DNA of 58,441 bases, filler included, from an uncultured bacterium (GTDB lineage Bacteria > CAZSTA01), in assembly GCA_964609495.1 (NCBI GenBank). It is 2 parts of 2 records of this genome, joined end to end, with 100 filler letters (N's around TTAATTAATTAA, not from the genome) between each part and the next. Parts side by side here need not be neighbours in the genome. Positions count along the whole stretch, not along the records: positions 1 to 29,270 come from CAZSTA010000022.1; 1 more part is not named here. One strand, written 5' to 3'. The stretch's first letter is position 1; the number at the start of each line of letters is the position of its first letter. Below the pieces are notes generated by a model. The model was not told the DNA's origin, did not search any database, and was given only the letters and a program-made list of their open reading frames with translations. Shown in pieces: positions 1-58,441 of this stretch. Made by a program: the position numbers and the translations under genes.

Positions 1-60
1 CCTCTCCCCTCGTGGGAGAGGGATAGGGTGAGGGGGGGATTATATCTTGAACCCACTAGT
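1..60. repeat. REP/BIME-like GC-rich palindromic element, copy 1 (cut by window edge)
   Basis: CCTCTCCCCTCGTGGGAGAGGGATAGGGTGAGGGG nearly matches the right half of 43988-44093; its reverse complement also matches 16479-16530, including the CTAGTG..TCAAGATATA flank. Confidence 0.8.
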
Positions 61-171
61 GAAGAGCTAAGAATAGGAAGTTATTATTTGAAACTACTTA
101 GTTAATAGATAATAGGCGATTTCCTTTTCCAACTTCTATCTTCTAAACCCCAGGAATTGGAGAGGGGAAAA

Positions 172-1194
172 ATGAAGGCTGCGATGTTCAAAGGAATAGA
201 AGATATCGAGATCGTAGAGAGAGATATCCCTAGGATTGGAAGCGATGAGCTTCTGATCAGGGTCAGAGCTTGTGGGATATGCGGCTCTGATATTCATACC
301 TATCTCGGAGAGACTACTTATGCTCGTATCCCGGTGATCTTAGGACATGAGTTCTCAGGAGAGGTGGTGGAGATCGGCGAGGGGGTAGAGAACTTCAAGA
401 TCGGCGATCGAATTACTATCGAACCGAATGTGGAGTGTGGTGAATGCCACTTCTGTCGAAAGGGGAAGATTCGCCTTTGCCCTAACAACGACCCCTATGG
501 AGTTAGGAGAGATGGAGGTTTCGCGGAGTATTGCGCGGTTCGGGCGGACCGCGCTTATCATATCCCTGACGATCTATCCTATGAGGAAGCTGCCTTCAGC
601 GAGCCAATTTCAGCTATCGTTCATGGGATCGAACTAGCAGATATCGCTCCAGCAGACTCGGTAGCGGTGATCGGAGGAGGTCCCGCTGGATTTGGATATA
701 TCCAGTTGGCGAAGGCGGTCGGAGCATCCCCCGTTATCCTGATAACTAGGAGCCACTGGAAATATGATCTGGCTCGGAGTCTAGGAGCTGATTTCGTGAT
801 AGATCCCTCACGAGGTGAGGTAAAAGAGCAGATTTTACAGATCACAAATGGCTTAGGGGTAGAGGTCGCTATAGAGGCGGTGGGTTCAGGAGAGACGGTT
901 CGTCAGGCTGTGGATATCACCAGTGATGGAGGGAAGATCATCATTTACGGCGTAGCTGATGAAAGGGATGAGGTAAAGTTGAGTCCCTTTGAGATTCTCA
1001 CCAGAGAGCTTACTATTGCTGGCTCTTGGTTAACCCCTTTCTGTTTCGAGAGGGGTATTTCCCTTCTATCCCAGAGGACTATTAAGGTCGCTCCCTTAAT
1101 CACTCACCGCTATCCTCTCGATGAGATCGAAGAGGGCTTTAGGACCGCCATCTCCAAGCCAGTTGGTTTCCTAAAGGCAATAGTTACGATTTGA
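172..1194 (+). CDS. Zn-dependent alcohol/polyol dehydrogenase (MDR family, sorbitol/threonine dehydrogenase-like)
   Basis: CGICGSD, GHEFSG, structural Zn CGECHFC..C and Rossmann GGGPAG motifs; start moved to ATG 172 behind GGAGAGGGG. Confidence 0.9.
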   Translation: MKAAMFKGIEDIEIVERDIPRIGSDELLIRVRACGICGSDIHTYLGETTYARIPVILGHEFSGEVVEIGEGVENFKIGDRITIEPNVECGECHFCRKGKIRLCPNNDPYGVRRDGGFAEYCAVRADRAYHIPDDLSYEEAAFSEPISAIVHGIELADIAPADSVAVIGGGPAGFGYIQLAKAVGASPVILITRSHWKYDLARSLGADFVIDPSRGEVKEQILQITNGLGVEVAIEAVGSGETVRQAVDITSDGGKIIIYGVADERDEVKLSPFEILTRELTIAGSWLTPFCFERGISLLSQRTIKVAPLITHRYPLDEIEEGFRTAISKPVGFLKAIVTI

Positions 1195-1266
1195 AGTTGT
1201 CATTATATATTGTTCAAATTTTAAGAAGACATTAAGTCCATTAATGAAGATCTAGGAGGGAATGTT

Positions 1267-1980
1267 GTGCCGAAGGTGTTAATTGTCGATGACGACCCAG
1301 GCTTACTTAGGATTATTAAGTTCAGTCTGGAGGACGTCGGTTTTGAGGTGGATACGGCTGTTAATGGAAAGGAAGCATTATTGAAGGTTGATAACTCCGC
1401 TCCCGATATAATGATCTTGGATGTTATGATGCCAGAGATAGACGGCTTTGCGGTCTGCCAGAGGATTAAGAACGACCCTGCTACCAGTCATATTGGTGTT
1501 ATTATGCTGACTGCTAGGAGGACCACTGAGGATAAGATAATAGGGTTTGATTCTGGTGCTGATGATTATGTAACTAAGCCTTTCGTTCTTTCGGAGTTGG
1601 TTGCCAGGGTAAAAGCTCAATGGCGGATCAAGGAGTTACAGAAGCGATTGATCGATGCGGAAAAGAGGAATCTGCTTGCTCAATTAATCATCACCTTGAG
1701 TCATAGTATAAACAATCCTCTAACCGTCATCTTTTGGTATTTAGAAGAGTTGCTGAAATCGTTTAAAAATAACAAGATCCCTGAGAATGTGGTCTCTTCT
1801 CTAGAACTGATCTTAGAGCATGCCAATAAAATTAAAGAGATTACGGACAAACTTCGCAAGATAGAGGAACCAGTGCTTAGAAATTATTGGAGAGAGGAGA
1901 AGATGATAGATCTTGACGAATCGATTCGAAGAGCCCAGTCCGATATCGAATTCCTTGAGGAGTTGGAAGATAAAAAATGA
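1267..1980 (+). CDS. Response regulator: receiver domain plus HisKA-like helix, no HATPase domain
   Basis: LIVDDD, DVMMP, MLTA and KPF receiver motifs; LSHSINNPL H-box; SD AGGAGG. Confidence 0.85.
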   Translation: MPKVLIVDDDPGLLRIIKFSLEDVGFEVDTAVNGKEALLKVDNSAPDIMILDVMMPEIDGFAVCQRIKNDPATSHIGVIMLTARRTTEDKIIGFDSGADDYVTKPFVLSELVARVKAQWRIKELQKRLIDAEKRNLLAQLIITLSHSINNPLTVIFWYLEELLKSFKNNKIPENVVSSLELILEHANKIKEITDKLRKIEEPVLRNYWREEKMIDLDESIRRAQSDIEFLEELEDKK

Positions 1981-2041
1981 GGTTCGATCGCGTCCAATTT
2001 TCGCTAAGAGTCTATTTCCATCCTATAAGGAGGTAGAGGAG

Positions 2042-3895
2042 ATGAAAATAAAGGGTTATATGATTATATCTTTGCTTATAGTAGTTTTCTTCCTTGTTCT
2101 TGAAGAGGATGTATCCGCCAACGGACAACTGGAATTTGAGTTAGCTATGTCTATCTATCCTCGGCAGGGATTAGCAAGCGAGATCGAGAAATTGGAGAGC
2201 GAGATCGAAGAAAGGGTCGGAACTTGCGAAGATTATTTCGAGTTGGGGAAGTTATATCTTCAGAACCTGGACTTCGAGAAGGCGGAAGCTTCTTTTGATG
2301 AGGTCCTGCGTCTAGATCCCGAATCGATGGACTATCGGGAGGAAATAGCCCGGTTTTATATCGAGAAGATGATGTTCTCCAAGGCAGTAGAGATCTATCT
2401 AGAGCTTGGGGAAATAGACCCTTCCGCTAAAGGTAAATACTATACTGAGATCGCCAAGATATATGAGAATCGTCGCAACTTCGATAGAGCTTTGGAATAT
2501 TGGCAGAAGGTTGTGGAGAGCGAGGAGAGCAATCCGAAACTACATATTCAATTAGCCGAGGAATATATCAGAAATGAGAGATATGAGGAAGCTCAAGCGG
2601 AATATAGACGAGCTATAGAGCTAGCACCTGACAATTACGATTATAGGCTGAAGCTAGCTAAATTCTATGAGACGCACAAACGTTATGAAGAAGCTATATC
2701 CCAGTATGAGGCGATATTAAGCAGGGATAAATTTAATGAGGATGGACTGCGGAATTTGTTCAACTTATTAGTAAATTTAGCCGAGCTGGAGGAGATATTT
2801 TCTGAATTGAAGCAGAAGGTGGCAGGTGATCCCGCTGATTCCCCATCGCTCCTCAGACTAGCTCAGATTTATGAGTATAAAGGAGAGCACCTGAAAGCCT
2901 CGATCGAGTATAAAAATTGGGCGAAGGTCGATCCTGAAGGGGGGTCGAGATGGCTCGAGGTAGGAGATATCTTTATTCGCCTTCGTATGTTCGCAGAAGC
3001 CAGTCGAGTATTTATGAAGGTGCTGTTGGAGTATCCCGATCGATGGGATGAAAGAGCGCTTTTTGGCTTGAACGAATCTTATCTCTATCAATTCACTCCT
3101 CTTGATACCGTCCTCGCGGAAGGAGATCTGCTCCCTGGCTTTATGGATGAGAACTCAGAGCCGGATCTTCTAGGAGGAGCAGTTTCGGTTCTCTTCTCGA
3201 ATCTTCAAGATCCCCTTCAAGATTTTGGAGTGATGAGAAATCGCTACTTTAACCAAGCCTTGGGGATAGAAGGAATGAAGAGGTTTATAGCCGAATATCC
3301 TGAGAGCGATTTAGGGGATGACGCTTACTTAAAGATCGCCACCGCCTATTATGAGATGAGGCGTTTCTCAGAGGCTATAGCGGAATATAGGATTTTGTTA
3401 GAGGAATATCCTCATCCGAAATTCGATGATCTAAGTCTATTAGGGGTTAAGAGGGGTAATTACTCCTCAGTTTCAACTGAGGATATGGACCCTGCTGGAT
3501 TGGTGCTTATGCGGATCGCCGATTGTTATGAACAGATGAAGAGATATAGAGAAGCGATCGCCACTTACAGGACTATCCTTGAGAGATTCTCGACTGACGA
3601 AACACAACGAAAGTTAAGAAGGGAAGCTTTGGATAGCATAATAGATATATATACTCGCCAAAAGAGGTATCAAGAGGCGGTAAGTGAGTATAAGGAGGAG
3701 ATAAGAAGGGATAGAAGCCCAGAGTTATATAAAAAGTTGGGGAATTATGTTAAATCTAATTTGGGATACTTCGCCGCGATCGAAGTTTATGAGGAGGCTC
3801 AAGCGGAATTCTCCGAGTCACTAGATTTTGTTCGAAGCTTGGGCTGGTTGTATATATATAATAATTATGATCAGAAAGCGGTAGATCTATATTAG
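2042..3895 (+). CDS. Secreted TPR protein, N-terminal part (ends at an in-frame TAG; probably one gene with 3896-8560)
   Basis: ATG 2042 behind AGGAGG/GAGGAG; signal peptide MKIKGYMIISLLIVVFF..VSA; many TPRs and a BamD-like FIAEYPESDLGDDAY motif. Confidence 0.8.
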   Translation: MKIKGYMIISLLIVVFFLVLEEDVSANGQLEFELAMSIYPRQGLASEIEKLESEIEERVGTCEDYFELGKLYLQNLDFEKAEASFDEVLRLDPESMDYREEIARFYIEKMMFSKAVEIYLELGEIDPSAKGKYYTEIAKIYENRRNFDRALEYWQKVVESEESNPKLHIQLAEEYIRNERYEEAQAEYRRAIELAPDNYDYRLKLAKFYETHKRYEEAISQYEAILSRDKFNEDGLRNLFNLLVNLAELEEIFSELKQKVAGDPADSPSLLRLAQIYEYKGEHLKASIEYKNWAKVDPEGGSRWLEVGDIFIRLRMFAEASRVFMKVLLEYPDRWDERALFGLNESYLYQFTPLDTVLAEGDLLPGFMDENSEPDLLGGAVSVLFSNLQDPLQDFGVMRNRYFNQALGIEGMKRFIAEYPESDLGDDAYLKIATAYYEMRRFSEAIAEYRILLEEYPHPKFDDLSLLGVKRGNYSSVSTEDMDPAGLVLMRIADCYEQMKRYREAIATYRTILERFSTDETQRKLRREALDSIIDIYTRQKRYQEAVSEYKEEIRRDRSPELYKKLGNYVKSNLGYFAAIEVYEEAQAEFSESLDFVRSLGWLYIYNNYDQKAVDLY

Positions 3896-6800
3896 AGGTA
3901 TCAATTCCTGGATAAGGAGATACAGCAAAGGCTCTTTGAGACTTACAGTAAATATATGATGCTCCCTATGATCTTAAAAGAAGTTCAACGAGAGCTTCTA
4001 ACTGATCCCGATAACCCCCAATTGAACAAGATCGAGGGAGATATATATATCTGGGAATCTCGCTTCGAGGAGGCTGTCCCTCTCTACGAGAAGTTGGTTG
4101 AGCTCATACCCTATCGAGAGGAATTTAGGATCACCTTGGCTAAGCTCTATCGTTCTTTCGGGGATTATAGATCTGCGGCGGAACAATACGCTAAACTGAC
4201 TATGATCGATCCTTATAACAAGAATTATCGGATCACCCGAGGGGATATCTTGGCTCAAGGGGAGGTGGGGGATGAAGAGGAGAGGATCTCTCCCCCTGAG
4301 GAGGCGAAGGAGGCTTGGGAATCGATAATCGAGACCGATCCCAATGATCTATCTTTGTATAAGGAACTAGCGGCTATCTACTGGGATTATTATATGTTCG
4401 ATGAGGCGATTCAATCTATCTTGCGTGCTAGAGAAGTGTCCAGGAATGAAAACCTCTTCGCAGGTGAGCTGGCCGCTTTATACGAGTTGAAAGGTGCTTA
4501 TACGCAAGCTATTGACGAATATATCAGGATTTTGGAGACCGGTCAGGAACCAGAGAGTGGGCATTATTACGAGGAATATACTCCCACGGAGAGGAAATTG
4601 TTGTATCTCATAGATGAAGAGGAGATGTTTCCGCTGATCGAAGAGAGATTCGAGAAGGCGATCGCCTCTCGTCCTACCTCGGGAAAGTTATATTTAGAGC
4701 TTGCTAGGTTGTATCTATATCTGGAGAAAAGCGATAAGGCGTTATCGACTTATCAGAGAGGCTCGGAAGCGATCGAGGATATAGACTTCCACCTGAACTT
4801 AGCCGATATCTATGGTGGTTATAGACGCTTCGATCTTCAGGAGAGGGAGCTCCTTTATGTAGTTGAAAAGCGTCCTAAGGATATCACCTATCTAGGGCTT
4901 CTCGCGGGCTTCTATATGAACAGGGAAAGATATGATAAGGCTTCCGAGATCTGTCGAAGGATGGTGGAGATAGAACCGGCGGAGGAATCGCATAGAGCCT
5001 CCTTAGCAAAAGCTTTATTGGAACTTGAAGAATTTGAAGAGGCGGAGGAGATATATCTAGCGCTTGTAGAAGCTGATCCGACCAACATATCATATTACAC
5101 TCAATTAGCGATCGCCTACTATAGGCAGGGAAGGGGAGAAGAGGGGATCGAGATATATAATAGGGGGATAAAGCGGCTCTCCCAAGATGAGAGCCTGAAG
5201 AACGCGATGAATACTCTCAAAGTGAGGCAGATCTATCTCTATTCTGCCTTGGGGATGTATATCGATGGGTTAGCGGCTTATGAGCGGATGATCAATAAAG
5301 AGCCTCTGGTAGAATGGATACTCGATTCCGCTTATCGCTTAGCTAAGGAACATAATCTTCTTGATAAGTTGATCAGCTATTATCAAGAGGTCTCAGCGGA
5401 AGCTCATCGTAACTATCGCTGGAATGTGGTTCTATATCGAATCTTTATGAAGGAGAATCGCTATCAGGAGGCGCTTCTGCAACTCGAAAAGGCGGTCGGG
5501 CTGGAGCCAAGCTTGGTATGGTTGAGGCAGGAGTTAGCTGAGCAATATCGCCGATTGGGGAAGTATCAGAAAGCGGTTGAGCAGTATGAGGAGATAATCT
5601 TTCTGGGAGGAGAACCATGGAGTTGGTATGAGGCTATCGGCTATACCTATGCTGAGGCGGGAGATTTGGAGAACGCCAAAGTTTGGTGGGCGAAGCTGGC
5701 GGAGAGAAGTCCGAATGAGCCTTACACTCATTCTAAACTCGCAAGCCTCTACGAGAGATATAGGCTATTCGATGATGCTATCGCTGGGTATGAGAAGGCG
5801 GCTAAATTGGCAGAGGCTAGGAAAAACTATTCTCTAGGTTTTTATGAATCGATCGGGCGAGTATATGAAGCTCAAAGGGATTATATGAAAGCGATCGATA
5901 TATATATTTCCCTCTATGGTCGTTCGAGCAGTAGCTATTCTCGAGAACGATATTTGGAGATGATCTTCGATGTCTATGAGAAATTGGATAATCTTAACTC
6001 GGTAATTGAGGGCTATCAGAAAAACTTGCCAGCTAATTTGAGTAACGTCGCCTATCTCAAGCTATTTGCTAGAATCTGTCTGCTTCAAAATAACTATGAG
6101 AAGGCTCTGGAACTTTATAAACGCGCGCTAGAGATCGCCTCTTCGGATAAGGCTGATCCATATTCCGCTATAGCTGATATATACCTGCCTCGAAAGATGT
6201 ATAAAGAAGCGATAGAGATTTATAATAAGTTACTTCTGCTTAACCCGGCAGAGGGAGGATATTATGGACATATAGGGGAATGCTATTTCGAGTTGGGAGA
6301 TGAAACCGAAGCTTGCCTCTATTGGCAATCGATCCCAGATTTAGGAGAGAGGGATCCAATGAGGTATGGACAATTAGGGGAGATCTATTTCAGAGAGGGT
6401 ATGTATCGAGAGGCGAAGGAGCAATTGAGTAAAGCTCTATTCTTAGCTGAATCTTATCAGAAGGGGACCTATTACGAGCAGTTAGGCGAGATCTATTTCG
6501 CTGAAGGGGATAAAGATAAAGCCGTTGAGACTTGGAGGAAGATCGTCGAAGCCAATCCGGAGGATGCTCAGCTCTATTTCCGCTTAGCAGATGTATTCCG
6601 AGATCATAAGCTTTATCTCCCAGCAGTTTCCGCTTTAGAGGAAGTGCTTCTGCTCTATCGAGGAAAAGAATATCATTATAGATGGAGAGATGCTGATGAG
6701 GAGATAGATAACATCTACGAAGAGGCTAAGAGGTTCGATCTGCTCATCGCTAAGTATAAAGAGCGAATAGCGAATCCTATCACTGAAGATGAGTATAGAG

Positions 6801-8560
6801 ACTATCTTAACTATCTGAATTTGCTCTCAGCTTATAATAAGAATGGCGATTATCAGAGCGCGATAACTACAGCTAAAGAAGCCTTGACTATCTTGGAGAA
6901 GGAGATATCCGAAAGCGAACTTCTCGTAAGAGAGGTGATCCAAACAGATGGCAAAAGGATCAAGCTCTTATCAGAATTAGCTAAGGCTTATAAGGAAAGC
7001 AGGGATTATGAAAAAGCTATAGATACTTATGAACTCCTGCTTGATCTCGATCCTCAAAATAATTTTCATTATGTAAACTTAGGGGAGATATACTTCGCCC
7101 AAGGCGATAAGGAGAAGGCTCTAGCAATCTGGAGGAAGATGGTGGAGGTTAATCCAAATCAATCCTCTACCTATCAACAGTTAGCGGAGACTCTAGATAA
7201 ATATGAGTTCTATGGAGAAGCGGAGGAATCCTGGCGAAAGGCGATCATCTTAGATCCTAATATTATGCTTTATCGCTATAATCTGGCGGAAACGCTCTTC
7301 CTCGAGAGGAATTATCAGTCTGCTATCGCCATTTATCTTGAGCTACTTTATATATCGGACGATCTTGAGATTAGGAAGAAAGCCGAGGAAGGTCTATTCA
7401 AGGCTTATGTAGAGGGGAATCTATTAGATTCTGCTATCGCTGAATTCTCCGAGAGAGTTCAACACCTTCCGGAATTAGTTGAGCCTCGGTTGGCTCTAGG
7501 ATTGGCATATCAGCTCAAAGGAGAGTTCGATCGGGCGCTGGCTGTTTATCAAGAGGCTCAAGGAGTCGATCCATATAATTTAGAGGGGCATTTCCAGTTA
7601 GCGGTTATTTATCGGATAAAGGGCGATAGCTATGAGGCAGATAGGGAACTCGAACGACTATTTATGTTGAATCCCGAGAGGTATGAGGATTTCGAGAGGA
7701 GATATAAGAAGAGATTGGCGGAGCTAGGGATAACCTATAAGCCTTATGAAATGCCTGAGCCTAAGCTTTTGATCGCTCTTCGCAGTTATGCGCCTGCTTG
7801 GTCGCCTGATGGGAAGAGGATAGCTTTCCACTCCGCTCTGGTAGAGGGAGAAAATTCCGATATCTGGGTATATGATCTGGAGACTGGACGCTCTACTCAA
7901 TTGACGAATACACCTGGGAGTGATCGCTTCGCTAGTTGGTCCCCTGATGGAGAATGGGTGACCTTCCAGACTCAGGATGAGAGTGGCAAATGGGGGATTT
8001 GGAAGGTCCGGACTGATGCGGGCTCTCTAAGTAAGATCATCGCTGATGAGAAGTTCAGTTATCACGACCCTGCTTGGTCTAAAGTGGGAAACTGGATAGC
8101 TTTCTACTCCAATATAAGAGGCAATTACGATATCTGGATGGTGAATCCCGAGGGAAGAATGCTTACTCAGTTGACTCAGGAGAGCTTCTCCGATCGCAGT
8201 CCTTCCTGGTCATCTGAGGGAAAAAAGATCGCTTTTCAATCGAATCGGGATGGAACCAATGAGATCTGGGTTTTGGATGTGGAGAGCGGCGCGTTCGAGC
8301 AGATCACCGATAACGATCGTAATAATGATATGCCTGCTTTCTCTCCCGATGGAGGTAAGATCGCCTTCTTCTCCAATGCGAGTGGAGATTGGGATATTTG
8401 GATGATAAATATTGATGGAACGGGAGCTAGACGCTTAACCGATGAGGCAGGGATCGATTTCAATCCTGTTTGGTCGCCTGATGGGAAGAGGATTGCTTTT
8501 GAATCGAATCGAGGGGGAAAGAATCAGATTTGGGTTATCGAGATAGCTGAAGATAGCTAA
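3896..8560 (+). CDS. TPR-repeat protein with C-terminal TolB-like PD40 beta-propeller (in-frame continuation of the upstream ORF)
   Basis: Same frame as 2042-3895 and open from 3896; no clear SD directly before ATG 3956; many TPRs, then repeated P(A/S/V)WSPDGK.IAF.S. Confidence 0.8.
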   Translation, partial: RYQFLDKEIQQRLFETYSKYMMLPMILKEVQRELLTDPDNPQLNKIEGDIYIWESRFEEAVPLYEKLVELIPYREEFRITLAKLYRSFGDYRSAAEQYAKLTMIDPYNKNYRITRGDILAQGEVGDEEERISPPEEAKEAWESIIETDPNDLSLYKELAAIYWDYYMFDEAIQSILRAREVSRNENLFAGELAALYELKGAYTQAIDEYIRILETGQEPESGHYYEEYTPTERKLLYLIDEEEMFPLIEERFEKAIASRPTSGKLYLELARLYLYLEKSDKALSTYQRGSEAIEDIDFHLNLADIYGGYRRFDLQERELLYVVEKRPKDITYLGLLAGFYMNRERYDKASEICRRMVEIEPAEESHRASLAKALLELEEFEEAEEIYLALVEADPTNISYYTQLAIAYYRQGRGEEGIEIYNRGIKRLSQDESLKNAMNTLKVRQIYLYSALGMYIDGLAAYERMINKEPLVEWILDSAYRLAKEHNLLDKLISYYQEVSAEAHRNYRWNVVLYRIFMKENRYQEALLQLEKAVGLEPSLVWLRQELAEQYRRLGKYQKAVEQYEEIIFLGGEPWSWYEAIGYTYAEAGDLENAKVWWAKLAERSPNEPYTHSKLASLYERYRLFDDAIAGYEKAAKLAEARKNYSLGFYESIGRVYEAQRDYMKAIDIYISLYGRSSSSYSRERYLEMIFDVYEKLDNLNSVIEGYQKNLPANLSNVAYLKLFARICLLQNNYEKALELYKRALEIASSDKADPYSAIADIYLPRKMYKEAIEIYNKLLLLNPAEGGYYGHIGECYFELGDETEACLYWQSIPDLGERDPMRYGQLGEIYFREGMYREAKEQLSKALFLAESYQKGTYYEQLGEIYFAEGDKDKAVETWRKIVEANPEDAQLYFRLADVFRDHKLYLPAVSALEEVLLLYRGKEYHYRWRDADEEIDNIYEEAKRFDLLIAKYKERIANPITEDEYRDYLNYLNLLSAYNKNGDYQSAITTAKEALTILEKEISESELLVREVIQTDGKRIKLLSELAKAYKESRDYEKAIDTYELLLDLDPQNNFHYVNLGEIYFAQGDKEKALAIWRKMVEVNPNQSSTYQQLAETLDKYEFYGEAEESWRKAIILDPNIMLYRYNLAETLFLERNYQSAIAIYLELLYISDDLEIRKKAEEGLFKAYVEGNLLDSAIAEFSERVQHLPELVEPRLALGLAYQLKGEFDRALAVYQEAQGVDPYNLEGHFQLAVIYRIKGDSYEADRELERLFMLNPERYEDFERRYKKRLAELGITYKPYEMPEPKLLIALRSYAPAWSPDGKRIAFHSALVEGENSDIWVYDLETGRSTQLTNTPGSDRFASWSPDGEWVTFQTQDESGKWGIWKVRTDAGSLSKIIADEKFSYHDPAWSKVGNWIAFYSNIRGNYDIWMVNPEGRMLTQLTQESFSDRSPSWSSEGKKIAFQSNRDGTNEIWVLDVESGAFEQITDNDRNNDMPAFSPDGGKIAFFSNASGDWDIWMINIDGTGARRLTDEAGIDFNPVWSPDGKRIAFESNRGGKNQIWVIEIAEDS

Positions 8561-8618
8561 ACATATCTATTCTTCTTAGGTGAGTTTTTCAGAATCCTGA
8601 AAGGAAAGAAGGGAAATT

Positions 8619-10121
8619 ATGAAGAAGCCTGTAGTCGGAGTTGTAACCTTTACCGATTCTAGAGAAGTAGCCTTATCCACCGAAGCAGAGGAGTATAATC
8701 GAGATAATCATAATGAACTGGTGGGATTCTTGGAGAGAGAGGGAGTAAAAGTCATAGATTCTAATAAAGAGTTAGCGAATAGGGATCCTCGTTTCTTCGG
8801 ATTGAGGACCGAGACCGAGGTCGAGGCTTGCCTAGATCTCTTTAATAGGGAGAAGATCGAGGGGCTTATAATTGGGTGTTGGAAATGGGCTTTTCCCTAT
8901 CTATGTGTTCGCGTGGTTAAAGAGACCGATGTTCCCACTCTACTCTTCGCTAAAAGTGATATGGCTTGGACTGGGGCTACCTGTATTTCTGCTGTGGGAG
9001 CTTCACTTTGGGAGACTGTTCCCAACAGACACGCTCTGACTCATACTAGATTGCGAGATGATCTAAATAAGGTTGCCTCTTGGGTGAGGGGAGTCACTGC
9101 TCTGGAGAAGCTCAAGAAGAGCTCGCTCCTTCTGTGGGGAGGAAGCTACTGTCTGAAGATGGAGCATCTTCAGGATGATATCCCCAAGCTCAAATCGTTT
9201 TTAGTGGGAGATATATTGACCGAGGATCAATATCTCCTTGTAAAGAGGGCAGATCATATCTTGAAGGAGCGTCCTGAAAGGATAAACGAATTTATGAATT
9301 GGTTGAAGAATAACGGGTGTTCTATCGAGTATGATGATAAGATGCTCAACGAGAGTGTATTGAAGAGACAGATAGCTCTGTATCTGGCTAGTCGAGATCG
9401 TCTTGGGGAACTCGAGGAGGAGAAGATCATAGGGGTCTCTATAAAGTGCCAGCCTGCGCTCTCGGAAGAGTATGGAGTTACCGCTTGCACTCTACCAGCT
9501 TTCCTTCCCTTCTCGGAGGATAGCGAGGGGAAACAGGATATAATCTCCACCGTTTGTGAGGGTGATATCAAGGGATTAATAACTTCTGCTCTCCTCAATC
9601 AGATCGTCCCCGATATCCCTCCTCTATTCGGAGATCTCAAATCCGTAACCGAGGATTTCCTGACGATATCGAATTGCGGCGCCTCCTCAATCTATTATGC
9701 GGCTAATTCCTCAAAAGCTGAGGAGGTCCTTCCTAACGTATTTATTCGAGGTCAATGTCAGGGCAAGGCAGGTGGGGCAATAGGATATAGAGGAAGAGGA
9801 GGAAGGGTCACGGTAGCTAGGCTCACCAGGATAAAGGGAGAGTATCAGATGCAACTGGGGGTGGGGGAAGCTGTTCCTATAACGGATGAGATATTAGATA
9901 AGTTTATATGGGCTAAGATGTGGCCAATAGTAGCTGTCGATCTAGGAAGCGATCCAGAATTGTTTCTCAGTATCGCTGGAGCTAATCACTATTCGATAAT
10001 TCCAGGCGATCGTTCTTGGGAGGTCATCTATGCCTGTCGAGAGGCAGGGATCCCAATCCTGCGTATAGATTCAAATGAAGCTATGGAGAAAGCTTGGTAT
10101 GAGATAGGAGAGAGGATGTAA
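8619..10121 (+). CDS. L-fucose/L-arabinose isomerase family protein
   Basis: IKCQPALS, CEGDIKG, ISNCGA, VTVARLTR and GANHY motifs. Confidence 0.8.
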   Translation: MKKPVVGVVTFTDSREVALSTEAEEYNRDNHNELVGFLEREGVKVIDSNKELANRDPRFFGLRTETEVEACLDLFNREKIEGLIIGCWKWAFPYLCVRVVKETDVPTLLFAKSDMAWTGATCISAVGASLWETVPNRHALTHTRLRDDLNKVASWVRGVTALEKLKKSSLLLWGGSYCLKMEHLQDDIPKLKSFLVGDILTEDQYLLVKRADHILKERPERINEFMNWLKNNGCSIEYDDKMLNESVLKRQIALYLASRDRLGELEEEKIIGVSIKCQPALSEEYGVTACTLPAFLPFSEDSEGKQDIISTVCEGDIKGLITSALLNQIVPDIPPLFGDLKSVTEDFLTISNCGASSIYYAANSSKAEEVLPNVFIRGQCQGKAGGAIGYRGRGGRVTVARLTRIKGEYQMQLGVGEAVPITDEILDKFIWAKMWPIVAVDLGSDPELFLSIAGANHYSIIPGDRSWEVIYACREAGIPILRIDSNEAMEKAWYEIGERM

Positions 10122-10182
10122 TCTTTATCCTCTCTCTAATATCTCAGATAAAAACACCAAGAATCTTTATCTTGATGAGTTT

Positions 10183-10286
10183 CCCCCTCACCTTAACCCT
10201 CTCCCGCGAGGGGAGAGGGTTTCTTGAAAGATGAGACTGCTCTCTTTATTTCCCCCTCCCTCGATGGGAGGGGGCAGGGGAGGGTG
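10183..10286. repeat. REP/BIME-like two-hairpin element, copy 2
   Basis: CCCCTCACCTTAACCCTCTCCCGCGAGGGGAGAGGG-spacer-CCCCTCCCTCGATGGGAGGGGGCAGGGGAGGGTG. Confidence 0.85.
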
Positions 10287-10329
10287 ATTTATATGAGTTC
10301 AAGGTTTAAGGGGAAAGAGAGGAGTATCT

Positions 10330-11277
10330 ATGCCTGAGGTCATATGTATGGGGCCGGTAGTAGCTGATGTGATAGTTCGACCCTTCGATCGATTGCCGGA
10401 GAAGGGCAAGGTGAGTTTGGTAGATCAGTTGGAGCTTCATCTGGGAGGCTGTGCCCTCAATCCAGCGATCGATCTAGCCAAACTGGGAGTGGGTGTGGGA
10501 ATCATAGGCAAGGTGGGAAATGACGGATTTGGCAGGTTTATCCTCCAGGAGATAGAGAAAAACGGAATTGATAGTGGAGGAATTAAGATCTCAGAGAGCG
10601 ATGGCACTTCCGCAACAGCAGTAATCGTCTCCTCCGATGGAGAACGTTCTTTGGTTCGATACTACGGGACTGATAATACTTTCAGTTTGGATGACATCGA
10701 TTGGGAATTGATCGAATCCACTAAGGTTCTACATATCGGAGGAGTCTTTATGCTTCCTAGCTTAGATGGAGAACCCACGGTCGAGATCTTAAAGAAGGCT
10801 AAAGAGTGGGGGATAACCACTTCCATAGGAACTGCTTGGTCATTGAGGGGATGCCCTTTTGAACTGATAAAGGATTACTTCAACTACACCGATATCTTTA
10901 TATCAAATTATGAAGAGGCGGAGAGTATCACCGGCAAAAGCTCGATAGATGAGATAGCTGATGCATTTTTGAGCTATTCTGCGAAGAGGACGGTTATAAC
11001 TTTGGGAGGGGAGGGTTGTTATATATGCACCCCTGATATGAGAAAACAGATATCTCCGTTCAAAGTCAAGCTCGTCGATGCTACCGGAGCAGGAGATGCC
11101 TTCATCGCTGGCTTCTTAACTGGAGTGGTGAAGGGGTGGGATCTCGAGAAGACCGCGATCTTTGCTAATGCAGTTGGCTCTCTCTGTGTAACCTCAGTGG
11201 GAGCGACTACAGGCATCAAGAGTTTAGAGGAGACTTTGAGGTATATTAAGTCCTCACATTCCTCGGATATCCCCTAG
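10330..11277 (+). CDS. PfkB/ribokinase family carbohydrate kinase
   Basis: GGCALNPA..LAKLG, GKVGNDGFG and DATGAGDAF motifs. Confidence 0.92.
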   Translation: MPEVICMGPVVADVIVRPFDRLPEKGKVSLVDQLELHLGGCALNPAIDLAKLGVGVGIIGKVGNDGFGRFILQEIEKNGIDSGGIKISESDGTSATAVIVSSDGERSLVRYYGTDNTFSLDDIDWELIESTKVLHIGGVFMLPSLDGEPTVEILKKAKEWGITTSIGTAWSLRGCPFELIKDYFNYTDIFISNYEEAESITGKSSIDEIADAFLSYSAKRTVITLGGEGCYICTPDMRKQISPFKVKLVDATGAGDAFIAGFLTGVVKGWDLEKTAIFANAVGSLCVTSVGATTGIKSLEETLRYIKSSHSSDIP

Positions 11278-11331
11278 AAATAATCTTATGTAGTCTTAAT
11301 CCGATCTTTAATTCCCAGTGGGAGGAATAAT

Positions 11332-12705
11332 ATGGATGATGAAAAACTTAATATCGGTTTCGTAACTATAGCTAGTAACCCTTATTTCGATATGAACTAC
11401 TCTAAGGAGATAGCGGATCGATCGGTATCCGCTCTGAATAATTTGGATGCCAATATCATAGTTTCTCCCCCGGTGATGATCACTGATGAATCGGCTATGC
11501 AGACTTTGACTAGCCAAGCGGAGATTAAAGGCCGGGAGACTGCTGATATGTTTAGAAGAAATGCGGTTGATCTCGTGATCCTTCAAAGCGGCTGCTTCAA
11601 TCTCGATAGCGTCGCCTTGGCGGTAGTTCAGGATATAGATGTTCCGATAATCATCTGGGCTTTTCCTGATGAGGTATCATCAGGGACTCTTCGGTCTAAC
11701 TCGCTCGCTGGGGCGATTAGCAATAACTCCGCTCTTGGCAAGATGGGCAAGGATACCCATTTTGTATTGGGAATGCCCGGGGATATCGGAGCTATGGAGC
11801 CGATTCGGAGAATAGCTAGACAAGTCAGCACCTTAAAGAAGTTGAGGATGACCAAATTAGGGGCGATAGGAGGGAATGATACCGGTTATTACGTGGCTGC
11901 TTACAATGAGATGTTACTCAGGGCTACCCTAGGAGTGGAGATCATTCACTTCGAGCTATTGGAGTTTTTAAGCGAATACGATAAGACCGATATGGAGGAG
12001 ACGCGACAAGCCGCAGAGAAGATGACAGAGGATAAGATATGTAATGTAGAGGAGAACGATCTAATTAAATCTGCCGCATTATATTTAACCCTCAAGAGAT
12101 TCTCGGAAGAGCGAGGACTGGATGCAATTACTATTCGCTGTTGGCCCGAGCTTAAGGATGAGCGAGAGTTAAATCCCTGTTTTGCAATATCTTATCTAGC
12201 TGATGAGGGCTTCGTAGTCGGTTGTGAATCGGATGTAAACGGGGCGGTGACTATGTTACTCCATCACTACCTCACTGGTCATCCCTCTTTCTTCGCTGAT
12301 CTAATCCGAGTAAATGAGAAGAGAAATACTGCTCTAATGTGGCATTGTGGCTCAGCGGCTTGCTCTCTAGCTAGAAATACTCATCAAGTATGCCTGGAGA
12401 AGCATTCCCTAGGAGGATCGACTACTGTGGATTTTGTGTTGAAGCCGGGAAGGGTAACTGTATCTCGTCTTGGGGAGAAGGATGGGAAATACCGGATGTT
12501 CGTAACCACTGGTGATGCGGTAGATACGGATGTGGCTTTAAGGGGAAACTGTCAGGAGATAATGTTCGATAGATCTGTCAGGGAGGTGATGAATACTATA
12601 TTCTCTCAGCATATTGAACATCATTTCTGCATAGGATATGGGGATATATATGAAGATATTTTAGGGGTATGTCGTTTGGCTAATATTCCAGTAATTACGG
12701 TATAG
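11332..12705 (+). CDS. L-fucose/L-arabinose isomerase family protein
   Basis: IRCWPE, GCESDVNG, WHCGSA, KPGRVTVSRL and EHHF motifs. Confidence 0.82.
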   Translation: MDDEKLNIGFVTIASNPYFDMNYSKEIADRSVSALNNLDANIIVSPPVMITDESAMQTLTSQAEIKGRETADMFRRNAVDLVILQSGCFNLDSVALAVVQDIDVPIIIWAFPDEVSSGTLRSNSLAGAISNNSALGKMGKDTHFVLGMPGDIGAMEPIRRIARQVSTLKKLRMTKLGAIGGNDTGYYVAAYNEMLLRATLGVEIIHFELLEFLSEYDKTDMEETRQAAEKMTEDKICNVEENDLIKSAALYLTLKRFSEERGLDAITIRCWPELKDERELNPCFAISYLADEGFVVGCESDVNGAVTMLLHHYLTGHPSFFADLIRVNEKRNTALMWHCGSAACSLARNTHQVCLEKHSLGGSTTVDFVLKPGRVTVSRLGEKDGKYRMFVTTGDAVDTDVALRGNCQEIMFDRSVREVMNTIFSQHIEHHFCIGYGDIYEDILGVCRLANIPVITV

Positions 12706-12728
12706 GATAGATTATCTCATTTTTCTGA

Positions 12729-14228
12729 CTAGGATAAGAGCTTATCCTGAATCTCAAGATAATCCTCGTAGATCCTTTGATATTTACCAACTTCTTCATC
12801 TTCAGGCTCGACTATAATCGTCTTGATAGAGCTTTGCCTCAAAGCATCATCATAATCGCGATATAAACCGCTCCCTATTCCAGCTAGCATTCCCGCTCCT
12901 ATCAATGCCATTTCCACGGTTTCTAATATCTGTAACCTTTTCCCCAAAATGTTGGCTATAAGCTGGCAGAAGAAGGGACTCTTAGCGCCTCCTCCGAATA
13001 GTATAACGCTTTCCACCTGGCTAGATAACTCCTGCACTATATCCAGATTAGCTTTTAGCTGGAAGACGATTCCCTCCAGAACAGCCCTCACCATATCAGC
13101 TTTATCAGTTGAGAGAGTTATTCCGTAAAAAGCCCCTTTAACGTTGGCTTTCCAGTAAGGGGAGGAAGCAGATGCTAGATGAGGATAAAAGAATATACCC
13201 CTTGACCCAGCGGGAGAGTTCTTAGCTAATTCGTTTAACTCATCGTAAGGGTCAGTTCCCTTGATCTTGGCTATCCTCTTCTCCTCTCCTCCTAAATTGT
13301 CTCTGAACCATCTATAGCTTGCTCCAGAGGTGGATACCACTCCCTCTAATATCCAGTGGTCCTTTAGAAGATAGGCACAACAAGGTATCCTCATCCTCCC
13401 ATCCAGCGATGGCTTGGCCGTAGTTGCCAGAATGGCGGAGGCTGTTCCTAAGGACATGCCGATCTTTCCTGCATCCATTCCCGCGCCTAAGGCGGCACAC
13501 TTTTGATCCTGCCCTCCTAATACCACCGAAGTTCCGACTGCTAATCCTGTCTCCTCAGCGATCTTATCATTCACCTCACCGACTATAATCCCCGACCATT
13601 CTAAATTCGGTAATTTCTCTCTTGGTATGGAGAACTCATCCAATAGTTTAGGGGACCAATTCGTCTCTCTAATATCGTAGAGAAGTGAGCCTGAGGCTAT
13701 TGAGTGATCGGTTATAAACTCCCCGGTGAATTTATAGAGGAGATAATCTTCCGCCATTAAGAATTTATTCGTCTGCTCGAATAATCTTGGGTTATTCTCC
13801 CTAAGCCAGAGAAGTTTCGGCAGCCCATAAATAGCATCTATTCTTCTCCCGGTGAGGTGAAATATCTCGTCGTTCGTGAACTTATCCTCTATCTCGCCAA
13901 TCTGACTCTCCGCTCTTCTATCCAACCAACAGATGGCGTTCATCAGAGGTTGACCTTCATCATCGAGTGGAACGAAGGATATCCCTTGCGAGCTTACAGA
14001 TAGAGCTTTGATCTCCTCGGCTTCCACCTCGGCTTTCTCCTTCGCCTCCTTTATAACCTGTTTGGTCAACTTCCACCATATATGGACATCTTGCTCCACC
14101 TCGCCTTTATCCCCTTTTAACAGAGGGTATTCGGCATAACTAGTCCCTAATATCCTCATATCTTGAGATAGGATCAGAGCTTTGCAGGCGGTAGTGCCTA
14201 AATCTATAGCTAGTAGTTTATCCCTCAT
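12729..14228 (-). CDS. FGGY-family sugar kinase (xylulokinase-like)
   Basis: AIDLGTT, WLDRR, GGQDQ, SLGTA and GGGAKS motifs. Confidence 0.9.
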   Translation of the reverse strand: MRDKLLAIDLGTTACKALILSQDMRILGTSYAEYPLLKGDKGEVEQDVHIWWKLTKQVIKEAKEKAEVEAEEIKALSVSSQGISFVPLDDEGQPLMNAICWLDRRAESQIGEIEDKFTNDEIFHLTGRRIDAIYGLPKLLWLRENNPRLFEQTNKFLMAEDYLLYKFTGEFITDHSIASGSLLYDIRETNWSPKLLDEFSIPREKLPNLEWSGIIVGEVNDKIAEETGLAVGTSVVLGGQDQKCAALGAGMDAGKIGMSLGTASAILATTAKPSLDGRMRIPCCAYLLKDHWILEGVVSTSGASYRWFRDNLGGEEKRIAKIKGTDPYDELNELAKNSPAGSRGIFFYPHLASASSPYWKANVKGAFYGITLSTDKADMVRAVLEGIVFQLKANLDIVQELSSQVESVILFGGGAKSPFFCQLIANILGKRLQILETVEMALIGAGMLAGIGSGLYRDYDDALRQSSIKTIIVEPEDEEVGKYQRIYEDYLEIQDKLLS

Positions 14229-15036
14229 CTCTTGTCAGCCCCTCAGTAAGAGAGATATCTCCCCTGTGAGAGTAAAATTCCCGAATAAACTTCACATAGT
14301 TATCTAGAATAGCCTCCATTATAGCTTCTCCAGTCTCAGCGGAGGCAACCGTAGGATCTCCATAGATACCGGTCTTGCTCTTCTGCACACCCCAGGTGGA
14401 CCAAAAGGCTTTCTTGCCTCCAACAAAGTTATCGCCAGGGATCGATTCGGAGTGATACTCCATCACATCTTCGGAGGTCGCTTTATCCATATCAACTTGC
14501 TGACCGAAGTATAACATAAGCGAGGTCTCCCATTCTCCGCCGTGAATGCTTCCTCCAACCTCCGATCGTCTTATCTGAGAATACCTCTCGGCGCTCATCG
14601 TTGCTGGAGAGGTTATGGCTACATATATTCCATATTTATCGGCTATCTCTCGAATAGCTACTCTTAGCAATCCATGGTGATGTCCATGAGCATCAATGAG
14701 CATTATCTTCTTAAAACCCATCTCGATTAGAGAAGCACATATATCAAAGATCATATCCATTACCGCCCTAGTTCGGACTCGGATGGTCCCTGGCCAGCGG
14801 GTCATCTCCTTGGTGGAATAGCCTGACCACACTGTGGGCATCACCAGTAAAGGTATCTCATCCTTTAACCTCTCCCCGACTCGCCTTGCTACCTCGGTGG
14901 CGATCATCACATCGGTCGATACGGGAAGATGTTGCCCATGCTCCTCGATCGTTCCCACTGGTAATATGATAAGGGTATTACGAGATATAGCGGATTCGAG
15001 CTTGGGCCAACTTTGATCGGCGAAGTATAGCGACAT
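14218..15036 (-). CDS. Creatininase-family amidohydrolase
   Basis: PVGTIEEHGQHLP..TD, HGGEWETS and GIYGDP motifs. Confidence 0.9.
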   Translation of the reverse strand: MSLYFADQSWPKLESAISRNTLIILPVGTIEEHGQHLPVSTDVMIATEVARRVGERLKDEIPLLVMPTVWSGYSTKEMTRWPGTIRVRTRAVMDMIFDICASLIEMGFKKIMLIDAHGHHHGLLRVAIREIADKYGIYVAITSPATMSAERYSQIRRSEVGGSIHGGEWETSLMLYFGQQVDMDKATSEDVMEYHSESIPGDNFVGGKKAFWSTWGVQKSKTGIYGDPTVASAETGEAIMEAILDNYVKFIREFYSHRGDISLTEGLTRDEG

Positions 15037-15048
15037 ATTAAAGCCTCC

Positions 15049-16365
15049 TCAATCGCAAGTTAAGGGCGTGATATCGAGCATCGAACAGATCCTTAGCAGA
15101 TCATCTTTGATATCGGAATAACTCAGAAGGTAGTGATTCGATACCACGTTCTTCAAAAAATCTCCGGAGTGATAATTTAACCTAACACGACATATAGGGA
15201 AGAGAGGTTTTCCTCGGTGATTCCTTCGATATCCCTCTTCTACTACTCCCTGAGCGATGTGCATTCGATACTTATCCTTCCCGGCCTCCAGACGAGCGAT
15301 CGTTACCGCTCCAGTCTTAGGGGCAGTGGAGAATACGACTCCCTCTTCTCCGATCTCGTGAATTTGTTGTTCGATCCTAATATCCCCGGTGGTTAGGGAG
15401 GGAGCTATGAAGCCACAGGAGGAGAAGTAGATATCCTTCCCTTCAGCATTTATAAAATCGGAGAAGAAGGAGGGCCTCATCGTCAATCCCTTTATAAGCA
15501 TCATCGTGATTAAGCCGTGAATATCGCCCTCGCAAGTAGCAACGCCTCCCTCCTCAACTATGAGAGAGAGGGGAATACAAACACAGCCGATAGTTCGTGA
15601 TATCTCGTGTTGACATTTGATAGTGATCGCATCTAACTCGAATTCCTCGATTATCTTTTCTAAGGCTATGTTCATCAGAATGCTGTTTAAAGTGGGCTCT
15701 TTGAGCTCATCTTTAGCTAGAGGATATTTCTCGACTAAAGCTTCATATCTCTTCTCAGCCTTATCAATCCCGATCTCCTCCATCTTCTTCACTAGATAAT
15801 AGTTATCTATATGAACAACCTCTGGACCAAGCTTATCTTTGACGCTCAGATGATCGAAGGTAGCGGTATACATCCCCATAGAGGCATACCCGATCAATCC
15901 TAAACGACTTCGGCGTAAATCCCTCACGATCTGGCTGGCTTTAGCCTCCTTCTTCAATACCTCTGTTATCTCCTCTGGCAATCCATAAGCCCAAGGGATA
16001 TCCAGCCCCATTCGCTCTATCGTTCCCTTAACTACTGCGAATCCTACGAGAGAGCCAGTGGACATCCCCTCGATCATCGGAATAGACCAGAGGAACATCG
16101 GACGATCCGATATCTCTTTAATCGCGCTTACTGGGACTGAGGCATTTATCCAAGTGCTGAAGAAGATCACCACTAGATCGGGGTCGCTTCTTAAAAGTTC
16201 TTTAGTCTTTCGGATGGATTCGGACATAGTGAAGGCTTTGCCGATGTATACTACCTCGCAATCCTTCTTTAACTCCTCCATAGCTTCCTCTAAGATGGGA
16301 TCAGCTATATCGTGAGGATAGACATCCATACAGACATTTATTATCCCGATTATCGGTTTTCTCAT
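15049..16365 (-). CDS. L-fucose/L-arabinose isomerase family protein
   Basis: IKCQHE, CEGDIHG, SCG, VTIARL and SNHY motifs; start ATG 16365 or GTG 16371. Confidence 0.78.
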   Translation of the reverse strand: MRKPIIGIINVCMDVYPHDIADPILEEAMEELKKDCEVVYIGKAFTMSESIRKTKELLRSDPDLVVIFFSTWINASVPVSAIKEISDRPMFLWSIPMIEGMSTGSLVGFAVVKGTIERMGLDIPWAYGLPEEITEVLKKEAKASQIVRDLRRSRLGLIGYASMGMYTATFDHLSVKDKLGPEVVHIDNYYLVKKMEEIGIDKAEKRYEALVEKYPLAKDELKEPTLNSILMNIALEKIIEEFELDAITIKCQHEISRTIGCVCIPLSLIVEEGGVATCEGDIHGLITMMLIKGLTMRPSFFSDFINAEGKDIYFSSCGFIAPSLTTGDIRIEQQIHEIGEEGVVFSTAPKTGAVTIARLEAGKDKYRMHIAQGVVEEGYRRNHRGKPLFPICRVRLNYHSGDFLKNVVSNHYLLSYSDIKDDLLRICSMLDITPLTCD

Positions 16366-16478
16366 AAACACTTCGCGGTTCGGAGATCCCCCACATTAGG
16401 CGAAGCATATCCGGATTTTTGATTGGGAGGAGGAGAACCGCTCTCCTTTCTCTTAAATTAAATGGTTTCAAATATTCG

Positions 16479-16596
16479 CTAGTGAGATCAAGATATAATT
16501 CCTCCTCACCCTATCCCACAAGGGGAGAGGGGATTCTTGAGAGAGGCGATTCCTCTTATTTCCCCCTCCCTTGACGGGAGGGGTTAGGGGAGGGTG
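16479..16596. repeat. REP/BIME-like two-hairpin element, copy 3
   Basis: Colinear with 10183-10286 (TTCTTGA spacer, TTATTTCCCCCTCCC..GGGAGGGG..GGGGAGGGTG). Confidence 0.85.
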
Positions 16597-16663
16597 TAAA
16601 GGAAACTTTTTAAAAAGGGAGCTTTTTTACCTTGAGTCCTATTTGAAGCAAAAGTTCCCTTTA
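16597..16663. repeat. Palindromic element with conserved loop CTTTTTTACCTTGAGTCCTWTTTGAAGCAAAAG
   Basis: Core nearly identical to 44395-44428; arms GGGAGCTTTT/AAAAGTTCCC. Confidence 0.75.
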
Positions 16664-16694
16664 TTTAAGGTGGGTTCGAGATCTAACAGGAGAG

Positions 16695-16751
16695 AAATCT
16701 TCAATAGCCCGATTAATTCGGCAAAGACCAACGGTCGTTGGAGTATGTCAA
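16695..16751 (+). mobile_element. Orphan IS200/IS605-type right-end hairpin ending in TCAA
   Basis: GGTCGTTGGAGTATGTCAA (16733-16751) is the exact reverse complement of 23407-23425; resembles the hairpin-GAGT..TCAA right-end form. Confidence 0.6.
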
Positions 16752-17293
16752 TCTACTAATTCGTATCCTCGGTGTAGCGCCTCTAAATTCATATCCTCAG
16801 TGCCTTCTGGGACCCTCGCTTGGATCGATTGTTCTAACATCTCGATGCTAACTATCCCTTTCTCCCTTACCCTAGCTAATTTGGCGATAGTTCCTAAAGC
16901 TACGATATTGGATATGATCTCATTTCCTATTTGACGAGCAGTCTGCGCTATAGGAAGGCGATAAATCAATCCTCGGGCGAATTCTATATCGCTTACATAA
17001 GTCGAATCCGCTATCATAGTTACGTATTTAATGGGATGTTGCAGATGAAAATTATAAGCCTGCTGAGACAGGATCAGGAGTATATCAGCCCCGATAACTT
17101 TGGGATAATCTATCTCTCCTTCACTTATGATCACATCAACTTGGGAGTTCACTCCCCGCACCCCTGCTCCGTGGGATTGGGTATAAGTCGCATTCTTCCC
17201 TTCTAGAACAGCAGCCTCAGCTAAGATTATACCTGCTAGAATAAGTCCTTGTCCTCCCAAACCACTCATTCTTATCTCGTAGCGGTCATCCAT
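16748..17293 (-). CDS. korC: 2-oxoacid:ferredoxin oxidoreductase gamma subunit
   Basis: EIRMSGLGGQG, IDYPKV and NIVALG motifs. Confidence 0.88.
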   Translation of the reverse strand: MDDRYEIRMSGLGGQGLILAGIILAEAAVLEGKNATYTQSHGAGVRGVNSQVDVIISEGEIDYPKVIGADILLILSQQAYNFHLQHPIKYVTMIADSTYVSDIEFARGLIYRLPIAQTARQIGNEIISNIVALGTIAKLARVREKGIVSIEMLEQSIQARVPEGTEDMNLEALHRGYELVD

Positions 17294-17308
17294 ACAATTT
17301 ACCTCTTC

Positions 17309-18187
17309 TTACAACTTGGCTTCCTTGCTCCTTCCACGCTTCATCTTCTTCGGTTCTAGACCAGCCAATTCCTTGGCTCTAGCTATTATCTTCTTCTCAT
17401 ATTCCTCGGTGAATTCTGGCTTATCAGGATCGTTTACGAACTCCCCAATCGCGAATTTACCGTCTAATTCCTCATCGGGGATCACCTCTCCGTCCTTGAC
17501 TTTAATAGCGCGATCTCGTTGCCACTTTAACATCTCCACTGGGGAACTGAATCCATTGAGTCTTCCGAAGTTGGTATAGCAATGGGTTATAACTTCTATC
17601 AGAGAGAAACCTTTGTTCATAATACCTCTCATAATCAGTCTGGTCAAGAGATGGACGTGATAAGAGGTGCTACGAGCAACATAAGTGGCTCCTGCACCTG
17701 CCGCTAATTTGCATATCTCGAAGTTATGCTCGATACTCCCATAAGGAGCGGTAGTAGCATATCCTTCATAGGGAGTGGTTGGAGAAGCTTGTCCTCCAGT
17801 CATCCCATATATTCCGTTGTTAAAGACGATGACATTCAAATCGAGATTACGACGAGCGGCATGGATCAGGTGATTCCCACCGATGGCTGTGCAATCTCCG
17901 TCTCCAGTGAGGACAAATACATTTAGGTTGGGATTAGCTAACTTTATCCCGGTGGCAAAAGGGATCGCTCTTCCATGAGTGGTATGTAGAGTGTTGAAAT
18001 CCAGGTAACCCGAAGCTCTTGCCGAACACCCTATCCCCGAAACCACTACTACATTATCTTTATTCAATCGTTTCACCCTATCTATCGCTCTGATAAGCGC
18101 TCCCATAATTATCCCGTTGCCACATCCAGCACACCAGATATTGGGAAATTTACCAGGGCGTAGATAGTTCAAGACCGCATTTGCCAT
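17309..18187 (-). CDS. korB: 2-oxoacid:ferredoxin oxidoreductase beta subunit (TPP-binding)
   Basis: WCAGCG, SGIGCS, HTTHGRA, GDGD..IGGNH and NNGIYGMTGGQ motifs. Confidence 0.93.
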   Translation of the reverse strand: MANAVLNYLRPGKFPNIWCAGCGNGIIMGALIRAIDRVKRLNKDNVVVVSGIGCSARASGYLDFNTLHTTHGRAIPFATGIKLANPNLNVFVLTGDGDCTAIGGNHLIHAARRNLDLNVIVFNNGIYGMTGGQASPTTPYEGYATTAPYGSIEHNFEICKLAAGAGATYVARSTSYHVHLLTRLIMRGIMNKGFSLIEVITHCYTNFGRLNGFSSPVEMLKWQRDRAIKVKDGEVIPDEELDGKFAIGEFVNDPDKPEFTEEYEKKIIARAKELAGLEPKKMKRGRSKEAKL

Positions 18188-18212
18188 ATCATCGCCCCTC
18201 TAAATCGGCATC

Positions 18213-20117
18213 CTATAGTTTGGAGTATTCACTTCGATATTTCCCCAATTGCATTCTTATAAACTCCTCGATCCTGGGAAGATAAAATACATCTAAGAAT
18301 CCGCCTTCCCTCGCTATCCCGCCTGCCTCCTCATAGCTGGATATGATCTCTCTAAGTTTCGTCTTCGCCTCTTCTTTTCTACCATTTTTAAGATCTTCTT
18401 CCATCTCATCTGTAAGTAATAGAGCGCTTCTTATCGAGCGGGCATACTCAAAGTTGACCTTTGCTCGGTTAACCCTTCTCTTCATTTGCCCATTACTGAT
18501 CTCGAAGGCTTTCTCCAGATACCCCTCGCACTTAGCTAAGAGCTTATAAGGGATAGTTTTTAGATAATCTGGAGAGTAATAAAGGCAGCACGAATCATCG
18601 CTCTCTACACCCTCTTTGAAGGTCGTAAAGTAATTGAACATCGCTTCTCCTGCCTCGCCATAGTAAGCTCTACAGTAGTCAGCTACGATATCCTCCACCT
18701 TTTGTTCTGTCTCCCAGCAAAGTCTGCTATAGGCATAAGCTGTCAGGTTATACTGAGCCCATTCCTCGGGTTTGTATTCGAGAACGAAACCATTTATCCT
18801 ATTTTTCTTATGATATTTGAGGTCTTGAGCCAGGATGTTCCAGGCGGGATAGGGCAAGGAGAGATAGTCCGGAAAGAGGTAGTATTCGAAGAGGATCAGT
18901 GGTCCTTTTGTTATCTCTCGCCACTTCTCCAATAATTCCCGGTATCTATTATTTCGGGGACAGGATTCGTGATATAGGGAGTGTTTTACACATCTCCTAA
19001 AGGGAGCGAAGGTTACTATAACATTCTCCGGAAGATCGAGATCGACAGGGGGGTCGATATAGTTATGATAAGCTAGAGAGCTGATGAGCTTATCTGGGTA
19101 TTCTTTGGAGATGGCGTCAGCTACCTGTTTGATAAAGCTGAAGTATAGGTTGGAGTAGGAGGGCTGTTGCGCCCAGAAGGATTCGAAATCTCCTCCTGTT
19201 TTATCGGTTGTATCAGCTATCCATTTAAACCCGCTTTGATCGGATGATTCCGGTGGTTTACAATTCTCGCACTCACACCAACCAAATCTGTCATTAGGGT
19301 AAAGTCCGATTATATCGATCGAGGGATTACGACGAATAAAAGATAATATTCGATCGATCACCTCTTGAACCAATTCAGGATTGGATAAGCATAATTGACT
19401 ATTAGGATTCCTCTTCCCGTCTATTAGAGAAAAATATTGAGGGTGTTTCTCGAAGTAATCCTTGGGGGGTATCCAGTAATAGAAACTATGATGGCTGGCT
19501 TCTAGGTCCAATCCCCTTCGTTTGATCTGAGGGATTATCATCCCCCTTGATTGTTCAAAGGATTCCCCCAAATTTAGGTTAATCATGAAGCAGCTCAAGC
19601 GATTCTTGCCCATCCAGTCTATCATAAGGTTTACTCTCTCATCTATTGGTGAGTAGTTGGTAAAGGATCTGTGAGAGAAATCTGGATTAGACTGGATATC
19701 AACGCTGTCTAAGGATATAACAGGAGAGTAGGGGATAACTTCTGTCTCCTTTCCCCAAGAGGGCCATCTTATCCTCAAGAACTTCTCTAAAAAAGCATAG
19801 ATGCCAGTTAGTATCCCTCGCATATCTTTACTGGCGATGATCAGGTTATTATCTGAAACCGAGATCGAATAACCACTTTTATCAAGGGAGGCAACCTTTG
19901 AACTTAATTCAGCTAGATCGAAGGTGAGGTCATCTGGCTCACTTACTAAGATGAGAGGAAAGGGATAATCTTCCACTTCAATCGTTATATCAAGCTTAGT
20001 TAGGGAGGCTTTATTTATATAATTGGATAGTTCCTTAGCGGCAAAGATCTCTGTCTCCGAAGCCGAAGAACGAAGGTGAATCTCATAGTAACTTGTTCTA
20101 TCTTTGGCTAATATCAT
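18213..20117 (-). CDS. DUF4838-like glycoside-hydrolase-fold protein
   Basis: FAAKELSNY, HPQYFSLIDGKR, QLCLSNPE, PND..GWCECENC and LAY..Y..PP motifs. Confidence 0.7.
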   Translation of the reverse strand: MILAKDRTSYYEIHLRSSASETEIFAAKELSNYINKASLTKLDITIEVEDYPFPLILVSEPDDLTFDLAELSSKVASLDKSGYSISVSDNNLIIASKDMRGILTGIYAFLEKFLRIRWPSWGKETEVIPYSPVISLDSVDIQSNPDFSHRSFTNYSPIDERVNLMIDWMGKNRLSCFMINLNLGESFEQSRGMIIPQIKRRGLDLEASHHSFYYWIPPKDYFEKHPQYFSLIDGKRNPNSQLCLSNPELVQEVIDRILSFIRRNPSIDIIGLYPNDRFGWCECENCKPPESSDQSGFKWIADTTDKTGGDFESFWAQQPSYSNLYFSFIKQVADAISKEYPDKLISSLAYHNYIDPPVDLDLPENVIVTFAPFRRCVKHSLYHESCPRNNRYRELLEKWREITKGPLILFEYYLFPDYLSLPYPAWNILAQDLKYHKKNRINGFVLEYKPEEWAQYNLTAYAYSRLCWETEQKVEDIVADYCRAYYGEAGEAMFNYFTTFKEGVESDDSCCLYYSPDYLKTIPYKLLAKCEGYLEKAFEISNGQMKRRVNRAKVNFEYARSIRSALLLTDEMEEDLKNGRKEEAKTKLREIISSYEEAGGIAREGGFLDVFYLPRIEEFIRMQLGKYRSEYSKL

Positions 20118-20319
20118 TTAATTTCTCCTTAAAAGTAGTTATTAAGATGGACTTCTCTCGCAAAATTGGAGAGGGTAACTTACTCCCAATCCTCTGAAAT
20201 TTCCTTTTAACCAAAGCTAAGAGCTATTTTGTCTCTACCCCCTTGCTTCATTGATCCTCTATTTTACATATTAAGGATCTCTAATATAATCTCATACTCC
20301 TCTCAAAGAGTATATATAA

Positions 20320-20348
20320 AGTATAGGGTAAATATCTGAAATTGTCAA
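20320..20348 (-). promoter_or_regulatory. sigma70 promoter for DUF4838-korB-korC
   Basis: TTGACA-N17-TATACT on the minus strand. Confidence 0.65.
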
Positions 20349-20473
20349 GTGTTTTTTGGCAAATCAATCTCCTAGCCTGAAGAGTAAGGATCTTCAAGCC
20401 ATATTCTATTTTTATAACATAAGTTGAGGAAAATTCAGTAGGATCTCTTAGGATCTATAAGATAGGAAGGCGG

Positions 20474-21301
20474 GTGAGGTTTATAACTATCTACTCACTT
20501 TATAAGGACTTCTTTACTTTTGTTCTACCTGCTACTTCTGATCTATGGGGAGCTTATCGAAGATATTATTTAGAGCCTCATAAGGACTTTATGGAGAGCT
20601 ACTTAAAATCTTTTCCCCACCTAACCGAGGAGAATCTAGCGGATAGAGTGAGGAATATCAAGAAGGAAGATTATTCTCCTCTGATCGAGTTATTGGATAG
20701 CTGCGAAGTAGAAGGTATAATAAACTCGACTTTGCAGAAGTGTAAAAAGTTGCTTCCTCGAATTGATCTACCAGATGTATATCTTATAATAGGCTTTTTC
20801 AGTCCTGATGGATTCGTCTTGGAGGTGAAGAATAAGCCGGTGATCGGTATAGGATTGGAGAGATTTTTCGATTTTGATGGGCTTCCTGTAGTATTAACCC
20901 ATGAATATGGACATTACGGACTGCGTTGGTTAAGAGGTATAGAAGGCAAGAATCCCACTCTTTTAGAGGTATTACTAGCTGAAGGATTAAGCATCGCATT
21001 CTCTAAAGCAGTCTTTCCTGATAAGCCATTGTATAAACTCCTCTTCTTCTCTCAAGAGAGGTTGAATTGGTGTAGGCAGAATGAAGGATATTTATGGAAA
21101 TGTATAGAGAGGGATTTTAAATCTACTGATATAGAAGTGATAGGCAAATATCTATCTGGTATCGGGGAAGGTGAAATTCCCCCTCGGGTAGGCTATTATT
21201 TGGGATATAGGCTTGTGGAAGAGAGAACGGAAAGCATTGAAGAACTATTATATTTAGTAGCAAGATCACAAGTAGAAGGATTTTGGCCACCGAATCAATA
21301 A
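20474..21301 (+). CDS. DUF2268-like Zn-dependent protease
   Basis: HEYGH, AEGL and PPRVGYYLGY motifs. Confidence 0.75.
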   Translation: MRFITIYSLYKDFFTFVLPATSDLWGAYRRYYLEPHKDFMESYLKSFPHLTEENLADRVRNIKKEDYSPLIELLDSCEVEGIINSTLQKCKKLLPRIDLPDVYLIIGFFSPDGFVLEVKNKPVIGIGLERFFDFDGLPVVLTHEYGHYGLRWLRGIEGKNPTLLEVLLAEGLSIAFSKAVFPDKPLYKLLFFSQERLNWCRQNEGYLWKCIERDFKSTDIEVIGKYLSGIGEGEIPPRVGYYLGYRLVEERTESIEELLYLVARSQVEGFWPPNQ

Positions 21302-21346
21302 GAGCTGTTGATCTTCATTACCAACAGCTCTTATGTAGCTTTTTTA
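21300..21346 (+). terminator. Hairpin after the protease stop codon
   Basis: AAGAGCTGTTG..CAACAGCTCTT, then a T-rich tract. Confidence 0.5.
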
Positions 21347-21370
21347 TAGAGTTACTTTTCCTGTTAAAAC

Positions 21371-21401
21371 AATGCGCCTCACTATCTCAGTGAGGCGCAT
21401 T
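21371..21401 (-). terminator. Intrinsic terminator of the holin-like gene
   Basis: Perfect 13-bp stem AATGCGCCTCACT/AGTGAGGCGCATT followed by GTTTT on the minus strand. Confidence 0.65.
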
Positions 21402-21435
21402 ATAAGAGGGGATAAGGGGATGGGTGGTGGAAGGA

Positions 21436-21792
21436 TTAGGGGATCCAAACATTGTAGGCTTTTATACTAGCTCTTGATAAGCTCTTAACTTTGTCCTCAG
21501 AAGCTATTTTAATTACAGCTCCCAAGGATAAACTTTTAGCTTTTTCTGGTTCTAAATCGAATAACTTGATAAGCTCTTGGGTTACTAGCTTGGCTATCTC
21601 TAGCAGATCGCTATCTGGATATAGAGCTAAATACTTTTCTACGAGCTTATCTACCATCCTGATCGCTAGCTCTAATATGGCTCTATCTTCCCTCTGCTTA
21701 AAATATTTATTTAGCAGATAGCCCCCAATAATCGGAATAAAAGCCACAATTATCATCTGGATTAATTGAGATATCTCTGGATTGATATTCAT
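21436..21792 (-). CDS. Small single-TM membrane protein, LL-H holin-like architecture
   Basis: N-terminal TM, basic patch, amphipathic helices; SD AAGGAG. Confidence 0.5.
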   Translation of the reverse strand: MNINPEISQLIQMIIVAFIPIIGGYLLNKYFKQREDRAILELAIRMVDKLVEKYLALYPDSDLLEIAKLVTQELIKLFDLEPEKAKSLSLGAVIKIASEDKVKSLSRASIKAYNVWIP

Positions 21793-21852
21793 ACTTCGAT
21801 TTTTCTCCTTTCTGTTTAATCACCTAAATAGGATATTATCAGTCCTATCTAT

Positions 21853-21881
21853 AGTATATCCAAGCCTTGTCTTAGAGTCAA
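21853..21881 (-). promoter_or_regulatory. sigma70 promoter of the holin-like gene
   Basis: TTGACT-N17-TATACT. Confidence 0.6.
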
Positions 21882-21992
21882 GGAAAGAAAGTCTCCTTTG
21901 CCATCAGCTTGCTTCTCTACGAGCTCTAATAATAGGCTATTAGGGGGAAGATATTCAATAAAGCCCGGGTCAAAGGGAGATTTTACTAAAAC

Positions 21993-22030
21993 AAAAAAAA
22001 CTTGCCTCTCTCGAGATCGAAAGACAAGCT
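21993..22030 (-). terminator. Intrinsic terminator downstream of tRNA-Trp
   Basis: CTTGTCTTTC-loop-GAGAGGCAAG followed by T8 on the minus strand. Confidence 0.75.
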
Positions 22031-22131
22031 TTAGATTACAAATTGATTAACACAGATATTATTATCTTAGTATTGACAATATCGTATTACGGGGAAAGAC
22101 AGAAAGCCCTTGTGTATTTTGCCATGTTAAG

Positions 22132-22207
22132 TGGCAGGCCCGGCAGGACTTGAACCCGCAACCGCCGGTTTTGGAGACCGGTGCTCTACCAGTTGAGCTA
22201 CGGACCT
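22132..22207 (-). tRNA. tRNA-Trp(CCA)
   Basis: AGGTCCG acceptor, TAGCTCAACTGGTAGAGC D arm, CCGGT-CTCCAAA-ACCGG anticodon arm, GGTTCAAGTCC T arm, encoded CCA; 76 nt. Confidence 0.97.
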
Positions 22208-22218
22208 GAATGCTATCT

Positions 22219-22458
22219 TTAAGAAAGCTCCACCGTATTACAAGTAAGGGTTCTATTTATGCCATCTATCTTGTGGAAGCTATTCATGACCAGCCCGGTG
22301 AGGTCTTTATAGGTATCTGCTTCTACAAAGGCTATTATATCATAAGGGCCAGTGACCGCGTAAGCGGTCTTTACCCCCTTCGAGTTCTTTATCTCGCGCA
22401 AGACCTCAGCAGTCTTCCCCGCTGATACCTCTATCATCACATATGCTGATACAGGCAT
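22219..22458 (-). CDS. Stand-alone Lrp/AsnC ligand-binding (RAM) domain protein
   Basis: AYVMIEV..G, VTGPYDIIA and IDGINRTLT motifs. Confidence 0.88.
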   Translation of the reverse strand: MPVSAYVMIEVSAGKTAEVLREIKNSKGVKTAYAVTGPYDIIAFVEADTYKDLTGLVMNSFHKIDGINRTLTCNTVELS

Positions 22459-22489
22459 CTATATCCACTCCCTGCTTTTGAAAAGCAAA

Positions 22490-23266
22490 TTAGGGCGCTG
22501 GAGGGAATAATGGCACATGCAGGACTGTATCCTTCTTGGTGCCTTGAAGAGGAGTTATAACCTCTACTTCTAATACTCCCTCATTGGGATCAGTATTAAC
22601 GACGCTGATCTTACTTCTGGGTACCCTGAGCACACTAGTATCTATGCTCTTAACCTGATCACTTTTGTTGATGGAATAAGTTCCCTCTTCCGGCGTGGGG
22701 GGAAACACCTGCCTACCCTTACTTCCATCCGCATTCATCGTCCATAGCTTTATGTTTACAGTCAGAGGAACATCAGCGAATGAGATAAGCTTATTATCTT
22801 CGGTTAAGAAGTCGAGGACAACTACCGGACCCTGCTGTTCAGTGGGATGCTCTCCCCAAGCGTGCCAATTTACTGTTGCACGTATCCTAGCCAATCCCTT
22901 TATGATCGCTGGTCCTATAGCTTCCATAGCAATATTCTGAGTGGTGGTCTCTCCTGCTGTAACTGTAACAGTTTTACTATAATCCTTATAACCGGTAGTT
23001 TTGGCTTTAAGTACTTGTTCTCCTGTTGGCACTTCAGTTAGATTATAAGTTCCATCATCGGCAGAGTAGGTCTCTTTATTACCCGCTGTTATCTTAACGG
23101 TTGCTAAAGCTGCTCCGCCATTCTTATCAGTCACTTTGCCGGCGACAGTTCCGGTCTTCGCTGGTGGCTGGGGTTGAGGCTTTTCTTCACCGCATCCACT
23201 TAATACAGCAAGCATTACTGAAACTGTGATAAAAAATGCTATTAACGTTAAAGATCTCTTCACCAA
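22490..23266 (-). CDS. Lipoprotein with carboxypeptidase-regulatory-like beta-sandwich
   Basis: Lipobox LSGC, Pro linker, GTVAGKVTD..DGTYNL..VPTG..GY. Confidence 0.75.
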   Translation of the reverse strand: MVKRSLTLIAFFITVSVMLAVLSGCGEEKPQPQPPAKTGTVAGKVTDKNGGAALATVKITAGNKETYSADDGTYNLTEVPTGEQVLKAKTTGYKDYSKTVTVTAGETTTQNIAMEAIGPAIIKGLARIRATVNWHAWGEHPTEQQGPVVVLDFLTEDNKLISFADVPLTVNIKLWTMNADGSKGRQVFPPTPEEGTYSINKSDQVKSIDTSVLRVPRSKISVVNTDPNEGVLEVEVITPLQGTKKDTVLHVPLFPPAP

Positions 23267-23406
23267 AAAACACTCTCCTTTCTTAACTCAACTTCGATAG
23301 CTAGTGATCAAGGGCTATTCACTAGGAGTAAACAACCACGCGTGGGCAGAGCAACTTTCCTATCTATCAAAGTTGGGTTCTAAAGATAATGCTATATCCC
23401 CAACTT

Positions 23407-23517
23407 TTGACATACTCCAACGACCTTTAGTCGTTAGATTCTGGAGTCAAGCAGCGACAGCCACGTCATGTGGTCGAAACGTTACCATGTCCTCAGCTCC
23501 CGGACATTGACGAATGA
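23407..23517 (-). ncRNA. IS200/IS605 right end with TnpB omega-RNA-like scaffold (no tnpB)
   Basis: Minus strand ..GGGAG..GACC..GGC..TTGACTCCAGAATC-TAACGACTAAAGGTCGTTGG-AGTATGTCAA; internal TTGAC is complementary to terminal GTCAA. Confidence 0.6.
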
Positions 23518-24819
23518 TCATTCGGGTATCTGAGCACCTACCCCGCTGACGGCGCCGAAAAGCTTAAGCGCATCTTCCCATAGGTAGCGGTTGCCAAACA
23601 TACTGACCTTAGTTGTCAGCTTGCCCTGCTTGTTCAAACCCACCGCTTCCCGCATCAGGTTGGCAGGCGATTCAGGGTCATAATCTTCTTCCTCGGTATA
23701 TCGGGCACTTAGAAAGCCTCCCAGATATGCTTTGTTGACAGGGAAGCCCTGAGGGATCTCATCTCTGTTGCCCTCGATGCTGGCGAGTTCTAAGTCCTCA
23801 AACTCATCGGCAGAGAGATTCAACTTGGTGTTGCTGTCAGGACTGTATTCCATATCAGACTGCTTGTTCAGGAAGAAAATATTGTTATCCAGTTTTATCC
23901 ATTCATCATTGTTGAAACGGGTATGATCAACACCGGTGAGGATAGAGGCGCCGATAATGTTATGGTGTATGTTGTATTCCATTTTGGTCATTACACGTAC
24001 ACCGTAACCCATATCCATAAAGTCTTTAAGACGGCTCCAGGTGAAGAGTATGGTGTTATTGGCGATCTCCGCACTACCACAGGGTTCATTTTTATCGCCG
24101 CAAGTACCCCAAACCTCTATGGCCGCCATCCGGTTTGAGACGAAGACATTATTGGTTATGGTGATAGTCCCGGTGGGTATGCCGCCCTGGATACCGAATT
24201 TGGCGCTGTTCAGAAAAACGTTGTTGCTGATTGTGATATCGCCTCCTTTGTTACCAGCCGCGATGGATATACATTGCTCAGTAACAGTAGCTTTCTCCCC
24301 CTTGGCTTTCTTGGGGGGCAACAGCAACATACCGGTTTCAACACCTTCCGGCTTGCCTTCAGATGGGGAGTAAGAATTGCGCATACCCATATCAAAGATG
24401 AACCCATCCACTACTGTTCCATCAACCTCTTTGGACAACTTAAGGAGAGCTTTGCGAGCCTTGCCTCCGCTTTCATTGTCGGGTTGGAATAGGGTTGGGT
24501 GGTCGATCACACTACGCTCAGAGAAGTCTGTTGAGTAGCCACCATACATTTTCAGGGGTTTATCAATTTCCAGATAGCCGATGTTGAACGTCCCGCTGTA
24601 TGTCCCTTCCGCAATCAACAACGTGTCTCCTGCCTCGGCCTTTTTAATCGCCTTGTCAATATTCTTCATCGGTTCTTCATCGGTTCCCGGATTTTTGTTA
24701 TTTCCCGTGCTTATGGATACATGGATAGTTTCTGCATAAGCTGTTGGCACGACTAGAACAAAAACCGCTAATGATATGATTATGATCCATCCACCGAATT
24801 TCCTGATATGATCTAGCAT
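23518..24819 (-). CDS. Secreted DUF1565/right-handed beta-helix protein
   Basis: Signal peptide ending AYA; GNNKNPGT..PMKNIDKAI..AEGTY; repeated I.NNVF; ATG 24819 behind AAAGGGGG. Confidence 0.75.
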   Translation of the reverse strand: MLDHIRKFGGWIIIISLAVFVLVVPTAYAETIHVSISTGNNKNPGTDEEPMKNIDKAIKKAEAGDTLLIAEGTYSGTFNIGYLEIDKPLKMYGGYSTDFSERSVIDHPTLFQPDNESGGKARKALLKLSKEVDGTVVDGFIFDMGMRNSYSPSEGKPEGVETGMLLLPPKKAKGEKATVTEQCISIAAGNKGGDITISNNVFLNSAKFGIQGGIPTGTITITNNVFVSNRMAAIEVWGTCGDKNEPCGSAEIANNTILFTWSRLKDFMDMGYGVRVMTKMEYNIHHNIIGASILTGVDHTRFNNDEWIKLDNNIFFLNKQSDMEYSPDSNTKLNLSADEFEDLELASIEGNRDEIPQGFPVNKAYLGGFLSARYTEEEDYDPESPANLMREAVGLNKQGKLTTKVSMFGNRYLWEDALKLFGAVSGVGAQIPE

Positions 24820-24879
24820 TCTATTTCTATCCCCCTTTAAAGTAAATTGATGCCCGAACATACACCGCTGATTAAAAAC

Positions 24880-24937
24880 GTTGTGACCATTAGTCCCATT
24901 AATTTAGCAAAGACCATCTAGTCGTTGGATGAATGAC
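24880..24937. mobile_element. IS200/IS605 end-like hairpin remnant (left-end-like on the + strand)
   Basis: ATTAATTTAGCAAAGACCATCTAGTCGTTGGA resembles 16712-16742 and continues as TGAATGAC. Confidence 0.45.
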
Positions 24938-25013
24938 GAAGAGATCGTAAAAAAGAAGCTGATCACTCCTCTATTGCGACCTAATCATCAACCTTCCGTC
25001 ATAAGTTCCTTAT

Positions 25014-25042
25014 ATTATACCACATAATTCGGGAAAATTCAA
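25014..25042 (-). promoter_or_regulatory. sigma70 promoter (extended -10) for the beta-helix gene
   Basis: TTGAAT-N17-TATAAT with TGG before the -10. Confidence 0.55.
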
Positions 25043-25171
25043 ACCCTCTGATAGATTTTTTTCAAAAAATTTTAAACAGATCCTATTTTCAGTTGGAAAT
25101 AGAGAGAGTCGGGCCTAGTCGACCCGACTATCAGCAGTATTTGAAGATCGGATGTAGAATGTTATTTTCTT

Positions 25172-27355
25172 CTATTTGCCCGATATCATCTCCAACTCTC
25201 CTTCGCTTAGCACACTCTTTCCCTCAGGACCGACCTCTATGAAATTCTCTCCTAACTTAACGATGACTCTTTCTCCTAAAGCGAAGTAATCACCAAGCTC
25301 CGAAGCGGTAGCTAATAGTTGGAAATAAGCCTCGCTCATATACTCAATCTTAATGGTCTTCTCTCCCTCTGAGTATTCGCTATCTGTCCAAATCTCATTT
25401 CGCAGGTAGAAGGTCCTATCTTTCACATACTTGACTACTTCTCTAGCCTCTCCTGCAACTCCTCCTAATCCCTCCACCTCTGGAGGAGCTATTTTATCAG
25501 AGACTTTCATCTCCTTGAAAGCTAGGCTCCGGTCAACGGCAGCTTTGCCCCCGCCTTTATCTTTTGCCATAGGAGCCATAGCCTCCTCGGCTTCGTGAAA
25601 AAGATCCTCATCCCTCATCCTACTAACTCTTTCCTCTACTAAGAAAGAGGTGTAAGGAGTGATTATCCCATATCTTTTGCTGAGCTGGACTATCTCCTCA
25701 ACTAACTCTCTATTTTCTCCACTCAGGCGGATTTCATCTAAAAGGTATCCTATTCGCCGAGAAGCCCAGAGGCGAGGGATGAAATCAGTTCCCATATTAT
25801 AAGCGGGGAAGTTTGCTTCATAGACAAAGTTTTGAATTTCTTCTCCAACGTCTCCACTAAGCTTGATTCCAGTAGTCCCAATATCTCTATATCTTCCTAA
25901 GAGGATCAATTGAGAACCCTTGAAGAGATCGGGTAAATCTTGAGGATATAGGTGAGCTACTCTAATTCCTCCAAAATCGAGCTTCAAGTTGGATAGCACG
26001 GGTGAACTGATCTTGCTATAGAAGTGGGATACCTTAATCTCGATATCTTCTCCGGGCTGTATGTAATCGGATATCCCTCCATTCTCCCCAGATATCTTGT
26101 CCAGAAGTTTGGTATTGACGTTATAACCCACTCCAAAGACGAAGATACGCGTTGAAGTTCGATTCTCACGATTGACATTATCTATTATCCTCTTAATATT
26201 AGTCTCTCCCACCGTGGGTAATCCATCGGTTAAGAATACTAGTATTCGGGGCCTGTTGCCTGAAGAGAAGAGAGCCAGCCCCTCTCTGAGAGCTTGATCG
26301 ATGTTCGTTCCTCCCAAGGCTTCCATCCTTTTTACTTCGCCCGAAGCTTCTTTGATCCGACTCTTCTCAGCAGGGACTAAGGTGTTCCAGAAGGAATAGA
26401 TATCTGTATTGAAGGTTATAACGTTGAATCTATCATCGGGGTTGAGGTGAGAGAGGACGAACTCCAAGGCTCCCTTAGCCTGCTCGATCTTATCTCCAGA
26501 CATACTGCCTGAGGTGTCAAAGACGAAGACGATGTCCTTCCCCAGGATCCGTTTAGAGGGGATCTCGAACTTGGGCGAAGCCATTAGGAGGAAGAAACCG
26601 TTCTCCCTCCCATCGTTATAGGTCAATAGCGATAAGCCAATGTCCTTCGGGGATACTGTGTAATACAGGAGAAAATCCTTGTCAGGATAGATGTTTGCAT
26701 CCTCATAACTCAGACTGGCTTGATAATCATCGATCCTGTTGATCGCTATCGTATGGGAAGGGGAATACACAGTCTTTATCGGCTCTGAAGAGGTGATCTT
26801 AACGTAGATCGTCACATCCTCCAGGGGTTTTGAGGAGAAACGTTCGGTATCCAAAGGGTAGATGTATTCCAGGAGGTTATTATCCTTCTTCAAGATCTCA
26901 TTGTATTTCAACTGAACTCTCTTCTCTCCTCCTGCGGGAATAGGAAAGATCCTGGCTTGGAACATATTCCTTCCCACATACTCTAAGATAGCTGGATCTC
27001 TCCTTCTCCGAACGATATCCTCATATATCCTTCGCGCTTCATCTTTGTCCAGAAGGCGACCAGTTAGCTTCTCACCATCAACGAACATCGAGAATTCACT
27101 AATACTTGCTTCCTCTGGCAGGGGAAAGATATAGGTCCCTTCCAAATCCCGATGAAATTCATTAACAAACACCTGATCGATCTCAGTCGTTACTATCTGA
27201 TCGTTGATATCGACTCTAACTCGGTGATACTTTATCGCTGGAAGGGGAACATGCTCTACATCTGGCAGTGGATCAGGGATGATGAAGCCATCCGCTAGAG
27301 CTTTGCAGGGAAATATCACCAATATCAACCCTAAGAGTAAAATTATTTTAAACAT
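25172..27355 (-). CDS. Secreted VIT + vWA domain protein (inter-alpha-trypsin inhibitor-like)
   Basis: Signal peptide; LEGTYIFPLP..A.RIYEDIV..RDPAILE VIT; DTSGSM and LTDG MIDAS; ITPYTSFLV. Confidence 0.9.
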   Translation of the reverse strand: MFKIILLLGLILVIFPCKALADGFIIPDPLPDVEHVPLPAIKYHRVRVDINDQIVTTEIDQVFVNEFHRDLEGTYIFPLPEEASISEFSMFVDGEKLTGRLLDKDEARRIYEDIVRRRRDPAILEYVGRNMFQARIFPIPAGGEKRVQLKYNEILKKDNNLLEYIYPLDTERFSSKPLEDVTIYVKITSSEPIKTVYSPSHTIAINRIDDYQASLSYEDANIYPDKDFLLYYTVSPKDIGLSLLTYNDGRENGFFLLMASPKFEIPSKRILGKDIVFVFDTSGSMSGDKIEQAKGALEFVLSHLNPDDRFNVITFNTDIYSFWNTLVPAEKSRIKEASGEVKRMEALGGTNIDQALREGLALFSSGNRPRILVFLTDGLPTVGETNIKRIIDNVNRENRTSTRIFVFGVGYNVNTKLLDKISGENGGISDYIQPGEDIEIKVSHFYSKISSPVLSNLKLDFGGIRVAHLYPQDLPDLFKGSQLILLGRYRDIGTTGIKLSGDVGEEIQNFVYEANFPAYNMGTDFIPRLWASRRIGYLLDEIRLSGENRELVEEIVQLSKRYGIITPYTSFLVEERVSRMRDEDLFHEAEEAMAPMAKDKGGGKAAVDRSLAFKEMKVSDKIAPPEVEGLGGVAGEAREVVKYVKDRTFYLRNEIWTDSEYSEGEKTIKIEYMSEAYFQLLATASELGDYFALGERVIVKLGENFIEVGPEGKSVLSEGELEMISGK

Positions 27356-27377
27356 CCTAATACCTCCTTTGAAGTTT

Positions 27378-28505
27378 TTAACGCGATTCTGCTTGATTGG
27401 AAATCTCTATCAACTCTACTCTGATAAAGGCTTTCTTCTCCTCTTTGCCTCTTTCTAAAATATCTTCTAATTCTTTCTTTGCTTGAGCTTCTTCTGCCCT
27501 CTCCTTCGTCTTCAATTCATGCTTCACCTTACCCAATTTCTCGATATGAGCAACCGCTTCATAGAGCTGAGGATCGGGTAAGCTTATAAGCATCCAACCT
27601 CGCTTCTGTCCTTGTTCATTTTCCCAGCTAGAGAAATCGGTTATATCACCTTTGAACTCTTTCGAGATAGCGATCAATTCCTGCTTACTTCCTTGGAAAT
27701 CATCGGTTTCTAAGCGGAGGTAAATATGATCGGTTTTCTGTTCAGGAGAAGCGGATCTCCCAAGCTTATCTCTTTCTCCATATTCCTCTTCAGGAGCCTC
27801 TGGCAAGATTGCCGAAGCTTCGATCTTCTCATCTTCAATCGGAGGAGCTTTAGCAGATAGCTCCCGACTCTCTTCTTCTCCAGCCTCGAAGCTAAAACTT
27901 TGAGGTATCTCCGCAACCTTCGGTATTTCCTCCATTTCTGTTGATTTCGCTTTCTCCTTCTCCTCCGTCTCTTGTGTTGTCTCTGCTTCTGCTACTGGAG
28001 AGGGATAATATGTTTTATCGAGCTTTATATCTCTTTTTACAGGAGGAGAAGGTTCCATCTCCGCCTCGATCTGAGTGAGACCTTCTGCTCTCTCTTCTTT
28101 GACGCTTAATTCTCCAGCAGATAAGGGTAATTTCTCTCCGACTTTCTCCACACCTAGATAGTTATACCAAACGAATCTAACGGTAAGGAATATGAGGATT
28201 ACGACAGCGGCAGTAGCTACTCCTCTAATAGGAACTCTATATAGGGAGTTGATAAAATTTTTGAAGGGTGAACCTCTTGCCCCTCGCTCCTCCTCGAGCT
28301 TTCTTCTCACCGAGGAGTGAAGATCCAAAGGTGGCTCTATAGCTTTCAGGGATCTAACTAATTCAGCGGTCTTCTTCAGAGTCTTCATTTGATAAGCACA
28401 AGTTGGACACTCAAGTAGATGATGCTGAAGTCTCTTAGACTCTAACTGATCAAGTTCCCCATCTATATAGGCGTTTATCAATTCCTTAGCTTCGGCGCAA
28501 TTCAT
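27378..28505 (-). CDS. Membrane anti-sigma factor (zf-HC2 ZAS, TM, acidic linker, DUF4349-like C-terminus)
   Basis: MNC..AYIDGEL..HLLECPTC; single TM. Confidence 0.85.
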   Translation of the reverse strand: MNCAEAKELINAYIDGELDQLESKRLQHHLLECPTCAYQMKTLKKTAELVRSLKAIEPPLDLHSSVRRKLEEERGARGSPFKNFINSLYRVPIRGVATAAVVILIFLTVRFVWYNYLGVEKVGEKLPLSAGELSVKEERAEGLTQIEAEMEPSPPVKRDIKLDKTYYPSPVAEAETTQETEEKEKAKSTEMEEIPKVAEIPQSFSFEAGEEESRELSAKAPPIEDEKIEASAILPEAPEEEYGERDKLGRSASPEQKTDHIYLRLETDDFQGSKQELIAISKEFKGDITDFSSWENEQGQKRGWMLISLPDPQLYEAVAHIEKLGKVKHELKTKERAEEAQAKKELEDILERGKEEKKAFIRVELIEISNQAESR

Positions 28506-28512
28506 TGCGCAC

Positions 28513-29127
28513 TTACCCTGATTTTTCATAGACGTAAGGTTCTAATTTCTCCCTTAAAGTTTCCCTAGCTCTACTTATCCTCGATTTAACCGTTCCTAAG
28601 GAACAGTTGATCACCTCTGCTATCTCGTTATAGGATAACCCCTGTATATCCCTAAGTATAATCACCGTTCTATGTTCCTCAGAAAGCTCCTCTAAAGCTT
28701 CCTGGATATATTCATCGAGTTCTTTTCTTTCCACGATCTCCTGAGGATTCCCTTTATTATCTGGGATATCTCTTTTCAACTCTCCTTCCTCCGACTTCAT
28801 AGGATCATCGAGGGATTGAAGTTGTAATTTAGATTTTTTTCGCAGTTGATCTAAGCAGAGGTTAGTCACCACTCGATATAGCCAGGTATGGAAACTAGAT
28901 TTCCCTCGAAATTTCTTGAGAGATTTGTAGATTCGCACGAATGCTTCTTGTGACCAATCTTTAGCCTCCTCATAATTACCAGCGAAGCGATAGACGATAT
29001 TGAACACATTCCGCTCATAGCGACCTATAAGCTCTTCAAAAGCATCTAGATCACCTCGTCTGCATCTTATGATTAAGGTCTCTTCTACTCGATCTTTAAA
29101 AGCTGGTTTGCTAAGTTTTAACCCCAA
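28513..29127 (-). CDS. ECF RNA polymerase sigma factor (SigW/RpoE-like)
   Basis: AFEELI.RY, F.TWLYR...N.CLD and GLSYNEIA...GTVKSRISRAR motifs. Confidence 0.93.
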   Translation of the reverse strand: MGLKLSKPAFKDRVEETLIIRCRRGDLDAFEELIGRYERNVFNIVYRFAGNYEEAKDWSQEAFVRIYKSLKKFRGKSSFHTWLYRVVTNLCLDQLRKKSKLQLQSLDDPMKSEEGELKRDIPDNKGNPQEIVERKELDEYIQEALEELSEEHRTVIILRDIQGLSYNEIAEVINCSLGTVKSRISRARETLREKLEPYVYEKSG

Positions 29128-29169
29128 CTCGGAGGCACCTCGATCTAGGGATATTCCCCGCCAGTTTAT

Positions 29170-29197
29170 TTAGACGAAAGTAGGAAGATAAAGTTCC
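29170..29197 (-). promoter_or_regulatory. ECF-type (probably autoregulatory) promoter
   Basis: GGAAC-N16-CGTCTAA on the minus strand about 40 nt upstream of the sigma gene. Confidence 0.75.
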
Positions 29198-29270
29198 AAT
29201 TTTAACCTAATATAGAAATCTTCTGCCTTTTGGTCTTTGAACTTCTAATCGGAGTACCATATTCTTAGTT

Positions 29271-29370
29271 NNNNNNNNNNNNNNNNNNNNNNNNNNNNNN
29301 NNNNNNNNNNNNNNTTAATTAATTAANNNNNNNNNNNNNNNNNNNNNNNNNNNNNNNNNNNNNNNNNNNN
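29271..29370. other. Assembly gap with artificial six-frame-stop linker
   Basis: N run + TTAATTAATTAA + N run. Confidence 0.95.
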
Positions 29371-30460
29371 CGTTATTGACGATCGTGTAATCCAATTGCC
29401 CATCTCCCAGATAATCCAAGACGGTCTTCACGTGATCATAGGCTGTATATCCCTTGGTCTCTCCTCTTTGGGTCATAATATTGCAAACATATATCTTAAC
29501 TGCGGGAGAACGCCGAATAGCTTGCACTATCTCATCTATTAATAGATTAGAGATTATGCTGGTATAAAGGCTGCCTGGTCCTAGAACTATGGCCTCTGCA
29601 TTTAAGATCGCCTCTATAGCCTCGGGTAGAGCCTTGACCTCCGCTGGCTTCAAGAATATCTTCTTTATCGCCTTTCCACTTTCAGGGATCTTCGACTCTC
29701 CCATAACTATTGAACCATCCTCTAACTCCGCTCCTAGGACTACGTCCTGCAAGGTCGAAGGCAAAACCCTGCCTCGGACCGCTAATACCGCGCTCGACTC
29801 CTTAACCGCCTCCTCGAAGTCTCCGAGTATCTCGGACATCGTTGTAATAAATAGATTCCCGAAGTTATGTCCCTCTAAGCCGTGTCCCTTCTTGAAACGA
29901 TGTTGGAAGAGCCTAGCCATAAGAGGCTCCGAATCCGCTAAAGCTACTATGCAGTTCCTGATATCCCCCGGAGGAGATACCCCGAACTCCTGACGCAATC
30001 TCCCCGAACTCCCCCCATCATCCGCTACCGTAACAACAGCGGTGATGTTGCTCGTAAACTCCTTGAGACCATGGAGTAGAGTGGAAAGCCCAGTTCCTCC
30101 CCCGATGGCTACGATCTTAGGACCTTTCGCCAACTGACGCTTCTGAAATATGATATCAACTAGATCGCTCTCTCGTCGTCGCGGCATCAAGACCGCTACT
30201 ATCGAACGATTAACCTCTCTCAAGCCGATCACAAGACAAGTCATTCCGATTAAGATCTCCACTATCCCAAAAGCTTGGGGGGAGAGAGGATAATCCAAAA
30301 GTTTCCGCAAGGGGAGCAAGATAAAATATTGAAACCTTAAAATAGTCCCTAATGTCCAAGTCATAACTATTCCGGATACGGCTAAGAATAAGCCAAAACC
30401 CATCAGCAAAATCCATCTTTTAACCCTCATCCCCGGATATAACCACTTCAAAAACTTCAT
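29371..30460 (-). CDS. yvcK: YvcK/GlmR (CofD-like) protein with N-terminal TMs; 3' end lost in the gap
   Basis: WLYPGMRVKRW, GGGTGL, TVADDGGSSG, PGDIRNC and GPGSLYTS motifs. Confidence 0.92.
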
Positions 30461-31348
30461 CTATTGATCATCTCCCGTCTGATCTTTGTCGATATCACGA
30501 TGTCTTATCAGCACTCGATAATTTTTATCCCTCAAAAAATTTCCCAGCTCATTCGTCAATACTACTGATCGGTGTTTACCCCCTGTACAACCTATGGCTA
30601 TTGATAGATATGATTTGCCCTCTTCAACATAGTAAGGGAGAAGAAAGGAGATGAGATCGAAGAGTTTGGACTCGAACTCCCGAGTAACCGGCCACTTCAG
30701 GACAAAATCTCTAACAGCAGAATCTCTTCCAGTGCAGGATTTGAGCGCCTCTACGTAGTAGGGATTGGGCAGGAAACGAACATCGAATACTAAATCAACA
30801 TCGTGGGGGAGACCATATTTATAGCCGAAGGAATAAAGACTAATGAGTAAGCTCTCTGTCCCCCAGCATCTGTCGAATTCAGCGGCGATTTCTTCTCTTA
30901 ATTGCTTCTGTGATAGATGAGAAGTATCAATAATCTTATCCGCTATCTCCCTGATCTTATCTAATTGTTCTCGCTCCGCCTCGATCTCCTCCTGTATCGT
31001 CCCCTTATCATCTAAGGGATGTCTCCTCCTCGTCTCGCTGAAACGGCGGATTATAGTCTCATTCGAGGCATCCAAGAAGAGGATGCGGCTCTCGAAACCT
31101 GATTCCTCAATATAGTTGAGCGAAGGGATTATATCATCGAAGAAGCTTCCTACCCGAACATCAAGCACTAAAGCGATCGAATCGATCTTAGCCTTAGAAT
31201 TTACACATAGCTCAATGAACCTCGGAATTAGGAGAGGAGGGAGATTATCAACGCAAAAGTATCCCAGATCCTCAAAACATCTTAGAACGGTTGTCTTTCC
31301 TGCTCCTGATATACCAGTGATTATGACAAATGATAACTGATGAGACAA
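30461..31348 (-). CDS. rapZ: RNase adapter RapZ/YvcJ P-loop protein
   Basis: GISGAGKT, DNLP, ETRRRHP, SFGYKYG, DVRFLPNP and GCTGGKHRS motifs. Confidence 0.95.
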   Translation of the reverse strand: MSHQLSFVIITGISGAGKTTVLRCFEDLGYFCVDNLPPLLIPRFIELCVNSKAKIDSIALVLDVRVGSFFDDIIPSLNYIEESGFESRILFLDASNETIIRRFSETRRRHPLDDKGTIQEEIEAEREQLDKIREIADKIIDTSHLSQKQLREEIAAEFDRCWGTESLLISLYSFGYKYGLPHDVDLVFDVRFLPNPYYVEALKSCTGRDSAVRDFVLKWPVTREFESKLFDLISFLLPYYVEEGKSYLSIAIGCTGGKHRSVVLTNELGNFLRDKNYRVLIRHRDIDKDQTGDDQ

Positions 31349-31364
31349 AATTCTCTTGTCCTCC

Positions 31365-33518
31365 CTAAAACCTGGCGCTCAACTCCAAACTTGTCTTTCT
31401 CCCATAATAGTCGTTTTCGCTCTCCAGTTTATCCCTAAAATCAACCGATTCGTTTTCCAGAGCGACCAGCAACCAATCCGCCGCTTTATATCGCAAGGAT
31501 AACGATAGGGAGGTGCGATTGGTAACGCTCAATCCACTTTCTTGAGAAAGATCGAACTCTGATCTCAGCCTGAGATTCTCAAGGAGTAGATAGGATATCT
31601 CTCCTGATAAACTATCGGTAAAGCTATAATTATTCTCCTTATCCCGAACAGTCTTACGAGTCAATTCTGTCGAGAGCGAAAGATGAAGATCGGGTTTGTA
31701 AGTTCCCTCTAAGACAATAATATCGGTATTCGCAGTTGAGAGGAGCGTTTTCTGCCAACTTGAGCTATACAAGACCTCTACCACTAACCTTCGCTGAGGC
31801 TTATACCTGAGCTTGAGATCTGTGGTCTTGAAGGATCTGATCACTTGATCCTGATCTCTTATCTCCTCAGCTCGATAGTTTATCGAAAGCGATGTCTTTT
31901 CAAAAGGTCTAGCATTTAAGGTGATAAGCGAAGCCTCGGTCTCATCTCGTTCCTCGAAGGATTCGCTTTCCCACTTATACAACTTATACTTTCCACTCAG
32001 GCCGATATCCTTAGAGGGCTGATATCTTACTCCTAACGTTTGGGTTGTGCCTCTATGATCATCTATCCCCACACTACTCTCCCAGGATAGGGAAGGAGAG
32101 AGTGTCAGTTTCTTCACTGGAATTATCTTAAAACTCAAGCTATTGATAGCTGTTTGATAGCTTAGTAGAGGATTATTTTTATCCGAAAAGATCTCTGTTT
32201 CTCTACTCCCAACCACCTCCAAACGCGAGCCAAAGGATTTGCGGAGTTCCATCACCGTTCGCAAAGTAGTATTATCGGGCGAGGGAGATGGCTTCTCTCC
32301 TATAACCTTGGTCTTACTTATGCTGAAGAGCAAGTGGGGTGAGCGAGGGGGAGAGAAGGATAACTCCCCCGAAAGAGTGGAGTAGAAGGTTATATTCTCA
32401 TCAGGATCATCGCGAAGATCATCTCGAGAGTGGCTATAGGTAGCGCTGGCATAAAGCTCAGGAGAGAAGGTTCTACTTAAAGTTAATTGCATCTCTTGAG
32501 AATCACTCTTTAAACGGAGATTATTCAGCGATTTGAAGTCGGGATCGACCCGTCTTAGATTGGCACTCAAGGTAAAACCCACTAACTGTATATCTAAACC
32601 TAGCTTGAGAGCATTTCCTCCCAGATCTTCCTCAGAATGATATCCACTGTGGGCTATCTCTCCGTAAGCGGTGATCCCTGGTTTAAGCAGAAGAGAGCCT
32701 TCCACTCCATATACATAATGCTCGAAAGGTAATTGTTCATCATCCTCAGAGGGATTCCCTTCACCCTTCTCCCTAATATATATCAAGGCAATTGTGGAGA
32801 AATCGTCTAACTGATAATCGCTACGAATTCCATAGACCTCGCGGGGTTTGATATCCTCCCCAGGTAGGTACTCATATACTACCTCGATCGTTGAGGTGGT
32901 AGGAATGATCTCCTTAAACTCGATTAATCCCTCCCCATAATCTATAGTATAATTTCTATTTCTCCTATAAGGGACGCCATCCACCTCTACGCTTTCGCTA
33001 TTCTCGATAACTGGCTTTCGAGATAATTTATAGGGTCCTATAGTCCCATCGCCCTCGATTATATCGACTCGCAAGATCCCCTTAGTTTGAGCCTCCAAAG
33101 TAGTAAGCGTCCATCGTCCTAAGGTGGCTGATCCCTTAATTCCCTCCAGCTTTCTAGTATATAAAGCGAACTCCCCACTATAGAAACCAGCTAAAAAATC
33201 GCCCGCAGTAAGACGAACTGAACTTCCTTGGGCGGTTACATATAGATCGCTTATCACCTCCTCTCTCAACTTTATACTAGTAGTAAGCACCAATCCCGGA
33301 AATACTTGAGCAGTAAGCGATAACTTAGCCTCCCAATCTGGAACCTTCTCCGGCGAGAATCCTCGCTCTTTGGAGAATAACTTCTCTAAATTTCCTCTGA
33401 GATCTAGATCGGAAAAAGTTAAGGTTATATTTCCAGTGATCGGTATAGCTTCCGCTCTCTTGTCTTCCAGAGGACTCAGCAGAAGAACTAAGATGACTAT
33501 GGTTAGAATCGCCCTCAT
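31365..33518 (-). CDS. Putative outer-membrane beta-barrel protein
   Basis: Signal peptide, long alternating beta-strand pattern, C-terminal F (LELSARF), ENSESV.VDG..YTIDY..G plug-like motif. Confidence 0.6.
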   Translation of the reverse strand: MRAILTIVILVLLLSPLEDKRAEAIPITGNITLTFSDLDLRGNLEKLFSKERGFSPEKVPDWEAKLSLTAQVFPGLVLTTSIKLREEVISDLYVTAQGSSVRLTAGDFLAGFYSGEFALYTRKLEGIKGSATLGRWTLTTLEAQTKGILRVDIIEGDGTIGPYKLSRKPVIENSESVEVDGVPYRRNRNYTIDYGEGLIEFKEIIPTTSTIEVVYEYLPGEDIKPREVYGIRSDYQLDDFSTIALIYIREKGEGNPSEDDEQLPFEHYVYGVEGSLLLKPGITAYGEIAHSGYHSEEDLGGNALKLGLDIQLVGFTLSANLRRVDPDFKSLNNLRLKSDSQEMQLTLSRTFSPELYASATYSHSRDDLRDDPDENITFYSTLSGELSFSPPRSPHLLFSISKTKVIGEKPSPSPDNTTLRTVMELRKSFGSRLEVVGSRETEIFSDKNNPLLSYQTAINSLSFKIIPVKKLTLSPSLSWESSVGIDDHRGTTQTLGVRYQPSKDIGLSGKYKLYKWESESFEERDETEASLITLNARPFEKTSLSINYRAEEIRDQDQVIRSFKTTDLKLRYKPQRRLVVEVLYSSSWQKTLLSTANTDIIVLEGTYKPDLHLSLSTELTRKTVRDKENNYSFTDSLSGEISYLLLENLRLRSEFDLSQESGLSVTNRTSLSLSLRYKAADWLLVALENESVDFRDKLESENDYYGRKTSLELSARF

Positions 33519-33520
33519 TA

Positions 33521-34915
33521 TTAGAAAGCCGAGTCCACAGCCTCATCTGCTTGGATCAATCCTGCTCCTATAGCAGAATCATCCCAATACACCTCAATCT
33601 GATCCCCCGTGAAGGCATCAACTATTGTGGCTTCATCGTGATCTATAGGAAGAGCAGTGTCTTTCAGGATATCCTCGATCTCCCCCTGGGTCAAGCCCGC
33701 GTAGTTCTGGAGCATCATCGCGACAACTCCACTGACATGCGCCGCCGCCAGACTCGTTCCTCCTCGGAAATCATACTTGCCCGGAATCTGAGGGAGACCC
33801 CAGTCCTTAGTGCCCCACCTTATCACTTGCGCTTGAGATCTGTCTCTCATTCCAGGAAGATATGGGCCAGCGATCCAACTGCCCGGCGCAACTACATCTA
33901 ATTCCTGATCGGCTCCTCTCTCGCGGCTGGAAAAAGTGGGAATATATATATCCTCTTCTATATTATCCTCTGGAACGTTATTGATGAACTCCAGCCACCA
34001 TCCTCCCACAGTCCATTCTTTAACCCAACCTATTGCTCCTACAGATATTACCTCTTGATAGGCGGCGGGCCAAACCATTCCCGCCTCACCCTCATCTCCA
34101 GCCGCCGCAACGATTATAACATCGCTATCGAGGCCGTAATCTATCGCCTCGCGGAGGATATCCGAAGGGATAGGGCTTCCTAGACTGAGGTTTATGACTA
34201 TAGGAGCATCTAGCTCCTCCCTCAACCCAGTCACGTACAGAATCCCCGCGATGACATCGGAGACGAATCCCACTCCGTTATCCCCCAGGACCTTAACCGG
34301 GATCAGAGAAGACCCTGGCGCGATTCCCTCAATCGGAACTCCGCTCAGGCTATAGCCGAGGATCATAGAGGCAAGATAAGTGGCATGAGAAGAATTACCT
34401 ATCCAAGGGACAGGACTTGGCACTAACTCCTGAACAAAGCTCTTTCCGTACTCCTCAGCTACTCCTCCAATAGGCAGATAGATCCTCCAGTTGGAGACTA
34501 AACCAGTGTCGAGCAAGGCGATATATACTCCCCCTCCATTATTGATCGTCTTCTCCACATTTATTATATCGAGATTCCATGAGAGGAATCCCATTCCAAA
34601 CGAGGACATCCCTAAAGCGAAAACAAGTTGATCCTCCTCTACACTCTCCACCGAGGGCAATCCCTGTAACTGGGGGATACTGCTACGCTCCACAGAGAGA
34701 ACGACAGCACTGATCTCTGGAAAAACATAAATTATGGAGATGGCATAATCGGATAGCTCCTCTAGGATATCCTCAGTTGGTTCCTCAGTAGTTTTTACAA
34801 TAACCCGGACCCCTCTTCCTTCTATTTGCGCCCTCACCTCTCCCCAGCCTAGCATAAGAGTTAATGCTATGACCAATAGGATAATTGATGGGCCTCTCAT
34901 CTGTTCCTTTCTCAT
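33521..34915 (-). CDS. Secreted S8 subtilase with I9-like propeptide
   Basis: LLDTG, SHAT, NLSLG, AAAGD, VVAPG and GTSLAAAHVSG motifs. Confidence 0.88.
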   Translation of the reverse strand: MRKEQMRGPSIILLVIALTLMLGWGEVRAQIEGRGVRVIVKTTEEPTEDILEELSDYAISIIYVFPEISAVVLSVERSSIPQLQGLPSVESVEEDQLVFALGMSSFGMGFLSWNLDIINVEKTINNGGGVYIALLDTGLVSNWRIYLPIGGVAEEYGKSFVQELVPSPVPWIGNSSHATYLASMILGYSLSGVPIEGIAPGSSLIPVKVLGDNGVGFVSDVIAGILYVTGLREELDAPIVINLSLGSPIPSDILREAIDYGLDSDVIIVAAAGDEGEAGMVWPAAYQEVISVGAIGWVKEWTVGGWWLEFINNVPEDNIEEDIYIPTFSSRERGADQELDVVAPGSWIAGPYLPGMRDRSQAQVIRWGTKDWGLPQIPGKYDFRGGTSLAAAHVSGVVAMMLQNYAGLTQGEIEDILKDTALPIDHDEATIVDAFTGDQIEVYWDDSAIGAGLIQADEAVDSAF

Positions 34916-35097
34916 AGGTTATCACCCCACTTTGTTAGGAACGAAAAAATCTCATCAACTTCTACTAAAAGAATATGAGGGATTTATAATCTGGCTTTGA
35001 TAGTTATGCGACCCTCAAAAATGCTGTTATATCGTCATTTTCAAAATTTTAACTAATTTTCGAGATCAACAGAGATCTTATTCTTCACATTAATGAG

Positions 35098-36213
35098 TTA
35101 TAATGAGCTATAAGGTATTTTTACTATGGTATTTACCATTGCCCAAAAGTTTTCAAATGGAGTGTCAAGCTGCAAATGATGGGTTGGGCCTATTATCAAA
35201 CCACCATTCTTACCAAGCGTTTTTAAACGCGTTATTACCTCCTTTTGAACCTCCGTCGGCGTTCCAAAGGGCAAGGTATATTGTTCATCAATTGATCCCC
35301 AGAAACATAGTTTATCCCCATAATCCTTTTTTAATTTCTCGGGATCCATACACCTGGGCTGAATTGGATTGAGAATATCCAATCCAATATCAATTAAATC
35401 CGGAATTATTGGATAAATAACACCATCGGAATGATATGCTATCTTTATTTCGGGATTGATGTTCTTTAAGGTCGAAATAAATTCAGCCATCCGCGGTTTT
35501 AAAAATGAACGCCATGTTTCTGGTGAAATTGACATAGCCTCCTGAGCGCCAAAATCATCTCCAAGCCAAATCATATCAACGCCCATTTCCACTAATTTTT
35601 TAGCGGCGGTAAGATGATAGTTGAAGGGGATATCAAATATTTTTTCCACAAGATCAGGATTTAAAACAAAATCCATCATTGATTTCTCCAATCCCCTGAG
35701 AGCCCAGGCGGTCTCAAAAATCGTTGTTACCGTAGCTCCAACTATCCAATACTCATCTTTATATTCCTCGATTACTCTTCTCGCTTCATCATATAATTCA
35801 GGTCTATTCGGATCAGGAGCTTCATAAGAATCTATTGCGGAATCACCGGAGAGAGGATGACCGATAACTTCAGTGTAATATCCTTTGCCAAATCTCGTGT
35901 TATATTCTACATTCTTCCACTTAATTCCCCATTCATCGGTATAGGTATCCCCTCCAGGGTTATAACGGGAATCAGCATAATATGAATTTGCCCATCCAAC
36001 TGAAGTTAAAAGCATATCTTCATCTAAAGCACGTTCCAACTCGTAAGTATTACCAGCCCCATGAGGATTATGGGGACTTTCCCCTTCTTGATTCAGATTC
36101 AATTCATTCTCAAGTCTTAAAGCAAACTCTGGGGTGAAGCTAATTTGCATCGGACATCTATCTGGTTCCTCATGATTAAGAGCCATTATTACTCGATCTC
36201 GATGTTTCATCAT
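35098..36213 (-). CDS. UroD/MtaA-CmuA (methylcobamide methyltransferase-like) family protein
   Basis: EEPDRCP, DEWG, FE.AW.LRG, GDD.G.Q, HSDG, NPIQP and GSIDEQ motifs. Confidence 0.85.
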   Translation of the reverse strand: MMKHRDRVIMALNHEEPDRCPMQISFTPEFALRLENELNLNQEGESPHNPHGAGNTYELERALDEDMLLTSVGWANSYYADSRYNPGGDTYTDEWGIKWKNVEYNTRFGKGYYTEVIGHPLSGDSAIDSYEAPDPNRPELYDEARRVIEEYKDEYWIVGATVTTIFETAWALRGLEKSMMDFVLNPDLVEKIFDIPFNYHLTAAKKLVEMGVDMIWLGDDFGAQEAMSISPETWRSFLKPRMAEFISTLKNINPEIKIAYHSDGVIYPIIPDLIDIGLDILNPIQPRCMDPEKLKKDYGDKLCFWGSIDEQYTLPFGTPTEVQKEVITRLKTLGKNGGLIIGPTHHLQLDTPFENFWAMVNTIVKIPYSSL

Positions 36214-36357
36214 TTACCTCCCTCCTATTTTAATAAAATTTGAGAGGAAATATATCCAAAATTAGCTATATTACGAAATTTTCGATCCGATCATTTCTTT
36301 ACTAAATGTCGAACTTGGATTACAAATTATTTGTCGCTAATTTATCACCTACCTCTC

Positions 36358-36386
36358 ATTATATAACTATTATCTGACAATGTCAA
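36358..36386 (-). promoter_or_regulatory. Consensus sigma70 promoter
   Basis: TTGACA-N17-TATAAT. Confidence 0.75.
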
Positions 36387-36417
36387 GAGTTAGTTGGATT
36401 AATTAAAATAGATTTCT

Positions 36418-38643
36418 CTAAGCCCATGGCATCGGCTCAATTCCTATTTCTCTCGCTTCTTTTATCGGTACTAAGACCGCATAGCCTATAGTTCCTACAC
36501 CTCTATCGAAGCGACCTATATCCTCAGCCGCTTTATATCTCTCCTGCCCTACCTCCCAAGCTTTTTTGAAGCTAGAAGAACCGATCATCATCGTCTCTAG
36601 ACATTCATACCTTTCGGAGTTGGGCCAAACTTCCCAAGCCAGAAAAGCATGTCCGGGAACGAAAACTATAGCTGGATTCATACCAGCCGCTTCTATTAAG
36701 CTAGCAAAGAGCACGGAGCAATCCAGACAATTAACCGATCTTGTCTTTAGACTTTCCCTGGGGAGTTTCACCCTCTGTGTCACCTGATCGCCTATCTCCC
36801 CAAAGTTTATAAGGGAATCGATATAAGCAAGTTCTCCCTTCTCCTGAAGGGCTTGGTAGATCGCCTCTATCTTTCTCCGAACGATCTCAACTCCTTTCTC
36901 CCTCGAAACACCATCTGGATAGCCAAATGCGAATCCTTCTGGATAATAATCGCGGGCGATTCTTAACATCTCCCTTACGGGTTCTATATTGGGTGTCACC
37001 CAAGCGGCTATGTGGAGTCTAAAGTCCTTATACTCATTGGTATATTCATCCCGAATCGCCATCAGAAAAGTATCTCTGGCATAGAGCTTGACATTATAAC
37101 TATTTTCATCAGGCTCCCATCCGCCATCATGATAATCAACTTCGGTATGAAGAGTAGCAGTCCTGACCTCACTGATTTTACTCACCTCACAAGGAATTAG
37201 ATTCGGAGAATGCTTAATAACCTTGTTTTCCCCCAGTGATATTTTAATAGTGCTATTAGCATGATCAGAATAACCCTCGATCCAGGAGGAAAGCGTTATT
37301 CTTATGCTTTCTTGAGTATCATTTGCGATCTTATATGTTACCAGGGGATATTCCTCACGATCGAGGAGGTGATAACTGCCAGTGGGGATATAAGGGCTTA
37401 CCTCCGTTAGAATATGAATATCCCGAACTTTCGATAGATCATAAGGCTTCTTCAATTCCTTTAGCTTAGTTTGAACCTTCTCTATCTTAACTTCCAGTTC
37501 ACTAGCTCTCTTCTCTAAACTCGCTATTATCTCAGGATCACTCGCGGAAGCTAATTCTTTAACCACCTCTCTAAGTTTCGAAGGTTTCTCCTTATTAAAT
37601 ATAAGATTTAAAGATGCTATACCCGTAGCTATAAGCCAGCCGATTAAGATCTTATATGGCCCAATTGCAAGTATATACTCCAATAGATTAGGAACTAATT
37701 CATCTCCAGGCTTTTGCCCCCTCTCCAAACTTTCAAAAGTGCCGAACGCATTTAGGAGAAATCCTTCATCGGTCATTTGGATACTATCTAAACTCAGGAT
37801 CGTATCTTTAGGAATCAGCAAATACTCTCCCCTTTCTATTGTCCAATCTTTCCTGATCTTTGGAAAGCTCACTTTCGCCTTCTCTATCGTCGATAAAACA
37901 CCACTTCCTCCTAGATAATTCGGTCTTGTAAAATCCAATTCACTTATCATATATCCTCTCTCATAGAGAAGATTATTGACAGATGGATCTTCAGTTTCGA
38001 TGGGTGTCTTCGTAACTAAGAAGGAATTAGTACTGAACGTTCCTTCCCTCTTCAATATTGAAAGTTTTACCTTGAAATCTCCACTTTTTACTCGACATCT
38101 TTCTCCACTGCTCCTATTTTCGATCTCACAGCTTTTGAGAGTAAGATATATCAAACCGTTTCTACCTATGCTTACCTTTCCTTCTCCCCTCTTCCCTTTC
38201 TCCATATCTATATTTAGTTGATTACTGCTTGGATCTGCCAACAAGGCTATCCTATCACCAGGAGTTATGCTGAACTCCTTAAGCGTTATTATATCTTCCG
38301 ATTCTCCAGAACCTGGGTTGATTATAGCCTCTGAACTGGAACCGATAGATCTTATCTCTACTTCATCACTTTGCCTGAATTGAATCGGACATCCTTCTCC
38401 AGAGAGATTATCAACTAGGAAATTCAGGGAGAAATCCTTATTCAGCCTTATTTGTTCGCTCATCATTGAACCTAAAAATATATCTTTAGCTTTCCCTTGA
38501 GAGATGAAGGATGTCTCCTTAGTTGTAACCTCGATTTTACTCGCTATTGGAATTCTGATAAGCATAAGAATAAGCGATACCACAACAATAAAGATAGTGG
38601 GAGATAATGCTATCAGAATATATCTAAATTTATGTTTAAACAC
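36418..38643 (-). CDS. Two-TM membrane protein with coiled coil and C-terminal transglutaminase/papain-like domain
   Basis: TMs near residues 8-32 and 322-350; NCLDCSVLFAS, PGHAFLAW and LETM catalytic-type motifs. Confidence 0.6.
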   Translation of the reverse strand: MFKHKFRYILIALSPTIFIVVVSLILMLIRIPIASKIEVTTKETSFISQGKAKDIFLGSMMSEQIRLNKDFSLNFLVDNLSGEGCPIQFRQSDEVEIRSIGSSSEAIINPGSGESEDIITLKEFSITPGDRIALLADPSSNQLNIDMEKGKRGEGKVSIGRNGLIYLTLKSCEIENRSSGERCRVKSGDFKVKLSILKREGTFSTNSFLVTKTPIETEDPSVNNLLYERGYMISELDFTRPNYLGGSGVLSTIEKAKVSFPKIRKDWTIERGEYLLIPKDTILSLDSIQMTDEGFLLNAFGTFESLERGQKPGDELVPNLLEYILAIGPYKILIGWLIATGIASLNLIFNKEKPSKLREVVKELASASDPEIIASLEKRASELEVKIEKVQTKLKELKKPYDLSKVRDIHILTEVSPYIPTGSYHLLDREEYPLVTYKIANDTQESIRITLSSWIEGYSDHANSTIKISLGENKVIKHSPNLIPCEVSKISEVRTATLHTEVDYHDGGWEPDENSYNVKLYARDTFLMAIRDEYTNEYKDFRLHIAAWVTPNIEPVREMLRIARDYYPEGFAFGYPDGVSREKGVEIVRRKIEAIYQALQEKGELAYIDSLINFGEIGDQVTQRVKLPRESLKTRSVNCLDCSVLFASLIEAAGMNPAIVFVPGHAFLAWEVWPNSERYECLETMMIGSSSFKKAWEVGQERYKAAEDIGRFDRGVGTIGYAVLVPIKEAREIGIEPMPWA

Positions 38644-38681
38644 CTCTCTCCCTCTCCTTCCCTAATAAAAGAGAAAAGGAT

Positions 38682-39503
38682 TTACCGAATGCTAGACTTA
38701 TGATAGAAGTTGTAATAATAGGGGAGAGACAGGATTCTGTCTCCTAGCTCGAAGGTAGCATCTATTTTCAACTGATACATCCCTTCAGGAGCTATCTGAC
38801 CATCTTTATCTTTACCATCCCAATCAATTATGATAGGTCTATTAGGCATACGATCACTAAGTTCATCTTCATAAATGATAGCGGTATCATCATCTATCCT
38901 TATGAACTTATATACTAAATCGGCTTTGTTACTCGCTACAAAGACGAATCTGTAATTCTCTACCTCGCCTAAGCACATTGTGGGATTGCGATATATCAAT
39001 ATCGGGGCAATTTGTGAGATATCCTCACCTCTCACCTTTTCGATCTCTGCTAAAGCGTATAAATCATCGATGCTCAGACCTATCACATCGACCACTCCCC
39101 TCGCATCCCACTCAAATTGAGGATCAGGAAAATTTTTAGGGTTATATCCCTTCTCCGAAGGTCTCATCGCGTAGTTGTAGCCAGGGAATTTCCTAATTGT
39201 CCTTTCATACTCACTAACAGTTATAGAAATTGTAGAAGGAGCTTGAAGATAGAACCAAAGAGCGATTAGATTTTCGCTCCTATCCTCGGGAAGAGCTCCT
39301 TGCCAAAATAATATCGCAGATAGGAGCTTCAAGTTTCCCTGAGCTGTGGGAGTCCCTTCGAGTCCTTCTTCTCGAAGTGGGTTATACCTCTCTCTATACT
39401 CAAGCTGATGAGGTTGAGCAGATACGAAAGAAGATATTATACTCATAGATGTAAGGGCAATGATAAGATATAATTTGATCTTAAATCTTTCAAAAATCAT
39501 CAT
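38682..39503 (-). CDS. Secreted hypothetical protein with C-terminal FlgD-Ig-like domain
   Basis: ATG 39503 behind GGAGGAG; signal peptide; WDGKDKDGQIAPEGMY. Confidence 0.6.
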   Translation of the reverse strand: MMIFERFKIKLYLIIALTSMSIISSFVSAQPHQLEYRERYNPLREEGLEGTPTAQGNLKLLSAILFWQGALPEDRSENLIALWFYLQAPSTISITVSEYERTIRKFPGYNYAMRPSEKGYNPKNFPDPQFEWDARGVVDVIGLSIDDLYALAEIEKVRGEDISQIAPILIYRNPTMCLGEVENYRFVFVASNKADLVYKFIRIDDDTAIIYEDELSDRMPNRPIIIDWDGKDKDGQIAPEGMYQLKIDATFELGDRILSLPYYYNFYHKSSIR

Positions 39504-39638
39504 TCTCCTCCCTCTTGTAAAAACATACCATTCCGAAACCGAAATTCCGGCTAGAAGATGAAATATCGATTCCGGATCCGCACCCAATTCCGATTACAAA
39601 GAAAGGAGAAGAGTCCTATTCTTATTATTTACTGACAT

Positions 39639-40859
39639 TCACTTAGCACATCTAAATCCTATCTGATAATCCCTGTACCAAGGCGGATATTTAGCTCGCT
39701 TGGAACACCTAACATATACATCCGTGGTATCCCATGATCCACCTCGAACTACTTTCTCCTCTCCCGAAGCTGGTCCAGTTGGATTTCGCTCCTCTCCTTC
39801 AGAATAGGGATCATACCAATCATTGACCCATTCCCAAGCATTTCCTGCCATATCATAAACACCATAATAGCTAACTCCTGAGGGGAAACTACCAACTGGC
39901 GCGGATAATATGTAATGATCTTTACAATCGTCTAAATAATCGTCTATCCTCACTTCGCTATCAAAGTTCCCTCTACTGCAATCCCACTCGTTCCCCCAGG
40001 GCCATCTCCTACCATCAACACCTCGAGCGGCTTTCTCCCACTCAGCTTCGGTTGGTAGGCGCTTACCAGCCCATTTCGCATAAGCATAGGCTTCATACCA
40101 ACTAACTCCGATCACTGGATAATCAGGACGATAAAATTCGTTGTATTCCCAATATCTAGGTTGAATGATATTATTTTCAGTTCTCCATTTCCATCCTTCC
40201 TCGGTCCAGTATTGGCTCTCATAGTATCCGCCATCATCTATAAACACCTTGTATTCAGCATTCGTAACCTCGTAATTACCTATAGAGAAAGGATCGACAT
40301 AAACCTTGCGCCTAGGATATTCATCAGGATCGTCCTCATCGCTTCCCATAATAAATTCCCCACCTGGGATGAGGATCGTCTCCAGGAGAGATATCCTAGG
40401 GGCTTCCTCAACCTCTGCTGTTTGACCTTCTTCAGACATAACTAGAGGCATCTCACTCTTTGTGACAACTACAGGGGAAATCTCTTGAGGAACCTTCTCT
40501 GTAAGCTGTTCAGTCACTACTGAAGCCTTTTGCACTAGAGGGGCGAGGTAAGCCTTGATCTCAGTAACTTTCATCCACATCACCTCTATAGTGCCAGACC
40601 AGGGCTGTTGTCCCTCTATCTTAACCTCTAATAAGTGTTCTCCTGCTTTCACTTCGGTTAAGGTTACCGGAGTATATCCTTTAAATACTCCATCTAGGTA
40701 TACCTCAGCTCCCAAGATCTCCTCTCCTATCTCTGTAACAGCATTTATGAAGAGAGTCCCATACTCGCCGTCTATTCCATAGCTCGGCGAAGCTGAGGAT
40801 AGAATAACGATAAGCGACAAAGTTAAAATAAGAACAGATCTTTTAAACAAGGTAAACAC
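39639..40859 (-). CDS. Secreted PEGA + FGE-sulfatase (SUMF1) domain protein
   Basis: GAEVYLDG..GYTP PEGA; F.MGS, EVTN, RLPTEAEWEKAARG, DMAGNAWEW, RGGSW and IGFRC motifs. Confidence 0.9.
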   Translation of the reverse strand: MFTLFKRSVLILTLSLIVILSSASPSYGIDGEYGTLFINAVTEIGEEILGAEVYLDGVFKGYTPVTLTEVKAGEHLLEVKIEGQQPWSGTIEVMWMKVTEIKAYLAPLVQKASVVTEQLTEKVPQEISPVVVTKSEMPLVMSEEGQTAEVEEAPRISLLETILIPGGEFIMGSDEDDPDEYPRRKVYVDPFSIGNYEVTNAEYKVFIDDGGYYESQYWTEEGWKWRTENNIIQPRYWEYNEFYRPDYPVIGVSWYEAYAYAKWAGKRLPTEAEWEKAARGVDGRRWPWGNEWDCSRGNFDSEVRIDDYLDDCKDHYILSAPVGSFPSGVSYYGVYDMAGNAWEWVNDWYDPYSEGEERNPTGPASGEEKVVRGGSWDTTDVYVRCSKRAKYPPWYRDYQIGFRCAK

Positions 40860-40879
40860 CTCCTAAATTAGTTTGAAAA

Positions 40880-40990
40880 GTAGAAAATGGAAAATAGAAG
40901 GCGAGATACCGATCCTTAGCATGAATAGCTAAAAACTGAATAAGAGAGAAACCGTGACGCCCAATTCTATTTTCCATTTTCCAATTCTAC
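40880..40990. repeat. Inverted arrays of 7-bp repeats around a spacer
   Basis: GAAAATGGAAAATAGAA ... TTCTATTTTCCATTTTC. Confidence 0.65.
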
Positions 40991-41057
40991 CACATAGGGT
41001 TGTGATATCCCCGAGGCAAGCCTCGGAGTTTTCTTGATACGTTTTATAACCACTAGA

Positions 41058-42986
41058 TTACATAGCCGCAGCTGCTACCTTTACCTCCTCCTCTTCATAC
41101 ATCATCGGACTTAACTTCAATTGAGCGCGCTTCTTGTTCATATGCTCGATCATTAAGTAAGCGGCTTTGATCGGATCAGCCTCGAAAGCATATCTCGCGC
41201 CTATTATATCCTCCAACTCTTCGCAAATAAGTTTAGTGACGTTGGAACTTCCCAGGATCGGTAGAGGATTGCTAAAGACGGTGAAGATCCCCGAGGAAAC
41301 GACGTAGAAGCCTATAGATATAGCCTTATCGGACATCCATTCGGGAGCTGCCCCAGCAACCGGCAGATCGCTGATATCTTCGCCTAAGCCCCCCTCTTTA
41401 AGAATATCACAGCAGGCAAGCAGGATTCGACTGTTATCAACGCAAGAACCGACATGCAGAACTGGGGGGATTCCAACAGCCTCACAGATCTCCCTCAAAC
41501 CTCGCCCTGCATATTCACGAGCGGCTTCAGGTCTTAGTAATCCCGCTTTGGCACAAGCTATGGCAGAGCAACCCGTCTGGACCACTAACACATCATTCTT
41601 GATCAACTCCTTTACCATAGCTACATGCGCATAATCATGCTTAATTTTGGGATTGTTACAACCCACGACCCCGGCAATCCCTCTCAATCGTCCGGATATT
41701 ATCCCATCGTTTAAGGGGCGATAGGAGGGGCGATATTTACCACCGAGAAATTTATATACGGTATCGACAGTAAAGCCCCCAATTAGATCCATCTTCTCCT
41801 TGGGAATATCTACCAGATCCTTATTTCGATTGGGGAAATTTTCGATAGCCTGGCGGACGATCTTCTTGGCAATAGGGATAGCCTCTTCTTCCTCAAATTG
41901 AATATGAGTAGCGCCAGGAATTCTACCCTTCGGCGAGGTAGTAACAACTTTAGTGTGATAAAAACTTGCGACTTCTGGCAAACTAGGCATAATGCACTGA
42001 ACATCGACTAAAATTAACTCGACTGCGCCAGTGACAACTGCTAACTCCTGCTGGAGGAAATTCCCAGCGGCAGGAATGCCATGTCTCATTAAAATCTCAG
42101 TAGCAGTGCAACATATACCAGAGATATTGATACCCTTGGCTCCCTTCTCCTTCGCCAACGCGATCAACTCCGGGTCTTGAGAGGCTATGACTATCATCTC
42201 AGAGAGTATCGGCTCATGTCCATGCACCACAAGATTAACCTCATCCTCCTTGAGCACACCTAGATTAACTTGAGCCCGAATAGGGGTAGGAGAGCCGAAA
42301 AGCACATCCTGGAGATCGGTAGCGATCATCGATCCTCCCCAACCATCAGCTATACATGTCCTTATCCCGTGCATGATGATATTCTTATAATCAGCATCTA
42401 CTCCTATGTGATCTCTATGCAGAGTTTCTACAATCTCCCGATCAACTCCCCTGGGAACGACGCCCAACTTTCGCCATAGTTCCTGTCTCCTTTGAGGAGC
42501 GCGTTTAATGAATGCTAGCTCGCCTTCTTGTTGTCCAAACTGAGCATAGGCTATCTTTGCTACATCCTTGGCGATCTCTTTGATATCTCTTCCGTCAACT
42601 TTTACCTCAAGGTCCTCCGCAATTCTCTTGAGTTTCTTTTCATTGGTGATCTTATATCCCTCCGCCTTCCCCTCCGCAACCTCAAAAAAAGTTCTAGCAA
42701 CGTCTCGACCATGATCGGAGTGAGCTGCCGCTCCAACCGCTATCTTGAGTGCTAAGTTACGAGCAACGATCGTATCTACATTAGCTCCACATACACCTCT
42801 ACTAGTCTTCTTAGTTATACGACAAGGTCCCATATTGCAAAATCGACAGCATACTCCCGACTGCCCAAAACGACATTGAGGTTGCATCGCATCATGTCTA
42901 TCCCATACAGTTTGAATATTCTCTTGTTCTGCCTTATCGAGCATTTGGATAGCTGTAACATCTATACTTCTATCCTTAGAAGCCAT
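41058..42986 (-). CDS. cooS: Anaerobic Ni-dependent carbon monoxide dehydrogenase, catalytic subunit
   Basis: QPQCRFG..GVCCRFCNMGPC, AAHSDH, HGHEP, GICCT, DVQC, GCNN, TGC, GSCVDN and PEWMSDKA motifs. Confidence 0.96.
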   Translation of the reverse strand: MASKDRSIDVTAIQMLDKAEQENIQTVWDRHDAMQPQCRFGQSGVCCRFCNMGPCRITKKTSRGVCGANVDTIVARNLALKIAVGAAAHSDHGRDVARTFFEVAEGKAEGYKITNEKKLKRIAEDLEVKVDGRDIKEIAKDVAKIAYAQFGQQEGELAFIKRAPQRRQELWRKLGVVPRGVDREIVETLHRDHIGVDADYKNIIMHGIRTCIADGWGGSMIATDLQDVLFGSPTPIRAQVNLGVLKEDEVNLVVHGHEPILSEMIVIASQDPELIALAKEKGAKGINISGICCTATEILMRHGIPAAGNFLQQELAVVTGAVELILVDVQCIMPSLPEVASFYHTKVVTTSPKGRIPGATHIQFEEEEAIPIAKKIVRQAIENFPNRNKDLVDIPKEKMDLIGGFTVDTVYKFLGGKYRPSYRPLNDGIISGRLRGIAGVVGCNNPKIKHDYAHVAMVKELIKNDVLVVQTGCSAIACAKAGLLRPEAAREYAGRGLREICEAVGIPPVLHVGSCVDNSRILLACCDILKEGGLGEDISDLPVAGAAPEWMSDKAISIGFYVVSSGIFTVFSNPLPILGSSNVTKLICEELEDIIGARYAFEADPIKAAYLMIEHMNKKRAQLKLSPMMYEEEEVKVAAAAM

Positions 42987-43188
42987 ATACTCTTTCCCCC
43001 TATATTTAAAGATTAAACTTCTCTAATTTAAGGCGTCGTTATATATCTCCTCTGCTTCTTGCTCAGTGTTGTAAAATTACATCCCTCCCTCTTTATTTTT
43101 TCAGAACCGGATATATCCCAGTTACTCAGCAAATCTGAGCTTTACCCGGTTTTCATTCCCTCATAAATAGTAACTCTTCTTATCTAAA

Positions 43189-43217
43189 ATTATACCATAA
43201 CTAGATCTATAATGCAA
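43189..43217 (-). promoter_or_regulatory. sigma70 promoter (extended -10) for cooS
   Basis: TTGCAT-N17-TATAAT. Confidence 0.55.
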
Positions 43218-43286
43218 CTAATTTTGAGAGTATAGGTATGATTTTGGGATTTAATATTATTATCTCTTACACCAGTAGTTATTGAA

Positions 43287-43694
43287 CTAGAAATAAACCT
43301 TTATCGCCCTGGTAGGACACGATTTTACGCACATCTCACAAGCCACACACTTCGAATCATCGAAGAGTACTTTCATAGTCTCTGGCTCCATATAAAGGGC
43401 TCCAGAAGGACAGATTGCTACACATAATCCACAATGGATACACTTATCTTCATCTCGCACTATATCTTGACTTAGGGGCTGAATTTTAACTCCTAGATCG
43501 GTGAGGTATTTGATCCCGTCATCGTAATCTTTCCTTTTACCTATTAACTCTAACACTAGAAAACCCTCTTCCCCAGGTGTGATGCTAGCTTTAAGGATAT
43601 TGAAGATCAAATCGAAATCCTTGACCAAGCGATAGACGATGGGCTGCCCTGCTATAGTAATGGGAAAGTGAAGCACAATTTTCTTAGAAAACAG
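43287..43694 (-). CDS. NIL domain + 2[4Fe-4S] ferredoxin
   Basis: LHFP..QPIVY.LVKDFDL.FNILKA; CIHCGLCVAICP and CVACEMCVKSCP; possible CTG start at 43694. Confidence 0.85.
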   Translation of the reverse strand: MFSKKIVLHFPITIAGQPIVYRLVKDFDLIFNILKASITPGEEGFLVLELIGKRKDYDDGIKYLTDLGVKIQPLSQDIVRDEDKCIHCGLCVAICPSGALYMEPETMKVLFDDSKCVACEMCVKSCPTRAIKVYF

Positions 43695-43730
43695 CGTTGA
43701 TCATCTCCTTACCTTTAATCAATCTGACTC

Positions 43731-43783
43731 TGTCATAATGACACATCGCTCCCGATTATACTAATAGATATGTCATAATGACA
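43731..43783. promoter_or_regulatory. Two identical palindromic operator-like boxes TGTCATAATGACA
   Basis: At 43731-43743 and 43771-43783, 40 bp apart. Confidence 0.6.
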
Positions 43784-43833
43784 TCACTGTATCATCCCTT
43801 TATTGATAATTCGATTTGAGCATATCATTACTT

Positions 43834-43863
43834 ATTATAGCAAACAAGAAGTAGCTATGTCAA
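43834..43863 (-). promoter_or_regulatory. sigma70 promoter for the NIL-ferredoxin gene
   Basis: TTGACA-N18-TATAAT with TGn extension. Confidence 0.65.
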
Positions 43864-43884
43864 CTACTTTTGAGCTAAAGATTT

Positions 43885-44264
43885 TGTAAAATTTCGTGCT
43901 GAGGATAGATTGAGTAGCTTCAAAGAAGTTTTTGACTATTTTGTCGGAGATGTTCGAGAGCAGATTAGCCTTTGAACTCCCTCAAACCACCCTCCCCCTA
44001 ACCCCCTCCCATCGAGGGAGGGGGGGAATAAAGGGCTTTAGTTCAATCTCAGCGTTCCCTCTCCCCTCGTGGGAGAGGGCCAGGGTGAGGGGGAATTATA
44101 ATTCGATCTGAAATCATTTTGATCCCCGATTCTATACGCATCCTATCAACAATCATTAATGAATGCACTCAGGGAGACAATTTACTCTTTATAGAGCTTC
44201 GGGGTAACAAATTATTTATGCTCTACTATCAGACATCGATTTATTCCCAGCACGGAAAATTACA
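43885..44264. mobile_element. Putative MITE with 26-bp imperfect TGT..ACA terminal inverted repeats
   Basis: TGTAAAATTTCGTGCTGAGGATAGAT vs TGTAATTTTCCGTGCTGGGAATAAAT (20/26 identical). Confidence 0.5.
43988..44093. repeat. REP/BIME-like two-hairpin element, copy 4 (inverted)
   Basis: Reverse-complement homologue of 10183-10286. Confidence 0.85.
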
Positions 44265-44312
44265 TGCTTACTTATATCTACCGCTATTTTGACAAATAGG
44301 ATTTACCCAATA

Positions 44313-44328
44313 TGGTATGATTTTTGCT
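44313..44328 (+). promoter_or_regulatory. Candidate sigma54 promoter for groESL
   Basis: TGGTAT-N5-TTGCT with GG-N10-GC spacing. Confidence 0.55.
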
Positions 44329-44370
44329 ATTTATTGTTTAGAAGTTTAACTTATCCATCAAGATCGTATC

Positions 44371-44470
44371 TAAGTGAACTTTCTTTTCTGGTAACTTTTT
44401 TACCTTGAGTCCTTTTTGAAGCAAAAGTTACCAGAACACTTGAGTTCTATTGACTGCAAAAGTTCCCTTA
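44371..44470. repeat. Nested double copy of the CTTGAGT..GCAAAAGTT palindromic element upstream of groES
   Basis: Inner stem TTCTGGTAACTTTT/AAAAGTTACCAGAA; outer stem TAAGTGAACTTT/AAAGTTCCCTTA. Confidence 0.75.
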
Positions 44471-44511
44471 CTAATTGATGAGCATAATTAAGTTGAAAGG
44501 AGAGATGATAA

Positions 44512-44802
44512 GTGACGATCAAGCCTCTAGCTGATAGAGTATTGGTGGAGAGAATTGAGGAAGAAGTGGTTAAACAGGGCGGGATTATAATCCCTGATAC
44601 TGCTAAGGAGAGACCTCAGCAAGGAATGATTATCGCGGTAGGCCCTGGCAAGCTTAGTGATAAAGGGGAAAGAGAAGCTTCGCAGGTTAAGGAAGGAGAT
44701 AAAGTTCTCTTTGCCAAATATGCTGGAACAGAAGTGAAGGTGGACGATAAAGAGTATCTAATTATGAGAGAAGACGATATTCTCGCTATTATTACCGAGT
44801 AA
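44512..44802 (+). CDS. groES: Co-chaperonin GroES
   Basis: [30 protein letters not shown] and REDDILA motifs. Confidence 0.98.
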
Positions 44803-46458
<1,656 letters not shown>

Positions 46459-46495
46459 TAGTTTGGGAAGGGCTAAACTGTGGTAAACGATATAT

Positions 46496-46520
46496 AAGGG
46501 GATAGAATATCTATCCCCTT
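46496..46520 (+). terminator. Hairpin after groEL
   Basis: AAGGGGATAGA-ATA-TCTATCCCCTT. Confidence 0.55.
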
Positions 46521-46558
46521 AATAGAGTATATCGTTTATCATCTTCGAGGTGATAATA

Positions 46559-47515
46559 ATGATTCGAACTGAGAATCTAACCAAGATGTATGATAGTGTG
46601 GTAGCAGTTAAGGATTTAAACTTGAACGTTAAAGAAGGGGAGATATACGGATTTCTGGGGCCTAATGGAGCAGGGAAGACCACCACTATCCTAATGCTCC
46701 TTGGCATTTTAAAACCTACTGCGGGAAGTATTTACCTATTCGATAAGAAGCTTGGGGATGATTACTTCGGAATAAAGAAGAGGATTGGAGTTGTCTCAGA
46801 AAATCAATATCTCTATGAGGAGATGACTGCGAGTGAATATCTCAACTTCTTCTGCGATCTCTACGAGGTGAAGAGTAAGCGGGATCGGACAGCGGACCTG
46901 CTTAAAAGGGTGGATTTATATGAGGTGCGGAATAGAAGATTAGGGGGATTCTCCCGCGGTATGAAGCAGAAGGCAGGAATAGCCAGAGCCCTGCTTCATG
47001 ATCCGGATCTATTAATTATGGATGAGCCGGTGTCCGGACTCGACCCCACGGGTATAAAGGAAGTTAGAGATCTAGTGATGGAGGAGAATAAAGCTGGACG
47101 AACGATATTTATCTCCTCCCATATCCTCTCCGAAGTAGAGAAAATCTGCAATCGGGTGGGGATAATAAATAAGGCAGTGTTAGTAGCTGAGGATAGGATG
47201 GATAATATAAAGAAGCGTCTTACTGAAGAGGCGATCTTGGAGATAGAATTGGACGATCTGAAACCTGAGCTGGTTTCGAGTCTCTCTTCTCTCCCCTTTG
47301 TTCACAATCTCAATACAGATGAGAACAGGATGCTTGTTCGAACGGATATTGATAGAGATTACCGAGCGGATATCTCAAAGGCTATAACTAGTCAAGATAG
47401 CACCATCATCGGAATGAAGTCCTTAGAGATGAGCTTGGAGGAGGCTTTTGTGACCATAACCCAGCAGAATATCTCCTTGCTCACCGAAGCTACCGAAGGG
47501 AGTGAGATAAATTGA
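46559..47515 (+). CDS. ABC exporter ATP-binding protein
   Basis: GPNGAGKT, FSRGMKQ, MDEP and SSH motifs. Confidence 0.93.
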   Translation: MIRTENLTKMYDSVVAVKDLNLNVKEGEIYGFLGPNGAGKTTTILMLLGILKPTAGSIYLFDKKLGDDYFGIKKRIGVVSENQYLYEEMTASEYLNFFCDLYEVKSKRDRTADLLKRVDLYEVRNRRLGGFSRGMKQKAGIARALLHDPDLLIMDEPVSGLDPTGIKEVRDLVMEENKAGRTIFISSHILSEVEKICNRVGIINKAVLVAEDRMDNIKKRLTEEAILEIELDDLKPELVSSLSSLPFVHNLNTDENRMLVRTDIDRDYRADISKAITSQDSTIIGMKSLEMSLEEAFVTITQQNISLLTEATEGSEIN

Positions 47516-48387
47516 GCCAGCGAGTTAATTCTATCTTCGTGATGGCTAAAAGAGAGCTTCGCTCGATGCTATATGGTTTAGGATTCTATATGGCTATCTT
47601 CATCTCCTTCCTGGTATCATCCTATCTTCTGAAAAACTATGCGTTGGGGATATATAACAGCGGAAGCTCTTTCATCGCTGATCCCTTCGGTCAACCACTC
47701 TATTGGTCGGCGATAATCTGCTCCATCTATCTATCGATCTTCGTCCTAACTTCGATCGCTGGAGATAAGGAACATAGGACAATTGAGGTTCTCTTCTATG
47801 GACCAGTGGATGATATATCTTATGCGGTGTCTAAGTATCTAACCGGGATGATGAGTTACCTAATGCTGGCAGTTCTCCTAGTTCTCTATTTCCTTATCTC
47901 TTCTCAGATAACGAATTTCGATTTCTCCTTAAACTTCATCCAATCGGTTATCCTCTCGATCTTCCTTGCCTCCTGTATGATCGCCTTTGGGATATTTCTC
48001 TCTACCTTTGTATCCCAAGTGCGAACCTCGATCCTTCTCTTCATAGTTGTAATGGTGGGCTTACTGGCGATTCAGATAGCCTATCGGGATATTAACTCCC
48101 TGTTGTTATCGATAGTAAGACAAGGAGTAACTAAAGGAGCATCGGTTGAGGACATTAGTAAAGCGGTTCCTTCTTCTTATCTCTATATTAGAGATGCTGT
48201 AACTTTTATCTATAATCTATTGCGCTGGATATCTCCCTTCTCCTATATGAGCCGAGGTATGGTTGCGGCCTCTCAGGGTAGTAATATAGAATTTTGGCTT
48301 AGCATCCTCTCCTCGGTTATATATACCCTGGTTATGATGGGGGTATCTATGATTATCCTGCGTAAGAAGGGAGTGAGGATAGTATGA
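47512..48387 (+). CDS. ABC-2 type permease
   Basis: About six TMs, KRELR, SIAGDKE.RTIE.L; overlaps the ATPase stop. Confidence 0.85.
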   Translation: MSQRVNSIFVMAKRELRSMLYGLGFYMAIFISFLVSSYLLKNYALGIYNSGSSFIADPFGQPLYWSAIICSIYLSIFVLTSIAGDKEHRTIEVLFYGPVDDISYAVSKYLTGMMSYLMLAVLLVLYFLISSQITNFDFSLNFIQSVILSIFLASCMIAFGIFLSTFVSQVRTSILLFIVVMVGLLAIQIAYRDINSLLLSIVRQGVTKGASVEDISKAVPSSYLYIRDAVTFIYNLLRWISPFSYMSRGMVAASQGSNIEFWLSILSSVIYTLVMMGVSMIILRKKGVRIV

Positions 48388-49817
48388 TGTTAGGAGGAAA
48401 AAATAGAGAATTGAGGATAGAGAATAGAAATTGGAATCATCTTTTTTCCAATTTCCGATTTGTCGAGATTATTTGCCTTCTGCTGGTTTCACTCTCGATC
48501 CTTCTGCCCTCGCTGATAGGGGGAGCTGCCCCTCCGCCTCGAGAGAAACAATTGGTGTATGGGTTGAGCGCCTTTAACGGAGGGAATGGATATGGGGGAT
48601 CCTTCTGCCCTAAGAGTGAGGGCACCATCTACCTAGTCGCTAATAGTGACAATGCTCTCTCCCCACGTATGACCGAGGTATATTATTGGGCTATTACTAG
48701 AAGATATATGGCTGATTGGAATGCTCTAAATGAGGAAGTCAAAGGAGAGATGGAGATCTTACAGGATGGGAAGGTAATTAAGACCCTTGAGAAGATGAGT
48801 TATACGCTTTATCAACCGGAGGGGATCTTCTCCGATGTCGGGACCCTCTATTCTGAGGAGGAAGCAGAGAAATTATTTGAGCAGTATGAGAAAGATATTG
48901 ATGATTATATCGACCGGAGGATGCAATTCCTCGATGATAAGAGTAAGTACGAGGAGGAGATAAGCAAACTTCTTCAGATGCTCAGCGAGATGAGAGAAGA
49001 GGCGGAAGCTAGGGGTGAAGAGCCTCCTGTTATCCCTCGAGAGGAGATCCCAGAGGCCCCTGTAGAACCTAAGCCACCCAGTTACTACGTTACGAAGCCT
49101 AGCGGGGCCTACATCGTCAATTTAGCAGAAGGAGAGTATGAGATAAGGATCAAGGACGAGAAGGGAAAGATCGTAGAGGGGAGTCAAAAGAAGCTTATAG
49201 TGTTTAAAGAGAGACGATCGGGGGTAGGATATAAGCTTATGGAGGAGACTAACTGGACAAAACCAGACTATTATGATGATCCTAGCGATACCCTCTATGT
49301 GAGCGGAAGGAAGACTATCTACTTCCTTCAGCCTTTTGATGAGAGGGAATACAATGAATTCCAGCACCGGAAAGCGATGGAATCTCAAGATCGAAGTGGT
49401 TGGGAGGGAAATTGGATCTGGGTTCACAGTGATCCCAAAAAGGATGTAACTATCGAGTTCTTCCAGAATGGGAAGCTGATTGAGAAGATAGAGGAGAAGG
49501 AATTTTATGTGGAGCAAAGCTATATCAGTCCCATTGGATACAACATTATAGAATATGATGAAGAGGAGATGCCCTATGTCGAGCCTTCCTTCTCAGCTCA
49601 CCGGTTGGTATTAGAAGCTCAGAGAGGGGCAACTGAATACTCTATCCGTTTGCTCGATGCTGACGGGAAGGAGATCAAACTGGCTTCGAGAAAGATAAGA
49701 GTAGTGAAGGGGGGAAGGGAGAATATCTTATACCTCTTAGCACTTTCTCCTCTAGTTTTGGGAGCAGTGGTTTTTATATGGAGAAGGAGCGCGATCCTCT
49801 CGCTTAAGAATAGATGA
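48384..49817 (+). CDS. Extracytoplasmic ABC-associated protein, anchored at both ends
   Basis: N-terminal hydrophobic segment, coiled coil and Pro-rich linker, C-terminal TM followed by WRR. Confidence 0.65.
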   Translation: MMLGGKNRELRIENRNWNHLFSNFRFVEIICLLLVSLSILLPSLIGGAAPPPREKQLVYGLSAFNGGNGYGGSFCPKSEGTIYLVANSDNALSPRMTEVYYWAITRRYMADWNALNEEVKGEMEILQDGKVIKTLEKMSYTLYQPEGIFSDVGTLYSEEEAEKLFEQYEKDIDDYIDRRMQFLDDKSKYEEEISKLLQMLSEMREEAEARGEEPPVIPREEIPEAPVEPKPPSYYVTKPSGAYIVNLAEGEYEIRIKDEKGKIVEGSQKKLIVFKERRSGVGYKLMEETNWTKPDYYDDPSDTLYVSGRKTIYFLQPFDEREYNEFQHRKAMESQDRSGWEGNWIWVHSDPKKDVTIEFFQNGKLIEKIEEKEFYVEQSYISPIGYNIIEYDEEEMPYVEPSFSAHRLVLEAQRGATEYSIRLLDADGKEIKLASRKIRVVKGGRENILYLLALSPLVLGAVVFIWRRSAILSLKNR

Positions 49818-49863
49818 TTTTATCTCTTTTCTACAAATATCTTGGAAAAAAGGGGGCTTTACT

Positions 49864-50127
49864 ATGCCTACTTATGAGTATGAATGCAATAATTGCGGAT
49901 ACAAGTTTGAGGCGTTCCAGAGCATCAAAGCTGATCCCCTAACGAAATGTCCAAAGTGTGGAGGCGAGGTCGTTCGGCTGATCTCCAAGAATGTCGGTCT
50001 GATCTTCAAGGGGTCTGGTTTCTATATCACTGATTATCGAAGTGAGGATTATAAGAGGAAAGCCAAGGAGGAAAAGGAGAAATCTGCCACTAGTTCTGAT
50101 ACCTCCAAAAGCGATTCCAAAGATTGA
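49864..50127 (+). CDS. FmdB-family zinc-ribbon protein
   Basis: MPTYEYECNNCG..CPKCGG..FKGSGFYITDY. Confidence 0.92.
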   Translation: MPTYEYECNNCGYKFEAFQSIKADPLTKCPKCGGEVVRLISKNVGLIFKGSGFYITDYRSEDYKRKAKEEKEKSATSSDTSKSDSKD

Positions 50128-50142
50128 GATTTATATAATTGA

Positions 50143-50178
50143 ATATAGCTGGGGGATTGTAATCTCCCAGCTATTATA
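50143..50178. terminator. Hairpin between convergent genes
   Basis: ATAGCTGGGGGATTG/TAATCTCCCAGCTAT. Confidence 0.6.
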
Positions 50179-50259
50179 TTGCTCTTTATTCCCTCCTGAT
50201 AGTGAGCGTCTGATGAAAGCCTCATTCATCATCCACGATCGATATTTCACCTTTCTGAA

Positions 50260-51210
50260 TTAAGAGCGAATCTTTATCCTATTCAGGCGGAGTTCGTGAG
50301 AACCATCCTCCCTTGTGTATTCATAATAACAATAAATCTCATCCCCAACTTTCAAAGCATCTATATACCTTAGAGAACCAGTTCCATGCGGCGAGACGAA
50401 GAGAGGGCCATTATCACTTAGCCGATAATAACTTTTGAGATCAAAGCTGATCGCTAATCCTGCCCTCTCCTCACAGGATTCCCTCATTGTCTCTCCTCCA
50501 TCATAGTAGATGTAGAATAGCGGAGGAATACGGACGATAGATGTTATACGAGAGATCCCCACATCCCAACCTCGACTGCGAGGGAAGATCTCACCTACCC
50601 AATTGAAGTTGACGCCATCTCCACTCAGGGCCAAGGCAGTACCAGAACTTTGCCATCTGATTGGATGATAGTTTATGAACATATAGTATAACCCACCGAT
50701 TATCATCACATAAGGGTCCTTGATATGTCCCATCACTCCATCTATAGGGCGCATTATCTCCACTCTATCTCTGGGATCGAAATTGGCTGGCTTATCCGCC
50801 TCCATCAGATCGATCTTCCATTTACCTAGCTTTATATCCTCGAAACTTATATATAATCTGTAAATTCCTTCGTAAGTCTTAACTAAAGAGGCTCTTTCGA
50901 TAGAGATCGCTCCGAAATCATCCTTTACTGCTGACCAGATATCGGCGAAGCGAACTCCATCTTTGCTCTCAGCTATACGACACTCAAAACCACGCTGTTT
51001 CGGATTTCCGGGATCTCTAGGATTCCTCAACCGATAATATAAGTAAAATCTCTTTGTCTCCCCATCGAAGATAGTGCTAACTGCACCACTCCAATATCCC
51101 GGACCATTTCCCGGAGGAGCTAATATCGTTACTCCTTCTTCTGGGTTGAAGAGGGGCGCAACACCTACCCATCTCTTAGCCTCAACTGTAGCTTTGTCTT
51201 CCAAGTTCAT
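50260..51210 (-). CDS. Five-bladed beta-propeller glycoside-hydrolase-like protein
   Basis: GYWSGA, LYYRLR.P, AESKDG, ERASL, KDPYV, SLRY and DGSHELR motifs. Confidence 0.6.
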   Translation of the reverse strand: MNLEDKATVEAKRWVGVAPLFNPEEGVTILAPPGNGPGYWSGAVSTIFDGETKRFYLYYRLRNPRDPGNPKQRGFECRIAESKDGVRFADIWSAVKDDFGAISIERASLVKTYEGIYRLYISFEDIKLGKWKIDLMEADKPANFDPRDRVEIMRPIDGVMGHIKDPYVMIIGGLYYMFINYHPIRWQSSGTALALSGDGVNFNWVGEIFPRSRGWDVGISRITSIVRIPPLFYIYYDGGETMRESCEERAGLAISFDLKSYYRLSDNGPLFVSPHGTGSLRYIDALKVGDEIYCYYEYTREDGSHELRLNRIKIRS

Positions 51211-51329
51211 ATTTATCCTCCCTATAATAAATATATTTATTCAATATGCTTTTAGTATATCATAACTGGAGAGATTCTTCAACAAGTTATGATACCAATC
51301 GATTTTACATATATGTCTATTGATAAAAT

Positions 51330-51358
51330 TTGACAGTTTAGCCGATAATTGATATAAT
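51330..51358 (+). promoter_or_regulatory. Consensus sigma70 promoter
   Basis: TTGACA-N17-TATAAT with TGn extension. Confidence 0.75.
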
Positions 51359-51707
51359 TACAAACAAGAGGTGAATTATACGAGCGCTGATAGAGAAACG
51401 ATCAGGGAACAGAATCATTTGATTGACAGTTTCTTACTTAATTCTAGCTATTGACCAGCTTGGGACATTATGCGAGTTAATTTAGTAACATCTTAGAAAC
51501 AACTTAAAGTGAGCGAGTGATGAGATTTAGAGATAACTGTTATCTATTTAATTCTTCAATTTGGCGGATAATAGAGCCGAAGGGTGATATCTATAGAGCG
51601 GCGATTATTGACTCTTAATGATCGGCGCTATCTTAATTCTGAGAAGGAAGGCAAGTAGCACTTATTGCTACTTTAATATTATAATTATAGGAGGAGAGGT
51701 TTGGGAT

Positions 51708-52718
51708 ATGGAACATAAGATATTGGGGAAGACTGGATTAGAGGTATCGATAATGGGACTCGGAGGTATTCCAATTCAGAGTGTGAGCTTCGGAGAGGCT
51801 CAAAGAGTCGTGGAGCGAGCTTTAGATTTAGGAGTAACCTTCATCGATACAGCTAGATCTTACACTAACAGTGAGGAGAAGATTGGTCAAGTTATGAAGA
51901 GGAGGAGAGGTGAATGTATTCTGGCATCCAAAGTTTTCCGTCGCTCTAAGAAGGAGGCCGAGGAGGATATTAATACTAGTCTCCGAAATCTCAAGACGGA
52001 TATGATCGATCTCTACCAACTCCATGATGTGAGCAGGGAAAGGGATTACGAGCGAATATTTGGACCTAATGGAGCTTTAGAGGCGGTTAAAAAGGCTCGA
52101 GAGCAAGGGAAAATTAGATTCATCGGCGTATCTGGACATCGTCAGGAATTACTATTACGTTTAATAAAGACCGGTGAATTCGATACTGTGCAACTTCCAG
52201 TGAACGCCGCCGATTTGGATATCGCTAAGGCAGTGACACCAGTGGCTAGAGAGATGAATCTAGGGATTATCGGGATGAAGGCTTTCGCCGGGGGCAATTT
52301 CAAAGACGTAAAAGTAGCCCTAAGATTCGCCTTAGATCAGGATGTTTCGGTGGTTATTCCGGGGATGAAGAAGGTCTCGGAAGTGGAGGAAAATATAGGA
52401 ATAGCCAACTCCTTCAAACCTCTTACTGATGAAGAGAGGGAAGTACTATTGGAGGAGGCTAAGCAGTTAGGAGCTAACTTCTGTCGTCAATGTGGATACT
52501 GTCAGCCTTGCCCAGAGGGGGTAGATATACCAAAGATACTCCTTTTAGAGAGGTATTACAGTCGTTATTGGCTGAAGGATGTGGCAACAGAGCAGTATCG
52601 GAAATTAGATGTGAAGGCGGATAGTTGTGTCGAGTGTGGGGAGTGTGAGGAGAAGTGTCCCTACCAATTACCTGTTAGAGAATTGTTGAAGGAAGCGCAT
52701 ATGCATTTAAGAGTTTGA
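51708..52718 (+). CDS. Aldo/keto reductase with C-terminal 4Fe-4S domain
   Basis: LGKTGLEVS..GLGG, DTARSY, DLYQLH and GVSGH motifs; CRQCGYCQPCP and CVECGECEEKCP. Confidence 0.92.
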   Translation: MEHKILGKTGLEVSIMGLGGIPIQSVSFGEAQRVVERALDLGVTFIDTARSYTNSEEKIGQVMKRRRGECILASKVFRRSKKEAEEDINTSLRNLKTDMIDLYQLHDVSRERDYERIFGPNGALEAVKKAREQGKIRFIGVSGHRQELLLRLIKTGEFDTVQLPVNAADLDIAKAVTPVAREMNLGIIGMKAFAGGNFKDVKVALRFALDQDVSVVIPGMKKVSEVEENIGIANSFKPLTDEEREVLLEEAKQLGANFCRQCGYCQPCPEGVDIPKILLLERYYSRYWLKDVATEQYRKLDVKADSCVECGECEEKCPYQLPVRELLKEAHMHLRV

Positions 52719-52804
52719 TATTTAAGGCTGAATTTCCCGGGAGTCATATCCTCACCTGTGTCCGAAGAACGAGGGGGGTAGTTTCAACTCCATATCGAAT
52801 TTTG

Positions 52805-52833
52805 TTGACATCGCTTGGGCTAGATGTTATAAT
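52805..52833 (+). promoter_or_regulatory. Consensus sigma70 promoter of the rsb operon
   Basis: TTGACA-N17-TATAAT with TGn extension. Confidence 0.8.
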
Positions 52834-52913
52834 AGAGTATCGTCTAAGGAATTCATCCGCGATATAGGGGGAATTTCACTAGATTTTATTCTCTATCTAG
52901 GGAAGGAGAAGCT

Positions 52914-53276
52914 ATGCAGACAATACCAATTATAAAAATAGAGGAGTTCCTGATAGTATCAATACAGATTGAGCTTCACGATAAGCTTGCTTTACAACTG
53001 CAAGATGATATATTAAGGGAAGTTAAGAGAACTGGAGCTAAGGGAGTATTGATAGATCTAACGGCCGTTGATATCGTGGATAGCTTTATGGGAAGGCTTC
53101 TAACTGAGACAGCGCTTATGGTCAAGATACTGGGGGCAGAGACGGTAGTAGTTGGTATCCAGCCAGAGGTGGCGATAACACTGGTCGAATTAGGCTTAGA
53201 TCTAAGGGGGGTTTATCTAGCTTTGAATGCGGAATTGGGAATAGCCCTCTTGAGGAGGATAAGAAGAAGGGGTTAA
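52914..53276 (+). CDS. rsbS: Stressosome STAS protein RsbS
   Basis: IPIIKI, LIVSIQ.ELHD, VDSFMGR phospho-Ser motif, GIQPEVAITLVELG. Confidence 0.92.
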   Translation: MQTIPIIKIEEFLIVSIQIELHDKLALQLQDDILREVKRTGAKGVLIDLTAVDIVDSFMGRLLTETALMVKILGAETVVVGIQPEVAITLVELGLDLRGVYLALNAELGIALLRRIRRRG

Positions 53277-53279
53277 GCT

Positions 53280-53711
53280 ATGATTGAACCTGAGAGTGTG
53301 GAGATAAGAGTTATGGTTGAACCTAAGAGCGTCCAGATAAGAGGAGAACCCGATATCGTTACCGCTCGTCAGATGGTAAGGCATATGGCGAAAGATATCG
53401 GCTTCTCGATGACGGATCAGATCAAAATAGCTACAGGCGTATCCGAATTAACGAGGAATATCGTTCGATATACCGAAGGTGGGAGAGTGGATGTAAAAGA
53501 GATAATTCGCAACGAAAGACGGGGAATAGAGATAGTATGTGTGGATAAGGGACAAGGGATATCTGATGTGGAGCTTGCGATGAAGGATGGCTACACAACC
53601 TCAGGAGGGTTAGGGGAAGGCCTTCCCGGTACTAAAAGATTGATGGATGAATTTGAGATAGAAAGCACTGTCGGGGTAGGAACTAAGGTCGTTTGTCGAA
53701 AGTGGCTCTGA
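53280..53711 (+). CDS. rsbT: Ser/Thr kinase RsbT, copy 1
   Basis: DIVTARQ, SELTRNI, DKGQGI..AMKDGYTTSGGLGEGLPG and KW motifs. Confidence 0.92.
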   Translation: MIEPESVEIRVMVEPKSVQIRGEPDIVTARQMVRHMAKDIGFSMTDQIKIATGVSELTRNIVRYTEGGRVDVKEIIRNERRGIEIVCVDKGQGISDVELAMKDGYTTSGGLGEGLPGTKRLMDEFEIESTVGVGTKVVCRKWL

Positions 53712-53713
53712 TA

Positions 53714-54133
53714 ATGGTGGCTTATTTGTTAGAAAAGGAAATTTTCGAGGTAAAAGGAGAATATCAGATCTTAATAGTAGGGACGAGGTGCAAGGAGATA
53801 GCAAGATCGCTTGGCTTTTCCTTAAAAGAGCAAACGGAAATTGCCATATCTGCTTCCGAGATAGCATCTAATATAGTTTATCATGCTAAAGGTGGAGGAA
53901 TGGTTGTAGTGGAGATCATCTCCGAGGAGGGAAGAAGAGGCATCGAGATAAGAGGGGAGGATAAGGGACCAGGGATAGAAAATATAGAGTTAGCTCTTCA
54001 AGATGGTTACTCCACTATTGGTAGTATAGGTGGCGGCTTACCTGCCTTGAGAAGATTAATGGACTTCTTCCAGATCGAATCGGAATTAGGAAAAGGAACC
54101 AAGGTGGTTGTGAGGAAATGGCTGAAAAAGTAA
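53714..54133 (+). CDS. rsbT: Ser/Thr kinase RsbT, copy 2
   Basis: SEIASNI, DKGPGI..ALQDGYST..GGGLP..RLMD and RKW motifs. Confidence 0.88.
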   Translation: MVAYLLEKEIFEVKGEYQILIVGTRCKEIARSLGFSLKEQTEIAISASEIASNIVYHAKGGGMVVVEIISEEGRRGIEIRGEDKGPGIENIELALQDGYSTIGSIGGGLPALRRLMDFFQIESELGKGTKVVVRKWLKK

Positions 54134-54702
54134 ATATAGAGGTCGGAGTAGTCTCCCGCCCTCATCCCAGCGAAGTAAATAATGGGGATGGATATTTTAT
54201 AAAGGAATTTGGGAATAAGATACTCTTCTCGGTGATAGATGGTTTGGGGCATGGAGATGGAGCGCATAAAGCTACGGAAAAAGCCAAATCGGCTCTGGAA
54301 TCTCTTTACTCCAGAGGTTTAGTAAATATAATCGAGTCCCTCCACCAAAGAGTGCGCTCTACCCGAGGAGTCGTCATTGGGCTTCTCCTCTTAGATCTCG
54401 AAAACTCCGAACTCCATTATGTAGGTATAGGAAATATAACAGTCAAAGTTCTGGCTGGCGAGAAGATTGGCTTGTTATCATATAATGGTATAGTAGGACA
54501 GAATGTGCGAAAGATAAAGGAATTCGTCTCTCCTTATAAACCCAGCTATGTTATAATTATGCACTCTGATGGGATCCGCAGCCGCTTCGATCAAGATAAT
54601 TTACAGTTAGATCTTCCAGCTCAGGAATTAGCGAGTCATATAGAGAGTGAGTATGGACGATCAAACGATGATGCCACAATTATGGTTATTAAGATTAAGT
54701 GA
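54118..54702 (+). CDS. rsbX: PP2C/SpoIIE-family phosphatase RsbX
   Basis: NGD, IDGLGHG, TRG, GIGNI, HSDG and DDAT motifs. Confidence 0.88.
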   Translation: MAEKVNIEVGVVSRPHPSEVNNGDGYFIKEFGNKILFSVIDGLGHGDGAHKATEKAKSALESLYSRGLVNIIESLHQRVRSTRGVVIGLLLLDLENSELHYVGIGNITVKVLAGEKIGLLSYNGIVGQNVRKIKEFVSPYKPSYVIIMHSDGIRSRFDQDNLQLDLPAQELASHIESEYGRSNDDATIMVIKIK

Positions 54703-54747
54703 TCTACAGGGAGTTAGAAGGCAGTTAAGCAAAGGGAAGATCCTCAA

Positions 54748-56490
54748 ATGGAAAAATCTCTCGAAAAAAGGATAATTGAGCAAGATCGCTACCCAGTTTT
54801 GGCTATGCTTTTAATGTTGATCCTATTGTTATCGATCTCGGCTAGGATATATTCTATCTTTCCCTTCTCCTTGGGAGTTCTAATTATCTTTTCTCTCATC
54901 GTTATTTCGCTCTTTCTCACCACGAGGATGATATCCTCAAGCGTAATGGAAGATGATCTGCTGGAGAATTTAAGGGAGGAGAGCGAAAAGAGAACTCTGC
55001 GAAAATTGATGAAGCTTCCTCTCCATCTTTCTCTAATAACCTTCGCTACGATATTATTAGGAGGTATCGTGCTGGCGTATTGGGGCTCTCTATCCGGCGG
55101 ATGGAGGTTATCCATTGGCGATATTCTATGGTTATTTATACCAGTTGGGATCCTTATATCACTCGCCAGATATTTTTCCATAAGCATAATATCCACCTCT
55201 GCTATAGGCGAGCTACTGAAAGGACGGGAATCTATAGAAGCATCAGAGATCAGAGCAAGATATCTATCCTGGCAAGCGAGGGCGACTTTATTCATAATAA
55301 TCATCACCCTTCTTTCGATCATAATTATTGTTTATACCTATAATAGCTCTCCTTTTATAGCTATATTATCTGGTTCAGTGATCGCCTTTGCTACCGTTAT
55401 CCCCTTCTCGAATATGATAGCTCTTCCCACAGTCGAGTTAGAGCGAGAATTGAGGAGGATGAGCGAGGATGGTATTGTTCTCTCTCAGAGGTTGCCTTGG
55501 CGAGATAAGGGAGAACCCGCGTTTTGGTATAATAGATTTCTAGATGAGTTGGAGAATCGTTTCGATAGTATCCGCTCGGAGATAGACGAACTAAACAAGA
55601 GGCTTAATGAAATAACAGATAATAAGCGGATAATAAGTTCGAACATTACCAAGATCTCCCAGTTTATAACGAAGATGAGAACTGCCAAGGATTCCCGAGC
55701 CCACGATATCGAGGATATAGATAAGCTATTCTCCCAGATCACAAACTCTATGGATCAGATCAGCTCGATCTTCCAAACAACTACTCGTGCGGGGGATGAT
55801 ACCCTTCAAATAGCTGATCAGAATAGAGATGAGGTGACGAAGGCTAATACCTATCTTTTAGATATCTCAGGGGCAGTGGAAGTTTCCCTAGATATGTCGA
55901 GGGAATTAATAGAATCGATGAAGAATATCGAGGAATTTCTCGATATGATCAAGAATATCGCTGGAAGGACGAGGGTTCTCTCCTTTAACGCCGCTATCGA
56001 GGCGGCTAGAAGTGGTGTGGCGGGAAGAGGCTTCTCGGTAGTCGCTGAGGAGATGCAGGATCTATCTGATGGAAGTGCTAAAGCCGCCGAACAGGTTGAG
56101 GAATCGATCAATGATATTCGCGAGAAGCTGATGGACTTCTCAGATATGATGCAACTGAATGCTGAGAAGATCGAGACAGCTAGAGATATATCGCGAGGGA
56201 TGAGTCTTGCGTCAGAGTCGATGATCAATTCCGTCACTAGTCTGAGCAACGATATAGCCAAGATAAGGGAGAAGATAGAGAATAATCGAGATAATATCGA
56301 AAAGGCCTCGGATGGATTAGCATCTATGTTGGAGAATCTAAGGAGATATTCGGATGAGGTGAGACCCGGGGATGAGTTCGGCAGTGAATTAGAAGAGACT
56401 TATAGAGAGATGCAAGATGACCTTGATACCTTAAAAGGGATAGTAAATAGGTTGAAAAATGAGATAAAGGAATTAGAAAGGAGAAAATAA
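54748..56490 (+). CDS. Methyl-accepting chemotaxis-like protein with multi-TM N-terminus
   Basis: About six TMs, HAMP-like segment, FNAAIEAARSG.AGRGFSVVAEE hairpin tip. Confidence 0.85.
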   Translation: MEKSLEKRIIEQDRYPVLAMLLMLILLLSISARIYSIFPFSLGVLIIFSLIVISLFLTTRMISSSVMEDDLLENLREESEKRTLRKLMKLPLHLSLITFATILLGGIVLAYWGSLSGGWRLSIGDILWLFIPVGILISLARYFSISIISTSAIGELLKGRESIEASEIRARYLSWQARATLFIIIITLLSIIIIVYTYNSSPFIAILSGSVIAFATVIPFSNMIALPTVELERELRRMSEDGIVLSQRLPWRDKGEPAFWYNRFLDELENRFDSIRSEIDELNKRLNEITDNKRIISSNITKISQFITKMRTAKDSRAHDIEDIDKLFSQITNSMDQISSIFQTTTRAGDDTLQIADQNRDEVTKANTYLLDISGAVEVSLDMSRELIESMKNIEEFLDMIKNIAGRTRVLSFNAAIEAARSGVAGRGFSVVAEEMQDLSDGSAKAAEQVEESINDIREKLMDFSDMMQLNAEKIETARDISRGMSLASESMINSVTSLSNDIAKIREKIENNRDNIEKASDGLASMLENLRRYSDEVRPGDEFGSELEETYREMQDDLDTLKGIVNRLKNEIKELERRK

Positions 56491-56491
56491 T

Positions 56492-58441
56492 ATGAAAATA
56501 GCTAAGAATAATTTGGTCCTATTGTCTATCCTATTGGGACTATATCTTATAATCCCCTTCCAGATCTGTTTAAGTGCCGAGAATGATGAGCTAAATATCA
56601 TTTTCATCTTAGACGCCTCGGGGAGTATGACCAAGGAGATAGAGGGGGGAAGTAAGATAGAGATCGCCAAGAGAGTCTTAACTTCTCTTATCGATGAGCT
56701 ACCCGAAGGGGTAAATGTCGGATTAGAGACCTATGGACATAAAGGTGGAGAAAGTTGTAAGGTGGAGATGATTGTTCCTATCGGTCCTCTGAACAGGGAT
56801 CTGCTGAAGGCTCGGATTTCCTCCATAGTTCCCCAGGGAAGGACTCCGATAACTCTCTCCTTACAAGAGGCTGTCAAACAGTTGAAGCCCCTGGAGGGGA
56901 AGAACTCGATAATCCTCATCAGCGATGGACAGGAGACTTGTGCTGGTGATCCTTGTTCGGCAGTCGAGGACTTGAAGGAGGCTGGGATCGAATTCGAGAT
57001 ACATGTCATCGGATTCGATGTGGTGGAGTTAGAGAGAAGGCAGTTAAGGTGTATCGCTAAGGCTGGAGGAGGGAAATACTATAGCGCCGATACTGCCGAT
57101 CAGTTGGAGTTGGTAACGAAAGAAGCCGCTCAAGAGGCAATTGAGGTTAAATCCGAGCGAAAGAGGATTAAGATCGGCGGTCCGGGAACTTTGGCTTGGA
57201 AACCTGCCTCTTGGATAAATCTTCGGTATTGGACCATATATAAAGCCGATACTGGCGAGAAAATTCAGAGCGGTAATAATTGGCAACCCCAGGTTTTACC
57301 TATGGGCGATTATATAGTAGCGATCCGTCAGAATAATACCGATCTGGAGGTAAAGCCTCTCCTTAAAGAGATCACCATAGAATCGGGCAAGACGACTGAG
57401 GTAGTATTAAATACTGGTCTCAAGTGGGCAAATACCGATTGGGTCGATCTTTGGTATTATGTTGTCACCTCTCAAGAGACTGGAGAGAAGATTCAAAGCG
57501 CCACCTCTTGGGAGACTCAACTCCTACCTCCTGGCAGATATATCATATCCATTCGTCAGGAAAGCACTGAACTTGAAGCTCCGGTAGCTGAAGTGGATAT
57601 CGGAGAGGGAGATGTTACTGAGATATCGCTCGAGACGGGTATAAGTTGGCGAAATACGGATTGGGTCAATCTCTGGTATTGGGCTATCTATGACGCCGAG
57701 GGGGAAGAGAAGGTCCAGTCAGGCACTACATTATCACCTCAAGCATTAGCGGACGGCGAATATATGATATATACTCGCCAGAATAATACGGACAGGGAGG
57801 TCCCGATAGCTCGGATAGAGCTAAAGGAGGGGGAGATCGAGGAGATATGGTTTGATACAGGTTTGACTTGGAGTGTTGCAGATTGGGCTGATGTCTGGTA
57901 TTGGGCGATTTATGACGCGGAGAGTGGCGAGAAGATTCAGGCTGTTACCACCAGGGATGCCCAACTTCTTCCCACTGGCAAGTATAAGATCACCATTCGC
58001 CAAAACAATACGGATAAGGAAGTCCAAATCGCTGAGGTGGAGATCAAGACTGGAGAGATTATAGATTTGGCTTTAGATACAGGTCTATCATGGAGCCCTG
58101 CAGATTGGATCGATCTCTGGTATTGGGCGGTCTATGACGCGGAGAGTGGCGAGAAGATTCAGGCTGTTACTACTTGGGATCCTCAAGCTCTACCCCCTGG
58201 TAAATACAGAATCACTATTCGCCAGAATAATACGGACAGGGAAGTCGATATTCTAGGAGAGGATTTAACTATATCTCCCGGAGATAAGGTAAACGTGGTA
58301 TTGAATACAGGTGTTATTCTCATTCCCAGCGAAGAGCATAAAGACAATCTGGGGTACTGGGCGATCTACAAAGCTGGAACTGATGAGAAGATCCAGAGTG
58401 TTACTTCGTGGGATGCCCAAGTATTAGCAGAAGGGAAATAT
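56492..58441 (+). CDS. Secreted vWA-domain protein with tandem 74-aa Trp-rich repeats (runs off the window; not in the ORF track)
   Basis: ATG 56492 behind AAAGGAG; signal peptide; LDASGSM, TP, ISDGQETCAGDPC and HVIGF motifs; frame open to 58441. Confidence 0.88.
   Translation, partial: MKIAKNNLVLLSILLGLYLIIPFQICLSAENDELNIIFILDASGSMTKEIEGGSKIEIAKRVLTSLIDELPEGVNVGLETYGHKGGESCKVEMIVPIGPLNRDLLKARISSIVPQGRTPITLSLQEAVKQLKPLEGKNSIILISDGQETCAGDPCSAVEDLKEAGIEFEIHVIGFDVVELERRQLRCIAKAGGGKYYSADTADQLELVTKEAAQEAIEVKSERKRIKIGGPGTLAWKPASWINLRYWTIYKADTGEKIQSGNNWQPQVLPMGDYIVAIRQNNTDLEVKPLLKEITIESGKTTEVVLNTGLKWANTDWVDLWYYVVTSQETGEKIQSATSWETQLLPPGRYIISIRQESTELEAPVAEVDIGEGDVTEISLETGISWRNTDWVNLWYWAIYDAEGEEKVQSGTTLSPQALADGEYMIYTRQNNTDREVPIARIELKEGEIEEIWFDTGLTWSVADWADVWYWAIYDAESGEKIQAVTTRDAQLLPTGKYKITIRQNNTDKEVQIAEVEIKTGEIIDLALDTGLSWSPADWIDLWYWAVYDAESGEKIQAVTTWDPQALPPGKYRITIRQNNTDREVDILGEDLTISPGDKVNVVLNTGVILIPSEEHKDNLGYWAIYKAGTDEKIQSVTSWDAQVLAEGKY

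Follow-up and report, generated by a model that had tools for sequence, protein, structure and literature searches.

A probable solo, decayed right end of an IS608-like element behind a beta-helix gene of an uncultured bacterium

Directly behind a beta-helix gene of an uncultured bacterium lies a short stretch of DNA that resembles the omega-RNA (reRNA) scaffold of a TnpB element, with no tnpB beside it. Does it supply a guide RNA on its own, or is it what is left of a transposon? The initial annotation had preferred the former, a stand-alone guide RNA transcribed with the host gene and loaded in trans by a TnpB or TldR protein, and had kept a decaying insertion-sequence end as its fallback. 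We addressed the question in the window, which here means the whole analysed stretch of 58,441 nucleotides, filler included, composed of contigs C22 and C23 joined by a spacer; the draft assembly amounts to 3.78 Mb in 349 contigs. The reading that we prefer, with a probability of roughly 0.85, is that the locus is the solo decayed right end of an IS608-like IS200/IS605 element, extending on the minus strand from 23407 to about 23486 (at most 23520).

Host genes and architecture of the right end

All features of the locus lie on the minus strand, where the string quoted in the initial annotation was found as written at 23520-23367. The upstream host gene (23518-24861) is a 447-aa ORF for a conserved right-handed beta-helix (DUF1565) protein with its TGA stop at 23520-23518, and the downstream gene (22490-23266) encodes a CarboxypepD_reg-domain protein. 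The beta-helix protein has 1008 homologues at E ≤ 1e-10 among 8000 candidates scored, and the nearest of them (P0002-P0005) are 76-80% identical. Since all 15 homologue C-termini inspected end in ...G(V/A)GAQxxx, as does its own (...GVGAQIPE), the sequences indicate that the host gene is intact, that its stop codon is native, and that transposon-derived DNA begins 3' of the stop. A resemblance, seen by eye, between its last codons and the tnpB region that precedes helix P1 of the family described below (11 of 15 bases) was rejected, as the frames differ and the 15 C-termini are alike.

A genome-wide domain search gave no PF07282 or PF01797 match on C22 or C23, in agreement with the earlier statement that the window holds neither tnpA nor tnpB; the tnpB matches were on C314, C195, C275 and C14, and the tnpA match was on C343. 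The gathering-threshold Rfam scan of the whole window returned a tRNA at 22135-22207 and nothing else, and a permissive scan of 23150-23700 returned snR87 (15.6 bits) and Pseudomonadales-1 (14.5 bits), both at chance level and far below their cut-offs.

The element ends at 23407. Its last ten bases form the right-end tail AGTATGTCAA (23416-23407), whose final four, TCAA (23410-23407), are the IS608-type right cleavage site. Seven of eight tnpB-linked ends of the family carry the same tail, and L025 has the variant AGTACGTCAA. Ten nucleotides inward is the foot of the subterminal hairpin IP_R, CTAACGAC-TAAAG-GTCGTTGG (23437-23417), the recognition hairpin of TnpA. GAAT (23441-23438) occupies the place of the right guide tetranucleotide (G_R), with one base between it and the stem; it is kept in seven of the eight ends, the H. 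pylori sequence has it as TAGAATCCCC, and GAAT is also what we take the G_R of IS608 to be. Further in is TTGAC (23450-23446), a possible pseudoknot partner of the 3'-terminal GTCAA. The retention of this pairing had been claimed before; the pairing is possible, but TTGA and TCAA barely vary in the family alignment, so that covariation speaks neither for it nor against it.

Inward of these elements lie helix 3, formed by GGTAACG (23486-23480) and TGTCGCT (23459-23453), and, inside it, helix 4, the hairpin GACCAC-ATGAC-GTGGC (23475-23460). The sequence AATGTCCGGGAG, as read, begins at 23508, and a local hairpin, ATGTCC-GGGAGCTGA-GGACAT, occupies 23507-23487. On the outer side, the 3' flank AAGTTGGGGATATAGC (23406-23391) is a guide by position only, being the host DNA that follows the insertion site. 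The segment CCCAACTTTGA (23377-23367) is complementary to the start of this flank, and the two form a stem-loop across the element end in the fold; the earlier observation that the putative guide start can pair downstream was thus reproduced, the flank pairing with CCCAACTT.

PMC3201880 describes IS608 as carrying TTAC 19 nt 5' of its left hairpin, TCAA 10 nt 3' of its right hairpin and a four-base guide 5' of each hairpin foot, with about 45-56 nt of the right end sufficing for complex formation. Measured against that description, the locus and the IS608 right end agree in GAAT, in the subterminal hairpin, and in AGTATGTCAA ending with TCAA 10 nt from the foot. The locus shows three features of the IS608 type: a hairpin foot 10 nt before TCAA, GAAT at the G_R position, and several copies in its genome with a common sharp outer boundary. 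The subterminal hairpin and the TCAA cut site of an IS200/IS605 right end without an adjacent tnpB were therefore correctly recognised at the outset. The comparison made then with ISDra2 is loose, the geometry and the tail sequence being those of IS608. Unlike IS608, the locus lacks a left end, tnpA and tnpB. A left end (TTAC, about 19 nt, hairpin) did not appear in the 120 nt inspected upstream, which are the native end of the beta-helix gene, whereas the related full elements have TTAC at their left flank.

The scaffold family and the decay of the window copy

To place the locus in a family, eight tnpB-linked right ends, all from other organisms, were aligned (alignment A1), and a covariance model of 117 positions, R1, was built from them without any sequence of the genome under study. 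RNAalifold on A1 gave 34 pairs in five helices, namely P1, within the final codons of tnpB, a long-range helix of UGGG with CCCA, hairpin P2 and the stem around it, and the TnpA hairpin. Compensatory changes occur at 19 of the 34 pairs among the eight training sequences. When 18 sequences were aligned to R1, 91.6% of cells were paired and 22 of 34 pairs changed on both sides, figures that are favoured by the fitting of the alignment to R1 itself; none of 500 shuffles reached either figure, and shifting the partners by 1-3 columns lowered pairing to 31-52%. The predicted RNA structure of the family is thus well supported. Because TnpA needs only about 45-56 nt of a right end, the inner helices are most readily interpreted as the omega-RNA scaffold of TnpB.

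R1 matched the window at 23407-23520 (-) with 44.1 bits and an E value of 1.7e-11. The match runs through model positions 1-117, and its alignment is confident only over about 23486-23407. The covariance-model check that had been proposed for an omega RNA therefore came out positive with R1, while no Rfam family reached its threshold here; R1 could be reused to annotate such ends, which Rfam misses at this locus. The locus is more than a chance resemblance, because it recurs in the same genome with a sharp 3' boundary, matches R1, and is one of few R1 matches genome-wide. Its assignment to the right end of an IS608-like IS200/IS605 element is firm as far as sequence comparison goes; the helices that it retains would be the 3' two thirds of the omega-RNA scaffold.

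The copy is also degenerate. When the 18 scaffolds were ranked by R1, it tied for the lowest place with a gene-less stub, L029; tnpB-linked copies scored 81.6-132.8 bits, and the gene-less L042, L043, L049 and L050 scored 88.6-108.1 bits. It keeps 25 of the 34 model pairs, the fewest of the aligned rows: two of eight in P1, three of four in the long-range helix, six of seven in the enclosing stem (helix 3), five of six in P2 (helix 4), and nine of nine in the TnpA hairpin (helix 5). The conserved UGGGYUAGG segment lacks about six bases. GAAT, the hairpin and the tail are perfectly kept, and helices 3 and 4 nearly so; judged by these pairs and bases, the side that faces the transposase has survived whole, in contrast to the 5' third of the RNA scaffold. 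A perfect end could reflect some constraint or merely a young deletion. The 6-bp local hairpin at the place of P1 is out of register with the model and of uncertain homology, and L029 likewise has an unrelated hairpin there. That second low-scoring stub (L029 384-505 (-), 44.0 bits) lies on a metagenome contig at the end of a WD40-like reading frame.

In comparison with a TnpB omega RNA, the locus is alike in its match to R1, in helices 3, 4 and 5 with the 3' tail, and in having a flank at the place of the guide. It differs in having no overlapping tnpB, in the loss of P1 and part of the long-range helix, and in that no cognate protein or TTAC-flanked target was found in its assembly.

Over the 3.78-Mb genome, R1 gave seven matches at six loci, one of which is a palindrome matched on both strands. 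The sibling copies are longer and score higher (C96, 97.1 bits; C36, 69 bits; C4, 64.4 bits), and the last 70 nt or so of the window copy recur at 84-86% identity on C96 and C36. All four long copies, on C22, C4, C36 and C96, share a sharp 3' boundary, ...GTATGYCAA, with unrelated DNA beyond it. Upstream of the C96 and C36 copies the reading frames are riddled with stop codons; C4 and C36 show, by eye, a left end following TTTTAC with half of it deleted. The decay of these three copies, in states other than that of the window copy, fits an old invasion that is now extinct. Two of the three are no more than about 670 nt from a contig end.

Shorter relatives of the right end are scattered more widely. 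Hairpins of near-identical sequence occur at other places in the genome, and the 12-mer GGAGTATGTCAA, with at most one mismatch, occurs at 45 places, of which 10 rows (nine loci) have the hairpin context and 35 are unrelated by eye. A mostly perfect palindrome of 40-41 nt, TTGACATACTCC-hairpin-GGAGTATGTCAA, stands alone at C321:1747-1787 and C3:33077-33117 and amounts to the IS608-type tail mirrored on both strands. It is also present in a Chlamydiae MAG (three places), a Synergistaceae MAG (two places) and several viral contigs; other viral copies consist of the hairpin and AGTATGTCAA only. The loci related to the palindrome are L018-L022, L031, L033, L035 and L036. Elsewhere in the window, the spacer between two minus-strand ORFs at 16560-16751 (+) is a stack of short repeats that are very abundant in the genome. 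One unit, a GC-rich hairpin of 37 nt, matches at 163 places on 124 contigs; another matches at 73 places on 56 contigs, including DNA immediately behind the C195 tnpB; the third matches at 23 places on 23 contigs. At its end the stack has a 19-nt copy of the right-end tail, GTCGTTGGAGTATGTCAA, at 16733-16751.

Partners, target and expression weighed against other readings

We then asked what a guide RNA from this locus could work with. The TnpB of L025 was taken as the reference for the cognate type. Four loci of the genome are of tnpB type, and their products are 31-39% identical to the reference: 34% for C14 and for C314, 39% and 30% for the two frameshifted pieces on C275, and 31% for C195, which has an in-frame TGA. 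Three of these loci end in ...GTAGTTCAC or ...GTAGTTGAC, and that on C275 runs off its contig. The search for a tnpB with the same right end, which the initial annotation had suggested, thus found none in the 349-contig draft, the three readable tnpB ends being of other types. The only Y1 tnpA in the assembly, on C343, is truncated. With 349 contigs, the assembly could miss an intact cognate insertion sequence.

The target-adjacent motif was set as TTAC from the left flanks of L027 and L045. The 16-nt flank matched 130 non-self places in the genome with at most three mismatches, and one of these was seen after TTAC, with three mismatches. The proposed check for a TAM-flanked target was therefore negative, as no TTAC-preceded match to AAGTTGGGGATATAGC with fewer than three mismatches exists in the 3.78-Mb assembly. 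The best match of the flank, with one mismatch, is on C35, where a 17-nt identity had a whole-query E of 0.046; it was set aside as chance, since it lies inside a 546-aa ORF and follows TTTGGGAA, not TTAC.

With regard to expression, neither a sigma-70-like promoter nor a terminator-like site (stem and T run) was found in 23100-23800. The stub follows the stop immediately, is on the sense strand and has no terminator-like site before it; it is therefore probably co-transcribed with the beta-helix gene. Small fractions (0.04-0.16) of the words of the stretch occur in four sequencing runs. Contigs from these runs give patchy cover of 22959-23408 and 23839-24113 and leave 23410-23838 uncovered, where missing cover is no finding; the single true RNA-Seq contig spans 23227-23408 at a depth of 2.6, and contigs cannot show RNA ends.

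TnpB is reported to process omega RNA out of longer transcripts, and TldR proteins are nuclease-dead, TnpB-derived repressors whose guide RNAs adjoin the tldR gene and match a promoter. On the stand-alone reading, the beta-helix transcript would include the stub, which after trimming would be taken up in trans by a TnpB or a nuclease-dead TldR and direct it to TTAC followed by AAGTTGGGGATATAGC. The 3' two thirds of the scaffold and the element boundary are indeed intact, but P1 and part of the long-range helix, which belong to the same scaffold, are lost. The genome does encode proteins of the TnpB family, but they are distant from the cognate type and their three readable right ends differ. 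The sense-strand position behind the gene would provide a transcript, but the assembly offers no TTAC-flanked target and the neighbourhood no sigma-70-like promoter. Gene-less derivatives with a full scaffold exist (L042, L043 and L049), and the Meers et al. preprint (10.1101/2023.03.14.532601) proposes trans use of such RNAs. In a real insertion sequence, however, the guide is neighbouring DNA, so that a positional "guide" is expected of any fossil. The idea behind the reading, a TnpB-type scaffold turned to host regulation, is shared with the TldR guide RNAs; unlike them, the locus has no adjacent or cognate gene and no matching target. We therefore consider a stand-alone guide RNA very unlikely, and the 25 of 34 pairs kept, the two of eight in P1, the absence from the draft of a cognate TnpB and of a TTAC-flanked target, the lack of promoter-like and terminator-like sites in 23100-23800, and the lack of an RNA contig over the scaffold leave that claim of the initial annotation unsupported. 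Those of its proposed checks that could be run all went against a stand-alone guide, except the covariance-model match. If the reading were true, the locus would add a natural minimal scaffold, the idea of trans supply having already been published in the same preprint (10.1101/2023.03.14.532601).

A role as an exapted 3'-UTR structure is likewise highly improbable. The hairpins and the stem between the flank and CCCAACTT would then stabilise or end the beta-helix transcript, or insulate it from the downstream lipoprotein-like gene. The position immediately after the native stop and the presence of several stable stems would suit such a role, and the RNA-library contig that covers only 23227-23408 points very weakly the same way, although contigs of this kind do not define RNA ends. 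A terminator-like site was, however, not found in 23100-23800, and the 254-nt intergenic region folds no better than its shuffles (z = -1.63; 13 of 200 shuffles fold equally well). The sibling copies, moreover, are not in comparable positions.

There is a slimmer chance that the stub is a trimmed but working mini-scaffold, a 3'-UTR RNA cut out by a TnpB-family protein encoded in unassembled DNA of this repeat-rich genome and used in trans. Such an RNA would guard its own site or regulate a target absent from the draft. It would be a natural, host-embedded, nuclease-less guide RNA smaller than the normal scaffold of the family.

Least probable of all is that the end is still a live substrate, cut by TnpA in trans and either mobilising host DNA together with a distant left end or taking part in one-ended events: GAAT, the hairpin and AGTATGTCAA are all intact, a right end of about 45-56 nt is enough for complex formation according to PMC3201880, and near-identical hairpins exist at other places in the genome, but no left end lies in the 120 nt upstream, the only tnpA of the assembly is truncated, and nothing indicates rearrangement at the site.

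The solo decayed right end accounts for the locus by a simple history. An IS608-like element would have entered the spacer behind the beta-helix gene, 3' of a TTAC as the rule of its family requires. A later deletion would have removed the left end, tnpA, tnpB and the 5' third of the omega-RNA scaffold, and would have left the end recognised by TnpA (GAAT, hairpin, AGTATGTCAA) with two scaffold helices. The remnant lacks the left end that excision would require, as well as a matching TnpB to act as its RNA-guided partner; it is most likely inert DNA within the spacer or 3'-UTR of a host operon. The fallback of the initial annotation, a decaying insertion-sequence end, fits the degenerate scaffold, the lack of a left end and the decayed sibling copies. 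A gene-less IS200/IS605 fossil of this sort is ordinary, and there is no sign of a free-standing guide-RNA function. Little rides on the locus itself, which records a past IS608-type element in an uncultured lineage, now extinct in the assembly.

The Meers et al. 2023 preprint (10.1101/2023.03.14.532601) describes IS200/IS605 derivatives without genes that encode omega RNAs, and proposes that TnpB uses these in trans. Like the PATE elements of that preprint, the locus is a protein-less IS200/IS605 derivative that keeps scaffold sequence. PATE-like examples of its own family are L042, L043 and L049, each with a TTAC-flanked left end and a full module. PATEs keep both ends and can be mobilised; the locus, in contrast, has a right end only and a damaged scaffold, which makes it a remnant and not a miniature element.

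Related elements in other organisms and IscB-type elements in the same genome

A search for relatives with the 177-nt C4 copy over 61 genomes, including its own, returned its own genome only, together with one weak match (E 0.0085). The 60 other genomes were all kin at the level of "same domain" and none closer, so the source organism appears isolated in the reference set. A scan of public metagenome contigs with a pattern drawn from the conserved portion of the long copies gave seven stretches. Three were from the organism itself (L024, L026 and L028) and carry no independent weight, one was the gene-less stub L029, and two, L025 and L027, were tnpB-linked; the seventh, L023, was discarded as a chance match inside a GC-rich coding stretch without the right-end tail. 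L025 has tnpA and a 382-aa tnpB that carries the module at its 3' end. In L027 a remnant of tnpA is accompanied by a 328-aa tnpB whose frame runs ...NIKIVGASTIGLGDVRP... into the module, and the left end of this locus reads GGTTAC, 19 nt, hairpin. Left ends were found in L027, L042, L043 and L045. The gene-less L042, L043 and L049 (88.6-107 bits with R1) consist of the TTAC-flanked left end, a short spacer and the full module.

When the L027 end was compared with plasmids by blastn, 13 records matched, and in nine the match lies beneath an annotated TnpB gene. Among the hosts are Rhodothermus, Chroococcidiopsis, Trichormus, Geoalkalibacter, Megamonas and Helicobacter pylori. A blastn search of a phage collection gave two records with matches of about 46 nt. 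The tnpA-tnpB element of H. pylori pUM157 ends in GAATCCCCTAGCTTTAGCTATGGGGAGTATGTCAA, or at greater length ...TAGAATCCCCTAGCTTTAGCTATGGGGAGTATGTCAA, and on its left side has TTAC, about 19 nt, and then the same hairpin. Its ten-base tail is identical to that in the window; its hairpin differs, CCCCTAGC...GCTATGGGG versus CTAACGAC...GTCGTTGG in the window. From its organisation and ends we read this element as IS608 itself, the record naming the family only. The end consisting of GAAT, hairpin and AGTATGTCAA, together with the scaffold of about 108 nt, is nearly unchanged across H. pylori, Rhodothermus, cyanobacteria, Geoalkalibacter, Megamonas and a Chlamydiae MAG.

On a cyanobacterial plasmid, L050 1800-1907 holds a full 108-nt module directly after TTAC and without a left end. 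In L046 (1800-1919), an intact element related to L050, TCAA is found just 5' of helix P1. One may speculate that the pair fits an aberrant excision by TnpA, from the left cut site to an internal TCAA.

The genome is also rich in RNA-guided IS200/IS605 elements of the IscB type, which is not the type of the element in the window. Twelve HEARO RNAs (Rfam RF02033, the guide-RNA scaffold of IscB/IsrB) scored above the cut-off with 113-157 bits, along with two weak matches. They lie at C343:1428-1640 (on L012), C17:2948-3161, C3:245-461, C77:8994-9212 and C5:35240-35465 and on C225, C82, C1, C31, C6, C46 and C275, none of them in the window. All 12 begin with GTCAAY, the DNA before it being unrelated, and an ORF of 397-434 aa comes after five of them. 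The only Y1 tnpA (C343, L012 1254-1463) stops after ...GGATATTAT, exactly at the start of the HEARO scaffold (1428-1640), and an IscB-type element seems to have landed in this transposase gene. That scaffold opens with a hairpin, CCCACGAC-TGAAG-GTCGTGGG, which is nearly the same as the right-end hairpin of the window. At C275:4-1748 (-), about 470 nt separate a HEARO scaffold from a frameshifted downstream gene that is TnpB-like and not IscB, an arrangement that may have arisen from nested or adjacent insertions.
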